A stretch of 64,000 nucleotides of DNA. Source: a virus. The DNA is taken from IMG/VR virus record IMGVR_UViG_3300035138_000032, positions 13,389 through 77,388 of that record. The stretch is one strand, 5' to 3'. This document shows positions 1 to 64,000 of the stretch, piece by piece. A program made the translations under genes and the position numbers. Under the pieces are notes generated by a model. The model ran no database searches, was not told the DNA's origin, and saw nothing but the letters and a program-made list of their open reading frames with translations. Position 1 is the first letter of the stretch; each line of letters starts with the position of its first letter.

Positions 1-29
1 ACATTCGAAGTATGAGTGTTCAGCCATTG

Positions 30-209
30 TCAACCTCCTTTCCTGTTACAAGCAGCCTCATGTTCAGTGAGGCGGTCATAGTAGAATTGGGCTTTAGCCC
101 AAAACCTCTTGGAGCCCTCCATATTGCCGTCGGTTTCGGCAGTCTGGGCAGCCTCCATGAATCTATAGCACATACTTTCAAGCCTGTGCTTTTCTTTTAG
201 ATGATTCAT
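30..209 (-). CDS. small hypothetical protein (minus-strand block)
   Basis: ORF MNHLKEKHRL...; GAGGA RBS upstream of the ATG at 209. Confidence 0.6.
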   Translation of the reverse strand: MNHLKEKHRLESMCYRFMEAAQTAETDGNMEGSKRFWAKAQFYYDRLTEHEAACNRKGG

Positions 210-317
210 AGCCAATATCCTCTCTGCCCCGGGTAACCGGACTGCGCCCCGGGGCGGTTGTGATTGTGTTATGCCACAAGTTTAACCTCAGCCAGTGGCA
301 TCCGAGGTAGTGCTTTA

Positions 318-530
318 TTAGTTTTCTACCATCCAGGCAGCCATCTCGTCGATGACGTGCTGGGGGGCATTGGTGTAATCCGCCAGAAAGCACGGAATAC
401 ACAGAACGGGCCCCTTCTCATAACGACGAAGGTGCTTATTCTTGGTACTTTCGCCGCAGTGCTCGCAACGGCCCGGGCCATCCTCACCGATGCTGTAGTT
501 CTTGTATTGAAGCTGTTCTAATGTACTCAT
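318..530 (-). CDS. small Zn-finger protein
   Basis: CEHC...CIPC motif pair; AAAGGAGGG RBS. Confidence 0.65.
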   Translation of the reverse strand: MSTLEQLQYKNYSIGEDGPGRCEHCGESTKNKHLRRYEKGPVLCIPCFLADYTNAPQHVIDEMAAWMVEN

Positions 531-574
531 AATACCACCCTCCTTTACTGTATTAGTTTGTAAGTTATACTATC

Positions 575-615
575 AAAAAAACGGGGTAGAAGTACATAAT
601 ACGTACCTCTACCCC
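575..615 (-). terminator. intrinsic terminator (minus strand)
   Basis: Minus strand: GGGGTAGAGGTACGT-att-ATGTACTTCTACCCC followed by G and T7. Confidence 0.7.
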
Positions 616-621
616 TCCGGG

Positions 622-747
622 TTAGATGATGCGGAACTTCTTTCTATACTCTTCTCTTTCCTTCTTGGCCTCTTCGGCCTCTTTCCTAACCCGAGCATGG
701 GAATCCAACTTTCTGTTTTCTTCTTCTTTTCTCTTTAATCTAATCAT
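622..747 (-). CDS. 41-aa charged peptide (not in ORF track)
   Basis: MIRLKRKEEENRKLDSHARVRKEAEEAKKEREEYRKKFRII*; AAAGGAGT RBS. Confidence 0.6.
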   Translation of the reverse strand: MIRLKRKEEENRKLDSHARVRKEAEEAKKEREEYRKKFRII

Positions 748-792
748 GATTTACTCCTTTCTTATTTTGGGTTATTGTGTTATGTTCATATC

Positions 793-827
793 AAAAAAAC
801 GGGGTAGAGACACAGAGTCCCTACCCC
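793..827 (-). terminator. intrinsic terminator (minus strand), related to 575-615
   Basis: Minus strand: GGGGTAGGGAC-tctgt-GTCTCTACCCC followed by G and T7; 789-808 is identical to 571-590. Confidence 0.7.
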
Positions 828-833
828 ACAGTC

Positions 834-1100
834 TTAGATTCTCCAATGTTTGATTACTTTCTTGAGAACGGCTGTCGGATTATCCGTCCCATAGACATCT
901 ACGGGGCACTCATAATACTCACTCCAGTGCTCCCGGATTTTCGCCATCCCCAGCCGCTCCAGCAGCCGGGTTTGGTTTTTGTGTATCCGGCCGATTTTGT
1001 ATACACCGGCCACCGTCCATGACGACTCAATCTTCTGCAGTTCTTTATTAAGGGCTGCCATTTCTTCTCTAATTTTTTTGTATCTCTGCAAATTTTTCAT
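834..1100 (-). CDS. hypothetical protein
   Basis: ORF; ATG at 1100 (MKNLQRY...) has an AAAGGAGT RBS. Confidence 0.6.
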   Translation of the reverse strand: MKNLQRYKKIREEMAALNKELQKIESSWTVAGVYKIGRIHKNQTRLLERLGMAKIREHWSEYYECPVDVYGTDNPTAVLKKVIKHWRI

Positions 1101-1416
1101 AATTACTCCTTTCAATACCCCGGTAGTATACCCCCGGGTCGTCAATGTGTTAGATGTCCATTAAGAACACCCCCCTGCATTATTTTACCTCTCGGCAAGG
1201 GTCGAATGAGGTCAATTTGTCATTTAACGAGTCAAATCGAGTAAAACACTCATTTACCAAAAAATCCAAGAAATGGATATAAAAACTCATAAAGGGAGGG
1301 GGGCTATAATAACAAATACAAATACATATAACTCCTCTCATATATAGGGTCCCCCTTACAATCAATTTGGTCCCATAAAACAGTTCGACCATGATATATG
1401 TAGTAATACTATATAG

Positions 1417-1491
1417 TTAGTATAGAATCAATTAGTATAGAATCAATTAGTATAGAATCAATTAGTATAGAATCAGTTACCATAGAGTTAA
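1417..1491. repeat. 15-bp tandem repeat TTAGTATAGAATCAA (3 perfect, 1 near-perfect, 1 degenerate copy)
   Basis: Read directly; units start at 1417, 1432, 1447, 1462 and 1477. Confidence 0.95.
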
Positions 1492-1590
1492 TTAGCACAG
1501 CATAGAACTATCCATATTACCTTATATATAATTTGTCCGGGGTTCTAAAAACAAATCGACCATAATAAATTAGAATAAACAAACCTCCAT

Positions 1591-1666
1591 TTTAATAGGA
1601 ACGGAGTGAATATTAAAATGGCTTTAATAGGAACGGAGTGAATATTAAAATGGCTTTAATAGGAAC
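1591..1666. repeat. 32-bp tandem repeat (2 full copies plus a partial), each unit a hairpin
   Basis: TTTAATAGGAACGGAGTGAATATTAAAATGGC at 1591 and 1623, partial at 1655; TTTAATA/TATTAAA arms. Confidence 0.95.
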
Positions 1667-1715
1667 TATGAACTACCGGATTTAATTTCGAGCTTAAAAG
1701 GAGAAGTCGACCCTT

Positions 1716-1907
1716 ATGGTTGAAGTTAATATCTCAGTGAAAGCTGAAAATGACATTGACCTACCAAATCTTCTAAATCACATCATGAGAGAGATCATTG
1801 ACACAGAATACAGGCTATCAGAAATGAACTCAAAAAGAAGGGTAGACCTGAACTGGGTGTATTTAGATGAGGGTAAGTACCAGTGGGCTAAAAACTATCA
1901 CAATTAA
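1716..1907 (+). CDS. hypothetical protein
   Basis: ORF with AAAGGAG upstream. Confidence 0.55.
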   Translation: MVEVNISVKAENDIDLPNLLNHIMREIIDTEYRLSEMNSKRRVDLNWVYLDEGKYQWAKNYHN

Positions 1908-1981
1908 TACAGACTAAGATATTATACTAACTAAAAAACTTCCTCGTGGGGGAAGATGGGATAGAGTTTTTAAAAACATAT

Positions 1982-2011
1982 TTGACAAATCCAGAAAAAT
2001 GATTATATTAT
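1982..2011 (+). promoter_or_regulatory. sigma70-type promoter
   Basis: TTGACAAAT-N11-ATTATATTAT; same elements and spacing as 9514-9543. Confidence 0.65.
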
Positions 2012-2047
2012 ATTAGGATAAAATAACATCAAATAAAGGATACCAAA

Positions 2048-2215
2048 ATGAATAAAGTCAAAGAACTGGAAAAGGACATATTAGAATTGATTAGTAAATT
2101 TAACAGAGAAACAAATTTAATACCTACCAATATAAAACTTGATATAGCAAACCGTAAAGGCCATAAAGCCATATTAGGTTGTTATATTGACGTAATAAAG
2201 AACGAGAGGGTATAG
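2048..2215 (+). CDS. 55-aa hypothetical protein (not in ORF track)
   Basis: MNKVKELEKDILELISKFNRETNLIP...; AAAGGA RBS. Confidence 0.55.
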   Translation: MNKVKELEKDILELISKFNRETNLIPTNIKLDIANRKGHKAILGCYIDVIKNERV

Positions 2216-2227
2216 GAGGAATAAATA

Positions 2228-2506
2228 ATGAGTACGACTATGGAATTAAATGACGCGGATTGCGCTTTGGTAATTGAAAAAGATCTGACTACCAAATTAT
2301 ATCTACCTAAGATGGATGAAGAGACCTTGATAAATAGGAATGACAACGCTAATATATTCTATATTGTTACTCTTTTATCATTAATAAACGATTCTGAGGA
2401 ATTTCAAGAATTAATTGAGACAGAAATGACTAAACTGATGGAACGAGATCATGATTGCTCTTGCGGGGGTAATTGCGGAGAGGAGTGTGAGTGCAAAAAT
2501 GGATAA
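2228..2506 (+). CDS. hypothetical protein with Cys-rich C-terminal tail
   Basis: AGGAGG RBS; ends HDCSCGGNCGEECECKNG. Confidence 0.7.
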   Translation: MSTTMELNDADCALVIEKDLTTKLYLPKMDEETLINRNDNANIFYIVTLLSLINDSEEFQELIETEMTKLMERDHDCSCGGNCGEECECKNG

Positions 2507-2783
2507 AGAGACATTTGTAAAAGAACTTAAAAATTTAATTGATATACTATCGGATGAGTTTTCAGAATATCTACCAGATGACATAGCCAACATTGACCTG
2601 GAGCTTAAATTAATCAGAACTGTACCTGGAAGTCCGATTGAAATAAGTGGTGGTTTGTCTGATAAAGAATTAGATATTTATGTACCACAAAAATCGATGG
2701 AGATAGGCGACGGCAGAATGGCCTACGGTGTGTTGGATAATACAGGTAAATATAACAAAGGATTATCGATAGTTATAGATTAA
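2499..2783 (+). CDS. hypothetical protein
   Basis: MDKETFVKELK...; overlaps the previous stop. Confidence 0.6.
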   Translation: MDKETFVKELKNLIDILSDEFSEYLPDDIANIDLELKLIRTVPGSPIEISGGLSDKELDIYVPQKSMEIGDGRMAYGVLDNTGKYNKGLSIVID

Positions 2784-2800
2784 ATAAAGGACAGCGGAAA

Positions 2801-3040
2801 ATGAAAGAAGTAAATATTAACTATTTACCGGAAACAACTAAACAAGCCATACGTAACGAATTACAACTACTGTTGCCTAAGTTTGAAGCATCAGATTCAG
2901 CTACAGCAAGTGGGGCTTTTGGAAGAACAAAGTACGAAGTAAGTGGTGATACAGTAAAAATTACAGTTCCTATATACAATAAAAAATACGAAATTATAAT
3001 TGTTAATACAACTATAGACGAGTTAAAAAAATGGATATAG
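2801..3040 (+). CDS. hypothetical protein
   Basis: ORF with AAAGGA RBS in co-oriented run. Confidence 0.6.
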   Translation: MKEVNINYLPETTKQAIRNELQLLLPKFEASDSATASGAFGRTKYEVSGDTVKITVPIYNKKYEIIIVNTTIDELKKWI

Positions 3041-3213
3041 CTGTTCTATTAGATAGTTATCTTACTATAGATAACATTATTAAATATACACAAGCTATAC
3101 TACTATTTTTAGTTATGTGGAATTTGTGGGGCAACAGTTATATAAGGAAGAAGCTATCAATGTCACCCGAAAAGTATAACAAAATCGTAAAGAATTTATC
3201 GTGGCCCAAATAG
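3031..3213 (+). CDS. small membrane protein
   Basis: One hydrophobic segment (AILLFLVMWNLW). Confidence 0.5.
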   Translation: MDIAVLLDSYLTIDNIIKYTQAILLFLVMWNLWGNSYIRKKLSMSPEKYNKIVKNLSWPK

Positions 3214-3467
3214 AGGAGGTATTTATGTTGCGTCAGCAGATTTTAAAACGTTTTTACAAAGGGGAAGAAGATCATGGATACTGGTGGATAGATCCTTCCA
3301 CAGGTGATTTAAAATTCACAAAGAATCCTAATGAAATAGAACTTGTTTCATTGTTTAAGTATTCTTCTAATGCATCATGTAAATGGTGGCATATCAGATG
3401 TGAATTAGATTGGTATAGGATGAGAAAAGAATATAAAAGACTTAGAATTGAGTGCAATAAGGGCTAG
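3201..3467 (+). CDS. hypothetical protein
   Basis: ORF; an internal GAGGAGG RBS suggests a slightly later ATG start. Confidence 0.55.
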   Translation: MAQIEEVFMLRQQILKRFYKGEEDHGYWWIDPSTGDLKFTKNPNEIELVSLFKYSSNASCKWWHIRCELDWYRMRKEYKRLRIECNKG

Positions 3468-3748
3468 GGTTGTTTTCCCGCCCGCGAAAATTTTTCAGAA
3501 TCTTAGTTAATATTATATTGGTAGCATGTCTTATACCAGCTTGTTATGTTAGATGTATCTTTCAGGAAACCAAATATATATGGGCTATATTAGTGTGCAC
3601 AATACTAACTATGGTTTTATTCAGAGAGCCATGAATAAAAACAGTCACGGTCGTGGTAGGGTTCTCTATACGAATTAGATAAATGATGGTCGTATATGTA
3701 TGAAAGATAGCGACGAATTTGAAAAACAAAAACAGGTGGTGATGCATA

Positions 3749-4081
3749 ATGAGTAATAAAATTGGATTATTACGAGGCATTATACACGGAATCAAAAATC
3801 TTTTGTTGTGGTTTAAAATCATTTGGGCTGATAGACATTACGATAATTTATTTATATTCAGGATACTTAAGTTTAAATTCATATTAACTGCTGGCTTTTT
3901 TTATAAACATAGTATAAGTATTGATTCAATTAAAATCGCGAAAGACATAGAATTATGTATATTTTTGCTTGACAGAATAATAAAGAATGATTATATTAAA
4001 GATGGTAAAAGGACTAAACACAAAGATATAGAATTACTCTGTGAAATACTGAAAAGGGAATTACCAAATTGGTGGGACTAG
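3749..4081 (+). CDS. hypothetical phage protein
   Basis: GIKNLLLWFKIIWADR...WWD pattern seen in phage proteins. Confidence 0.6.
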   Translation: MSNKIGLLRGIIHGIKNLLLWFKIIWADRHYDNLFIFRILKFKFILTAGFFYKHSISIDSIKIAKDIELCIFLLDRIIKNDYIKDGKRTKHKDIELLCEILKRELPNWWD

Positions 4082-4183
4082 ATGAAACTAAAAACAATCG
4101 ATATATTACAAATAACTCTAATAATAATATCAGTAACTTTATTGTTTGCTGCATCTTTCATTGAATCTTTTTAAGGGGGACAA

Positions 4184-4561
4184 GTGGGAAATTACGATAA
4201 TGTAATTTGTAAGTATCCGTTACCTAATACAAAAAAAGAAATTCAAGATTCCATATTCCAAACAAAATCACTGGACTGTAATTTTGAAGATTACACTATT
4301 ACAGAAGATGGCTGTTTGATTAGAAATGAGTTTGTATTAGAACTTGTTCCTGAGGAGCAAAGATATTACTACGGAAAACCAGAGTGGAACGAACATAAAT
4401 TATCTAAGTTGGTAGGCAGTTTAAAAAAAGTACCAACAAAAGACGTAAGGATACAATACAATGGTGTACTCGACATAATAACATGTATAGATCATAAATG
4501 TTTCAGTTACTATATTTATTTTAATAACGGTAAATTAGAAAGCTTGGAAATAATTATTTAA
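4184..4561 (+). CDS. hypothetical phage protein
   Basis: MGxYD...FQTKSLDC...Y.I..DG.L pattern; GGGGGA RBS. Confidence 0.65.
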   Translation: MGNYDNVICKYPLPNTKKEIQDSIFQTKSLDCNFEDYTITEDGCLIRNEFVLELVPEEQRYYYGKPEWNEHKLSKLVGSLKKVPTKDVRIQYNGVLDIITCIDHKCFSYYIYFNNGKLESLEIII

Positions 4562-4572
4562 GGAGCGGTTAT

Positions 4573-4866
4573 ATGCCAGAACTATACGATTATTTTGTGA
4601 CAGAAAACATAATTGATACAATAGTGTCAAAAGTAATGGAAATATATACCAAAATATCTGAAAAAGACATAGAAGCATTCAAAACAATAATAAAAAACAT
4701 ATTAAATAGCTATACGTTCAGCTGTAATGAAGAATTACATATGTGTGAGTATACACAAAAGTATATGGATAGATTGCACGATAATCTATCTGATTTAATT
4801 GTAAAATACATACTTGCCTCAATAAATATATATATGTTAAATAAAGAACTTGATAAGGAACACTAA
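4573..4866 (+). CDS. hypothetical protein
   Basis: AAGGAG RBS. Confidence 0.6.
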   Translation: MPELYDYFVTENIIDTIVSKVMEIYTKISEKDIEAFKTIIKNILNSYTFSCNEELHMCEYTQKYMDRLHDNLSDLIVKYILASINIYMLNKELDKEH

Positions 4867-5065
4867 AATGAGTATGATGGATTACCTAGAAGAGCTAACC
4901 AAAGAAGAGGTATCAGAGCAACTAGTAATAGCTATGGAGACTAAGGAATTATTTGAAAACAAACTAAGAGAACTTAACTTGGTTATATTAGTACTTAATT
5001 ATTACTTAAGGACAGGTGTTGTTTTAGAGCCATGGGCAATAGGCTTGAATATAGAGGAAGAATAA
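4850..5065 (+). CDS. hypothetical protein
   Basis: ORF in co-oriented run. Confidence 0.5.
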   Translation: MIRNTKMSMMDYLEELTKEEVSEQLVIAMETKELFENKLRELNLVILVLNYYLRTGVVLEPWAIGLNIEEE

Positions 5066-5070
5066 TAAAT

Positions 5071-5089
5071 TAACCTTTATTTAAATAGA
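5071..5089 (+). promoter_or_regulatory. putative phage late promoter TAACC-N10-TAGA
   Basis: TAACC TTTATTTAAA TAGA, intergenic. Confidence 0.55.
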
Positions 5090-5100
5090 TGGAGTTAAAA

Positions 5101-5394
5101 ATGCCTTATATAGAAAAATTAAAAAGAGATAGTTTTAAAAATGACATCGGTTCCCTTGCCGAAAAAATCCAAAATAAAGGGGATCTGAATTATGTAATTT
5201 GCGAATTAGTTGGACAATTAATACTGAAGACAAGAATAGGCTATACACAAATATCAGAATGGATAGACGCCGTTAACGGCGCCGAAAGAGAACTAACAAG
5301 AAGGATACTTGATCCTTATGAAGATATTAAAAAGAATGATAACGAAGATGTGCCTAGTTTTATTGACATTCTTAGTAGTATTAACACCACATGA
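5101..5394 (+). CDS. hypothetical phage protein (MPYI...GxLNY type)
   Basis: MPYIEK...GDLNYVI...RRILDPYED.K motif; GGAG RBS. Confidence 0.65.
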   Translation: MPYIEKLKRDSFKNDIGSLAEKIQNKGDLNYVICELVGQLILKTRIGYTQISEWIDAVNGAERELTRRILDPYEDIKKNDNEDVPSFIDILSSINTT

Positions 5395-5731
5395 TACATA
5401 TTCAAATGATTTAATTAATTCAGAAATGAATACCGATCCTGATTATTTGAAATACACTGAGACCACGTTAAACGGACCCGAAAAAGAAATCATAACTATG
5501 TGTAAATATTTTGTGGGCAATGATGAGTACAAAGTAAGAAAATGTTCTCTAACTCAAGTATATGGTTCTCAAAAAACTTACAAGCTATTATTAGAACTTT
5601 CTAATAAAGAACAAGAATCGGAAATAATAGATAATATAATTAATGAGAGATTTTTCGGTGGTTATGTTTTTGATTTTGTTAATCTCCATAAAGATATCCT
5701 AAATTACTTAAAGGAGAAAAACGGTGACTGA
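5309..5731 (+). CDS. putative exported protein
   Basis: Signal-peptide-like CLVLLTFLVVLT; start uncertain. Confidence 0.5.
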   Translation: MILMKILKRMITKMCLVLLTFLVVLTPHDTYSNDLINSEMNTDPDYLKYTETTLNGPEKEIITMCKYFVGNDEYKVRKCSLTQVYGSQKTYKLLLELSNKEQESEIIDNIINERFFGGYVFDFVNLHKDILNYLKEKNGD

Positions 5732-5996
5732 CACATTACTATACGGGATTGGAATTGGTTGTGTAATCGGATTCTTATTCAGTATTTTGGTATTGGACAA
5801 GATCTACAGAGAATCGAGTAAGAAAATGGTTGATGCTATATACGAAGAATATACCAAAATATTAAAAGTATTTACAAACAAAATCGATACTTATGGAAAT
5901 AAATTACGCGCATATGAAGAAAAACTAAGTTATTACGAAAACGAGGAAAAGGAAAATGAAGGAAACGATTTATCTAATAGGGCAGATATCAGTTGA
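5724..5996 (+). CDS. membrane-anchored coiled-coil protein
   Basis: N-terminal TM helix; AAGGAG RBS. Confidence 0.6.
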   Translation: MTDTLLYGIGIGCVIGFLFSILVLDKIYRESSKKMVDAIYEEYTKILKVFTNKIDTYGNKLRAYEEKLSYYENEEKENEGNDLSNRADIS

Positions 5997-6516
5997 TAAA
6001 CCAGAAAGTTACGAATGGAGAAAAAACATAAGACGATGTTTTGCTGGAAATCCAGATTGGTGTATTATAGATCCATGTAATAATGGGTTCAACAATATGG
6101 TATTAAAAAACAACGGTAAAGATGATAAACGACTGAAGGTCTATAAAACAAAGGGTATTGAGCTGTTAGTACCAAAGGACTGTTCTTATGTTATGAGAAG
6201 TACCATGGCTATTTGTAATATGAATCAATATGACGAGAAAAAACCGATAATTGGAACATTTTTCGAATTAGCGTGGTATTATCTTAATCCAGATAAAACG
6301 GTAATAGGATTCTATGATGGCAATCCAGAAGACGATGTGAATTGTAATCATCCATTTGTTAAAAGCACAGTTGATGTGTGGGTTAAAAATGAATATGAGG
6401 CCGCTAAATTAGCTTATTATTATTATCAAGATGTTTATATAGAAGAACCTACATTTGAAGAATACAGAATGGTTAAAGAGGATTTGGAAAATTGTGATTT
6501 GGGTAAAGTAGAATAA
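5956..6516 (+). CDS. nucleoside 2-deoxyribosyltransferase-like protein
   Basis: IYLIGQIS...WR...IIDP...D...GTFFELAW fits NDT-family motifs. Confidence 0.65.
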   Translation: MKETIYLIGQISVDKPESYEWRKNIRRCFAGNPDWCIIDPCNNGFNNMVLKNNGKDDKRLKVYKTKGIELLVPKDCSYVMRSTMAICNMNQYDEKKPIIGTFFELAWYYLNPDKTVIGFYDGNPEDDVNCNHPFVKSTVDVWVKNEYEAAKLAYYYYQDVYIEEPTFEEYRMVKEDLENCDLGKVE

Positions 6517-6530
6517 AAGGAGTATGCACT

Positions 6531-6764
6531 ATGGTAACACTTATGTTAAAGTGTTATAGATGTGGTAAAGAAAGCTCTCATGATATTACAAACACTGCAC
6601 TTAGTGATGATTTAATAACTAAATTTAGATATAAATATATATATACTGGGGAAAAAAATGTACTAATCTGTTTTAACTGCGAAAAAAAGTTAAGAGAGCT
6701 CAAAGACACCTTAGAAGGGCATCGACAAAAAGAAATACATGGCTTTTTTGAGGAAAAAAAGTAA
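6531..6764 (+). CDS. Zn-finger protein
   Basis: CYRC...CFNC. Confidence 0.6.
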   Translation: MVTLMLKCYRCGKESSHDITNTALSDDLITKFRYKYIYTGEKNVLICFNCEKKLRELKDTLEGHRQKEIHGFFEEKK

Positions 6765-6967
6765 TGGCCTTTAATGTGACATTTGAAACAGTAAAGAACA
6801 TTGAACTGAAATTAAAAGGAATCCCTTGGCGTTGTAATAAATGCAGATGTGAAGATGAGATTTTATTAAAAATAAATATTGATTACGACACATTAATAAT
6901 ATGTAAAAAATGTCTATTAGAAGGCAATTCACTTGTAATTGAAAAAGAAAAGGAATTATATAGATGA
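6764..6967 (+). CDS. Zn-finger protein
   Basis: CNKC...CKKC; translationally coupled. Confidence 0.55.
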   Translation: MAFNVTFETVKNIELKLKGIPWRCNKCRCEDEILLKINIDYDTLIICKKCLLEGNSLVIEKEKELYR

Positions 6968-7173
6968 GATTTGAAGCAATAAATAATCCAAGAAAAGACA
7001 ACGGTGACTTTGGTGATGCTTCTTGTCATATATGTAAAACATATAGCGGAGCTTATATAAAAATAAATGACTCAATAATATGTAAAGGTTGTTTGTTAGC
7101 CTTTGTAGATGTTATAGATAAAACTATCTTAAACTACACTGTTAGGAAGGGTAAACTATTACATGGTAGATAA
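6964..7173 (+). CDS. Zn-finger protein
   Basis: CHIC...CKGC. Confidence 0.55.
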   Translation: MRFEAINNPRKDNGDFGDASCHICKTYSGAYIKINDSIICKGCLLAFVDVIDKTILNYTVRKGKLLHGR

Positions 7174-7233
7174 CATCATGGTCGAATAAACTAACCTCAT
7201 ATATTTATGAGGGTCTATGTTTAAACTAAATCA

Positions 7234-7422
7234 GTGTGCCAATTGAGGGATGACATGGGTACTACAAAAGAATGGACCAATGAGTTTATTGAAGAAATAA
7301 ATAAAACTATTGCTCGAGGTAACGTCGATAAAGATGTTTTAGAGCTCATGAAAGAGCTTCTAAAGGACTCAAAGGTCCAAACCAGTATCATAGCATACTT
7401 TGAAAGTTTGAAGGGGATATAG
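7234..7422 (+). CDS. hypothetical protein
   Basis: ORF; start uncertain. Confidence 0.45.
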   Translation: MCQLRDDMGTTKEWTNEFIEEINKTIARGNVDKDVLELMKELLKDSKVQTSIIAYFESLKGI

Positions 7423-7441
7423 GTCAAATAAGGAGGTATAA

Positions 7442-7651
7442 ATGAGGCGTAAAGAGTGGAGTCATAGTGACGAAAAGAAACTTATGGATAACTATGATAA
7501 ATGCACCATTAAAGAATTAGAAATTATGTTCCCTGGTAGATCTAGGGAAAGCATAAATAATAAAATAAAAAGACTCAAAAGAGCTGGAAGATTAGCGGGA
7601 GGTAAAACCGAGGAAACAATAAAGAGGGCTTACGAACAAAGAGAACTATAA
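7442..7651 (+). CDS. Myb/SANT-like HTH protein
   Basis: EWSHSDEKKL...ELEIMFPGRSRESINNKIKRL; AGGAGG RBS. Confidence 0.65.
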   Translation: MRRKEWSHSDEKKLMDNYDKCTIKELEIMFPGRSRESINNKIKRLKRAGRLAGGKTEETIKRAYEQREL

Positions 7652-7673
7652 TATTAACATTTCGGAGGTCATT

Positions 7674-7922
7674 ATGATAGAAAGAGACCCGTTAGAAGGA
7701 TCGATTTGTTCCTCTTGTATACACATGTTAGAAAGAATTATCATACCGCTTGATAATAAAGACTATGGTATAGATACAGAAACATTTGAATCTGAAGGAG
7801 ATGTGGTTTACAAACACAGGCTGTGTATGGAAACCGCTCTTGACCTAGACCATATAGTGTTAAGATGTTCTTGTTACGAACCTAAAGATAAAGGAAATTG
7901 CCTACTAAAAATTGACCGATAG
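7674..7922 (+). CDS. Cys-containing hypothetical protein
   Basis: CSSC...C...CSC; GGAGG RBS. Confidence 0.6.
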   Translation: MIERDPLEGSICSSCIHMLERIIIPLDNKDYGIDTETFESEGDVVYKHRLCMETALDLDHIVLRCSCYEPKDKGNCLLKIDR

Positions 7923-7924
7923 AC

Positions 7925-8704
7925 ATGGTTGTATTAAAAACTGAATCACAAATTAATAAAATAAGAAATGCCTGTAGAATTACTGCTGCATACCTACAAC
8001 TAGTAATTGACATTACCTCAAAAACGGCGGGGGTAACCACCAATGAATTAGACAAATTAGGAGAAATATTTGCTAATGATTATGGTGGTTTACCTGCATT
8101 CAAAGGATATCATGGCTTTCCTAATTCCATATGCGCATCAATAAACAATGAGGTGATACATGGAATACCGTCCGATAAACCACTAGAGGAAGGTGATATA
8201 CTTAGTGTAGATTACGGTGTATTATTGGATGGTTATTATAGTGATTCGGCTATAACTGTTCCAATAGGCGAGGTTAGTTACGAAGCCGAAAAATTAATAA
8301 AAATTGGCCAAGAATGCTTATATAACGGGATAGCAAATCTACAAAAAGGCCGACGACTGAATAAAATATCCCACAGTATACAAATACACGCTGAATCAAA
8401 CGGTTTTAATGTGGTTAGAGAATTTGTAGGTCATGGATTAGGTATGGATCTACATGAAGAACCACAAGTATATAATTTCACAGACAAACCCAATGAGGGG
8501 TTGGTGTTGGAACAAGGTATAGTGTTAGCTATAGAACCTATGATAGTAGAGGGATCCAATAGACTTGAGGTTGTGGATAACGGATGGACAGTAAGAACTG
8601 TAGATAAAAAATTAGCAGCGCATTGGGAACACACAGTAGCGCTAACTGAAGCTGGGCCGGAAATTTTGACTTTAAGAGAAGGCGAGGATTATAAGGAGAA
8701 TTAA
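7925..8704 (+). CDS. map: type I methionine aminopeptidase
   Basis: GFPNSICASINNEVIHGIP, D...DSAIT, GHGLG..LHEEP, AIEPM, AHWEHT; metal ligands present. Confidence 0.95.
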   Translation: MVVLKTESQINKIRNACRITAAYLQLVIDITSKTAGVTTNELDKLGEIFANDYGGLPAFKGYHGFPNSICASINNEVIHGIPSDKPLEEGDILSVDYGVLLDGYYSDSAITVPIGEVSYEAEKLIKIGQECLYNGIANLQKGRRLNKISHSIQIHAESNGFNVVREFVGHGLGMDLHEEPQVYNFTDKPNEGLVLEQGIVLAIEPMIVEGSNRLEVVDNGWTVRTVDKKLAAHWEHTVALTEAGPEILTLREGEDYKEN

Positions 8705-9154
8705 ATGAAAGACAATCAATTTGTAGTGGTGGGTTATAGTTTATTAGACAATGATGAATATAGAAAAATAATGACCTCAAGAAAGGGAATGGAGCTAACA
8801 TATTATTGGCTTAGGAGAAATGTTGTTAGAGCACCCATGAGGAATGTGTACGGAAAAGAAGTTTACGAGCAATATTTTTTGAAGGGGTACTTAGCTGCGA
8901 GTATAGGCGAAGAACAACTGGCTCAAGATTTATTTATTTCAAGGCATTGTGTTAGAGATAATTTAAGAGATCTGGAAAAAAATGGTATAATAAAAATAAA
9001 AGAATTGAAAACCAAAACACGTGGCGACGGTGCACAGAAGAAACAGAAAGTATATGTTTTGGGTAAATGGATGAGCGAAACTGATGCAAAAGGTAGAGAA
9101 AAATACGCTCAATTTTACTACGCCATCGATGCTGTGGAAAAACCATTTTCCTAA
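8705..9154 (+). CDS. winged-HTH DNA-binding protein, replication-initiator-like
   Basis: SIGEEQLAQDLFISRHCVRDNLRDLEKNGIIKI; followed by iteron-like repeats. Confidence 0.6.
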   Translation: MKDNQFVVVGYSLLDNDEYRKIMTSRKGMELTYYWLRRNVVRAPMRNVYGKEVYEQYFLKGYLAASIGEEQLAQDLFISRHCVRDNLRDLEKNGIIKIKELKTKTRGDGAQKKQKVYVLGKWMSETDAKGREKYAQFYYAIDAVEKPFS

Positions 9155-9253
9155 AATGCACAGAAAACTTTCCCAAAATGCACAGAAATTTCTGTACCTG
9201 GCAGGACATTTAGGAATAATAGAAGTTACGAATAATAGAAGTTTGAATAAAAC
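9147..9253. repeat. iteron-like direct repeats plus AT-rich repeats (candidate origin)
   Basis: TTTCCYAAAATGCACAGAAA at 9147 and 9169 (22-bp period); GAATAATAGAAGTT at 9214 and 9230. Confidence 0.6.
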
Positions 9254-9333
9254 TACTATGCAGTCGGTTTTTCTAAAACCTCCTGCAGTGAATTTTTTTT
9301 TAAAACAATAACCTGATTCAGAAAGGTACTTTT

Positions 9334-9525
9334 ATGTTCGAATTAAATTTCGTAAATTTTATATCAGAAACTGCATCAGATAAATTTTATTCAGTTGTCT
9401 TCGACAACAAACTATTTTATGCCTCGGTCGAAAAGATCACAGGGTTGATTAAGTTTAATTCTTATGCAGATTACGCCGATCAGCTGCGAATAGAAAAGAT
9501 TTTAACAGATTACTTGACAAATTGA
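9334..9525 (+). CDS. hypothetical protein
   Basis: ORF with AAAGGT RBS. Confidence 0.5.
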   Translation: MFELNFVNFISETASDKFYSVVFDNKLFYASVEKITGLIKFNSYADYADQLRIEKILTDYLTN

Positions 9526-9543
9526 TAATGTGTATTATATTAT
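9514..9543 (+). promoter_or_regulatory. sigma70-type promoter
   Basis: TTGACAAAT-N11-ATTATATTAT, matches 1982-2011. Confidence 0.65.
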
Positions 9544-9648
9544 TTTTGAAAGGAATGAACAACTTTAGCCGCAATCCCCGAACGATGCTCGGGGCTATGC
9601 TCTTGACAGATAGAATTTAGTTTTTATTATTGATTTTGGAGAAACCTT

Positions 9649-9918
9649 ATGATAGTTAGAGAATTAAAACTTAAACCCAACGAAAGTCAAACTGCCAACA
9701 ACCAAAGGAAAGGTAGAAGGAAAATAGTGGTGGATGGTGGACTATATTATTATTTCATAAAAGGCTCACCAGACCACTGGTATGACTATGATGTGGGTAA
9801 CATAACTATATACTCAGCAGAGTCAGGGAGGTACTATGCTGAGCATTTTGAAAAATTGTCTATTACCCCAAAATATGTTGAAAACATTATTAGAGAACAA
9901 TTTTTAAGGGAGAATTAA
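9649..9918 (+). CDS. hypothetical protein; N-terminus resembles a TnpB start
   Basis: MIVRELKLKPNESQ...; GGAG RBS. Confidence 0.55.
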   Translation: MIVRELKLKPNESQTANNQRKGRRKIVVDGGLYYYFIKGSPDHWYDYDVGNITIYSAESGRYYAEHFEKLSITPKYVENIIREQFLREN

Positions 9919-9919
9919 A

Positions 9920-10504
9920 ATGTCAGTTCCGTACGTTATTGAAAAAGGCACGAATGGTCATGAAAAGATCTACGACCTGTATTCCAGACTACTCAAAGAC
10001 AGAATTGTTTTTATACGCGGTCTGATAGGTGAGGGTTTTGCTGATTCTATTGTCGCCCAACTTTTATTTCTTGAATCGGCCTCAGCAGAGAAGGACATCT
10101 ATATGTATATTAATAGCCCAGGCGGTAGTGTTAATGAAATGATGGGTGTGTTTGATGCTATGCAGTATATAAAACCTGATATAGTCACGCTGGGTTATGG
10201 TAAGTGTATGAGTGCTGGCTCTTTTTTGTTGGCAGCAGGTACTAAGGGAAAGAGGTACGCTCTTCCAAACACAAATATTATGATACATGAGTTATCTAGT
10301 GGTATCAAAGGTAAGTATAGTGAGTTAAAGAATTACCACAAACATCTGGAGGGATTGCATGCTAAAATGGCCAACTATTATGTGGAATTTACCGGCCAGA
10401 AATTGAGTAAGATAAAGAAAGATATGGAATATGATAATTTCATGACTGCGGAAGAGGCCAAGGAATACGGTCTCATAGATGAAGTTCAGTATAGCAGGAA
10501 ATAA
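9920..10504 (+). CDS. clpP: ATP-dependent Clp protease proteolytic subunit
   Basis: YDLYSRLLKDRIVF, INSPGG, CMSAGS (Ser), MIHE (His), DNFM (Asp), EAKEYGLID. Confidence 0.95.
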   Translation: MSVPYVIEKGTNGHEKIYDLYSRLLKDRIVFIRGLIGEGFADSIVAQLLFLESASAEKDIYMYINSPGGSVNEMMGVFDAMQYIKPDIVTLGYGKCMSAGSFLLAAGTKGKRYALPNTNIMIHELSSGIKGKYSELKNYHKHLEGLHAKMANYYVEFTGQKLSKIKKDMEYDNFMTAEEAKEYGLIDEVQYSRK

Positions 10505-10506
10505 TT

Positions 10507-11223
10507 ATGATTTATAGAAAACAACATGTTAAATCTGATGGTCGTCGTTTAAATAGAAGTGGCCCACGTGATATGCAGGCCCGTACCTCATCAGGTTCTG
10601 ATTCAGAGGTAATAGAGATGTTGACGAATGAGTTAACGAGTCTTAAAGCTGAGCTTATTAATCTTAAAAGAGCCTCTTCAACCAGTGAAGCCCCTAATAA
10701 GAATTTCTATTCACCTGAGCAGGTGGATGAGGAGATAAGAAAGGCTGTAAGTTCTGCAATAGCTGATGTGTCTAAAGGCGACAAAGATATGGCCATTAGG
10801 ATAAGTGAATATAAATCTAATCTATCAGAAATGAGGGCCGCTAATGATAATATTAACAGACTTTACAGCGCCGTGTTAAAGGAAAACAGTCAATTAAAAG
10901 AGAAGTTATCTAAATTAGAGGCTGATGTCGGTGAGTTGGTTGAGTTAAGGCAGCAAGTATCAGTGTTAAAGCAGGACTTAATAGGTAAACAAGAGGTTAT
11001 AGATGTTTTGAAGGCCAAACCTGCGGTTATAGATAGTTACAACAACACCTCCGTTGAGGATTCCCAAAGACCACAGATGGAGCAGGTATTTGTTGACCCG
11101 TTAGATGATACCTCTGGAGACGGGCTTAAACCATCAATAAGTGTTGAAACAATCCTTAAAGAGGACACGGTGGATGACAAAGTGGATAAATTAAGGGATT
11201 TGTTAGGGAAGTCTTTACGATAA
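10507..11223 (+). CDS. coiled-coil protein (possible actin or ClpP partner)
   Basis: Long heptad-rich helices; lies between clpP and the actin-like gene. Confidence 0.7.
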   Translation: MIYRKQHVKSDGRRLNRSGPRDMQARTSSGSDSEVIEMLTNELTSLKAELINLKRASSTSEAPNKNFYSPEQVDEEIRKAVSSAIADVSKGDKDMAIRISEYKSNLSEMRAANDNINRLYSAVLKENSQLKEKLSKLEADVGELVELRQQVSVLKQDLIGKQEVIDVLKAKPAVIDSYNNTSVEDSQRPQMEQVFVDPLDDTSGDGLKPSISVETILKEDTVDDKVDKLRDLLGKSLR

Positions 11224-11245
11224 TATATTTAAGGAGATAATAATT

Positions 11246-12247
11246 ATGGATGTTAATGGAATTGGTGTTGATGTTGGTACTAACATGTTAGTTTCGGCAA
11301 GAGTCAACACTGAGGGTAAACCGATGTTTAAGATGGCTCGCGATGCTTTCTATCGTATTGTTCCAAAGAGCGATGTTAATCGTAATAGTATTAGGAAAGC
11401 CATAGAAAAGCGAGGGTTTAATTTTATAGAAGATTCAGACGGATCGTTCGTAGTAGTAGGCGAAGAAGCACTTGAAACAGCTATTGAAAGAAATGATGTG
11501 GCTAAAAGGCCGTTAAGGAGGGGAGTTATATCACCTAAGGAAAAAGACTCATTACCTATGTTAAAACTATTGCTTGAGAGTTTGATAGGTAAGGGCGACG
11601 GCGAAACAAAATTGGTCTATTCAGTGCCAGCAAAACCAATAGACGGTGATTTTGATATTGTGTACCATACTGAAATGATGGGTACTTATTTAAGAGGGAT
11701 GGGTTATTCTGCTCAGCCGATAAACGAGGCATTTGCTATAGCTCTTAGTGAGTTGTTAGACGAGGGTTTAACAGGTATATGTTTGAGCTTCGGCGCCGGT
11801 ATGGTTAATACTTCAGTAATCCACCAGGGAGATCCTCTCGTTGAGTTTAGTACGACTAAGGCTGGTGATTTTATTGATATGTCAGTAGGTAATGCTCTTG
11901 ACATATCACCTAGTATAGTGCAGTTAGAAAAAGAATCTGGTGTGGATTTAGATAAGCACACGTCTAAAATAATGGAAGCTGTGTCTGTTTACTATAATAG
12001 TGTCATAGAGTATACTATAAGAAATATAGCGTATGAACTTAAACAGCGCGAGAAATCCCTTCCTATCTTTAGGGAGGAGGTTTCTTTGGTTGTATCTGGC
12101 GGTCTCACATTGGCTAAGGGATTTAATAACAGAATTAGGACAATTCTTAATAAAGTCGATTTCCCCATCAAAATAGGTGATGTAAGAAAGGCTGTCGATC
12201 CTATGACAGCCGTTGCTAATGGTGCACTTTTAGCGGCCAGATTATAG
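11246..12247 (+). CDS. actin-like ATPase (MreB/ParM/Alp superfamily)
   Basis: Phosphate-1 GVDVGT, connect-1 INEAFA, phosphate-2 SFGAGMVN, adenosine VSGGLT, connect-2 AVANGA. Confidence 0.85.
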   Translation: MDVNGIGVDVGTNMLVSARVNTEGKPMFKMARDAFYRIVPKSDVNRNSIRKAIEKRGFNFIEDSDGSFVVVGEEALETAIERNDVAKRPLRRGVISPKEKDSLPMLKLLLESLIGKGDGETKLVYSVPAKPIDGDFDIVYHTEMMGTYLRGMGYSAQPINEAFAIALSELLDEGLTGICLSFGAGMVNTSVIHQGDPLVEFSTTKAGDFIDMSVGNALDISPSIVQLEKESGVDLDKHTSKIMEAVSVYYNSVIEYTIRNIAYELKQREKSLPIFREEVSLVVSGGLTLAKGFNNRIRTILNKVDFPIKIGDVRKAVDPMTAVANGALLAARL

Positions 12248-12256
12248 TAAATAATG

Positions 12257-12276
12257 TAACCTCTTGTTTAATTAGA
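12257..12276 (+). promoter_or_regulatory. putative late promoter variant (TAACC-N11-TAGA) upstream of endolysin
   Basis: TAACC TCTTGTTTAAT TAGA. Confidence 0.45.
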
Positions 12277-12309
12277 GTAAAGTAAATCATAAGAGGGGAT
12301 GGTATTGTA

Positions 12310-12957
12310 ATGTTTAATAGAGAGACATTTTATACTCATATACGACCTATGTTCGGTGGTAAGCTTAAACAAAAGCAGGTCGATGGTTTTAATGCTATAT
12401 TAGATTATTGGGAAAACGATGTAGAACGGTTGTCGGATTATGAGGACTCCTATGTTGTAGAGTTCCAGTGGTTGGCCTATATCTTAGCCACAGTACATCA
12501 TGAGACGGCTAAAACCATACAACCAATAAAGGAGTATGGTAATAACGATTATTTTCATAGAATGTATGACATAGATGGCGAACGACCTCATGTAGCAACT
12601 AGACTAGGTAATGTAGAGCCTGGTGATGGGGTCAAGTACGCTGGCCGTGGTTTTGTACAACTTACCGGTCGTCGTAATTACGCATTCTGGTCAGATGCCC
12701 TGGGTATTGATTTGATCGGTAATCCTGACATGGCTATGGATTTAGTAGTTGCTAGAGAAATTCTTATTATAGGTATGATAGATGGTACCTTCACTGGTCG
12801 AAAATTATCTACGTATTTTGGTGATGATAAAACTGATTGGCGCAATGCGAGAAAAATAATAAACGGTCTTGATAAAGCAGATCTGATAGCCGGCTATGGT
12901 GAGGGTTATTTTGATGTTTTAGTGCGCGCGGATAACAGGTTTGACTTAATAATATAA
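12310..12957 (+). CDS. endolysin, glycoside hydrolase family 19
   Basis: AYILATVHHET, GDGVKYAGRGFVQLTGRRNY, ARKIING. Confidence 0.9.
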   Translation: MFNRETFYTHIRPMFGGKLKQKQVDGFNAILDYWENDVERLSDYEDSYVVEFQWLAYILATVHHETAKTIQPIKEYGNNDYFHRMYDIDGERPHVATRLGNVEPGDGVKYAGRGFVQLTGRRNYAFWSDALGIDLIGNPDMAMDLVVAREILIIGMIDGTFTGRKLSTYFGDDKTDWRNARKIINGLDKADLIAGYGEGYFDVLVRADNRFDLII

Positions 12958-14552
12958 TGTTTAAAAAGCTAACATATGATTTTGTAAAAAGAAGTTTTGA
13001 GGAAAACGGATATAAATTACTTTCTAAAGAGTATATTAATTCTTCTTCCAAGTTAGAATATGAATGTCCTAATGGACATAGACGTGGCATTACTTGGAAT
13101 AAATGGAACGCCGGTAGACGGTGTCCTTATTGTTCCGAAAACAGTAGAGTATATGGTAGGGATATAGAATATATAAGAAGAGTTTTTGCCAAAGAGGGGT
13201 ACACTCTTTTAAGCACTGAATATATATCTTGCGATACAAAACTTGAATATATTTGTCCTAATGGTCATATATACACAACGTCGTGGGATTCGTGGACTTC
13301 TAAGGGTAATAGGTGCGCTTTGTGCTCTAAAAATATCAAACCAACTATAGAGGAAGTAAAAGAGGCTTTCAAAACTAATGGGTATGTCTTATTAGAGGAT
13401 AGTTATAAAAACGCTAATACAAAGATGAGATATAAGTGTCCTAAAGGACATGAGGGTTATATTACGTGGGGTTATTGGAATAATAACTCTACTGAAAGAT
13501 GCCCTATATGTTCTGGTAAATGTATACATAGTATAGAGTATATAAAGTCAGAGTTTGAGAAAGAGGGTTATAAGCTTTTAATTAAGGAATACAAAAACGG
13601 CAAGCAAAAATTAAAATATATTTGTCCAGATGGTCATAAACATTCAATAACTTGGAATAGGTGGCAGCAAGGCCAGAGGTGCTATAAGTGTTCTTTTAGT
13701 GGTACCTCTAATGGTGAACAAAGTCTATTAAATTATCTGAGAGCTAATTTGGAATACGATATTATTGAAAGGGATAGAACCCTAATTTCTCCACAGGAAT
13801 TAGATATTGTAATCCCGGAAAAAAAATTAGCCATAGAATACTGTGGCCTCTATTGGCACTCCGAACTAGCTGGAAAAGACAAAAATTATCATCTTAATAA
13901 ATTAAAAGCCTGCGAAGAAAAAGGATATAGGTTATTAACTATTTTTGAGGATGAATTTATTAATAAAAAGGATATTGTTAATAGTACTTTAAATAGTATT
14001 ATTGGTTTTGGAGATTGTGAGGTTATTTACGCCCGTGATTGTGAGATAAAGGAAGTTAGCCCGGGTGTAATAAAAGAATTTTGTGAAAAAAATCATTTAC
14101 AAGGTTATGATAATGTATCGTCTGCTAGATTAGGTGCTTTTTATTGCAATAAACTTGTTGGTGTTATGTCTTTTAGTAAATTACCAATGGCTAATGAACA
14201 AGAGAATGTTTGGGAATTACATAGATTTTGTTCAAAATTAAATTATGAAATTATTGGAATTGAGTCTAAGTTATTAAATTACTTTGAAAATAATTGTAGT
14301 TGGAAATCGATTTTTTCATATTCAGATCTCAGGTGGTGTGATGGTGGTTTATACGAGATAATGGGGTTCACTTGTATAGGTAATACCAAACCAGATTATT
14401 GGTATTTTAAGAAGTTAAACAGAAAACATAGGTCTAGTATGGAGAAGTTAAAAAACGAACCGGCCGCTGAGCGGCAAATTCGTAAATCCCAAGGTCGTAA
14501 TATAATTTGGGATTGCGGAAATAAAAAATTTATCAAGGAGAATTGTAAATAG
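12957..14552 (+). CDS. Hef-like endonuclease: Zn-ribbon repeats + PD-(D/E)xK + Mom-like GNAT domain (paralog 1)
   Basis: Four GY.LL..EY...KL.Y.CP.GH...W...RC..C repeats; ELDIVIPEKKLAIEYCGLYWHS; WELHRFCS...SYSDLRW; IWDCG. Confidence 0.75.
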   Translation: MFKKLTYDFVKRSFEENGYKLLSKEYINSSSKLEYECPNGHRRGITWNKWNAGRRCPYCSENSRVYGRDIEYIRRVFAKEGYTLLSTEYISCDTKLEYICPNGHIYTTSWDSWTSKGNRCALCSKNIKPTIEEVKEAFKTNGYVLLEDSYKNANTKMRYKCPKGHEGYITWGYWNNNSTERCPICSGKCIHSIEYIKSEFEKEGYKLLIKEYKNGKQKLKYICPDGHKHSITWNRWQQGQRCYKCSFSGTSNGEQSLLNYLRANLEYDIIERDRTLISPQELDIVIPEKKLAIEYCGLYWHSELAGKDKNYHLNKLKACEEKGYRLLTIFEDEFINKKDIVNSTLNSIIGFGDCEVIYARDCEIKEVSPGVIKEFCEKNHLQGYDNVSSARLGAFYCNKLVGVMSFSKLPMANEQENVWELHRFCSKLNYEIIGIESKLLNYFENNCSWKSIFSYSDLRWCDGGLYEIMGFTCIGNTKPDYWYFKKLNRKHRSSMEKLKNEPAAERQIRKSQGRNIIWDCGNKKFIKENCK

Positions 14553-14553
14553 T

Positions 14554-14769
14554 ATGGAACGTTATATTGGTAGTGTTAGATGGTTTAGTAATCCTAGAGG
14601 TTATGGGTTTGTGCAGATAGATGGTGATCCGAAAGCTAAGGATTATTTTGTGCATTATAGTCACGTAGATATGGAGGGTTACAAGACCCTCACAGAAGGA
14701 CAAAAGGTGTCTTTTACGTTGGTTGAGTCTGAACGCGGTATTCAGGCTCGTGAAGTTAGGCCGGAGTAG
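14554..14769 (+). CDS. cspA: cold-shock protein
   Basis: GSVRWF..RGYGFV (RNP1), DYFVHYS (RNP2), GYKTLTEGQKVSF. Confidence 0.9.
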   Translation: MERYIGSVRWFSNPRGYGFVQIDGDPKAKDYFVHYSHVDMEGYKTLTEGQKVSFTLVESERGIQAREVRPE

Positions 14770-14771
14770 GT

Positions 14772-15185
14772 GTGAGTATGGTATTGGCTGAGGTCTTAGT
14801 AGAAATGGGCAGTTTAAAAAAGAAAATAAACCAATTGAGTACATGTTTGGATGATATGATAGGATCCAATCAGGAGTTAGAGGACGCTGTTATAACTATG
14901 TTGTTATCATTACTTGATAAATATAGAAGCCATCTTATATTGGTTAATAAGGTTAATAATGATGTCACAGTCTCCATTGGTGGTTCGGAAGTAAGTCTGG
15001 CTAATGCTGTGATTATTGCTAATACCATAAAGAAAAAAATAAATGTTTTGGACTCTCTTATAGAGAATAAAGATGTGTTGTTTGATGTGTTCAGTTTAAT
15101 TTCGAATAGAGATAAGTTGTTGGAGGAATACACCACTATTAAAAACAACCTACGTATGATTGAGTGGAGAACGGAAATTGATTAA
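14772..15185 (+). CDS. helical hypothetical protein
   Basis: MxLAE.L...LKKKI... pattern ending in W. Confidence 0.65.
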   Translation: MSMVLAEVLVEMGSLKKKINQLSTCLDDMIGSNQELEDAVITMLLSLLDKYRSHLILVNKVNNDVTVSIGGSEVSLANAVIIANTIKKKINVLDSLIENKDVLFDVFSLISNRDKLLEEYTTIKNNLRMIEWRTEID

Positions 15186-15420
15186 GCGGGCGTGGGCAAA
15201 ATTCAATGGTTTGGATATAGAATGTGTATGTAATGAGGATAATAGGAAGTGTGATTCGCATGATTGTAAAGAGTATGTAATTAAATTTATCGAAGTTGAC
15301 AGAAAAAGCGATATAGATGATGCAGTGATGCATCTAAAAAACGAATCTACACATCTTAGACAACAGATAAAGAAATTTCAAAGTAAAATAAGTAGTGATA
15401 TTAAAAAATTCAAAATTTAA
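15160..15420 (+). CDS. hypothetical protein
   Basis: ORF with a Cys cluster. Confidence 0.5.
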   Translation: MSGERKLIKRAWAKFNGLDIECVCNEDNRKCDSHDCKEYVIKFIEVDRKSDIDDAVMHLKNESTHLRQQIKKFQSKISSDIKKFKI

Positions 15421-15436
15421 TTGATAAGGATACTAC

Positions 15437-15574
15437 ATGGCAAAGAAAGAAGACGATGTATTAAAAAGACGTGATGAAATAATAAAGAGAAATAAAAAAG
15501 AGCACGATAAATTTATTAATAATGCTTACAGAAAAACTTACAAAAAAATTTTGAAGATAATGAGTAGTAACTGA
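15437..15574 (+). CDS. 45-aa basic peptide (not in ORF track)
   Basis: MAKKEDDVLKRRDEII...; AAGGA RBS. Confidence 0.5.
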   Translation: MAKKEDDVLKRRDEIIKRNKKEHDKFINNAYRKTYKKILKIMSSN

Positions 15575-15593
15575 CGGAAAAGGGGAATTTAAA

Positions 15594-16181
15594 ATGGCTT
15601 TATTTGCGATTTCGGGCAAGGCCCGCTCTGGAAAAGATGCGTTTGCTGAAATGCTTGCGGAAGAACTTAATAAATTAGCTTATCCGCCATATGTTTTAAT
15701 GGCGTTTGCTACTGAGCTTAAGCGTAGATGCCAGGATGCTTTTGGACTATCGTGGGAACAGTTGTGGGGTAATGAAAAAGAAACTCCAGACAAAAGATAT
15801 CCGTTATCTTCTAGTGATGGTTATTGGTGCGGTAGAACTATAATGCAGGAATTTGGGGAGTGGTATAGAACAGTTGATAATGAGTATTGGACCAGGATTT
15901 TATTCGATGTGATAAAAGAAAAGGATTACAAAAATGTTATAATAACCGATTTACGATATAAATCCGAGGCTTCGTATATTACCAGACATGGTGGACTTCT
16001 AATTAGGATAAATCGTGATGGTAGAGATGTTATTACTAATTCTACACACGCTTCAGAAACAGGACTGGATGATTATAAATTTGATGTAGAGGTCTCTAAT
16101 GATGGAACTTTAGAAGATCTACGGCGCTCAGCCAAAGATGTTTTGGATATACTTTCCAATACACTTATTAAATATAAATAA
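15594..16181 (+). CDS. deoxynucleoside monophosphate kinase
   Basis: ISGKARSGKD P-loop, FATELK, RTIMQEFG, IITDLRY..E, HASE..LD. Confidence 0.9.
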   Translation: MALFAISGKARSGKDAFAEMLAEELNKLAYPPYVLMAFATELKRRCQDAFGLSWEQLWGNEKETPDKRYPLSSSDGYWCGRTIMQEFGEWYRTVDNEYWTRILFDVIKEKDYKNVIITDLRYKSEASYITRHGGLLIRINRDGRDVITNSTHASETGLDDYKFDVEVSNDGTLEDLRRSAKDVLDILSNTLIKYK

Positions 16182-16191
16182 GGAGATTAAA

Positions 16192-16455
16192 ATGGCAGCT
16201 AAAAAAATGAATTTTTCAATAGACCCGGATAGTGTAGTATTTTCCACTATTAGTAAGAGTAAGGATGGTTATAATTATGCCAGGGTAGTTTGTAAGATGG
16301 GTGATAATGCCTATATGAGCGTTAACTATGAGTGGGAAGGAAAAGACATCCCTGATTTTGCTATGAATCTTATGGGTTTTATGCAGGCTAATAAACTGGA
16401 AAATAGTGATAAAGAAGTAGCTATGGTTGACCTCATAAAGGCTAATAAGGATTAG
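16192..16455 (+). CDS. hypothetical protein
   Basis: AAGGAG RBS before MAAKK. Confidence 0.65.
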   Translation: MAAKKMNFSIDPDSVVFSTISKSKDGYNYARVVCKMGDNAYMSVNYEWEGKDIPDFAMNLMGFMQANKLENSDKEVAMVDLIKANKD

Positions 16456-16504
16456 GTTATTAAGTTTCAAAAGAATAAACTTGTAAAGGGGGGGGGGTTA
16501 GTTT

Positions 16505-16762
16505 ATGCCTATAGATATATCAGAATATGCATCTCCGCGCTGGGTCAAAATGCGTGAGCGATACCCTTGGGTTACAGATAGAAACTATAACTATAAAAAT
16601 TTGACTATAACTCCGGGCTCTATTGCTGCAAGACATAATTGTGATGCAGTCAGAGGGGATGGTTGGAAAGCCCCGGGCTATAACCCAAATCATAACTCAA
16701 TAAGGACTGAGCCTCTGAGGACTGGTGTTGATACAACTAGTCAACAGTTCAAACCTTATTGA
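16505..16762 (+). CDS. hypothetical protein
   Basis: ORF preceded by a G10 tract at the RBS position. Confidence 0.6.
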   Translation: MPIDISEYASPRWVKMRERYPWVTDRNYNYKNLTITPGSIAARHNCDAVRGDGWKAPGYNPNHNSIRTEPLRTGVDTTSQQFKPY

Positions 16763-16779
16763 TATAAAAGGAATTTTTA

Positions 16780-17349
16780 ATGGTTGACGATAAATTTAGG
16801 GATGAGGTCTTTGCTGACCAGTTGGAGCTTATTTTCAGCGTTGTGATAAGAGAGTTCACTCGTCTTTGTTTACATGCTGCACCGGAATATTTTTTTATTG
16901 ACTGCCCGGCATCTTCATCTGGCAAGTTTCATCCTATAGACGAGCTAGGTCCTGATGGCACTATATTACATACAAAGAAGGTGTTTACAGTAGCATATCA
17001 GATGTGTCGTAGTCTTGAATGTGAAAGTAGTAGGGATGAGATACTGTCGGCGTGTATTATACATGATCTCAGGAAGCAGGGTATAGATAAGACTGGTCAT
17101 ACTATGAGAAATCATCCAGCTCTGGCCGCTGATTTGGTTAGTGAGGTACAAGAGGCTACACAGATGCTATGTGAAAAATCATATAATATTATAAGAAACG
17201 CCTGTGGATATCATTACGGTCCGTGGAGCGTAAGGCCCTGGAAAAAGGATTTAAGAACTTATACTCCTGAGGAACTTACTGTCTATCTATCTGATTATAT
17301 AGCCAGTAAGCGCGAAATTCATGTGGATTGTAGACGAAAGTTTTATTAA
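16780..17349 (+). CDS. HD-domain phosphohydrolase
   Basis: PASSSGKFH...HTK...IIHDLRK...H...HYG.W...D. Confidence 0.8.
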   Translation: MVDDKFRDEVFADQLELIFSVVIREFTRLCLHAAPEYFFIDCPASSSGKFHPIDELGPDGTILHTKKVFTVAYQMCRSLECESSRDEILSACIIHDLRKQGIDKTGHTMRNHPALAADLVSEVQEATQMLCEKSYNIIRNACGYHYGPWSVRPWKKDLRTYTPEELTVYLSDYIASKREIHVDCRRKFY

Positions 17350-17363
17350 GGTGTTACGTAGTA

Positions 17364-17750
17364 TTTAGTAGATAGTAGATAGTATATAAATCGAGGAGGA
17401 AGTAGACATGATATTGAAGATAAGAAGATATGATAATAACCAGAAATGGTGGATTTTAGATGACATAAGAAAAATAAGTATATCAGAGCCTATAATTACT
17501 GGTAAGTATCCAATTATAGAGGAAAATCCTGATATACTGATATTTGACACAAAGTCAATGTGTGATTGTGACGGTATAGAAAATCAATGTTCTGATTGCA
17601 AACGTCACATTATATTGATTTGTAGATTAAGTAACGGAGAAGAATTTTCTGTTATATTCGATACTATTGCTTTTTTATTGAATGATAATGGAAAAACCGT
17701 AGAAAAAATAGTAGCCAATTATTAATCTAATTAATCTACTATCTACTAAA
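17364..17750. repeat. perfect 17-bp inverted repeat flanking ORF 17408-17725
   Basis: TTTAGTAGATAGTAGAT (17364-17380) and ATCTACTATCTACTAAA (17734-17750). Confidence 0.9.
17408..17725 (+). CDS. hypothetical protein
   Basis: GAGGAGG RBS; ends AFLLNDNGKTVEKI. Confidence 0.7.
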   Translation: MILKIRRYDNNQKWWILDDIRKISISEPIITGKYPIIEENPDILIFDTKSMCDCDGIENQCSDCKRHIILICRLSNGEEFSVIFDTIAFLLNDNGKTVEKIVANY

Positions 17751-17787
17751 ACAAAGGAAGAGGTAAAGAAAAAAAGAAGTTTGAGGA

Positions 17788-18117
17788 TTGTATATGATGA
17801 ATAATGAATTTATAAAAGATATAACCAAAGGCGTGAAACAAACCTCTTTGAATCAAGAACTACCACCGGGCTCGCCAAGACGTTATGAGCCAGCCGTCGG
17901 TATTGGTAAACACAACGAAATGATACACAGAGAGAGTAAGAGGTCGGATTCTAAGAACCTACCATTTAGTTTTAGGAAACCCCCTAAAGCTAGGGGTCGC
18001 CAAACTTATGTATGTTGTGATAGTTGCGGATATATAATTTCAGCTACTACGGTTACAGTAGGGATGGTTTGTCCCGAATGTAAAAAATTCTCGAGTGTCA
18101 CAGAAGTGGAGGAATAG
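17788..18117 (+). CDS. Zn-ribbon protein
   Basis: CDSC...CPEC. Confidence 0.65.
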   Translation: MYMMNNEFIKDITKGVKQTSLNQELPPGSPRRYEPAVGIGKHNEMIHRESKRSDSKNLPFSFRKPPKARGRQTYVCCDSCGYIISATTVTVGMVCPECKKFSSVTEVEE

Positions 18118-18118
18118 A

Positions 18119-18550
18119 ATGGGTAATGGAAAAAGGGGCCGGCCAGTTGGTTTTAAGTTAAGCGAATTGAGTCGACGTGCGATAAGTGAGTCAAAGAAAG
18201 GCCAGAGGCATAAACAGGAAACCAGGGATAAAATTTCGAATTCCTTAATAATTTATTTTAAGAAGAAAAACCCGCTGTCGGACGAATTAGCAAATATGTA
18301 TTGTGATGACGTTGATTTTCCAGATGTGTGTTTATGGATGGAGAATAACAAGGACAAATTGGATGAAGTTAATGATGTCATGACTTTAAAGGGTTTAAGA
18401 AATGCCAATCGTATTGAGTTGTCAGTGGGGGCGGATATAGAATATTTTAGTCATGATATTACTCCAGAGTTATTGGTTTTATTTTTGGAGCAATGCGGGT
18501 TGATGAATGTAGATCCAGAGGAATATTTCGATGATATGGGATATTACTAA
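18119..18550 (+). CDS. NUMOD3-type DNA-binding protein
   Basis: KLSELSRRAISESKKG..HKQETRDKIS. Confidence 0.6.
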   Translation: MGNGKRGRPVGFKLSELSRRAISESKKGQRHKQETRDKISNSLIIYFKKKNPLSDELANMYCDDVDFPDVCLWMENNKDKLDEVNDVMTLKGLRNANRIELSVGADIEYFSHDITPELLVLFLEQCGLMNVDPEEYFDDMGYY

Positions 18551-18552
18551 GT

Positions 18553-19062
18553 ATGGGTAGGAAGAAAGGTACAAAAAGATTAGTCAAAGAGATAATACCT
18601 GTTAACTCTGTATTTAACGAAGAAGAGGCCGCGATGTATAAGGAATTTGTAGAGGTTTATATGGCAGATTTTGAGGACGAGGATTTATCGGCCAGCGATT
18701 TAGATGATGTTATGGATTTAGCTAAAAATAGGGTACTTGAATATAGATTATTGAAATCTGTTAAGGATGAAGTTAATTCACAGATGGATATAGCTATGAG
18801 TTTAGAGAGAATAAGAAAAGAAAACAAGGCATTTAAGGAGAACCTGGCCACTAGACGTAAGGATAGAATAAATCCCAATGAATATAAGGGGTTTTCTATA
18901 GTTGACTTAGCTGTAGCTTTTGATGATTTAAAGAAAGAGAAACTGAAAGAGAGAGTTAGACTCAATAAAGCGGAAGAATTAAAAGATCTTGAGAAAAGAA
19001 AGGATTACGTTGGTAATAGATATGATAAAGATGGTCCTAAAGAGAATGAGAATGAGGACTAA
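18553..19062 (+). CDS. putative terminase small subunit
   Basis: Directly upstream of TerL; helical and charged; positional call only. Confidence 0.5.
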   Translation: MGRKKGTKRLVKEIIPVNSVFNEEEAAMYKEFVEVYMADFEDEDLSASDLDDVMDLAKNRVLEYRLLKSVKDEVNSQMDIAMSLERIRKENKAFKENLATRRKDRINPNEYKGFSIVDLAVAFDDLKKEKLKERVRLNKAEELKDLEKRKDYVGNRYDKDGPKENENED

Positions 19063-19081
19063 TTAATAAGGAGAGGTAGTT

Positions 19082-21901
19082 ATGTCCGACATAATCATGG
19101 AGCAGGGTATGGAACTCATAGAATTTTATAGAGAAAATCCATGCATTGCTGCCTATGACCTGTTGCGTGTGGATTTAGCACCTATACAAAGGGCGGTCTT
19201 CGAGGATATGTGGTTTAAGAACTACGTTATAGCTATTTGTGGCCGTGGCGTAGGTAAGACTTTTATGTTAGGAACTTTATCTACTTTGAGTTGTATGCTG
19301 TACCCAGGATATAGAGTAGGGTTAATTGGGCCCGTTTTCCGCCAAAGCAAGATGATCTTCAGTGAAGTTGAGAAACTTTACGCAAAATCCCCACTATTAC
19401 GTGAAGCCTGTGAGAAGAGACCTACCAGGGGCTCTGATACCTGTTATTTAAGATTCAAGTCCGTAGGAGGTTGTAGTCCCTCATTTATCGAAGCGTTACC
19501 TTTGGGCGATGGCTGTATAACTTCTTGTAATTATTTGACATTTAGTGATAGATTTGGAAAAATAGATGACGCTCATGTTGATAATATAGATCACAATCAC
19601 TATTTAGATAGAGAAGATATGGTGTGGTCTAATGGTGCTTTTAAGCTAACTGATAGATCTTTATGTAATGGTATAAAAAATACTATCAAAATTAAGACCA
19701 AAAAAGGTTTTGAAAGCGAAGGTACGCCTAATCATGAGTTTAAAGTAGTCAGAGGCGGTGAGATAGTTTGGTGTAGATTTGATGCTATGGTAGTTGGGGA
19801 TCGTGTATTAATAGATCGAACTAAACGGTGGCATAGTGGACATACTGATGTGACAAAGGAACAGGCTTATTCTTTGGGTTTATTAGTTGCTGGGTGTGAT
19901 TCATCTATAGTTAATTCGTGGTTATGTGATACGTTTGGTTTATCTAAAGTTAAAACTATAGACAAATCCATACCAAAAGTTATATTATGTTCAAGCAGGG
20001 ATGTTATGTCATCTTTTATAAGAGGATTGATGGACGGTGATGGTTCTATTTCGGATAAAGGTGATAGAATTATTTTTACAAATACTTCAAAAGAATTAGT
20101 TGGCCAATTACAATATATCTTACTACATTATGGTATTGTTGCAAAGTTGAGTAAAAAGCCCGAATGTAACTCAAATTGGAATGTGTGTTATACATTAGAT
20201 ATTACTGGTACTAATGTTGATTTATATATGAAAGAAATAGGTTTTGGTTTATCCAGAAAAACCAATAAATACATTCATAGAGATACATATAACCATTATG
20301 ATACTGTACCAATTGACATACATATGGTAATTGATTTTGTTAATGAATATCATTACAAAGGCTTCGATGGTTGTAGAAAATGCCCCGATATAGTCCCCAG
20401 CAAACTGATTAGTAGAAAAGACTTATCTTTTGCATTATGTGATGATTTATTATATAAATATGGACATATTGATGATAGTAGAATAGACATAATACGCAGA
20501 TTAAATAATACTAATATATATTATGATGAAATAATAGAAATTACTGATGGAGAAGCGTGTACATATGATATTCATGTACCAGACGGTAATGAATACTGTG
20601 CAAATGGTTTTTTCAGTCATAATAGTAAGATCCGTGGTTCACGTTTCTATCTTATAGTAGTGGACGAGTTAGCTCAAGTCCCAGACCAAGTATTGGATAT
20701 GGTTGTTAGACCTATGGGCGCCACAACACTCGAACCAATGGAAAATGTTAGGAGATTACAGCGGCAAGAAAAATTGATTAAGTTAGGACTAGCTACAGAG
20801 GATGATTTTGAAGATGGTAAAATTAATAAAATGGTAATGACTTCATCAGGGTTTTATAAGTTCAATCATATGTGGCGTAGAATGAAAGACTATTGGCGGC
20901 AAATGGAGCTTCACGGTGAAGAATCTCAATATAAAGTTTGGCAGGTACCTTATTGGGATTTACCAAATGGATTTCTTGATGAGAATAATATAAAGGAGGC
21001 GGAACGTATAATGTCTTCCGCTGAATTTAGTATGGAATACGAAGCCGCGATGGTATCTGATTCAGAGGGATTTTTCAAAGCTTCCGTGTTGGAGTCTTGT
21101 ACCGGATCTTTTGGTTTGGAGGTCCGTGGTGAGCCAGGAGCCGAATATGTTGTTGGTGTAGACCCAAGTCAGGGAGGTAGTGCGAGTTGCGGTGTAGTAA
21201 TCGTAAGGCTGGGTAATCCAAATGTGCTTGTTAATGTGTTGGAATTGAAGGGTAAGACCACACAGGAATTAACAATGACAGTACAGGCTATCTGTGAGTC
21301 CTATAATGTTGTTAGGATTTTCATGGATAAGGGCGGCGGTGGTAATGCTATAATGGACTTATTAGAAGAAGGCTATAATAGTAAGGAACCGATAATAGAT
21401 CGCTCGGATAAAGATAAGGTAACTTTGAAGGGCCGCCATATACTTGAGATGGTTAATTTTAATCCGACATGGATAACTGATGCTAATTTTACTACTCTAG
21501 CTATGTTGGAAGATAAGAAGTTATTATTTCCAGAGACCCCTGTTGATGGTGTCTCTGTACTTGATAAGATTTACAAAAACATTTTGACTTTAAAGAAGCA
21601 AATGTTGAATATAGTTGTAACACAGACTGGCTCCGGCGCTCTGCATTTTGATACACCTAAGAAGGGGCAGAATAAGGATTTATATTCAGCCATGATTCTA
21701 GCTGCTCATGGTTGTAAGCTCGTGGCCCGTGAATTGGAGGGCGATCCTGAACCACTGTTATACCAGACAGGGGGTTATGTACAAGAGCGTAAACCTAATG
21801 CCCCTTGGCATTTTCTAGGAGCTCATAGTTCACCTGGTACTACAGTGCTTGATGGTTTATTAGGACATGCTATATTAAAAAATAAGCGTATAATTAAATA
21901 A
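19082..21901 (+). CDS. terL: terminase large subunit with intein (mature protein 569 aa)
   Basis: Walker A CGRGVGKT, Walker B LIVVDE, RNase H-like VGVDP...MDKGGGG...KDLYSA. Confidence 0.92.
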   Translation: MSDIIMEQGMELIEFYRENPCIAAYDLLRVDLAPIQRAVFEDMWFKNYVIAICGRGVGKTFMLGTLSTLSCMLYPGYRVGLIGPVFRQSKMIFSEVEKLYAKSPLLREACEKRPTRGSDTCYLRFKSVGGCSPSFIEALPLGDGCITSCNYLTFSDRFGKIDDAHVDNIDHNHYLDREDMVWSNGAFKLTDRSLCNGIKNTIKIKTKKGFESEGTPNHEFKVVRGGEIVWCRFDAMVVGDRVLIDRTKRWHSGHTDVTKEQAYSLGLLVAGCDSSIVNSWLCDTFGLSKVKTIDKSIPKVILCSSRDVMSSFIRGLMDGDGSISDKGDRIIFTNTSKELVGQLQYILLHYGIVAKLSKKPECNSNWNVCYTLDITGTNVDLYMKEIGFGLSRKTNKYIHRDTYNHYDTVPIDIHMVIDFVNEYHYKGFDGCRKCPDIVPSKLISRKDLSFALCDDLLYKYGHIDDSRIDIIRRLNNTNIYYDEIIEITDGEACTYDIHVPDGNEYCANGFFSHNSKIRGSRFYLIVVDELAQVPDQVLDMVVRPMGATTLEPMENVRRLQRQEKLIKLGLATEDDFEDGKINKMVMTSSGFYKFNHMWRRMKDYWRQMELHGEESQYKVWQVPYWDLPNGFLDENNIKEAERIMSSAEFSMEYEAAMVSDSEGFFKASVLESCTGSFGLEVRGEPGAEYVVGVDPSQGGSASCGVVIVRLGNPNVLVNVLELKGKTTQELTMTVQAICESYNVVRIFMDKGGGGNAIMDLLEEGYNSKEPIIDRSDKDKVTLKGRHILEMVNFNPTWITDANFTTLAMLEDKKLLFPETPVDGVSVLDKIYKNILTLKKQMLNIVVTQTGSGALHFDTPKKGQNKDLYSAMILAAHGCKLVARELEGDPEPLLYQTGGYVQERKPNAPWHFLGAHSSPGTTVLDGLLGHAILKNKRIIK
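19514..20623 (+). mobile_element. intein (370 aa) with partly degenerate LAGLIDADG domain
   Basis: PLGDG|CITSC..., GTPNH (block B), FIRGLMDGDG, YDIHV...YCANGFFSHN|SKIRG. Confidence 0.92.
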
Positions 21902-21906
21902 TAAAC

Positions 21907-21925
21907 TAACCTTCTATTTATTAGA
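21907..21925 (+). promoter_or_regulatory. putative late promoter TAACC-N10-TAGA
   Basis: ATAAAC TAACC TTCTATTTAT TAGA, between terL and the portal operon. Confidence 0.65.
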
Positions 21926-21962
21926 GAACTACACTAAGGATATGGTCGTGGGGAGGTGTACT

Positions 21963-22319
21963 ATGTCTGATGATGAAGTTCGTATGTGTAATTGTAATAA
22001 AACATGTCTTATATGCGGAGGCTTGAAGAAGATAGAATTATCCATCTTTGATAGAACCTTTTGGGATCTGTGGATACAAAAACTTTTACGTAATTTTGCT
22101 TCTATGAAATTTCAGTGGTTACTGTTTTTGTATGCTCCTACCGTGTGGGGTATGTTCCATATTATGCCCGGAACTAATGAGCCATGGATCTCTGCTTCGA
22201 TAGGATTGGGGTTCTTAGGTGGCGGTTTTGTTACATTAGCGCTAGGACGTATCTACGCTAAGACAAAACTTAGAGAAAATGGTAATGATTCTCATGATGA
22301 ATTAGATACAGACCAATAA
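21963..22319 (+). CDS. two-TM membrane protein, holin-like
   Basis: Two hydrophobic segments and a charged C-terminus; GGGAGG RBS. Confidence 0.5.
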   Translation: MSDDEVRMCNCNKTCLICGGLKKIELSIFDRTFWDLWIQKLLRNFASMKFQWLLFLYAPTVWGMFHIMPGTNEPWISASIGLGFLGGGFVTLALGRIYAKTKLRENGNDSHDELDTDQ

Positions 22320-22330
22320 GGAGATATGTA

Positions 22331-22522
22331 ATGACTGAAGAAAATAAGGATTTTCAACCAGGTCCTTGGTGGGCTACAGTATCTGGTGCAGGCACACCAA
22401 ATGCCTCAGTACCTTCTTGGGCCGATGATTATACAAGGCATAGAATTGGCAGGGAAACCACTTTTGCTGATATGGATTCTGTAATAGGTAGAAAAGAAAG
22501 TATTCAGGATGTTAATCCGTAA
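22331..22522 (+). CDS. hypothetical protein
   Basis: AAGGAG RBS. Confidence 0.6.
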   Translation: MTEENKDFQPGPWWATVSGAGTPNASVPSWADDYTRHRIGRETTFADMDSVIGRKESIQDVNP

Positions 22523-22533
22523 AGGGAATATAA

Positions 22534-24354
22534 ATGGATATTAATAAAGTTACAAAAGAGTTACAAGAGAAATACCCCGACGTGGGCATAAAATCTATAT
22601 CCGTGGATGAGGCCTCCGGTAAGTCTACTTTTTATTTGGATCCTAAACCAAAAACCCTTGCATTTCTAGAAAGAGGTGGTATTGTTCCAAAGGCCTTTAA
22701 AGATAAGGCCGCTGTAATTAACAGGGACCTATTGGACAGAAACTTTCTTGATCTTGCTAAAAAAGATCCCTTATCACAGACCCCAAAAGAACAATTTAAA
22801 AACGCTATTAATTACTACCACACAGTTCCAGAGATAGGGAGTTCGACTAATATATTAGCAGGGCTTTCGTCTAAGGGGTTCGAGCATGATATAGACGATG
22901 AAAAAATAAAAAGTTTTTTCGATGTGTGGGCATTTGATGTTAGATTCCATGAGGTACTTGATTGGATTTTTTTAGACTTCTTTAAATACGGGCATGTGAC
23001 AACTTATAAAGTATTAGCCAAATACGAGCCTCGTGTATCTCATTTATCACCGATACCAGGCCAAAAACTCAAGAAAAGTACTGGCCAAATAGAATCAGCA
23101 GCAAAGAAAAACATATGGTCAAAAGGCCACCTGCCCGTAGGATACACTGTACTAAATCCGGAATTAGTAAATATCTCAGGAAACTTGTTGTTTGATAAGG
23201 TAAGTGTCAAACTAACGCCGCCTACTGAATTAACTGAATTACTAAAAAAACCGCCAGCTGAGTTAACTGAGGATGAGAAGGCATTAATAAAATCTCTACC
23301 TTCTGACTTAAGATCCGCCGCTGAACAAGGTAAGGAATTTCAATTAGATCCACGTCTTGTAGGTTTTGTAACTTATAGAAAAATGCCTTATGAGCGATAC
23401 GCTAAACCACGCTCATTTAAATTATTTGACAGTGTTGAATATAAAAAGGCTTTAAGGGATGCTGATCTAAGCACACTAGATGGTATAACTAATTATATAT
23501 TAAAAATTACGATAGGTAGTGACGAATATCCAGTCGTTACACAGACTGAGTTAGAGGCTGTGTCCCAGTTATTTAATACATCTGGTAAGTCTTTTAATGT
23601 GGTTTGGAATCATACTCTAAGTGTGGAAAAAATAGTTTCCCCTGAGATAGGCGAGGTTTTGGGTAAAGAAAAATATGCTCAGGTAAATGATGATATTTCT
23701 GCAGGTATAGGAGTACCTAGAGCTCTAATAGATGGTATGGGCGATAGTATGAATCCATCGCAAGCTCAACTGGCCTTAAAGGGTATACAAGAAGAAATAG
23801 ACTATGCTCGCCGTCAGGTTACTAGGTGGATATATGGTGAATATAGACAGATAGCCGAGGCTATGGGTTTTGATAGATTCCCTAAAATTAGATGGGATGA
23901 TAGTGTACTTAAAGACACAATAATGTATATGAATATTATGTCTCAGCTGGTAGATAGGAGGATGATGAGTTACCGCACCGCGCTTGAGGAGATTGGTTTT
24001 GATTATCCTAATGAATTAGCCAATATGGAAGAAGAGTTCGATCTTGTAGATTCAGGAATATTTGGTATAATAGGATCTCCTTGGCAACAATCCAAGGTAC
24101 AAGCAGAACAGAAAGGTCCTACTGGATCACCGTCTAATGGAAGGCCTACAGGTAAGCCAGCCAAAACTAAACAACCACAAAGTCCAGATAAAAAGAATAG
24201 TACGAAAGTGAAAAAGACTACTAAACCACAAACCACCCCGTCCCAAAAAACTGCTTCATTAACTGATGTGGTAAAAGATATGACAGATGAAGTCTTTACA
24301 GAATTTATCTTGGAATTAGCTAAATTAAGAAATGAAAACGATGAGGATGAGTAA
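22534..24354 (+). CDS. portal protein
   Basis: Position after TerL; 606 aa; helical core (R.AD..TL..I...ILKITIG) and Lys/Pro-rich tail containing GRP. Confidence 0.8.
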   Translation: MDINKVTKELQEKYPDVGIKSISVDEASGKSTFYLDPKPKTLAFLERGGIVPKAFKDKAAVINRDLLDRNFLDLAKKDPLSQTPKEQFKNAINYYHTVPEIGSSTNILAGLSSKGFEHDIDDEKIKSFFDVWAFDVRFHEVLDWIFLDFFKYGHVTTYKVLAKYEPRVSHLSPIPGQKLKKSTGQIESAAKKNIWSKGHLPVGYTVLNPELVNISGNLLFDKVSVKLTPPTELTELLKKPPAELTEDEKALIKSLPSDLRSAAEQGKEFQLDPRLVGFVTYRKMPYERYAKPRSFKLFDSVEYKKALRDADLSTLDGITNYILKITIGSDEYPVVTQTELEAVSQLFNTSGKSFNVVWNHTLSVEKIVSPEIGEVLGKEKYAQVNDDISAGIGVPRALIDGMGDSMNPSQAQLALKGIQEEIDYARRQVTRWIYGEYRQIAEAMGFDRFPKIRWDDSVLKDTIMYMNIMSQLVDRRMMSYRTALEEIGFDYPNELANMEEEFDLVDSGIFGIIGSPWQQSKVQAEQKGPTGSPSNGRPTGKPAKTKQPQSPDKKNSTKVKKTTKPQTTPSQKTASLTDVVKDMTDEVFTEFILELAKLRNENDEDE

Positions 24355-24371
24355 AGTTAGGGAGAATCCAA

Positions 24372-25511
24372 ATGGAAAAATTTTATATAGAGGCTGATAT
24401 CAGGTTGGAAGAAACCACGGATGAATTGTTTGAGGCTGCGGCAGCTGTAATAGAATTACCAAGGTCTGAGGACAAGCAACCAGATTTACAGTATTTTTCT
24501 GCAGTGTTTGTTTCGGCCGGAGCTAATTTAAACCATGCATATTTCTTACCGTCTGAGTTGGTGCGAGCTAAGGACACTATAGTTAGTAAAGCCTTGGATA
24601 TAGAGCATAGTGAAGATGAGATAATAGGTCATATCTATGATAGAGCCTTTGTGGACGGTAACCATAAACGTCTAGATCTAACTGAATTGTCTAATAAAGA
24701 GGAAGGCAGTATAAATACTGAGAATAGTGATATGCATGTGGTGATAGCCGGTGTAGTGTACAAAAATAGATTTCCGGGTGTAGCAAAAGAAATAGCCGAC
24801 GGCTCTTGGAAAGTTTCAATGGAATGTTATTTTTCTGATTACGACGTTAAGGTAGGTGATTTGGTACTTTCACGTAAAGAGGCTGAAGCTATGGGACTGG
24901 CTAGTACTGACAGATTTTTTGGTAAGTTGGCTAAAGTAATGCGTGACGGTAAGGAAATAGCTGATGGTGTTATAGAGCGTGTTCTAAGGAATATAACATT
25001 TTCCGGGTGCGGAATAGTTAAAAACCCAGCAAATCCGTCCTCTGTAATATTAGAGACAGCTAGTGAAAAAGAACATAATACTGAGTGTAAAGAAGTAGTT
25101 ATATTAAATTACAGTGTAATAGACCATGATAATAAACTAACCTCTAATAAGATAGATGAGAATGACTCTGTAATTACAGACCCTTCTGACACACAACCCG
25201 ATTTAAACAGTGTGGAAGAAGAAAATTCAGCGGCCCAGCCTAATGATGTTGGGATATGTGTTAATTACAAACGCCGACTTGATACTGGTGAAGAGAACAG
25301 TAACAAGGAGGATTGGTGTACAGCTTACGATAAAAAATGCACGTCATTTTCTCGTGACACAACTGATCCAGATTGTATGAGGCATGAGATAAAGGCGGCC
25401 GCGGCCGTTATTATTAGAGACATGTTAAATAGAGCCAATAAATTTGATAATAGAAAAGAGTTAACTAAAAAATTAAATAATCTTTTGGATGTAGCCAAGA
25501 AGTTGAATTAG
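24372..25511 (+). CDS. prohead maturation protease
   Basis: N.N..F, LDIEH...IIGH, VSMEC (catalytic Ser), FSGCGIVKNPA. Confidence 0.75.
   Translation: MEKFYIEADIRLEETTDELFEAAAAVIELPRSEDKQPDLQYFSAVFVSAGANLNHAYFLPSELVRAKDTIVSKALDIEHSEDEIIGHIYDRAFVDGNHKRLDLTELSNKEEGSINTENSDMHVVIAGVVYKNRFPGVAKEIADGSWKVSMECYFSDYDVKVGDLVLSRKEAEAMGLASTDRFFGKLAKVMRDGKEIADGVIERVLRNITFSGCGIVKNPANPSSVILETASEKEHNTECKEVVILNYSVIDHDNKLTSNKIDENDSVITDPSDTQPDLNSVEEENSAAQPNDVGICVNYKRRLDTGEENSNKEDWCTAYDKKCTSFSRDTTDPDCMRHEIKAAAAVIIRDMLNRANKFDNRKELTKKLNNLLDVAKKLN
25138..25156 (+). promoter_or_regulatory. putative late promoter inside protease gene, upstream of the capsid genes
   Basis: AATAAAC TAACC TCTAATAAGA TAGA. Confidence 0.55.
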
Positions 25512-25563
25512 AAGCTGCTCGACACGAGGCAGTTAAAACTAGATCGTAGAGGAGGTTTTTATT

Positions 25564-25971
25564 ATGCCAAGTATAAACATTGGACAACAGGGTTTACTTA
25601 AGAGTATTCCGAAAATTACTCGTATAAATGGTGATGACGCACTAGCCGTTATTTATCGTAATATGGGTAATAACCATGCGTATCCTTTCGTATGGGCAGA
25701 AACAGTTACATTTAGTGGGGCTGGTACCGTTACATTGGTTAGTGGGGTTAAGTTTCATGGTATGGCCGCTGCTACTTACTGTAAAGTAACGCTTGGTCCT
25801 CAAGCGTCGGGTATGAATCCGTATGTTACTAAGGATACTGGTACTAACAAAATTAGTATCACCTCTAGTGCGGCTGGTTCCTGTGATGTAATGGTTATGA
25901 TGGGAGTTAGTCCTGATGTTAGCACAATGGCTTGTCGCGGTAATACTGGCGCTGCCCAGTCGTTACCGTAA
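25564..25971 (+). CDS. putative head structural protein
   Basis: Head module position; beta-rich G/S/T composition; GAGGAGG RBS. Confidence 0.6.
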   Translation: MPSINIGQQGLLKSIPKITRINGDDALAVIYRNMGNNHAYPFVWAETVTFSGAGTVTLVSGVKFHGMAAATYCKVTLGPQASGMNPYVTKDTGTNKISITSSAAGSCDVMVMMGVSPDVSTMACRGNTGAAQSLP

Positions 25972-26072
25972 TCTTTTTTTGTTTTAGGTACTTGGAAAAG
26001 GTATAGATGAATTAAATTTATTCAGGTTGGAAAAATAAATATCTCATTAAAATTTATAGGAGGTATTACTCT

Positions 26073-26759
26073 ATGAGTGATGAACTGAAAAAAGATGTGG
26101 AGAGGCTTGTTACTGAAATTTTTTCTCAGAAAGAGGAAGAAGCACAGAGAGCTGAAACCGAGAGGGCTCTCAACAAATCCGCTGAAGCTATCTCCCAGTT
26201 AACAGAATCCTTGGAGGCTAAAAATACCGAATTGGAAGAGGTTGCTGGTACCATCGAGAGTTTGAATAGTAAAATTGACGAGTTGACTTCTGAGCTTGAG
26301 GCGGCTAAGAAGGAAACCGAAGAGAAGGCTAATAAACTCACTGAAGCGGAGACTTTAATTGATAATATGAATAAAGACAAAGCTGCTGAGATCAGAATGA
26401 ATGAATTGGTTAGTGTTGGTGTAGCTCTCTCTGATAAGAAGACTCAGTCTGCTAAGGTTAGAGAGATGAGTGATGAGGAATTTGCTTCTTATAAAGAAGA
26501 GTTGACTTCTATAAGGGCAGCGGTTGAGGCCGAATTGGCTAAGAAACCCGTTGACTCTGTGGTTGTCGAACCGACTCCGAATACACCTACAGTGGAAGAC
26601 GCTAATGCAGATGGTGATTCAGATGATTTGGCTCCTGCTAATGTAGACCCAAATCTTACTGCATCAGCAGCTATGAATTTAGAAGTGAAAACTGATGACA
26701 GCTTCCTGTCAAAGTACGCTGAATTAGGCAAGGCTATGGCAGCGAAGATGAAAAATTAG
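26073..26759 (+). CDS. capsid scaffolding protein
   Basis: Acidic coiled-coil between protease and capsid genes. Confidence 0.7.
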   Translation: MSDELKKDVERLVTEIFSQKEEEAQRAETERALNKSAEAISQLTESLEAKNTELEEVAGTIESLNSKIDELTSELEAAKKETEEKANKLTEAETLIDNMNKDKAAEIRMNELVSVGVALSDKKTQSAKVREMSDEEFASYKEELTSIRAAVEAELAKKPVDSVVVEPTPNTPTVEDANADGDSDDLAPANVDPNLTASAAMNLEVKTDDSFLSKYAELGKAMAAKMKN

Positions 26760-26780
26760 AAATAAGGAGGAACTGGGGGT

Positions 26781-27428
26781 ATGTTTAGTCCAAGACATCC
26801 TGTTGTTTTAAATCAATTTTGTAGTTACGGGGCACAGACAGCCACATCTACTGGCGGCGTTGGCGCTGTAGTAGCTTATGCTGGTTCCGTTGTTTATCTT
26901 GATTCTTCAGCTGCAAATCAGGACGCTATCGTCTATAAAATGGCGCATGGTGTTACTGCCACGCCATTTGGGATCGCTATGCAGAAGGTCAAGACTGGGT
27001 ATCACCAAGTACATCCTACTGGTTTTATGATGCCCGGTGATTTGGGGTCTAGTGATGTGCTTGCCCAGCCGGATTACGATAGTAATGGTGATATCCAGGG
27101 TACCAAAGAGGCACCTTTGGGTGTCGCTCATCTTGGTATTTGGGATACCGTGCATTATACTTGTGACATGACAGCGAGTGTTATTCAAACTGGCGATAAT
27201 ATGAAACCAGGTGACGCGTTGTATGTTGCGGCCGATGAGGCTAAGCTGACTAATAATAGTACTGATGTTTCCGTAGGTACAGCTTCCACAGATAAGGCTA
27301 ATGGGTCTTATATCGATGGTCAGACTACAGCTGTGGGTATATGTATGAAGGGAGCCAGTTTGGCTAAGTGTCAGGCTAATTTTAACAACACAACTCTATA
27401 TCCGATAAGGGTAAAGCTGTTGGTGTAA
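26781..27428 (+). CDS. capsid decoration/cement protein
   Basis: Directly upstream of MCP; PGDALYV...KLT and GICMK pattern. Confidence 0.65.
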   Translation: MFSPRHPVVLNQFCSYGAQTATSTGGVGAVVAYAGSVVYLDSSAANQDAIVYKMAHGVTATPFGIAMQKVKTGYHQVHPTGFMMPGDLGSSDVLAQPDYDSNGDIQGTKEAPLGVAHLGIWDTVHYTCDMTASVIQTGDNMKPGDALYVAADEAKLTNNSTDVSVGTASTDKANGSYIDGQTTAVGICMKGASLAKCQANFNNTTLYPIRVKLLV

Positions 27429-27492
27429 GTTTTAATGGGATTAAAGCACTCTATAGTGCTTCCTAAACTAATTAAATTTGGAGGAGTTGAAT

Positions 27493-30400
27493 ATGGAACT
27501 CAAAGAAATGCAGGAATTATTTAAAGCCACTGCTGAGATTGGCCCCGCTGGTGAGGCCGCTTTTAAGGCATTTGCTGCTGCTATCACAACTCCTATCCTT
27601 CAGAAATTAGAGCTGGATTCGATTATGCGAGGAATGTTTGCTACTGAACGGTTGGCACCGGGTAAATTTTTGTGCCCCGCGTAGTTGGGAGACTACGTAG
27701 TAAACCTAACTATATGCTGGAAACTCCTAAAGCTGTTCTTTACTGATAACGTAATAAAAAGGAAGATAAAATGGATAATCATGCAGATAACTTTATTATT
27801 AGTACTAATTATATAGCTGGTTTAGTGGATAGTGATTTTGGTGTTTATATAAGTAGATTTTATCCTAGAGGTAAATTACGATTAAGTCCGTGTATACAAT
27901 TCGTTAATACTAATTTTGGTTTGATTGAGTTGTGTCACAAATACTTAGATGATAATGATATAAACCATCATATAAGATTCAGGAAGGCTACAGTAGGTAA
28001 GGATAAAAAAGAGCTCACTATAAATAGACTTATTAAATGTATAGAGTTCGCGGACTTGGTGGTAGGTTGTAGTGTTGTTAGAAAACCTCAATTAGAAATA
28101 ATTAGGGAATTCTGTGTTGACAGACTACATTATGTTTATGAATGTGGCTGGAAACAAAATAATACACCTTACACTGATTACCAGAAGAAATTATATGATG
28201 AGTTGTTAAATTTGAATCTTAACTATAATTATGATAATGGTAATAGAAATTACACTGCCTCTTGGTTGGCCGGTATGATAGACGGTGATGGTTCGGTATG
28301 TTTTGTTGTTACTGAAAACAAAAAAAGTGAGTATGAATTAGTCAATGGGGATATTAGAGAATATTATCATACGCGTGTTATACCAACTATAGATATAACT
28401 ACTGGATCTGATACTAATCGGAATAACATAATCACTATTTTTGATAATTTGGATATTAAGTATTCTATTAGAACTACTAAGTCTAAGGCCAAGAAAAGAT
28501 TAGGTAAAAATAAAAAGAAATACTATTACAATCTATACATTAGGTCTTATGATGATATAGAAAAGTTCTTGTTGTATGTTAAGGATAAATTATATGCCAA
28601 ACGTAGACAAGCTATACTGATGTTAGAGTACTTAGAATTAAAAAAGAATAACAAATTCAATACTGACGAAGTTTTCGATATAGTAAATAAAGTAAAGTTT
28701 TTAAACAATAATCCTAATAATAAAGACATCTCAGAGACTACACGTTAGGTACCTTTATAGGTAATAATATAGTCCGAACTGTATGGAGACATACAGAGGT
28801 TATCTCGCGATAGCCCGCCTGAAATAAAAAAAATTCCAGGTCAAAAAGTAACAGAATGGCTCAAGCCGTTTATCCCGTAAATTGTTGCGTTTCGTAATAG
28901 TAATATTACGTCAAAATCCCCTTAATTGCTGGAAAGCCCTAAAGCTTTTTATACTGATATAGTAATAATTAAAAAGATATATGGGTAATCAGCAGCGTGT
29001 AAAAAGCGTTCAACGACCAGGCTTTTATAGCCGTAGGCTTCAAGTGAAGCCGAAATTGGGGAAACCCTTAGAAGGGTTTTGATATGGTCTCATCTTTATG
29101 GAAACATAAAGCAGTTTCTTTGTGAAACGACATGTATTTAACGAATACATGTGAAGATATTGAGCAGAAGACTTCGAGATTCCCGTGTGGGTGTTACCGG
29201 GACTCGGTTATATGGCTCAGAATTTCATTGAAGGTATAGGTGAAGAGGTTTACGTGCCTACGTTTAATATTAACGCGTCGGCACAGTGGAAGATTACTTA
29301 TGCTCGTGATTCTCGTATTGATATTGCACAGCGTTCGGCCGCTAAGGTGGCCAAGGAATTGGCAGATTATGAGGAAGAGTAAACACACATGCTCCTTTAT
29401 ATAGTGATATATAAAGCAAACTATGAATATGCTGGAAACTCTCGTTAGGTCATAGGTACTAGTCAATGTACAGTAAAAACCCTATGAATAGAGACAATCA
29501 GCAGAAATGGAGAACTTATGATTATAGAAAGAGATATCTTAAAAAATACATTTAAAGGGAATATATTTGAAACAGCTGTAGAGTTGAGAGTATCTATACA
29601 AACTGTTATGGCATCGCTTAAAAAACACGATATGACATTTATTAAACCAAAACATATATATGGAGAATTAAAAAGAACTGATTTTTCTGATTTTCAAAAA
29701 AGTCTTTTGATAGGTAGTGTATTAGGCGATGGTCATATAGAGAAAAGATCACATTTAAAAAATGCATTATTTAGAGAAGAGCACTCCACGGATCAAGTTG
29801 AATGGTTAAAATGGAAATATAATAATTTAAAGCCGTTTACCACTTCAAATATGTGGAATAGAGATAGAGGAAAAAAGATGTGGATGCCTGATGGTAGGAG
29901 TAATAAAAAATTATATAATATTCAGAAAGTGTATTCTATGTCTACCGGTGTTCATCCTTATTTAACTGAATTACACAAACTTTTTTACAAAAATAAAACC
30001 AAAATTCTGCCTAAAGAGTTTTTAATAAGTAATTTTAATATGGTTTCGTTAGCGGTCTTGATAGGTGATGACGGTAATTTTTGTGAAAATAGTCTTCGTT
30101 TTTGTACTGATAATTTTAGTAAGGAAGAGGTATATTTTTTAGCAGATCTTTTTTCTAATTTTTATAACAGTAGAATTACTGTAAGACAGCAAGACAATAA
30201 ATATAGGATAGTTTTTACTTATATTAAGCAGGATTTAAAGTTTTTTGATGGTATTAAGAATATATTACCTAAATGTATGCATCATAAAGTAACTCCAGTT
30301 CTCAACGAACACCAAGTAGCTACTCATTGAGTAGAAGGTATGTTCTGAACTCCATGGAGACATGGAGAGGTTAAAAGAAATTTTAGCCCGCCTGAAAATA

Positions 30401-31090
30401 AATAATTTCAGGTCATAAAAGTAACAGAGTGGTGGTTGGAGAGTTATTATGCCAGCTTGTACATCGTCTTTTTCTGGTAAAGGTCTGTTAGGGTCCAGGC
30501 CTGCTCCGATTTATGAAATCAACCCAGCTTCTACAGGAGCTGGATACCTTTCTAAGGAACTCATCAATAAAATGATGGTTGGTTTCAAGAGAGTAGGACG
30601 CCAGTTGACTGATTTGTATATATCTCCTGAAGATGCGGCTGACATTCGTGAATGGACGGATACGGATATTGACCCCATTACACGGCGAGAAGTTTTCCAG
30701 GCGGCCGGAATGGGAGTTATTTGGAATGTGACAATGCATGAAGTTCAGCATCTTGGCGCCACTGGTCTTTATAACATAAATGGTTACGGATCTGAGTATG
30801 GTAAGTTTATTGCTGCTAGTGGAAATACTTACAATCAGTATACTCTTGATAATCCTAATTTGACCAATGCTGATGGTACCATTAATACGCTGGGCGAGAC
30901 CCAGATTATAGGTTTTGACTCTACTGTCAATGATTCTCTTGTTATGCCTATTCGAAAGGAATATGAAGCATACGATGATCCTACTCTGCTTCGTTCTCAA
31001 CAGCAAGGGTTTTTTGGATGGGCAGAGCTTGGATTCGCCTGTCTTGATCCGAGAATGCTAGGTATTGGAGTTATTGATAGAAGTCTGTAA
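27493..31090 (+). CDS. major capsid protein, join(27493..27663,28859..28878,29163..29380,30432..31090), 355 aa
   Basis: Exons splice in frame (171+20+218+659=1068 nt): ...RLAPG|AQAVYPV|AEDFEIPVW...ADYEEE|CGWRVIMPA...; every exon before an intron ends in U and every intron ends in G. Confidence 0.88.
27664..28858 (+). mobile_element. group I intron 1 of MCP (1195 nt, carries HEG)
   Basis: P1 GGGU/GCCC; P element AUGCUGGAAAC; P7 GAGACUA/UAGUCC; terminal G. Confidence 0.88.
27771..28748 (+). CDS. intron-encoded LAGLIDADG homing endonuclease (two motifs)
   Basis: YIAGLVDSD and WLAGMIDGDG; ends SETTR, overlapping P7. Confidence 0.9.
   Translation: MDNHADNFIISTNYIAGLVDSDFGVYISRFYPRGKLRLSPCIQFVNTNFGLIELCHKYLDDNDINHHIRFRKATVGKDKKELTINRLIKCIEFADLVVGCSVVRKPQLEIIREFCVDRLHYVYECGWKQNNTPYTDYQKKLYDELLNLNLNYNYDNGNRNYTASWLAGMIDGDGSVCFVVTENKKSEYELVNGDIREYYHTRVIPTIDITTGSDTNRNNIITIFDNLDIKYSIRTTKSKAKKRLGKNKKKYYYNLYIRSYDDIEKFLLYVKDKLYAKRRQAILMLEYLELKKNNKFNTDEVFDIVNKVKFLNNNPNNKDISETTR
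28879..29162 (+). ncRNA. group I intron 2 of MCP (284 nt, no ORF)
   Basis: P1 CGU|AA..UUGCG; UUGCUGGAAA, AAUCAGCAG; P7 ACGACCA/UGGUCU; terminal G at 29162. Confidence 0.88.
29381..30431 (+). mobile_element. group I intron 3 of MCP (1051 nt, carries HEG)
   Basis: P1 GAGU/GCUC; AUGCUGGAAAC, AAUCAGCAG; P7 ACGAACA/UGUUCU; 3' domain similar to intron 1. Confidence 0.88.
29518..30330 (+). CDS. intron-encoded LAGLIDADG homing endonuclease (I-SceI-like, LAGLIDADG_2 type)
   Basis: LIGSVLGDGHI, LAVLIGDDGN, TDNFSKEEV. Confidence 0.88.
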   Translation: MIIERDILKNTFKGNIFETAVELRVSIQTVMASLKKHDMTFIKPKHIYGELKRTDFSDFQKSLLIGSVLGDGHIEKRSHLKNALFREEHSTDQVEWLKWKYNNLKPFTTSNMWNRDRGKKMWMPDGRSNKKLYNIQKVYSMSTGVHPYLTELHKLFYKNKTKILPKEFLISNFNMVSLAVLIGDDGNFCENSLRFCTDNFSKEEVYFLADLFSNFYNSRITVRQQDNKYRIVFTYIKQDLKFFDGIKNILPKCMHHKVTPVLNEHQVATH

Positions 31091-31101
31091 TTTTTGCTAT
31101 A

Positions 31102-31151
31102 AAACAATACTTTATATACCCTCTAAACTTATGGTGTATAAAGTATTGTTT
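31102..31151 (+). terminator. 19-bp stem hairpin after MCP (terminator or processing site)
   Basis: AAACAATACTTTATATACC / GGTGTATAAAGTATTGTTT. Confidence 0.6.
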
Positions 31152-31164
31152 AACTATTCTATTT

Positions 31165-32670
31165 ATGTACAAAGATAAGAAATGTCAATATAAACAGTGT
31201 GATAATATTTTTACTCCTACTACAGGGAGTCAAAAGTATTGTTCATCCTGTGCTATTAAATCTAAACAGGAAAAGGACAGGCTAAGGTGGCGAGATCGTA
31301 ACAGAGAGCTTAATTGTTATAAAGAATATACAAGGTTATGTAAAATATGCGGTAAAGAGTTTAAAACATTTTATAAAAAGAAAATTTATTGTGGCTCAGA
31401 GAAGTGTGAAGCAGAACGTATTAGATTGAAAAATAAAAATTATCATGAAAAAAGAGATCATGATTATATGATAGGGAAAGGTAGAAGTTATTATAGAAAA
31501 AATAAAGCTTCTATTTTATTAAAGAAAGCCGCAGTATATAGAAAAAATAATAAAAATGTAAAGAGATATAAAAATAAAATACACATTCATAATATTGATT
31601 ATATACGAAACTATGTTGAAGAGCGCGGTTACCAATTACTTTCAAAAGAATATTTAAATAGTAAAAGTAAAATTAAATTAAAGTGTCCTAATGGGCATAC
31701 TTGGAAAACAACTTTTCATAATTTTAGAGATGCTAATAGCAGGGGAGAGATCATTACTGGGGCTAGATGTATTACATGTTATTTGAACAATAATTATACG
31801 TCCAAACCTGAACAGAAAATTCGTGATTTTTTTAAGGAACATCACCCCAATATAAAATGTCTATATAATGATAGAACTGTAATAGGACCAAAAGAATTAG
31901 ATTTGTATTTTCCTTCTAATAAAGTTGCTGTTGAGGTTTGCGGTTTATACTGGCATTCCGAAAATCTTGGTAATACTGATAGAAATTATCATTATGAAAA
32001 GATGGTAGCTTGTTTTAATAATGGAGTGAGACTAATAACGGTTTTTGAAGACGAGATCTATAATAAGTTTGATATTGTAATTTCTAGGATCTGCCAGGCA
32101 TTGGGAATTATTAAACATAAGGTCTTTGCAAGAAATTGCGACGTTAGAGAGATTTCTGCTAATGAAGCTAATGGGTTTTTTGAAAAGAATCATTTACAAG
32201 GAAAGTCAAATAGTGTAAAGGCTTGGGGACTGTTTAATAATAACAAGTTAATTGCAGCATGTGGTGTAGGTAATTTATTAAGAAAACGTATATCAAATAA
32301 AAATGTATTAGAGTTGAAAAGATTCTGTTCTTTGATAAATTATACTGTTGTAGGTGGAGCAAACAAACTATTTAAGCACGTAGTTATGTATGCAAAGAAA
32401 TTAGGATATGATGAGATAAGGTCCTACTGTGATATGAGGTATGCTAATATTTTTAATGTGGTATATGATATATTAGGTTTTAAATTACTGACTTTAACTA
32501 AATATACACCACATCATTTTAAATCCGGTATAAGATATAGGAATTTCTCTTTGAGAAAGATTGCTGTAGAACGTGAGTCAGGTAAAACTGAATTTGAATT
32601 GAGAAAAGCTCAAGGTTATGATAGGATTTGGGATTGCGGCCACAGAACTTATGTTTATAGAATTATCTAA
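31165..32670 (+). CDS. Hef-like endonuclease + Mom-like GNAT domain (paralog 2)
   Basis: Cys-rich N-terminus, CPNGH repeat, ELDLYFPSNKVAVEVCGLYWHS, ELKRFCS, IWDCG. Confidence 0.75.
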   Translation: MYKDKKCQYKQCDNIFTPTTGSQKYCSSCAIKSKQEKDRLRWRDRNRELNCYKEYTRLCKICGKEFKTFYKKKIYCGSEKCEAERIRLKNKNYHEKRDHDYMIGKGRSYYRKNKASILLKKAAVYRKNNKNVKRYKNKIHIHNIDYIRNYVEERGYQLLSKEYLNSKSKIKLKCPNGHTWKTTFHNFRDANSRGEIITGARCITCYLNNNYTSKPEQKIRDFFKEHHPNIKCLYNDRTVIGPKELDLYFPSNKVAVEVCGLYWHSENLGNTDRNYHYEKMVACFNNGVRLITVFEDEIYNKFDIVISRICQALGIIKHKVFARNCDVREISANEANGFFEKNHLQGKSNSVKAWGLFNNNKLIAACGVGNLLRKRISNKNVLELKRFCSLINYTVVGGANKLFKHVVMYAKKLGYDEIRSYCDMRYANIFNVVYDILGFKLLTLTKYTPHHFKSGIRYRNFSLRKIAVERESGKTEFELRKAQGYDRIWDCGHRTYVYRII

Positions 32671-32686
32671 CCGCTTATTGTATAGA
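32668..32686 (+). promoter_or_regulatory. putative late promoter TAACC-N10-TAGA
   Basis: TAACC GCTTATTGTA TAGA, overlapping the stop of the upstream gene. Confidence 0.6.
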
Positions 32687-32694
32687 AGGCGTTT

Positions 32695-33009
32695 ATGAAT
32701 TCATTTTTAGAAATCATATGTTTGGTTATATTTATAGAGGCTGTTACTAATATAATAAGTAAATCTGAGTTATTTAGTCCGTTCAGGGCTTTTTTATTAA
32801 GAAACAGTAAAAACAAATTTATAGAGTTTGCACATTCTATAATAGAATGTCCTTATTGTTTGTCAGTATGGATGGGTTTGTTCTCTATGAATATGTTTTA
32901 TTTTTACAGACATAATCTATTACATGATGTTTTTATTTGGTTTATGTTTGCTATTATTTTACATAGACTATCTAATATACTTCATTATCTTATAGATAAA
33001 TTACAATAA
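32695..33009 (+). CDS. DUF1360-like membrane protein
   Basis: LF.P.R...CPYCLSVW motif with TM helices. Confidence 0.6.
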   Translation: MNSFLEIICLVIFIEAVTNIISKSELFSPFRAFLLRNSKNKFIEFAHSIIECPYCLSVWMGLFSMNMFYFYRHNLLHDVFIWFMFAIILHRLSNILHYLIDKLQ

Positions 33010-33058
33010 AAGAAAAGGTCAAGGTTACATTAATTTTTGTTATAAAGGAGAAGAGATT

Positions 33059-33541
33059 ATGAATGGTTATGTTAAGAATATGACACACCTCTGGGCACAC
33101 ACTATGAAAAGAACAATTGGCCCAGGATCCACTGTTCCCTTGAACGAGTTATATGAACAGTATGGTGAAAAGCATGGTTTAGAAGATGGGGAAGAATTTA
33201 TTAATTGGCTTAGAAATGTAAAACTCAGAGATAGTAGTAAATGGCAGATATTTAAAGAAGACGACACAGTTTATGAAGAGGAAGTTAATATATCCATAAA
33301 TAAGCCTAATACTGAAAAATTTAAAGAATATGTTCCGCCGGTAGTTTCTACTACAGATATGAGCGTTGAAGGACTTGTGGAACTTTCAGTAAGGAAGGCC
33401 CGTGAAATAGTACCTAAAATAAGCGACGTACAGTTGTTAAAGTATGCTGAAAATATTGCCAAACAACGAGCAAATAAGGATAGTTTAAGGCTTATCTTAC
33501 TGCGTCGTATAAAAGAGCTATCTCACAGTACTATGAGATAA
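33059..33541 (+). CDS. hypothetical protein
   Basis: AAAGGAG RBS. Confidence 0.7.
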   Translation: MNGYVKNMTHLWAHTMKRTIGPGSTVPLNELYEQYGEKHGLEDGEEFINWLRNVKLRDSSKWQIFKEDDTVYEEEVNISINKPNTEKFKEYVPPVVSTTDMSVEGLVELSVRKAREIVPKISDVQLLKYAENIAKQRANKDSLRLILLRRIKELSHSTMR

Positions 33542-33579
33542 ACCTCTTCGACTAAAATATAATCTTGGAGGATGAGTCG

Positions 33580-34881
33580 ATGGCTAGAAGTTTACTTAGG
33601 CAATTAGAACAAATAAGAAATACTGGTACATACGATGATGGGGTTGTGTCAGTTAATACGTCTGCAATAGCTGAACCCACCACTTCTGGTACATTGGAAG
33701 GTGATATAAATGTTTTAAGAACGCTCTTGAAGCAGGTAAAGGGTAATACTAACTGGTATGATGACCCTGGAATGTACTTCGATCCCACTAATACAGACGC
33801 TGTTAATACAGTAACCAAACAAATGAGTTTAGCTAATATTAAAGGCAACACTCTAGATTCAAAAACTGTAATTATTGCTGTTAGTGATACTAATAGTAAT
33901 AGTGGTTATACCGTATCCGGGACTTCTACAGGTGTTTTAATATCGCCTACAACAGCTACCTACGCTCTGCCTACTGATCGTAGAGGCCTACCTATTTTCA
34001 ATAGCGTTACTAATTCAGGTACTTATTATGATGAAGGTGGTTTAGATAATGTATGTAGGGTAGATATAATTAATACAGCTACGGATGGAGAAATCCAGGA
34101 TACTTCCGGCTATACAATCTATGGTAAACTTCACGATGGTGCTGATTTTAGTGGTTCAGGCGCCGGCAGCGATGTTTACATTAGATTCTATGCTAATGGT
34201 AGTACGTGCGATCTTTCTAATGCTGTTGGTTATCCCACAAACATTTCCTTTGTTTATCCTTATAGGCGTAGAATGTCGGATGTAGCTGAATATGAATGGC
34301 TTAGGACTGATTTTGTGAGTTCATGGGAAGGTGATATTGTACTAATTGAGGATATTAGTAACTTATGGAGTTACACCGGAGCCTCGGATGGAGATGATAA
34401 TCCCCAACCGTGGGATAATACTACAGCAAGTTATATTCTTCAAAGCAATCCTAGTGATTTGACATCAGCCATTAATGACTTGAATGATGGTGTTGGTTCT
34501 AGACTTTATTCTGAAGAAAATTATATTACTGATGGCTCTACAATTACAGCTGCTCTGGAGGCCCTCGACGTTGCCTTGCAGGACGTAGCTGATTCAGTTA
34601 TAGCGTCTTCTGGCGACAAATATGTAGAGACCGCAGCTGTTAATATTAGTAAAAATGTAGAACACCCATTACCGTATTCAATAACATACACACCTAGTTC
34701 CACCGCAGGCCGTGAAGGAGCTAATATGGATGTTTATTTAGATGGTCAGTTGTTGGCCGCAGACACCGGTGTTAATGGTGTTAATGCTGATAGAGATTAT
34801 GCCGAGACCACTGCATCCGGTATAACTTTTAGATTTAATGTACATGCTGATAGAAATATTACATATGTAGTAAGGCAATAA
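33580..34881 (+). CDS. virion structural (fibre/adaptor) protein
   Basis: D/T/S/G-rich; C-terminal VYLDGQLL..DY..ITF domain; GGAGG RBS. Confidence 0.7.
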   Translation: MARSLLRQLEQIRNTGTYDDGVVSVNTSAIAEPTTSGTLEGDINVLRTLLKQVKGNTNWYDDPGMYFDPTNTDAVNTVTKQMSLANIKGNTLDSKTVIIAVSDTNSNSGYTVSGTSTGVLISPTTATYALPTDRRGLPIFNSVTNSGTYYDEGGLDNVCRVDIINTATDGEIQDTSGYTIYGKLHDGADFSGSGAGSDVYIRFYANGSTCDLSNAVGYPTNISFVYPYRRRMSDVAEYEWLRTDFVSSWEGDIVLIEDISNLWSYTGASDGDDNPQPWDNTTASYILQSNPSDLTSAINDLNDGVGSRLYSEENYITDGSTITAALEALDVALQDVADSVIASSGDKYVETAAVNISKNVEHPLPYSITYTPSSTAGREGANMDVYLDGQLLAADTGVNGVNADRDYAETTASGITFRFNVHADRNITYVVRQ

Positions 34882-34903
34882 TAATTAAAGGCGTGGAGGA
34901 ATA

Positions 34904-35263
34904 ATGTTACAGGACAGGGCAGAACGAAATAAATTAAGGCAAGTGATAAACACCGCTGAAGACAAAGGTGTTTTGGGTAAAGATGAGGTAGGGTTTGTAA
35001 TAACATTGTTAGACCGTTTCAGACAGGATATAGATGTTAAAGTCAAACAGGTTCATATGATCCAAGGTGAAATAAATCAACTTAGATTAAATGAAAAGAC
35101 TATTATAAACCTTATAGAAAATATGGTGGCTTCTGCTGAAAGAGATCTCGCGCGACAGGAAACAGCTAAAAAGCTAAGGGAAGTAAGAGATAATAAAGAC
35201 GAGAGTCTTTCGACCGCCGCCGCAATAGGTAATGACAAAAAAGATGTAGATATTGAAAAATAA
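34904..35263 (+). CDS. coiled-coil protein (possible fibre chaperone)
   Basis: Charged helical protein following a fibre gene. Confidence 0.6.
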   Translation: MLQDRAERNKLRQVINTAEDKGVLGKDEVGFVITLLDRFRQDIDVKVKQVHMIQGEINQLRLNEKTIINLIENMVASAERDLARQETAKKLREVRDNKDESLSTAAAIGNDKKDVDIEK

Positions 35264-35370
35264 ATTAAAGGGTGTGTAAAATGGCCGATATTTGAAGTGG
35301 TTTACCTTATCGATTATTAAGATTGATGTAAACTTTTCATGTATTGGCCATTTTATTTTAATGTATTAAT

Positions 35371-35919
35371 ATGATAACGCTAAGAAGGCCGGGTTCTAGA
35401 ATAACTTATGTTGGTAGTTCTTGTATAGAATTTGCTGATGAACTTATAGGCGTTAAGGATAATAATAATAAGATATTTTACACGGATAAAAGATATGTTC
35501 CGGGGAAAATAGACCTTATTTATAATGGTCAGGTTTTAACTAATAATGATTTTATAGAGTCTGGTGATTACGAAGTAACCTTTAAGTATATAGCCCCACA
35601 CCCAGAAGATTTAGTAGGCGCAATATATGAGATCGCTACAACTTCGGGGTTTGTTTATGAACATAATCACGATGATTTATACTATAGGAAGACAGGTTAT
35701 AAGGTAAACCAACCTGTAAGCGGTACTATAGATGATAATAACACGGTGTTTACATTGCATCATACACCGATTAACGATACGGTTCAGGTGTACTTAAATG
35801 GTTTGTTACAAGAACCAGGTAGTGGTAAGGATTATGTAATTTCAGGTAGAAACATAAATTTTGATTTACCTCCCGAGATTGATGATATTATACTTACGAG
35901 TTATATGATTGATGTATAG
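35371..35919 (+). CDS. virion protein with two VYLNG-type beta domains
   Basis: LIYNGQVL..DF and VQVYLNGLLQ..G.DY domains; HNHDDLYY. Confidence 0.65.
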   Translation: MITLRRPGSRITYVGSSCIEFADELIGVKDNNNKIFYTDKRYVPGKIDLIYNGQVLTNNDFIESGDYEVTFKYIAPHPEDLVGAIYEIATTSGFVYEHNHDDLYYRKTGYKVNQPVSGTIDDNNTVFTLHHTPINDTVQVYLNGLLQEPGSGKDYVISGRNINFDLPPEIDDIILTSYMIDV

Positions 35920-35951
35920 TTTTAAAATAATATAAGGAGAAGTTAAAACCT

Positions 35952-38477
35952 ATGGCTACTAAAATTAGAGGCGCACAAATTAAAGATGCTCTTGCCGGCG
36001 CAGGTTTAATAATGACTGACGGGGTTATGGCTGTTGGTTCAGGTACTGGTATTAGAGTTTATGATGATTATATAGAAACGTTGCCTTCCGAAATTGACCA
36101 TGACTTACTACTTAATTATGTTGCTGATGAACATATAGCTCACTCTAGTGTCTCTATATCTACCGGTGGTATATTGACAGGTGGCGGTACTATAGCACAA
36201 TCGAGGACTATTTCTTTATCGAGTTCTGATGTTGATCACGATCAAACAACTAATTTTGTTGCGGCCGAGCACATCAGATGGGATTTGACGGGCGCAGAGG
36301 ATATTCATCCAGATCGTATTGTAGCTTCTGGTATCGATCATGGAGGTCTGGCCAGCCTCGCTGATGATGATCACACACAATATTCTCTTGTAGATGGTGC
36401 TAGATCTTTTACAAGTACTGTTGGTGGTATTACCCCTACAGATGATGCTCACTTAGCAACGAAGTGGTATGTCGACAATGGGATAGCTACAGCTACTGGT
36501 ACATTGATAAGCGATCATGGCGAGTTAATTGGGTTAGATGATAATGACCATACTCAGTATGCTATGGGTGTTGCTGGAGCTCCCCTTTCTTATGCTTCTC
36601 AAACAGTAACATTTAATTATGACAGCATTGATTTAGGTGTAAGCGGTACCGATCTTTATGTTAAAGATAGCGGTATTGATCATGACCAGACAACAAATTA
36701 CGTTGCTGATGAGCATATTGCTCATTCTTCTGTGTCTATTACAGGTGGAGGTATTTTGTCTGGCGGTGGAGATATTACTTCAAGTAGATCCATATCACTT
36801 AGTCATTCCGGTGTTGATCACGATCAAACAACTAATTTTGTTGCGGCTGAGCACATCAGATGGGATTTGACGGGCGCAGAGGATATTCATCCTGATAGAA
36901 TCACATCTTCGGGTGTTACTCAGTATGTAAATGATTTAGATCATGGTAGTTTGTCTGGTTTGTCTGATGACGACCACACTATGTATTCTAGAGCGGATGG
37001 TACTAGGCCTTTTACAAGTACCGTTGGGGGTATTACACCTGTTGCTACCTCAGATCTTACAACAAAGGGGTATGTTGATGGTTTAATTCAAGGTCTTGAT
37101 TGGCAAGATTCAGTTTTAGATAGGGATCTTACAGCCCCACCTGCTTCTGGAACCAATGTAGGTGACAGGTATATTGTAGGAACTTCTGCTTCTGGTATTT
37201 GGGCAGGTCATGATAATGAAATAGCTGAATGGAGCGGTGTTTCTTGGGATTTTGTAACTACTTCAGGTAACGAAGGGACAGCCACTTGGGTAGAAGATGA
37301 GGATAGGCTTTTGGTGTGGAACGGGACCTCCTGGGCCACGTTTGGTTCTAATATAGAGCACAATAATCTTATAGGTATACAAGGTGGTTCCTCCAACGAA
37401 TATTATCATTTGTCTGCTACGGACTATGATGCTTTGGTTACATATCGTAGAGAAACCATAGAAGACTACGTAGGGGCTATGGTTAGTGGTACCGGTAGTA
37501 GTCAGACTAATATTACTGTTTCCTATGATGATAGCGGCTCTGCTGCTGGTTTTTTAGATTTTAGCGTTAACACAGCTACAGATAGTGTACTTGGTGTGGC
37601 TTCATTTTCGGCCTCGGATTTTGATGTAACTTCAGGGGCTGTTAGTTTAGAAGACACTGTTCTTAAAGCCATAAACACTGAATCAGGCGCTTTAACTATA
37701 AGCAATCATACGGTTACTATCAGTGGTGGTGAAGGAATAGATGTAACTCACACTGGAACTACCATCAGTGTTGCAGGTGAAGATGCTTCTGATACTAATA
37801 AAGGCGTGGCTTCTTTTAACAGTGATGATTTTACGGTAACAGCAGGTAGTGTGGTTATTGCTACTGGCGGTGTGGATAATGTTCAATTAGCTAATAGTAG
37901 TTTAACAGTTACAGCTGGTACTGGTATGATAGGTGGCGGTTCAGTATCTCTTGGCGGATCTACTACACTGAATGTGGGCGCTGGTGATGGTATTGATGTT
38001 TCTGCTTCTGGTGTAGCTGTTGACTATAAAGTTAACGATGGTCTTACTATAGATGCTACTGAGTTGACCATTGCTTATGATGATTCTACGATAGGTATCA
38101 TAAGTAATTCCTTGGCCGTTAAAGATGCAGGTATAACAGAGGCTAAGTTGGATATAGCTAATAGTCCTTCCGATGGTTATTATCTCAAATATACCACAGC
38201 TAGTGGTATGCAGTGGACTAATATAACCGATGATACTGAGGCAGTTCTTGAGTCTGACATTAAGTTTGAGGATGAGTCTTCCAATTGTGATGGTGCTACT
38301 ACTGAGTTTACTTTAGGGTTTACTCCTATCGCTAATTCTGTGCAGGTATTCTTAAACGGTCTATTACAACAAGAAGGTTCAGGTAATGACTATGAATTGT
38401 CCGGTACTACGGTGACGTTTAGTATGGCTCCTGAAACCAGTGACTTATTATTGATTTACTATATTGCTAATAATTAA
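35952..38477 (+). CDS. fibre protein with His-repeats, DUF2793-like domain and C-terminal VFLNG domain
   Basis: DH..L..L.DDDH.QY repeats; VLDRDLTAPP...GDRYIV....GIWAGHDNEIA.W...W.F. Confidence 0.8.
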   Translation: MATKIRGAQIKDALAGAGLIMTDGVMAVGSGTGIRVYDDYIETLPSEIDHDLLLNYVADEHIAHSSVSISTGGILTGGGTIAQSRTISLSSSDVDHDQTTNFVAAEHIRWDLTGAEDIHPDRIVASGIDHGGLASLADDDHTQYSLVDGARSFTSTVGGITPTDDAHLATKWYVDNGIATATGTLISDHGELIGLDDNDHTQYAMGVAGAPLSYASQTVTFNYDSIDLGVSGTDLYVKDSGIDHDQTTNYVADEHIAHSSVSITGGGILSGGGDITSSRSISLSHSGVDHDQTTNFVAAEHIRWDLTGAEDIHPDRITSSGVTQYVNDLDHGSLSGLSDDDHTMYSRADGTRPFTSTVGGITPVATSDLTTKGYVDGLIQGLDWQDSVLDRDLTAPPASGTNVGDRYIVGTSASGIWAGHDNEIAEWSGVSWDFVTTSGNEGTATWVEDEDRLLVWNGTSWATFGSNIEHNNLIGIQGGSSNEYYHLSATDYDALVTYRRETIEDYVGAMVSGTGSSQTNITVSYDDSGSAAGFLDFSVNTATDSVLGVASFSASDFDVTSGAVSLEDTVLKAINTESGALTISNHTVTISGGEGIDVTHTGTTISVAGEDASDTNKGVASFNSDDFTVTAGSVVIATGGVDNVQLANSSLTVTAGTGMIGGGSVSLGGSTTLNVGAGDGIDVSASGVAVDYKVNDGLTIDATELTIAYDDSTIGIISNSLAVKDAGITEAKLDIANSPSDGYYLKYTTASGMQWTNITDDTEAVLESDIKFEDESSNCDGATTEFTLGFTPIANSVQVFLNGLLQQEGSGNDYELSGTTVTFSMAPETSDLLLIYYIANN
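36230..36892 (+). repeat. 81-nt near-identical direct repeat (36230-36310 and 36812-36892)
   Basis: One C/T mismatch; 582-nt offset, in frame. Confidence 0.9.
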
Positions 38478-38524
38478 TATAACGGAGCGTATCGATAGAT
38501 GCGCTCCTTATTATAAGGAAAAAT

Positions 38525-38968
38525 ATGAAACTTAAAGGTAAGGCGGTGGATAAACTTCCAACACATAAAAGAGAAAAAATGGAAAGAACTTTAGATAGAA
38601 TGGAAAGAGTTAGGAGGAATGACAAAATGTTTTTACGTAAAACTATGGAAGAGAAGTTGTTGTGGGCAAGGGCTGAAAGGAACTTAGGTGTTGACACAGT
38701 AACTGGTTTGCGGAATCAAATTAAATCTATTGAAAATCAGATAGATAGAGTCCAAGAGCAGATGCTCAAATTGGACGGTATCATTTTGGTTTTGGAAGAT
38801 ATACTTGCAGCCGATAGAAAAGAAACAGAGATGTTAGCTAAACAAATTGAAGAACAATGTGAGAAAGTTGAAGATGGTATGAGTACAGACGAAGAATTAA
38901 TACCTGAAGTTAATAAAGAAAAGAAAGTAAGAAAAATACGAAAAAAAACTAAAAAAGAAGAAGATTAG
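38525..38968 (+). CDS. coiled-coil protein (possible fibre chaperone)
   Basis: Charged heptad-rich protein after a fibre gene. Confidence 0.65.
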   Translation: MKLKGKAVDKLPTHKREKMERTLDRMERVRRNDKMFLRKTMEEKLLWARAERNLGVDTVTGLRNQIKSIENQIDRVQEQMLKLDGIILVLEDILAADRKETEMLAKQIEEQCEKVEDGMSTDEELIPEVNKEKKVRKIRKKTKKEED

Positions 38969-39002
38969 GATTCAAGTAAAATATAAAGGATAATAAAAAT
39001 AA

Positions 39003-39743
39003 ATGGCTACAGCAAACACAGCTATTCGTTCAGAGCAAATTCAGGCGGCCACCATATCTGGCGGGCATTTGGACACTTATAATTTACCAGTAGATGCTTA
39101 TGTTATTAAGTGGAATGCTAGTCAGAATAAGATGGAGTGGGCCCCATTGGCAAGTCTGATTTCTAATGAAACCCCGTCTGGCGACGTTAATGGTACTAAT
39201 GTTACTTTTACATTGGGTAGCACACCAGTTACTGGTTCTGTAGAAGTTTATTTGAATGGTTTGTTACAAAAACCAGTTGGCGAGGATTATACTATTAATG
39301 GTCAGACTATTACTTTTGTTGAAGCGCCCGAAACTAATGATCTTTTGTTAGCGTCATATCTAACTCAGGCTGGTTTGGCTGCCGGCGCTACTACTAAGTA
39401 CCCTACTACTGTTGTTAGTTCCTCAGGTACGTATTCACCAACCAGTGATCAATATGCTTATACGTTTATTATGTCAGTTCCTGACGGAGGCGATTTAACT
39501 TTTAATCTTCCATCAGTAGGGGCTAGTGACATAGGTGCCTGGTATAGATTTACAAAATCTCCCTCCTCCTCTGGTATTTTGACTATTCAGACTGCAGACA
39601 GCGACGTTATAGCTGACACTACTCCGGGAGGTACTATTTACAATGATACTGCCTCAGAGGTTTATGCTAACGTAACTATACAGCTGATATCAGCAACACA
39701 GTGGACTATAACTGGGGCTCATGGTTCTTGGACTGCTACTTAG
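39003..39743 (+). CDS. virion fibre/adaptor protein
   Basis: VEVYLNGLLQ..DY..ITF..AP domain plus a C-terminal beta domain. Confidence 0.7.
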   Translation: MATANTAIRSEQIQAATISGGHLDTYNLPVDAYVIKWNASQNKMEWAPLASLISNETPSGDVNGTNVTFTLGSTPVTGSVEVYLNGLLQKPVGEDYTINGQTITFVEAPETNDLLLASYLTQAGLAAGATTKYPTTVVSSSGTYSPTSDQYAYTFIMSVPDGGDLTFNLPSVGASDIGAWYRFTKSPSSSGILTIQTADSDVIADTTPGGTIYNDTASEVYANVTIQLISATQWTITGAHGSWTAT

Positions 39744-39787
39744 TTATAATAACAATAATTGATTGTTATCATTAAGGGAGGAAAAAA

Positions 39788-40552
39788 ATGTCAGGCATAG
39801 ATGAATATACAGCTTTGATGCTTCACATGGATGGATCTGAAGACGGTGATTCTTCTATTTATGAGCATACTGTGGTAGCTAATGGTAGCCCTACATGGCA
39901 AGAAACACCGGCAAAATGGGGCAACTCAATATATTTTAAAGCTAGCGAACACGAATACCTGTCTGTGTCAGATCACCCTGTTTTTGCATTTGGAACACAG
40001 AAATTTACAATTGATTTTTGGGTTTATGGTAGGCCTAGTACTACTGGAGCATTTTATGCTCAGTATAACAATAGTGACCAAAGTAATAGAACAGCTATTA
40101 AGATGTACAATACTACTACTGTTATGTTTTATATAATTTCAGGTGGTAATTATGCTTTTCGTATAATATCTGATGATGGTTTACCGGCCACCCAATGGAA
40201 TCATATTGCAGTGGTTAGAAATGGGTTAACTACTAATGATTGGTATCTTTTTATAAATGGTCATAATGGTTCACCTACTATAGATTATGATCCATCCAGC
40301 AGTGTGCCTAATTATGATCAAGGCCCGACTATTGGTTATTTCTATCATTCTGTACCCCAATATATGAGTAGTTATATGGATGAGTTGAGGGTGTCTGTAG
40401 GCATTGCTCGTTGGAAAAAAGATTTTACTCCGCCTATTAACCCTTATGATGAGTTTGTGGGTCCAGGGAACATTTTTGGTAAAGAGAGGGCCGGGGCTTT
40501 TACTTTCGGTTCTAAAGTTGATGATGTTTGGTATCTTGGTACTGATTCATAA
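39788..40552 (+). CDS. LamG/concanavalin A-like lectin-domain virion protein
   Basis: LMLHMDG...FTIDFW...WNHIAVVR...LFING...YMDELRVS.G.AR. Confidence 0.85.
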   Translation: MSGIDEYTALMLHMDGSEDGDSSIYEHTVVANGSPTWQETPAKWGNSIYFKASEHEYLSVSDHPVFAFGTQKFTIDFWVYGRPSTTGAFYAQYNNSDQSNRTAIKMYNTTTVMFYIISGGNYAFRIISDDGLPATQWNHIAVVRNGLTTNDWYLFINGHNGSPTIDYDPSSSVPNYDQGPTIGYFYHSVPQYMSSYMDELRVSVGIARWKKDFTPPINPYDEFVGPGNIFGKERAGAFTFGSKVDDVWYLGTDS

Positions 40553-40563
40553 GGAGTAGATAA

Positions 40564-40920
40564 ATGGCAAGAAGTAGATTCACAGAAGACCAAGCATTAG
40601 ATGCTGATTTCTTTTCAGAGGACGAGGCCGCCACTTTATCTGGTGTGTTACAGGCAGAGATTGATGCTAAACCAGATAATTTTTTGGACCTAGGTGACAC
40701 GCCAGATAGTTATACTGATAATTATTATTTAAGATTTACTGCTTCTGGTATAGAGGCGGCTGTTGTTACAGCTACATCAGAGTTTCCTAGATATTATATA
40801 GAGTCAGATATTACTGTTTCAGTTAATGATTATGGTCAGTATGCTATAAGAGAGACTGGTTATATAGAGGTGGCGGGGACTCTTGAATTTGGTAACGGTG
40901 GGATGTTAATAATAGTATAG
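40564..40920 (+). CDS. small virion protein
   Basis: FLDLGDTPDSY fibre motif; AAGGAG RBS. Confidence 0.65.
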   Translation: MARSRFTEDQALDADFFSEDEAATLSGVLQAEIDAKPDNFLDLGDTPDSYTDNYYLRFTASGIEAAVVTATSEFPRYYIESDITVSVNDYGQYAIRETGYIEVAGTLEFGNGGMLIIV

Positions 40921-40931
40921 GAGTATTAAAA

Positions 40932-43900
40932 ATGAGTAAAAGTGGACAAATAATAATACCATATGGCGATGCGCCAATGACGCCTAATAGCGGTAAGATA
41001 ACTATATATGCTGATAATAATAAGGTGCCATATTACAAAGATGATGAAGGTAACGCATACCAATTGGCTCCAAGTGGTATTGTCACCGCGCATAACGAAT
41101 TGACTGGACTATCTGCTGATGATCATCCTCAATATCACAACGATGTTCGTGGAGATGCAAGGTATTATACACAAGCACAAGTGGATGCGTTTATAACATC
41201 AGTGTCTGGTAATCCCGCCTTCATAGAGTTGACGGACACTCCTAACACATACCCATCTCATAATAATAATATATTAAGGGCCACTTCGTCTGGTATGGAA
41301 TATTACGTGATGGATAGTAGTTGTCGTGTTGTTAATGTTTCTTCCTCTATTGGCTCTTCTTTAGGTGATGGTAGTTTTATTTTTCCTTTGGACACTATAG
41401 ATAATGCTATTCAACATATAAAAGACATCGGTGTTTCAGGAACTAATTATGTAGTACAGCTATTTCCGGGTTATCATTACGTAGATTCTGTCATTGTAGA
41501 CACACCACTAGTACGCTCTATAATAGGCTTAGACAGTAATTCTACCTACATAAAACCTAATAGTTCAACACCAAACAGTTTTTTTAATATATATTATAAA
41601 ACGGATTTATCTAATATAACAATAGATGCTACTGATTATCCATTGTTAGTTACTTCTTCTGGTTCGATTGGTATAAATGTTTTAGATGACAGCTATAATC
41701 AGGTCAATTTTGACAGGATTTTTATATATGGTTTCAGAACTGGTTTTTATACTAATGTAGAATCAAATGTGTATATGAATGATTGTGATATACGGTCTGC
41801 CGGAACAGCTGTAAAAGTAGGCGCCGGTGCTTTATTTGATGCTGATAATATTTTTATAGAGGATTGTTGGGACAAGCACATTCATATATTTGGAAACGCT
41901 GAAGCCTATTTCGCTGATGCTGAAATGTGCTCTACAAATACGTTAAGCGGTACTGGTTTGTATGTAGAAGGTGATGACACTTATGTAGAGATTTTCGGCG
42001 GCACTAATATATGGGGTTGCGATAAAGATCTGTATGTTAGAGACGCAGCAACGGTAAGAGTGGATGGTTGTGTGTTAGAAGAATCGGAAAGTTATCCATG
42101 TATAGAGCAATCTGGGGAATCGACTTTAATTATCATAAATTCTAGGGCCCCATTGAGTTCAGATAGCTTGTTAGTAGAGAACGATACTAGTGTTTATATC
42201 AACGCTTATGATTCTGATAATTCAATTACTACTATAGGTAAAAGCGCGCCAAAAAATCAACCTCTCTTCAGCATTGCTACTGGAAATGTTAACAATCCTT
42301 ATCTATCTTATGAGGATAACCATGATAATTTATATTCTGCCCTTGGTTTTGTAGTTCCGACAACAGGCTCTGGTTCCGAATTATTTGCATCCGCGACAGA
42401 AGGTCCAGCTTCTATAGCAGCGCATTCTATAGGCAATTCTGCTTGGGATAATGAATGTTCTATAAAATTAATGGGTGTGCAGACTGGTGTGGATAGGGGT
42501 TGGTACATTAAAAAATTATCTGGAGCGACGCCTCAACTATCTATTAAATACGTAGATGGAACCACCGCCTTTTATGCAAACCCAGATGGTTCTGTGGAGT
42601 TTAATTCGGGCGTTAGTATCAATAAGATCTTAGATGAAGATGATTTTGCGTCTAATGACCCTTCTGGGTTGGTTACACAACAATCTATATATACTTTTGT
42701 ATCCACCACATCTGGTTCTATAAATAATGATATAATAAGTAATACTAATAACATAGCCATAAATGCTGCCAACATAACTACCGTGTCCAATACGGTCGAT
42801 ACTAATATAACTAATATAGCTACAAACACAAATAATATAAATATAAATGCTGATAATATAAGTGATAATGCCGATGATATAACAACATTATCAGGTCTTA
42901 TAGATTTTTTTAGTGATCATGGTAATTTATATGGTAAATCCGATGATGATCATCCACAATACCATAATAATACAAGGGGCGATGCCCGGTATTATACACA
43001 AAGTCAAGTAGATTCTATGATAGTTGATACTGCGTCTGGAGTGTCTTATGTAAATACAGATTGGAGTACTATTGATGTACAAGATGCTATAGATAAACTT
43101 ACGGATTACACAGAAAATACACACGGCTCTGGTAGAATATCACCTGATGTGGTTTTAACGGTATCTGGCGGCCTGTCGCCGTATTTAATAGCACATGCTG
43201 GAGAAGGTTATATAAATCACGGCGGTCTACATGAATATATATCTTGGGGCGAGGAGGTTGTTGATTTTACCTCTTATTCACAGGGTCTGTATTATGTTTA
43301 TGTAGATACAAATGGTGATGTGTTGACGTCATCCTCGGATCCAGGACTTATACAGGTTGTATCTTTAGGTTTATGTTATTATACTGGTACAGTCATAGGA
43401 TTTGCGCAATCGTGTGGTTGTATAATAGAAAACTCTTTAAATAGAATTATTGATTATATGCATAATTTAGGGGTGTTTTTAATTTCAGATGGTGGTTTAG
43501 TACAGACTATGTCTGGGGAAACAAATAGGATTGTGTCGCCAGCCTGCTCAGCTCAAAACGGTACTGCAGTAGTAGCCATGCCCGAAGTGGACAGTGATGA
43601 CGCTGCTTCAGCTAATTTTTATTGTATTTATACGTCTGTGGATGAGGACATGGAGGCCCTTGGTTATTTTGCATCTTCTGTAGGTTACAATGGTTCTATA
43701 TTTACGGATAGGTGGAATGATGTTACTGCCTCTGGATCTGTACAATTAGCCGGTACATATACCTTTACTCAATATTCTAATACAGTTACAGTAGCGGGCA
43801 GCGTAGCTGATTTACATGTTGATGATTTTATATGGTATGGTACAGATACGGATTCTTATGCTACTCCAATAACTTCTATAGTGGGAAATACTATAACTTT

Positions 43901-45995
43901 AGAATCTATATATGCTGGAACTGGGGGTACAGGGGCGGCTTTCGCTGATAAATCATTACCACGGGTACCTACAGGTAAATGGATTAAGCATTTAATTAGT
44001 AGAACTTTAGATGGTTCTATGGAATTATTGGTTACTCAAACCTATTTTGATACGGAAGAGGATGCTCTGGCTGCCCCTGGCCCACAAATTCCTGAAGTTA
44101 TAGAGAAATCAAATATGAAGATGTCTTATGTGGTATGCTCTGGAACAGCCACTGATGTAAGCGATGGTTTAATTGATATACGTCCCCTACCATTCTATGC
44201 GAGGGAAGGTGGCGGTCAATCAGGTGGCGGGGCGAATGACCATGGCGCCCTTTCTGGTCTAAGTGATGACGATCATATACAATATAGTTTGGTAAATGGT
44301 AATAGAAATTTTACCAGTAAAGTAGGGTATAGCTCACACCCAGGTTTTATGCTAGACACTGATATAGTAGATAAAAAATATGTTGATGATTCAATAAGTG
44401 GTTACACTACTGACCATGGAGCTCTTTCTGGTCTCAGTGATGATGACCACACACAATATCACAACGATGCTCGCGGAGATGTTAGATATTATACCCAAAA
44501 TCAAGTTGATAATATATCTGGTACGTTAAATATAAAAATAGAGAATCGTTATACAGAGTCTGAAACCGATGCCTTATTGTCCGCTAAAGCCTCTTACTTG
44601 TTTAGTTCAAATACTTTTTCAGGTACTGGTAATGTTCATGCTGGAAATTTTTATGGCGATGGTTCTAATCTTACTGGTATATTGCATTCTTCTCTATCCG
44701 ATATAGATCCAAACCAGCACCATAATAGACTACATTCTATAACTTCAACATCAGACCATTCCGCAGGTAATTGGAGTTTGTTTTACTCTGATGGTTCAGG
44801 TCATATAAATGAATTACCTATTGGTCAAAGCGGTTATGTGCTTACTTCGAGTGGGGTTTCTAATTTGCCTTATTGGTCAAGTGGATACGGTGATACACCG
44901 GTAGTTCAAATCAGGCGCTCCACTAATTACACACTAACAACTAGCTATACTAATGTACCATTCGACCTCACCGATGTTGAAAATGATTCTTCGGTTTTGG
45001 AACATAACGCTTCAAGTACGGAGCGTGTGGATATAAAAGTTTCCGGATTATATATGCTAACGTACTCCATAAATGTTGATTCTGGCTCCAGCTTCGATAC
45101 CATAGATTTTAGGATGGTGGTCAACGGCACCACTGTGGTTGATGGAAGTGAAAAACAGATGACTAAATACTCTATAATAGAAAATATATCTAATAGTTGC
45201 TATGTAGATCTTACTGCTGGGGATTATGTCACTGTTCAAGGGCAGATAGATGGTGGCACTAATTATGTGCTGTCGACCAGTATTTGTACCGTTAGTCGTG
45301 CGCAATCAATAAAAGGCGAAAAGGGTGACATAGGTACCCCAGGATCCGGAAGTACATTAGTGATACAAGATGAGGGTTCTAGCATAACCAGTACGCCTCA
45401 TTCCGCATTAAATTTTGTCGGATCTAATGTGTCCGTAGCTGATTCTGGCTCCGGAGTGGCTACTGTGACTATAAGCGCGGCAAGTGGCGGAATAGGTGTT
45501 AGCGATGAAGGTATCCCGTTGAGCGGCGGTCCATTTACAACGTTAGATTTTACTGGGCAAATGGTAACAGCTACTAATGCAGGTAGTAATGTGGCTACTA
45601 TAGATATTCCATATCCTATATTTGGTTCGTGGTATGGTTGGGGAGGTGATTCAAGCGAGTCTTACACTAATTCTACATCTTGGGTTAATAAGGTGTCCGT
45701 TAGTGTTCCGACTGTGCCGATTGGTCATTATAGAATAGGATGGTATTTTGAATGGCGACTTAATAATGTTAATTATGATTTTAGGTCACAAATTCAAGTA
45801 GATAATACTGATACCGTTATGTCAATGAATGTAGAACCTAAAGACTCAGCATCTTATAGCCCAGTATCAGGCTTTGCTATATTGGAGTTTACTAGTGAGG
45901 CTTCCCACTCTATAGATGTGGACTACTCAGTAGAAGCTGGTTTTACTAGTGGATATATAAGAAATGTGAGGATAGAATATTGGAGGGTAGCATAA
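40932..45995 (+). CDS. large fibre/receptor-binding protein (beta-helix, His-repeats, C1q/BclA-like domain)
   Basis: Pectin-lyase-like region; DH..L.GL.DDDH.QY repeats; VPFD...VSGLY...Y...V.LTAGDYV; short GEKGDIG collagen-like stretch. Confidence 0.8.
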   Translation: MSKSGQIIIPYGDAPMTPNSGKITIYADNNKVPYYKDDEGNAYQLAPSGIVTAHNELTGLSADDHPQYHNDVRGDARYYTQAQVDAFITSVSGNPAFIELTDTPNTYPSHNNNILRATSSGMEYYVMDSSCRVVNVSSSIGSSLGDGSFIFPLDTIDNAIQHIKDIGVSGTNYVVQLFPGYHYVDSVIVDTPLVRSIIGLDSNSTYIKPNSSTPNSFFNIYYKTDLSNITIDATDYPLLVTSSGSIGINVLDDSYNQVNFDRIFIYGFRTGFYTNVESNVYMNDCDIRSAGTAVKVGAGALFDADNIFIEDCWDKHIHIFGNAEAYFADAEMCSTNTLSGTGLYVEGDDTYVEIFGGTNIWGCDKDLYVRDAATVRVDGCVLEESESYPCIEQSGESTLIIINSRAPLSSDSLLVENDTSVYINAYDSDNSITTIGKSAPKNQPLFSIATGNVNNPYLSYEDNHDNLYSALGFVVPTTGSGSELFASATEGPASIAAHSIGNSAWDNECSIKLMGVQTGVDRGWYIKKLSGATPQLSIKYVDGTTAFYANPDGSVEFNSGVSINKILDEDDFASNDPSGLVTQQSIYTFVSTTSGSINNDIISNTNNIAINAANITTVSNTVDTNITNIATNTNNININADNISDNADDITTLSGLIDFFSDHGNLYGKSDDDHPQYHNNTRGDARYYTQSQVDSMIVDTASGVSYVNTDWSTIDVQDAIDKLTDYTENTHGSGRISPDVVLTVSGGLSPYLIAHAGEGYINHGGLHEYISWGEEVVDFTSYSQGLYYVYVDTNGDVLTSSSDPGLIQVVSLGLCYYTGTVIGFAQSCGCIIENSLNRIIDYMHNLGVFLISDGGLVQTMSGETNRIVSPACSAQNGTAVVAMPEVDSDDAASANFYCIYTSVDEDMEALGYFASSVGYNGSIFTDRWNDVTASGSVQLAGTYTFTQYSNTVTVAGSVADLHVDDFIWYGTDTDSYATPITSIVGNTITLESIYAGTGGTGAAFADKSLPRVPTGKWIKHLISRTLDGSMELLVTQTYFDTEEDALAAPGPQIPEVIEKSNMKMSYVVCSGTATDVSDGLIDIRPLPFYAREGGGQSGGGANDHGALSGLSDDDHIQYSLVNGNRNFTSKVGYSSHPGFMLDTDIVDKKYVDDSISGYTTDHGALSGLSDDDHTQYHNDARGDVRYYTQNQVDNISGTLNIKIENRYTESETDALLSAKASYLFSSNTFSGTGNVHAGNFYGDGSNLTGILHSSLSDIDPNQHHNRLHSITSTSDHSAGNWSLFYSDGSGHINELPIGQSGYVLTSSGVSNLPYWSSGYGDTPVVQIRRSTNYTLTTSYTNVPFDLTDVENDSSVLEHNASSTERVDIKVSGLYMLTYSINVDSGSSFDTIDFRMVVNGTTVVDGSEKQMTKYSIIENISNSCYVDLTAGDYVTVQGQIDGGTNYVLSTSICTVSRAQSIKGEKGDIGTPGSGSTLVIQDEGSSITSTPHSALNFVGSNVSVADSGSGVATVTISAASGGIGVSDEGIPLSGGPFTTLDFTGQMVTATNAGSNVATIDIPYPIFGSWYGWGGDSSESYTNSTSWVNKVSVSVPTVPIGHYRIGWYFEWRLNNVNYDFRSQIQVDNTDTVMSMNVEPKDSASYSPVSGFAILEFTSEASHSIDVDYSVEAGFTSGYIRNVRIEYWRVA

Positions 45996-45996
45996 T

Positions 45997-46740
45997 ATGG
46001 AAGAATATACTTATTCGGTTGATAATGACTTTCCTAATCAACAGGTCGATATAAATAGTTTTTCTGATGAAATAGTAGTATCAGATATAAGTATAACTTT
46101 GTCATACATAGTGGTAAATGGTGATGTGTGTAGTATGTTTTTTGTTGACTCATTAACGCAATCTGATGAAAGTTTATTGGGGTCTTTAGTAGCTGCACAT
46201 ACCGGCGAGGGCGTCTCCTGTAGTAGTTGTCAGATATCTATGGGTATCGCTCCTAAACAAGGAGACAAGATATGGTTTGACACAAATAGTGGCCTTATTT
46301 ATTGTTATGATTTAATTAGAGAATCTTGGTTGAGTAGTAGTAAATATTACTTTTGCTATTCTAAAAAGGGCAAGTCCTCTGGTATGTATTTACCTGCTAT
46401 TTTGGATAGTTCTTCTGTGAGCACTTATACATTATTGGATTCATACGAAGAGGTTAATAAGGTAAGTCTTGACGGTTACGCAGCAGCTCGTACCGCTACA
46501 ATGACTGGTGTATTTTGTAGAAGTCAGTTGGGGCAGGATGACATGACTTTCTACATAATGAGGAATGGTATCGTAGTGTATACTTTTAGTTATGATGGTT
46601 CTGGTTCATTAAGGTATTTGAATAATGATTTGAATATAGAAATAGAGCCTTATGACGAAATACAAGTTTATGTGGCCAGAAAAGGTCAGGGTGTAAGGAA
46701 CACTTTTTGCAGAATAGAGATTTCTTGGAGGTATGAATAA
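45997..46740 (+). CDS. virion-associated protein
   Basis: L.S...AH.G motif; GDKIWFDT..G.IY. Confidence 0.6.
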   Translation: MEEYTYSVDNDFPNQQVDINSFSDEIVVSDISITLSYIVVNGDVCSMFFVDSLTQSDESLLGSLVAAHTGEGVSCSSCQISMGIAPKQGDKIWFDTNSGLIYCYDLIRESWLSSSKYYFCYSKKGKSSGMYLPAILDSSSVSTYTLLDSYEEVNKVSLDGYAAARTATMTGVFCRSQLGQDDMTFYIMRNGIVVYTFSYDGSGSLRYLNNDLNIEIEPYDEIQVYVARKGQGVRNTFCRIEISWRYE

Positions 46741-47735
46741 TGAGCCCAGATATTATAGTAACCAATACTACTTATAGTGGTATAGAGATAGAAGATTTGC
46801 ATTATTTTATGATACCAGTTTCTGGCACGGAGACATTGACAGATTATTTTAGTGCTGTTGAAATAGCTGGCTCCGATCATCTAATAAGCCTAGTGGCAGC
46901 AGGTGATTTAGTAGTTAATGACGGTATAGAGGACTTAACAAGCACTAATGGTATAAAATATTGTCTTGGTCAATTTAATGAGGTAAATTTATTTCAGGAA
47001 AATAGGGACAGATCTGGAAAGCTACGTGTGCACCAGACATCTAGAAAGCTTGGTCTGAGAATAGCATGGACTGGCGCCGGTGACGACTCCTCTGATGTCA
47101 CAAAAGTGTTTCATGGCGAACCACTAACATTTGAATTTGTATCCGCAAGTGGTACAGAAATTATGTCAAAATACATAGATTTTAATATAATAGAAAATGA
47201 GACATGGCTTCATGAGGGTTATTTGACTTGGAAGAATTGCCATTTTGAAAAGTTATCGTTACGTATGGTACCCAGAGTAACATCGATTACTGTAACATCA
47301 GGTACTAATTACAATCTGTATGGTGGTTATCTGGTGGTGCCGGCTTATCCTGGGACCGGTACGGTAGATATAACTTCTGATATAACTGATCCTACTGCCG
47401 GCCTAGTTTATATGCCTAATGACGATCTGGGGAATGAGCCTACCGCTTATTGGAATGCCGACTGGAACTCTACTACGAAAAAATTTGAAAATATATCTGC
47501 GGCACCTGAAGGAAACGGTAGATATAATATGTTCGCAGCTGAAGTGATTTTTGTTGAGTTTGTAAGTCAGATACCTTTACTTGAAAATGGATTTATAGCG
47601 TTAAATTCTTCTGATACAGATCAGATGGGTCAAGGTATGAGATTGCAAATGTTATTAGAGCCCGGCAATCATACTGAGGAGGAAACCGTAGGTATCGCAT
47701 GTATTTTGTGTATGCACAGAGATAAGAGTGTTTAA
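46740..47735 (+). CDS. virion-associated protein
   Basis: Coupled ORF in the structural module. Confidence 0.65.
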   Translation: MSPDIIVTNTTYSGIEIEDLHYFMIPVSGTETLTDYFSAVEIAGSDHLISLVAAGDLVVNDGIEDLTSTNGIKYCLGQFNEVNLFQENRDRSGKLRVHQTSRKLGLRIAWTGAGDDSSDVTKVFHGEPLTFEFVSASGTEIMSKYIDFNIIENETWLHEGYLTWKNCHFEKLSLRMVPRVTSITVTSGTNYNLYGGYLVVPAYPGTGTVDITSDITDPTAGLVYMPNDDLGNEPTAYWNADWNSTTKKFENISAAPEGNGRYNMFAAEVIFVEFVSQIPLLENGFIALNSSDTDQMGQGMRLQMLLEPGNHTEEETVGIACILCMHRDKSV

Positions 47736-47749
47736 ATAAGGAGGCCATT

Positions 47750-48418
47750 ATGAAGGTTCTATTAATGTCAGATTTTCATTTAGGTAGTCCTTTATTTAAA
47801 TCAAGCGAAAAAATAACTTCTTTATTAACCGCCTGCGCTTACGATTACATATTTTTGATTGGTGATTTAATAGATACTTGGGAGGGTAGCTTAAAAAATA
47901 TAATCGAGAATAATGCAGATTTAATAAATAAAATAAATAAATTAGATAACGTTATTATTATAAGAGGTAATCATGACCCGTCTAAGGAAGAGTTAAGTAT
48001 TATTTTTTGCTGCGATGTTTTCGATAGTTACGAACTGTATTTGGATAATAAAAAAGCACTAATAACACATGGTTATGAATTTGATGACATGGTGATGAAG
48101 TATTCTTGGGCTGCCAAAACAGTTTATCCAATCCATTGGGTATCTGAAAGGCTCAATCTTAATTTAAAAGGACAGGTTAGGGAGCTCTACTGTTCGGTGG
48201 CAAGTAAGAGGGATAAACCATACTATAAGGATCTTGTTCTGGCTATGGAAAGGAAACTAGTTGATAAATACCACGAATATGATTATGTCATAGTTGGGCA
48301 TACACATTTACCTAAAATAACAGATATAGATGGTTGTTTGTATGTTAATTGTGGTGATTGGATTCATAACATGACTTGTGTGTTGTACGAAAATGGAACT
48401 TTTTCATTAGTGAGGTAG
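47750..48418 (+). CDS. calcineurin-like metallophosphoesterase (LpxH-like)
   Basis: SDFHLG, GDLID, RGNHD, THG..FD, GHTH.P, YVNCGDW. Confidence 0.85.
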   Translation: MKVLLMSDFHLGSPLFKSSEKITSLLTACAYDYIFLIGDLIDTWEGSLKNIIENNADLINKINKLDNVIIIRGNHDPSKEELSIIFCCDVFDSYELYLDNKKALITHGYEFDDMVMKYSWAAKTVYPIHWVSERLNLNLKGQVRELYCSVASKRDKPYYKDLVLAMERKLVDKYHEYDYVIVGHTHLPKITDIDGCLYVNCGDWIHNMTCVLYENGTFSLVR

Positions 48419-48423
48419 ATAAA

Positions 48424-48990
48424 ATGAAGACCATGAATAAAGTAATAAACTGGGTTGGTAATATACAAGTTTTTAAGTATCCTTTATTTATAGTGTGTGG
48501 AAAGACTTCCTACAGAATTAATGGTATTGACCAAAGAGACATATTAAACACGCTTGAGCCTGGTGATATTCTTTTAAGGAGATATGATAGTTATATTAGT
48601 AATTGGATAATAAAGGGTTATTACAAGCATGCTGCCATTTACGTAGGTAACGGTAAAATTATTCACGTTATAGGCAAAGGAATTTGCGAAGAAGATATAC
48701 TAACTTTTATGAGATGTGATGATATAGCCATTTTAAGACATGTAGATGTTGATAAAATAGACAAAGCCATTAAATTAGCGTATTTACAATTGGCCAGAAA
48801 AGTGGAATATGATTTCGAGTTTGACAAAGACAATCCTAGCAAATTTTATTGTACTGAATTCACTGATTTTTGTTATGATTACCCCGTTAAATCTATGTTA
48901 ACTGCTGATAGTAAATATATATTACCGGATGATTTTCTGGACTCGGGAGATTTTAGAGTTATTTGGGCCAAGAAAGGAAATATAGATTAA
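48424..48990 (+). CDS. permuted papain-like NlpC/P60 enzyme (YiiX/YaeF family)
   Basis: PGDILL, KHAAIYVG, YDFEF, FYCTE, ILPDD. Confidence 0.85.
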   Translation: MKTMNKVINWVGNIQVFKYPLFIVCGKTSYRINGIDQRDILNTLEPGDILLRRYDSYISNWIIKGYYKHAAIYVGNGKIIHVIGKGICEEDILTFMRCDDIAILRHVDVDKIDKAIKLAYLQLARKVEYDFEFDKDNPSKFYCTEFTDFCYDYPVKSMLTADSKYILPDDFLDSGDFRVIWAKKGNID

Positions 48991-49004
48991 AAGGATATTA
49001 AAAA

Positions 49005-49535
49005 GTGATTAGAGTAGACAGGAATGAACAGTTTCCAATCACAGTGAATCTTATAGACGAGAGCGATGGTTCTGCTGTGGCAGGCCAAACAGTTTATTAT
49101 GATATAAGACATACTAATGATTCACCACTATCACCTCCAGTAAATGGGCTACTTTCTGAATCTTTTGTTGGTTCTGGGATATACATAACTACCGAGAGTA
49201 TATCTGAAGCCGGAAATTATAGAATATATGCTACATGTTCTGGATTTAATACCAATGTAGAAGGTTTAATTGTAAACGAAGAAAGTATTTACGAAGTAAC
49301 AAAATCTACTCATAATTACAATATATCTGTTGAGGATGTACTAAGGACTAATGTATCAGGCACATCCTCGCAGATAGCAAGGAATGTACCGATAGGTAAG
49401 ACAGATTATCTTGTTACTTTGATAAAAGCAGATAGTGCTGTTGATTGGTCTAATCCGATTAGTTCAGGTACGGTATATGCCCACTATCGAAGTTTGAGTG
49501 AGGAGTTACCTTATATGATGGGAGGGCCGTTATGA
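49005..49535 (+). CDS. virion-associated protein
   Basis: Ig-like N-terminal part; structural module. Confidence 0.6.
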   Translation: MIRVDRNEQFPITVNLIDESDGSAVAGQTVYYDIRHTNDSPLSPPVNGLLSESFVGSGIYITTESISEAGNYRIYATCSGFNTNVEGLIVNEESIYEVTKSTHNYNISVEDVLRTNVSGTSSQIARNVPIGKTDYLVTLIKADSAVDWSNPISSGTVYAHYRSLSEELPYMMGGPL

Positions 49536-49649
49536 TTTTGATTATTTAATAATGTTTAATGTTAAAAATATTTAGATAACCGATGGATAAAAAAGGAGCC
49601 GTTCGGATAGGTTAAGTCTCGAATGGAAATTACGCTGTGTGGGGCACTA

Positions 49650-50090
49650 ATGGAAATACGGACAATTTCATCTGTAGGTTATAGTTTTTGGTCCGCAGTT
49701 TGTGAGGAAACTGTTAGTAGTGGTGTTGGTGGCCATGGTTCTATAGAGTTAGAGGAGGGTTGGCAGCTTTGTGCTGTTCCTATACAATATGGATATTGGA
49801 GTAGCTCAACACATACACATGTGCATGATGACACTACTATAGCTAAATTTAAGAATTACATTTTGGATCAGATCGAAGACTTGTATGGCACTGTAAGTGG
49901 TGTAGAAGTAGCAAATACTTACACGGGAGATGCTCAGGCTTTTTATTCTTATGTGGTAGGTTCAACGCCAGAAAGCAGTTTTCATAACTTTCAACTTATA
50001 TATGACGATTCAGGCAACCGAGAGATAGCTGGTTTTTGGATAAAGATTACTACTACAAGTGGTGTAGTTATCACTTGGGGAGAGAACTAA
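49650..50090 (+). CDS. virion-associated protein
   Basis: LEEGWQLCAVP...GFWIK; start 49623 or 49650. Confidence 0.6.
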   Translation: MEIRTISSVGYSFWSAVCEETVSSGVGGHGSIELEEGWQLCAVPIQYGYWSSSTHTHVHDDTTIAKFKNYILDQIEDLYGTVSGVEVANTYTGDAQAFYSYVVGSTPESSFHNFQLIYDDSGNREIAGFWIKITTTSGVVITWGEN

Positions 50091-52403
50091 ATGGCACTTA
50101 ATATTACCTTTGATGGTTATGTTTACTTAGATGATGAAAGTGTAAGTAATTCTAATGTATACTACAAAGCTTATTTCCATAAGGTAAATAGTGGCTCCTC
50201 GTCTTCCAAGTGGAATAATGTTAGAACGGTAGAGGCCACGGGTTACTGGAATTGTAATCTTGGTGATGGTGATTGGTTAACACAAGATGGAGGTGCTTCT
50301 TCTGGAGACAAAGTAATTATAGCTTTCTGGAGAGGTGGTTCAAGAATGGGAACTAATTGTTCTGTTCTCGATGAGTGGGCCGCTTTTGAAATAACCTTGG
50401 ATGGGTCAAGTACTTATACTAATCAAACCCAAGTGAAAGCTAATTTACTACCAGAATTGATTTGGAGCTTTCCAACTAATGGTCTAGTTGGTCAAACTTA
50501 TTGGTCCACTAATTCAAGTCATGATATCCATACATGGGATTGGATGGGTACTACAATGGGTCATTATTATATATGGAATAGTGAGCCTATTTACTTTGTA
50601 AACCATGTAAACAATACAAGCTATTACTGGGATGATGGCGATGAAGACTTGGATCTTGCAGGTTCAGCTATAAGTTCACACAGTTGGAGTTCTCCTGGAG
50701 ATTATACAATAACAATAGTTATAGAAGATGAGTGTGGTGCCACGGTTACTGGCACGGAAGTGATAAGAATAAAAAATTCAGCTCCGTCGCCAGGGATATT
50801 TTGTAACGAAGCGATAGGACAGAGCATAATTACCCCAGATACAGTAGTGTCATTTGAGTATGATGGAACTAATCCTAATAATGTAATATATAACATAGAT
50901 TGGATTATTTATGATGATATTAATACCACTACAAGCGGAGAAGTAAGTGATACTATATACCACACAGAAGGTACTGGAACTTCTTGGTATGGCCATTCAG
51001 CAAGTTCAGGAGCATTTACTGATCCAGGTAATCATACTGTAGCTATAGTAGTCTATTGGAGCGATGGTTTTGAAAATCATACAATAAATTATAGTGAGGT
51101 ATTCACACAAGAATATTTTTCTGGTCCCACTGTAGATTTTACACAAGTTCCTAACCCTGTCGCGGTTACCAGCGGGGTCGAATTTAATAACATAACATCA
51201 GACCCTGATAGTAGAGTAGGAACCGGTTTCACTCCCGTAGATGGTGCAGAATACTATTGGACATGGAATAATGAAGGTAATATAGATACTGTAAGTAATG
51301 TAGATGATTCCTATATATATAGTAATACAGCTAATTCTGATGATATAACTATACAATTATGCACGAATTGGAATGATGGTTGGAATGACCATGAAACTTG
51401 TGAATTAAAGAATGTAGCTATAGAAACCACAGTGGTTGTGGTACAAGAAGATTGTTACTATGAATTAACTATATTTGGTACTTCCGATGACGGCACAGTG
51501 ACTGGGTATCATTGGGAGATATCTAGAAGTACCACTTCTGGTATAGCTGGCCCATATGAGTTAATATGGACAAGTCCAACAGACATGACTCAGAAAGAGA
51601 AAACTATAGCTTTTTCTGAGCAAAATTATTTTGAGATAAAAGGTTTTGTTCATGGCAACGGCGACACAGAGGATTATGAAATAATATACATAGATAATGT
51701 TTGTCCAGGTGAGGAATGTACTTTAATAATTTGGAATGGAACTGGTGTATGGGATGCTGGAGGAGATTGGACTCATAGTGGGTTTGGTACTGAAGCTTCT
51801 TATGCTAGATATGAAGGTACTAATGGTTTAGATGTTACTGGATTTATAAGTGGGGCTATTGTTAGATTCTCAAACGCAATAGAAGTTAATGTAGATGACT
51901 ATGATTTATTAAGTATGTATGTCAATTTAAAGGAATGGCAATCTGGTGCCAACGTATCTATTCGTTTTGAAGACGGTAATGTTCTTTATTTAAATGATTA
52001 TTTTACTACGTATAATTTGGATACGTGGCAAGGAGTATTTATTCCTTTGGAAGATTTTGGTTTAACTGCTCCTATAAATCTTAGACAATTGACTATAGAA
52101 TCAGCAGGTAACCATGGTTTTTATTTAGATAATGTTGAATTTGTTGTTGGCGCTACGTTAAGGACCTTGGTAGATGTAGGCAAGCCTGATATGGAAGCTG
52201 ATCCAACTAATGTTCCTAGTATGAAAGCTACTGCTCCTGATTACACTACAGTGCCTAGTATGTCAGTAACAAGGATACCAGCAACAGTTTCTCCAGATAC
52301 AAAAGCGGTAGAGTTGGATGGTACAACTGCTCCAGATATGAAAGCCTCAAGTACTGATATTAGGCCTAAAATGAGTGCTTTTCCGCCACCTTCAAATTTA
52401 TAA
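50091..52403 (+). CDS. PKD/Ig-repeat and carbohydrate-binding-like virion protein
   Basis: WDDGD...HSWSSPGDYTITI (PKD); WQGVFIPLEDF...FYLDNVEF; Pro/Thr-rich P.M.A tail repeats. Confidence 0.75.
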   Translation: MALNITFDGYVYLDDESVSNSNVYYKAYFHKVNSGSSSSKWNNVRTVEATGYWNCNLGDGDWLTQDGGASSGDKVIIAFWRGGSRMGTNCSVLDEWAAFEITLDGSSTYTNQTQVKANLLPELIWSFPTNGLVGQTYWSTNSSHDIHTWDWMGTTMGHYYIWNSEPIYFVNHVNNTSYYWDDGDEDLDLAGSAISSHSWSSPGDYTITIVIEDECGATVTGTEVIRIKNSAPSPGIFCNEAIGQSIITPDTVVSFEYDGTNPNNVIYNIDWIIYDDINTTTSGEVSDTIYHTEGTGTSWYGHSASSGAFTDPGNHTVAIVVYWSDGFENHTINYSEVFTQEYFSGPTVDFTQVPNPVAVTSGVEFNNITSDPDSRVGTGFTPVDGAEYYWTWNNEGNIDTVSNVDDSYIYSNTANSDDITIQLCTNWNDGWNDHETCELKNVAIETTVVVVQEDCYYELTIFGTSDDGTVTGYHWEISRSTTSGIAGPYELIWTSPTDMTQKEKTIAFSEQNYFEIKGFVHGNGDTEDYEIIYIDNVCPGEECTLIIWNGTGVWDAGGDWTHSGFGTEASYARYEGTNGLDVTGFISGAIVRFSNAIEVNVDDYDLLSMYVNLKEWQSGANVSIRFEDGNVLYLNDYFTTYNLDTWQGVFIPLEDFGLTAPINLRQLTIESAGNHGFYLDNVEFVVGATLRTLVDVGKPDMEADPTNVPSMKATAPDYTTVPSMSVTRIPATVSPDTKAVELDGTTAPDMKASSTDIRPKMSAFPPPSNL

Positions 52404-52418
52404 AGGAGTTAATAAAAA

Positions 52419-53396
52419 ATGTCAATAAGACTAACAGTTATAATAGACAATATATCTCAAGTATTAGATGTTTATGATAGAGTTGAAATAAGGAGAGCTA
52501 ATAATGAGTTAATGACAGATACTGTTATATCACTTACTGATTTGGGTGTAGTTAATAGTAATAATTCATATATTACACTAGAAACTGGTACTACTTATTA
52601 TTATGCTGTGGATAACGGTGAGTCACGGCCTGGATATACAGAATATTCTACTGGGACATCTGACAATTGGTACCAGTCCAGATATTACAATTCTACTACA
52701 TCCGGTGTGGTTAGTGGTTGGAGTGAGGCTGTTAGGGGCGAAGGCGCAGATTTATTTTATGACCCTTGTTATCCGCCTGAAATAAGTATGACTGATGCAG
52801 AACAGCTCGTAGTGGATGAGATTAGGAGATTGATAGGTGACCCTATAGATCTAAACCGTGAGTACGGTGAGGATGCTGCCTCGTCTATACATCCTGATGG
52901 TATGACGTATGAATTAGATGAAAAGGGATGGCCTACGTGTGTAACTATGGGAGGAGTGCAGTATAATACAACAGCTAATCCTACTATAAATGGCTATAGA
53001 TATCTTATTTTTGAGAATTGTATAAATACCACAGAAGTTGTTTGTTCTGGTACTTGTGATAATACACACGGTATTGATGTTTGGTACTATACGTTTCGCT
53101 GGTCACCGCGAGAACTGGTCGAAGCCTATAACAGCTGTCCTATACCACCTCCGTTGAATAGTTCTAATGTAACATCTCAAGCTTATATATTATATACAGC
53201 TAAGAGATTGTTACAATCTGAGAATTGGCACGACGCTATTGAAGACGGAGCATTGATAAAGGATGAGGGCACTACTTATGACCCGTCGCCTGGATTTAAT
53301 TTTAGAAAGAAATTGTTAGATGATTTAAATAAACAGTTGGATGATTTGATTAGGTCCCTTATTCTACAGGGCATTTCCGGAGTCCGTATTGAGTAA
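52419..53396 (+). CDS. putative head-tail adaptor protein
   Basis: IRRLIGD motif; position at the start of the neck module. Confidence 0.55.
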   Translation: MSIRLTVIIDNISQVLDVYDRVEIRRANNELMTDTVISLTDLGVVNSNNSYITLETGTTYYYAVDNGESRPGYTEYSTGTSDNWYQSRYYNSTTSGVVSGWSEAVRGEGADLFYDPCYPPEISMTDAEQLVVDEIRRLIGDPIDLNREYGEDAASSIHPDGMTYELDEKGWPTCVTMGGVQYNTTANPTINGYRYLIFENCINTTEVVCSGTCDNTHGIDVWYYTFRWSPRELVEAYNSCPIPPPLNSSNVTSQAYILYTAKRLLQSENWHDAIEDGALIKDEGTTYDPSPGFNFRKKLLDDLNKQLDDLIRSLILQGISGVRIE

Positions 53397-53397
53397 C

Positions 53398-54093
53398 ATG
53401 AGTTTCGGAATAATATATAAAGCAACCAATAAGGTTAACGGAAAGGTTTATATTGGACAGACCGTACAAAGATTGTCTCAGAGAAGATCAAATCATTTTT
53501 GTAGTAACAGCGGTTGTGTTTACTTCAGAAATGCTTTATTGAAATATGGTAAATCTAATTTTACTTGGTCAGTTTTATGTGAATGTAATGATGGTGTTAT
53601 TATGGACGAAGAGGAGATCCGTTATATAAATGAATATAAATCTTATGATAGAAAACATGGTTATAATTTGAACAGAGGTGGTTCTGGTAATTTGGGGTTT
53701 AAGCATACTGAAAATACGAAAAATAAGATATCGTCGGCCAAGACTGGTGTAAAATTACCTAAGTTCACTGCTGTACATAAAAAGCGAATAGGTTTATCCA
53801 ATAAAGGTAAATGTCATTCTGAAGAGTCTAAACTTAAGATGTCTGCAGCACGTATAGGTAGATATAGAGGCCCATCTAATTGGTTATCTAAGAAGTATGT
53901 TGTTTCTTTTCCAAATAATAAAGAGTATGTGGTAGTTGGGTTACGTAATTTTTGTAGGGATCTTGGTGATGTTTCGTATAAAGGGCTAGCCGCAGTAGCT
54001 ACTGGAAAGCGCAATCACCATAAGGGTTATAGATGTAGATATTTTGATGGAGATAAGGATAAAAATATAATATTTTGGCGTGATGAGGACTAA
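53398..54093 (+). CDS. GIY-YIG homing endonuclease with NUMOD3 repeats (Seg-like, free-standing)
   Basis: GIIYKATNKVNGKVYIGQT, R...H, GYNL..GG, HTENTKNKIS, HSEESKLKMS. Confidence 0.9.
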   Translation: MSFGIIYKATNKVNGKVYIGQTVQRLSQRRSNHFCSNSGCVYFRNALLKYGKSNFTWSVLCECNDGVIMDEEEIRYINEYKSYDRKHGYNLNRGGSGNLGFKHTENTKNKISSAKTGVKLPKFTAVHKKRIGLSNKGKCHSEESKLKMSAARIGRYRGPSNWLSKKYVVSFPNNKEYVVVGLRNFCRDLGDVSYKGLAAVATGKRNHHKGYRCRYFDGDKDKNIIFWRDED

Positions 54094-54095
54094 TC

Positions 54096-54695
54096 ATGGC
54101 TATCAATCGAACCAGAATAAGTAAACGGGTTAAAGAAAAACACAAAAAAACTATTAGAAATGTTATTTCGGGTCTTAGTCGTAAGGTAGAGGTGTATAAA
54201 CAACCAAGGAAGCTTGAGTGTACTAATTGTTATTACGACAAGTTTACTGATAGTTCCACAGGAAAATGTAAGTGGACTCCTACAGAGGCGTTACAGCAAC
54301 AGCTCGCGTTAGGTCCTGGTTCTATGCTTCAATATAAGTACTTTAAATTTGGCCGGTGTCCTGTTTGTAGAGGTAAAGGGTATTTGACTATTCAAAGACG
54401 TACCTGGGCAGATTGTATTGTTACTTGGGATCCTGGTAGTGGAGGAGCTAATAATTCAATTACTTATACTCCTGCCGGTACAGAAGGTAGTACGATAGTT
54501 AGACTTAAGACTGACCCAAAGAATTATGATTTATTTAAAAATAGCGATAAAATAATAGTTGATGGTGTAGAGTGTAAGTTATCAAAACCCCCAACATTAC
54601 GAGGTTTAGGTTCTCAAGCGGTGCTCATAATAATAGCTTTTAGTACGGAAAAATTATCTATAGACTCTGGAGAAATCATAAAGGATTATTCATAA
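54096..54695 (+). CDS. putative head closure/neck protein
   Basis: CTNC...CPVC Zn motifs; neck module position. Confidence 0.5.
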   Translation: MAINRTRISKRVKEKHKKTIRNVISGLSRKVEVYKQPRKLECTNCYYDKFTDSSTGKCKWTPTEALQQQLALGPGSMLQYKYFKFGRCPVCRGKGYLTIQRRTWADCIVTWDPGSGGANNSITYTPAGTEGSTIVRLKTDPKNYDLFKNSDKIIVDGVECKLSKPPTLRGLGSQAVLIIIAFSTEKLSIDSGEIIKDYS

Positions 54696-55327
54696 TGCAA
54701 AAGGCAATACGAAAGTCAGTTGTAAAAGCAGTAGAGAAGTTAGATGAGTATATAAAACTTATATATATAGAAAACTTGGAGACCTATTATATACCTACTA
54801 TTCAGAATATAATTTTACAAGAATATGATTATGAACTCACCGGCCGCGTAACTGACAGAAGGGCCCGTACTAATCCAGCATATTATAGAGATGAGTTTTC
54901 TACTGCCTTGACCGAATTTAAGTGGGTAGATAGAGGTAGTGATTATGTTAAGTTAATTGTCCCGGAAGTCAGTACTTTTAATTGGAATCAGGGTAGATTG
55001 AGAATTATAGAAAATATCCTAGAAGGCACGCTAGGAATTTACATAGAAGTTGATGAAGAACAATATGTTGCTATGTATGGTAAGAGACCTATTGATAGGT
55101 CTTTTGACAATACTGTAAGTATAAAGGAGCGGATCTATTTGTTAAGATTAACAAATAATGTAGCCAAGCGGTGGAAAGAAATTTACCCAAAAGAAAAAGA
55201 AGTCAGATTTCCATTTTCTAACCAATCACCAATAGATATATTTGATGGTGCCAATAAATATGTTAGTAATAATATAAATAGTTGGATAGATGAGGCTATT
55301 AAGGAAGCTCAAAAGGAGATACTTTGA
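54695..55327 (+). CDS. putative neck protein
   Basis: Coupled ORF in the neck module. Confidence 0.5.
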   Translation: MQKAIRKSVVKAVEKLDEYIKLIYIENLETYYIPTIQNIILQEYDYELTGRVTDRRARTNPAYYRDEFSTALTEFKWVDRGSDYVKLIVPEVSTFNWNQGRLRIIENILEGTLGIYIEVDEEQYVAMYGKRPIDRSFDNTVSIKERIYLLRLTNNVAKRWKEIYPKEKEVRFPFSNQSPIDIFDGANKYVSNNINSWIDEAIKEAQKEIL

Positions 55328-56262
55328 TGAAAAGTTTACGTAAAGAGGATTTAAGTCTTTACTACTATATTAAACATGTGGCCTTATTTGAATTTATGGA
55401 GTTAGAGGAGTTTGCTCCTTTACAAGAACTAGCTATAGAAGAATTCTGTAGTACTGAATTCAAGGTTTATGAGGCTCTTACCGCTTGGTGCGAATTTCCT
55501 GATGGATTTACGCCCAGTCCTACAGCACGTGGTAGGGGTTGGGTGTATCTTGATGATAGTACTATTTCAGGTACTGACCAATGTAATCCTTATGTTTTGG
55601 TGTCCGGTACTGATGTTAAAGGTACTAGCATAATTGGTATTCCTGAACAGTATAATAGGATAAACGTTTACGATGCTGATGGTGTGTTGATATCGGAACA
55701 GTACTATATGGTAGATTATATAGATGGTAGAATCATAACTGATGGTTCTGTTATTCCGGCATATATAGATTATTACTGGTATTACATTAGTTTGGTGGAC
55801 GAATGGGCAGCAGTGGAGGCGGCCGATCCTCCGGTTGTAGTTATTGATATGCATGGCACTGACCCATCTGGTTATCAGCTTGGCGCTGGTAAGAAAAAAG
55901 TTAGAAAAGTAGATTTACATATATTTGCAACGAATCCAGCTGAGAGAAATGATATAGTCGATGAGTTAGTAGATGCTCTATACAATAAAACTGCCCCGTT
56001 ATATAATTTTTCGTTTGGGACTATGTTGGAATATGATGGCACATGGTACGGTCGTAAATCTACAATGAATAAATTAACTACTTTGTTTAATACGCAACGA
56101 GCAGAGCATGTAATAGGTAATATGGAGTTCGAAAATGTTGTTGCCAGGCATGTTAATTTACCATTAGTTATGTCGAGGGATAGAAATGAGGTTATGTTAA
56201 GTGATCTAAACGCTTATCGATCGAAAGTAAGTTTTGATCTGGTTACTTATACCTATGTCTAA
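55324..56262 (+). CDS. putative tail completion/terminator protein
   Basis: PPVVVID...YQLG...VDLHIFA....ERNDI; upstream of the tail tube gene. Confidence 0.6.
   Translation: MMKSLRKEDLSLYYYIKHVALFEFMELEEFAPLQELAIEEFCSTEFKVYEALTAWCEFPDGFTPSPTARGRGWVYLDDSTISGTDQCNPYVLVSGTDVKGTSIIGIPEQYNRINVYDADGVLISEQYYMVDYIDGRIITDGSVIPAYIDYYWYYISLVDEWAAVEAADPPVVVIDMHGTDPSGYQLGAGKKKVRKVDLHIFATNPAERNDIVDELVDALYNKTAPLYNFSFGTMLEYDGTWYGRKSTMNKLTTLFNTQRAEHVIGNMEFENVVARHVNLPLVMSRDRNEVMLSDLNAYRSKVSFDLVTYTYV

Positions 56263-64000: not shown

What the first reader, a model, noticed from the sequence alone, without database searches (positions are those of the whole stretch)
27493..31090. Major capsid gene split by three group I introns, including a 20-nt micro-exon
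The three ORF-track fragments (27478, 29185, 30449) plus an unannotated 20-nt exon (28859-28878, AQAVYPV) join in frame into a 355-aa capsid protein. Each 5' splice site is a U able to form the P1 U-G pair, and each intron ends in G. The three P7 helices differ but stay paired (GACUA/UAGUC, GACCA/UGGUC, GAACA/UGUUC). The most abundant virion protein therefore needs three splicing events. Skipping the micro-exon would frameshift it, so splicing could act as a timing or regulatory gate.
Basis: partly seen in the sequence, partly recalled or inferred. Interest (0 to 1): 0.75.

Follow-up and report, generated by a model that had tools for sequence, protein, structure and literature searches.

The report
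Capsid gene split by three introns
The major capsid gene of an uncultured wetland jumbo-phage fragment really is cut into four pieces, one only 20 bases long, by three self-splicing group I introns. This is a clean example of a known phenomenon, and the same gene turns out to be an intron hotspot across related phages.

Summary
Four exons (27493-27663, 28859-28878, 29163-29380, 30432-31090) join into a 355-aa protein. It is collinear, without gaps, with hundreds of uninterrupted 355-356-aa homologues (82-94% identical), including across the 20-nt micro-exon. The protein family matches the phage G major capsid protein (PDB 6wkk, E 1.9e-16).

All three insertions are group I introns:
- **I2** (284 nt, no ORF) scores 67.8 bits on Rfam RF00028.
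- **I1 and I3** belong to a second family with LAGLIDADG genes in the P6 loop. An ORF-less relative scores 85.7 bits. A model built only from relatives finds exactly these two 3' domains (93 and 123 bits), each ending at the predicted splice site.
- P1, P3, P7, P8 and P9 covary, and each guide sequence matches its own exon.

Splicing itself is not shown, because no RNA data were available. The "regulatory gate" idea is untested and less likely than plain selfish mobility.

Context lowers the novelty. Capsid-gene introns and three-intron phage genes are already known. New here:
- About 24% of 80 related loci carry introns in this gene.
- These introns occupy about 12 sites.
- Mini-exons of 20-40 nt recur.
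- ORF-less introns occur only next to endonuclease-carrying ones.

The parts
27480..27485 (+). Shine-Dalgarno GGAGGA, 7 nt upstream of the capsid start codon
   Evidence: Read directly from the sequence. The N-terminus MELKEMQELF matches that of the homologues.
27493..27663 (+). Exon 1 (171 nt, residues 1-57, ends ...CCG GGU)
   Evidence: Aligns to residues 1-57 of the uninterrupted homologues. Boundary fixed.
27664..28858 (+). Intron 1 (1195 nt), group I, 'family A'. Helices: IGS 27673-27677, P2 27680-27697, P3 27705-27710/28744-28749, P4 27715-27720/27780-27786, P6 27791-27802/28714-28725, P7 28736-28740/28770-28774, P9 28779-28796, terminal G 28858
   Evidence: Helix table. Model R1, built without any window sequence, hits 28730-28858 at 93.4 bits, E 1.4e-22. 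RF00028 gives 40.9 bits, E 1.5e-10, on 28614-28796. The core is 62.5% identical to the ORF-less relative L091:2349-2616, which scores 85.7 bits on RF00028.
27771..28748 (+). Intron-1 ORF, 325 aa, double-motif LAGLIDADG homing endonuclease in the P6 loop. Its start codon lies in the P5 3' strand and its stop codon in the P3 3' strand.
   Evidence: PDB I-CreI/I-DmoI matches, E 2.6e-6. Pfam Hom_end 20.8 bits, just under the 21.1 cut-off. phrog_5046, E 9.6e-9. Two LAGLIDADG-like motifs are visible in the translation.
28859..28878 (+). Exon 2, the 20-nt micro-exon (AQAVYP plus the first two bases of V64)
   Evidence: Aligns to invariant residues A58-P63 of the homologues. The same micro-exon region is found between two introns in L091.
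28879..29162 (+). Intron 2 (284 nt, no ORF), group I, 'family B', with P7.1/P7.2-type hairpins. Helices: IGS 28885-28889, P2 28893-28910, P3 28917-28921/29058-29062, P7 29015-29019/29085-29089, P7.1 29020-29032, P7.2 29036-29051, P8 29064-29077, P9 29094-29111
   Evidence: RF00028 67.8 bits, E 2.6e-17, full-length model; 68.7 bits. The MFE fold reproduces the helices with z = -5.8. The 3' part matches introns of Staphylococcus phages PT1-1 and PT94 over 43 nt at 93-97%.
29163..29380 (+). Exon 3 (218 nt, third base of V64 to first base of C137)
29381..30431 (+). Intron 3 (1051 nt), group I, 'family A'. Helices: IGS 29390-29394, P2 29395-29416, P3 29421-29424/30316-30319, P4 29430-29435/29499-29504, P6 29509-29515/30298-30303, P7 30307-30311/30341-30345, P8 30320-30334, P9 30350-30367, terminal G 30431
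   Evidence: Model R1 hits 30301-30431 at 123.3 bits, E 2.2e-30. Ten relatives carry a homologous intron at the same site, with compensatory changes in P2, P3 and P9.
29518..30330 (+). Intron-3 ORF, 270 aa, LAGLIDADG_2 homing endonuclease in the P6 loop. Its GGAG ribosome-binding site lies in the P6 5' strand and its stop codon in the P8 loop.
   Evidence: Pfam PF03161, E 8.2e-32. phrog_11023.
30432..31090 (+). Exon 4 (659 nt including the stop; residues C137 (last two bases) to L355)
   Evidence: 599 homologues, of which the 120 listed are 82-94% identical. Alignment.
31102..31151 (+). 19-bp hairpin 12 nt after the capsid stop codon (a candidate terminator or mRNA-stabilising stem, with no U-tract)
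   Evidence: MFE -21.7 kcal/mol, z = -7.2. The spurious miRNA-family hits come from this hairpin.

Best explanation
This is the major capsid protein gene (phage G gp27-like family) of an uncultured jumbo phage from a wetland. The record is 77 kb and estimated 28% complete. Three mobile group I introns interrupt the gene.

I1 and I3 belong to one intron family. Each carries a double-motif LAGLIDADG homing endonuclease gene in the P6 loop. I2 is an ORF-less intron of a different lineage, with P7.1/P7.2-type hairpins, related to introns of Staphylococcus phages.

Inferred mechanism: after transcription each intron folds and pairs its guide sequence with the last 3-4 exon bases, with a U.G wobble at the cleavage site. 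It then excises itself by the two guanosine-initiated transesterifications. I1 and I2 share the 20-nt exon. I2 uses the exon's 3' end for its P1 helix, and I1 ligates onto its 5' end. Three correct splices give a 355-aa capsid mRNA.

The introns are best read as selfish elements kept in invariant stretches of an essential gene by endonuclease-driven homing. The ORF-less I2 probably travels with I1 by co-conversion.

Shown: the exon map, intron family membership, the structure and its covariation. Inferred: splicing in vivo, endonuclease activity and homing.
For: - Exon collinearity with uninterrupted homologues at protein and DNA level.
- Capsid identity: a profile of the homologues hits PDB 6wkk, the phage G capsid protein, at E 1.9e-16. 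phrog_2522 'major head protein' hits at E 6e-10 to 2e-12. The gene order is terminase, portal-like, coiled-coil scaffold-like, decoration-like, then this gene.
- I2: RF00028 at 67.8 and 68.7 bits.
- Family A: the ORF-less relative scores 85.7 bits. Model R1, built only from relatives, finds exactly two hits in 64 kb, each ending at a predicted 3' splice site.
- Covariation: P7, P8 and P9 are 89.7% paired, 11 of 18 pairs show double changes, and 0 of 500 shuffles reach the observed values.
- P1, P2, P3, P6, P9.1 and P9.2 differ in sequence yet stay paired in 15 introns. The guide sequence is complementary to seven different 5' exons.
- Endonucleases: PF03161 at 8e-32 and I-CreI-type matches.
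- The source-run contig spans the whole stretch, and a 151-nt record from another study spans the exon 3/intron 3 junction without a difference.
Against: - No RNA evidence for splicing, and no in vitro test.
- I1 reaches only 40.9 bits on RF00028, below the 50-bit cut-off. I3 has no direct RF00028 hit. Their assignment rests on homology to an ORF-less relative and on covariation.
- The P1 helices are short, with 3-4 exon base pairs.
- No convincing P10 pairing was found.
- The capsid fold could not be confirmed by structure prediction.
Confidence: 0.88

Rival explanations
1. The introns have been co-opted as a gate. Capsid protein output would be timed or limited by the efficiency or order of the three splicing events, and skipping of the 20-nt exon would serve as an off-switch.
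For: Any exon skipping gives a stop at codons 76-79. The endonuclease ORFs overlap core helices: the start or ribosome-binding site lies in P5/P6 and the stop codon in P3'/P8. Translation and folding must therefore compete. From my own knowledge, splicing of the phage T4 introns depends on translation, and exon skipping was reported for the three-intron gene of phage Twort (title cited).
Against: 58 of 80 related loci have the gene uninterrupted, and intron content varies from 0 to 3 at about 12 sites. This is the pattern of mobile selfish elements, not of a conserved regulatory device. No conserved alternative-splice signal was found.
Confidence: 0.07
2. The gene is dead. The insertions no longer splice, the intron cores are decaying, and the contig comes from a defective phage or relies on another capsid gene.
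For: Splicing is not demonstrated. Among relatives, one intron ends in A instead of G (L234, site 238) and one insertion lacks a U...G solution (L256, site 627). Decay therefore does occur in this family.
Against: The exons carry no frameshift or stop, and exon 4 is 94% identical to the closest intact homologue. All core helices, the U.G pairs and the terminal G residues are intact. Both endonuclease ORFs are full length. No second capsid gene was seen in the 77-kb record.
Confidence: 0.04
3. The three-intron arrangement is an assembly chimera that joins reads from different phage variants.
For: The source is a metagenome, and related variants with and without I3 co-occur in wetland runs.
Against: An independently built contig (22.3 kb) of the source run covers 27400-31200 with no difference. 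Short records from two other studies match parts of it exactly, including the exon 3/intron 3 junction. L091 shows the same layout of intron, micro-exon, intron, exon, intron.
Confidence: 0.01

Closest known systems
Staphylococcus phage Twort orf142: a single gene with three self-splicing group I introns and exon skipping (Landthaler & Shub 1999, PNAS 96:7005; I saw only the title, as cited in PMC6669764; the paper is not held)
   Same: Three group I introns in one phage gene, close together. Mis-pairing of splice sites could skip an exon.
   Different: Here the gene is the major capsid gene of an uncultured jumbo phage. Two unrelated intron lineages are mixed, two of the introns carry LAGLIDADG genes, and the middle exon is only 20 nt. 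Splicing is not demonstrated here.
Capsid-gene introns of mycobacteriophage LittleE (Cluster J) and lactococcal phage Tuc2009 (PMC3706429)
   Same: A group I-type intron with a LAGLIDADG-like ORF in a major capsid gene. The exon ends in U and the intron ends in G. The LittleE intron is spliced efficiently late in infection (RT-PCR and N-terminal sequencing).
   Different: Those genes have one intron each. Here there are three, with a micro-exon. The capsid family and the intron sequences are unrelated.
Group I introns of metagenomic jumbo 'Jug' phages and crAss-like phages (PMC12880540)
   Same: Uncultured large phages whose essential genes (terL, nrdD, polymerase) are split into two or three pieces by group I introns and endonuclease genes. 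[quoted passage not shown]
   Different: That work concerns gut phages of Bacteroides and does not report capsid-gene introns or micro-exons in the passages I read. This is a wetland phage with a phage G-like capsid protein.
Tandem group I introns in the major tail protein gene of Staphylococcus phage PT1-1
   Same: Two full RF00028 matches (88.5 and 59.5 bits) lie about 59 nt apart in a virion structural gene. The first shares a 43-nt P7'-P9 stretch, 93% identical, with I2.
   Different: Different host gene and phage. The exon between the introns is about three times longer.
Micro-exons between introns in organelle genes (placozoan and fungal mitochondrial cox1; PMC5436844, PMC12308204)
   Same: Very short exons left between adjacent self-splicing introns in an essential, highly conserved gene.
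   Different: These are eukaryotic organelles, not a phage. I read only titles and abstracts.

Membership tests
Group I intron (Rfam RF00028) | Match to the family covariance model above the gathering score (50 bits) | tested here: met
   This verdict applies to I2: 67.8 bits, E 2.6e-17, model positions 1-253; 68.7 bits. I1 reaches 40.9 bits, E 1.5e-10, below the cut-off. I3 has no direct hit on its 3' half. Both have ORFs of 0.8-1 kb in P6 that the model cannot span. Their ORF-less relative L091:2349-2616 scores 85.7 bits.
Group I intron (Rfam RF00028) | The 5' exon ends in U, which forms a U.G wobble in P1 with an internal guide sequence | tested here: met
   The pairings are GGGU|A with UGCCC (I1), CGU|AA with UUGCG (I2) and GAGU|A with UGCUC (I3). 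In 15 family-A introns the guide sequence changes to match seven different exon contexts, for example u-A versus c-G between L088 and L089.
Group I intron (Rfam RF00028) | The intron ends in G (omega-G) | tested here: met
   G at 28858, 29162 and 30431. 33 of 35 mapped intron junctions in relatives allow a U...G solution.
Group I intron (Rfam RF00028) | Conserved core (P3-P8 with P7, J6/7 and J8/7) maintained by compensatory changes | tested here: met
   P7 is 98.5% paired, with 3 of 5 pairs covarying. P9 is 100% paired, with 5 of 7 covarying. 0 of 500 shuffles reach the observed score. P3 pairs vary as CCUAAC/GUUAGG, CUAU/GUAG, CCAC/GUGG, CCGU/ACGG and others. J8/7 reads GAUAUAGUC-like and J6/7 reads CAACGA-like, as in the Rfam consensus.
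Group I intron (Rfam RF00028) | Guanosine-dependent self-splicing that joins the exons | not testable with these tools
   No RNA run holds the locus. Only the in-silico joining is shown.
Subgroup IA (IA2-like), considered for I2 only | Extra hairpins P7.1 and P7.2 between the P7 5' strand and the P3 3' strand | tested here: inconclusive
   Two hairpins at 29020-29032 and 29036-29051 occupy that position. No subgroup-specific models were available, so no subgroup is assigned. Family A (I1, I3) has only 3 nt there and is not IA1/IA2-like.
LAGLIDADG homing endonuclease | Sequence match to the family and two LAGLIDADG motifs | tested here: met
   I3 ORF: PF03161 at 110.9 bits, E 8.2e-32. I1 ORF: I-CreI/I-DmoI chains at E 2.6e-6, PF05204 at 20.8 bits against a 21.1 cut-off, and two motifs in the translation.
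LAGLIDADG homing endonuclease | Cleaves the intron-less allele at or near the insertion site | not testable with these tools
   Intron-less alleles exist in the same habitats. Cleavage itself is untested.
HK97-fold major capsid protein (phage G gp27-like) | Homology to an experimentally solved capsid protein | tested here: met
   A profile of 27 uninterrupted homologues hits 6wkk_A 'Gp27 major capsid protein' at E 1.9e-16, covering residues 16-241. phrog_2522 also matches.
HK97-fold major capsid protein (phage G gp27-like) | HK97 fold | tested here: inconclusive
   The AlphaFold2 model had mean pLDDT 35 because the alignment was too shallow, so no fold search was run.

The most novel reading that the evidence does not exclude
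The capsid gene of this jumbo-phage clade is a group I intron hotspot with about 12 insertion sites in 1068 nt. Adjacent introns behave as one homing unit. ORF-less mini-introns persist only within 20-29 nt of an endonuclease-carrying intron. From there they are dragged along by co-conversion, and they may shield the neighbour's target site. This leaves recurrent 20-40-nt mini-exons whose size is set by the minimum needed for P1 of one intron and exon ligation of the other.
Probability: 0.35. Interest if true: 0.55.

Novelty: new member of a known kind. Interest (0 to 1): 0.42.

Why it matters
**For annotation.** Gene callers and a whole-window Rfam scan both missed this gene. Naive annotation leaves three "hypothetical" fragments and no capsid gene. 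About a quarter of related metagenomic phages have the same problem.

**For intron biology.** The locus and its relatives form a natural series. One intron family has been retargeted to many sites in a single essential gene through guide-sequence changes. The series includes forms with and without an ORF, and tandem pairs separated by 20-40 nt. It could be used to study three things:
- how group I introns colonise new sites;
- how small an exon two ribozymes can share;
- whether ORF-less introns hitch-hike on a neighbour's endonuclease.

It does not change the known picture of phage introns.

Tried and rejected
- **Rfam scans.** Scans of the whole window with gathering thresholds, and of a 4-kb slice at E<=10, found no group I intron. 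This was a filter artefact: a 361-nt slice gave 67.8 bits. A slice with only the 3' half of I3 gave no RF00028 hit.
- **Known phages.** tblastn of exon 4 against 50,697 phage records found no match, so no cultured close relative is known.
- **Contig look-ups.** The truncated homologues of 213, 275 and 291 aa could not be traced to their contigs.
- **DNA patterns.** Two over-specific intron patterns found nothing in IMG/VR. The I1 endonuclease found no relatives there by peptide patterns.
- **RNA evidence.** No RNA holder is listed for this stretch, so splicing could not be checked with reads. The runs that were laid are DNA contigs only.
- **Structure prediction.** The capsid homologue model had mean pLDDT 35 and was unusable. 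No fold search was run.
- **Promoter and terminator scan.** The consensus scan of 26700-31300 found nothing above the shuffled background.
- **P10 pairing.** I looked for pairing between the 3' exons and the P1 loops by eye and found nothing convincing or conserved.
- **Inteins.** Rejected because every insertion has in-frame stops within a few codons.
- **Group II introns.** Rejected on size, the absence of a reverse transcriptase, and the group I core.
- **Upstream arm of the genome.** A weak R1 hit at L279:9255-9300 was not confirmed by Rfam.
- **Rejected script.** It was rerun without the peptide.
Full report
**What is there**

ORF listing shows three capsid-like fragments separated by AT-rich stretches. 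Two of these stretches hold long ORFs. Exon 4 alone finds 599 homologues. Most are 355-356 aa long, and the 120 listed are 82-94% identical. Aligned with eight of them, the four window pieces abut without gap or overlap: RLAPG | AQAVYP(V) | AEDF... and ...YEEE (C) GWRVI.

The exons are 27493-27663, 28859-28878, 29163-29380 and 30432-31090. Together they make 1068 nt, that is 355 codons and a stop. Codon-by-codon comparison with five uninterrupted genes fixes the boundaries. I1 and I3 cannot slide. I2 can slide by one base without changing the product, and the U/G rule selects 28878|28879. Exons are 43-55% G+C and introns 30-35%.

**Is it the capsid gene?**

The window fragments alone give only a weak phrog_2522 hit. 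The uninterrupted homologues hit phrog_2522 'major head protein' at E 6e-10 to 2e-12. A profile of 27 of them hits the solved phage G capsid protein gp27 (6wkk) at E 1.9e-16.

The upstream gene order fits a head module. It runs large terminase (19082-21901), a portal-like gene, a coiled-coil scaffold-like gene, a decoration-like gene, then this gene. An AlphaFold2 model was unusable, so the fold is inferred from sequence homology.

The record is an IMG/VR virus contig of 77,388 nt, estimated 28% complete, from a wetland metagenome. Homologues sit on contigs of up to 334 kb. This points to a jumbo phage.

**Are the insertions group I introns?**

*Intron 2.* I2 (284 nt, no ORF) matches RF00028 over the full model at 67.8 bits, E 2.6e-17, once searched in a short slice. 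It scores 68.7 bits through the genome search. The earlier whole-window and 4-kb scans missed it because of speed filters. Its minimum-energy fold reproduces P3, P4-P6, two hairpins in the P7.1/P7.2 position, P8, P9, P9.1 and P9.2, with z = -5.8. Its P7'-P9 segment is 93-97% identical over 43 nt to introns in Staphylococcus phages PT1-1 and PT94. In PT1-1 two full RF00028 matches lie in tandem in the major tail protein gene.

*Introns 1 and 3.* I1 and I3 belong to another lineage, called family A here. Searching IMG/VR with the I3 endonuclease gave ten loci whose capsid genes are also interrupted. Two of their introns are ORF-less family-A members: L091:2349-2616 and L090:1351-1659. The first scores 85.7 bits on RF00028, E 9.5e-23.

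After cutting out the P6 loop, the cores of I1 and I3 align over their whole length with these relatives, at 59-63% identity. RNAalifold recovers P1, P2, P4, P5, P6, P7, P8, P9 and P9.1. A per-intron helix table shows every helix maintained with different sequences:
- P3 appears as CCUAAC/GUUAGG, UCUAGC/GCUAGA, UUUCGC/GCGAAA, CCAC/GUGG, CCGU/ACGG and CUAU/GUAG.
- P7 appears as GACUA/UAGUC, GAACA/UGUUC and GACUG/CAGUC.
- The guide sequence in each intron is complementary to its own 5' exon, at seven different sites.

On a tool-made alignment of 13 3' domains, P7, P8 and P9 are 89.7% paired. Eleven of 18 pairs show changes on both sides. None of 500 shuffles and no slid register come near these values.

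A covariance model was built from 14 relatives with no window sequence in it. It finds exactly two significant hits in the 64-kb window: 30301-30431 (123.3 bits) and 28730-28858 (93.4 bits). Each ends on the predicted 3' splice site. RF00028 itself gives 40.9 bits, E 1.5e-10, on the 3' part of I1.

**The endonucleases**

The I3 ORF (270 aa) is a LAGLIDADG_2 protein, E 8e-32. The I1 ORF (325 aa) matches I-CreI and I-DmoI, E 2.6e-6. Both ORFs sit in the P6 loop and run into the ribozyme core:
- The I1 start codon lies in the P5 3' strand and its stop codon in the P3 3' strand.
- The I3 GGAG ribosome-binding site lies in the P6 5' strand and its stop codon in the P8 loop.

Endonuclease translation and ribozyme folding should therefore compete on any one transcript. 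This is an inference.

**The micro-exon**

The 20 nt encode A58-P63 plus two bases of V64, all invariant or nearly invariant in the family. I2 uses the exon's last three bases in P1. I1 needs only to ligate onto its first base. Nothing in the structure conflicts. Skipping exon 2, exon 3 or both gives a stop at codons 76-79.

**Wider pattern**

I drew a less biased sample of 80 IMG/VR loci, anchored on the intron-free C-terminal 139 aa. Of these, 58 are uninterrupted, 3 are cut by contig ends and 19 (24%) are interrupted.

Mapping the junctions gives about 12 insertion sites, in CDS nucleotides: 171, 180, 191, 195, 209, 238, 265, 278, 409, 612, about 627, and 639. Loci carry one to three introns each. 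A U...G solution exists at 33 of 35 junctions.

Mini-exons recur:
- 20 nt in the window;
- 24 nt in L091;
- 26 nt in L088;
- 27 nt in L090;
- 29 nt in L270, and twice in L234;
- 40 nt in L246.

All five ORF-less introns seen lie 20-29 nt from an ORF-carrying intron. ORF-carrying versions of sites 195 and 612 stand alone. This suggests hitch-hiking by co-conversion, but the sample is small and the idea is not tested. One locus (L225) was not fully resolved.

The family-A 3' terminal motif occurs in at least 120 IMG/VR stretches, and only one of the 80 fetched lies in this capsid gene. Core segments of both families match known phage introns, including those of Lactobacillus phage JCL1032, Clostridium perfringens phages, Bacillus SPO1-like polymerase genes and Staphylococcus myoviruses. 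The introns themselves are therefore ordinary phage group I introns.

**Physical reality of the arrangement**

A 22.3-kb contig of the likely source run covers 27400-31200 without a difference. A 151-nt record from another study spans the exon 3/intron 3 junction exactly. A 253-nt contig from a third run is a relative that lacks I3.

**What is not shown**

There is no RNA evidence, because no RNA holder is listed. Splicing, endonuclease activity and homing are all inferred.

The regulatory-gate idea has no support. Variable presence across close relatives argues for selfish mobility.

**Comparison with what is known**

Capsid-gene introns are documented in LittleE, where splicing was shown, and in Tuc2009 (PMC3706429). 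A three-intron phage gene with exon skipping is documented in Twort (title cited in PMC6669764). Intron-riddled metagenomic jumbo phages are also described (PMC12880540).

This locus is a new and unusually dense member of that kind. Its specific points of interest are the 20-nt shared exon and the hotspot pattern.

Noticed in passing
window 12957-14552, 31165-32670, 56234-57790: Three free-standing paralogous HNH/homing endonuclease genes (phrog_559, E 1e-118, 3e-70 and 4e-106). One starts 75 nt after the capsid stop codon. The genome is heavily loaded with mobile nucleases.
   Followed up: partly
window 31102-31151: A perfect 19-bp hairpin lies directly after the capsid gene (-21.7 kcal/mol, z = -7.2) with no U-tract. 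It caused spurious miRNA-family hits in Rfam.
   Followed up: partly
L001 (Staphylococcus phage PT1-1, PP212900.1) 2274-2538, 2598-2867, perhaps 3911-3992: Unannotated tandem group I introns (RF00028 at 88.5 and 59.5 bits) split what looks like the major tail protein gene (phrog_88), followed by an HNH endonuclease gene. The record annotates only 'hypothetical proteins', some on the wrong strand.
   Followed up: partly
window 1-64000: Method note: the default Rfam scan of the whole window, and even a 4-kb scan at E<=10, reported no group I intron. Yet I2 scores 68 bits in a short slice. Negative Rfam scans of long AT-rich phage sequence should not be trusted for this family.
   Followed up: yes
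L234:4864-5590 and L256:4948-5900: In relatives, one family-A intron at site 238 ends in A instead of G, and the insertion at site about 627 has no U...G solution. These may be decaying or non-canonical elements.
   Followed up: no
L095-L174 (IMG/VR): The 17-nt 3' terminal motif GGTCATAAAAGTAACAG (the end of P9.2 plus the intron tail) is shared by at least 120 viral contig stretches whose intron cores differ widely. It looks like a conserved 3' module of a very large environmental group I intron clade.
   Followed up: partly
window 19082-21901: The large terminase ORF is 939 aa. The terminase profile covers only residues 509-882, and other PHROG families of unknown function match the N-terminal half. 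It may be a fusion or carry an inserted domain.
   Followed up: no
L279 (G000:C1) 9255-9300, upstream of the window: A partial match (17.8 bits) to the family-A terminal module, with no RF00028 hit nearby. Possibly an intron remnant.
   Followed up: partly
L090:1687-2666: The intron at site 639 belongs to a third lineage. Its 5' and 3' ends differ from families A and B, and it has a 258-aa ORF that appears to be placed after P7 rather than in P6. At least three intron lineages have therefore invaded this capsid gene.
   Followed up: no
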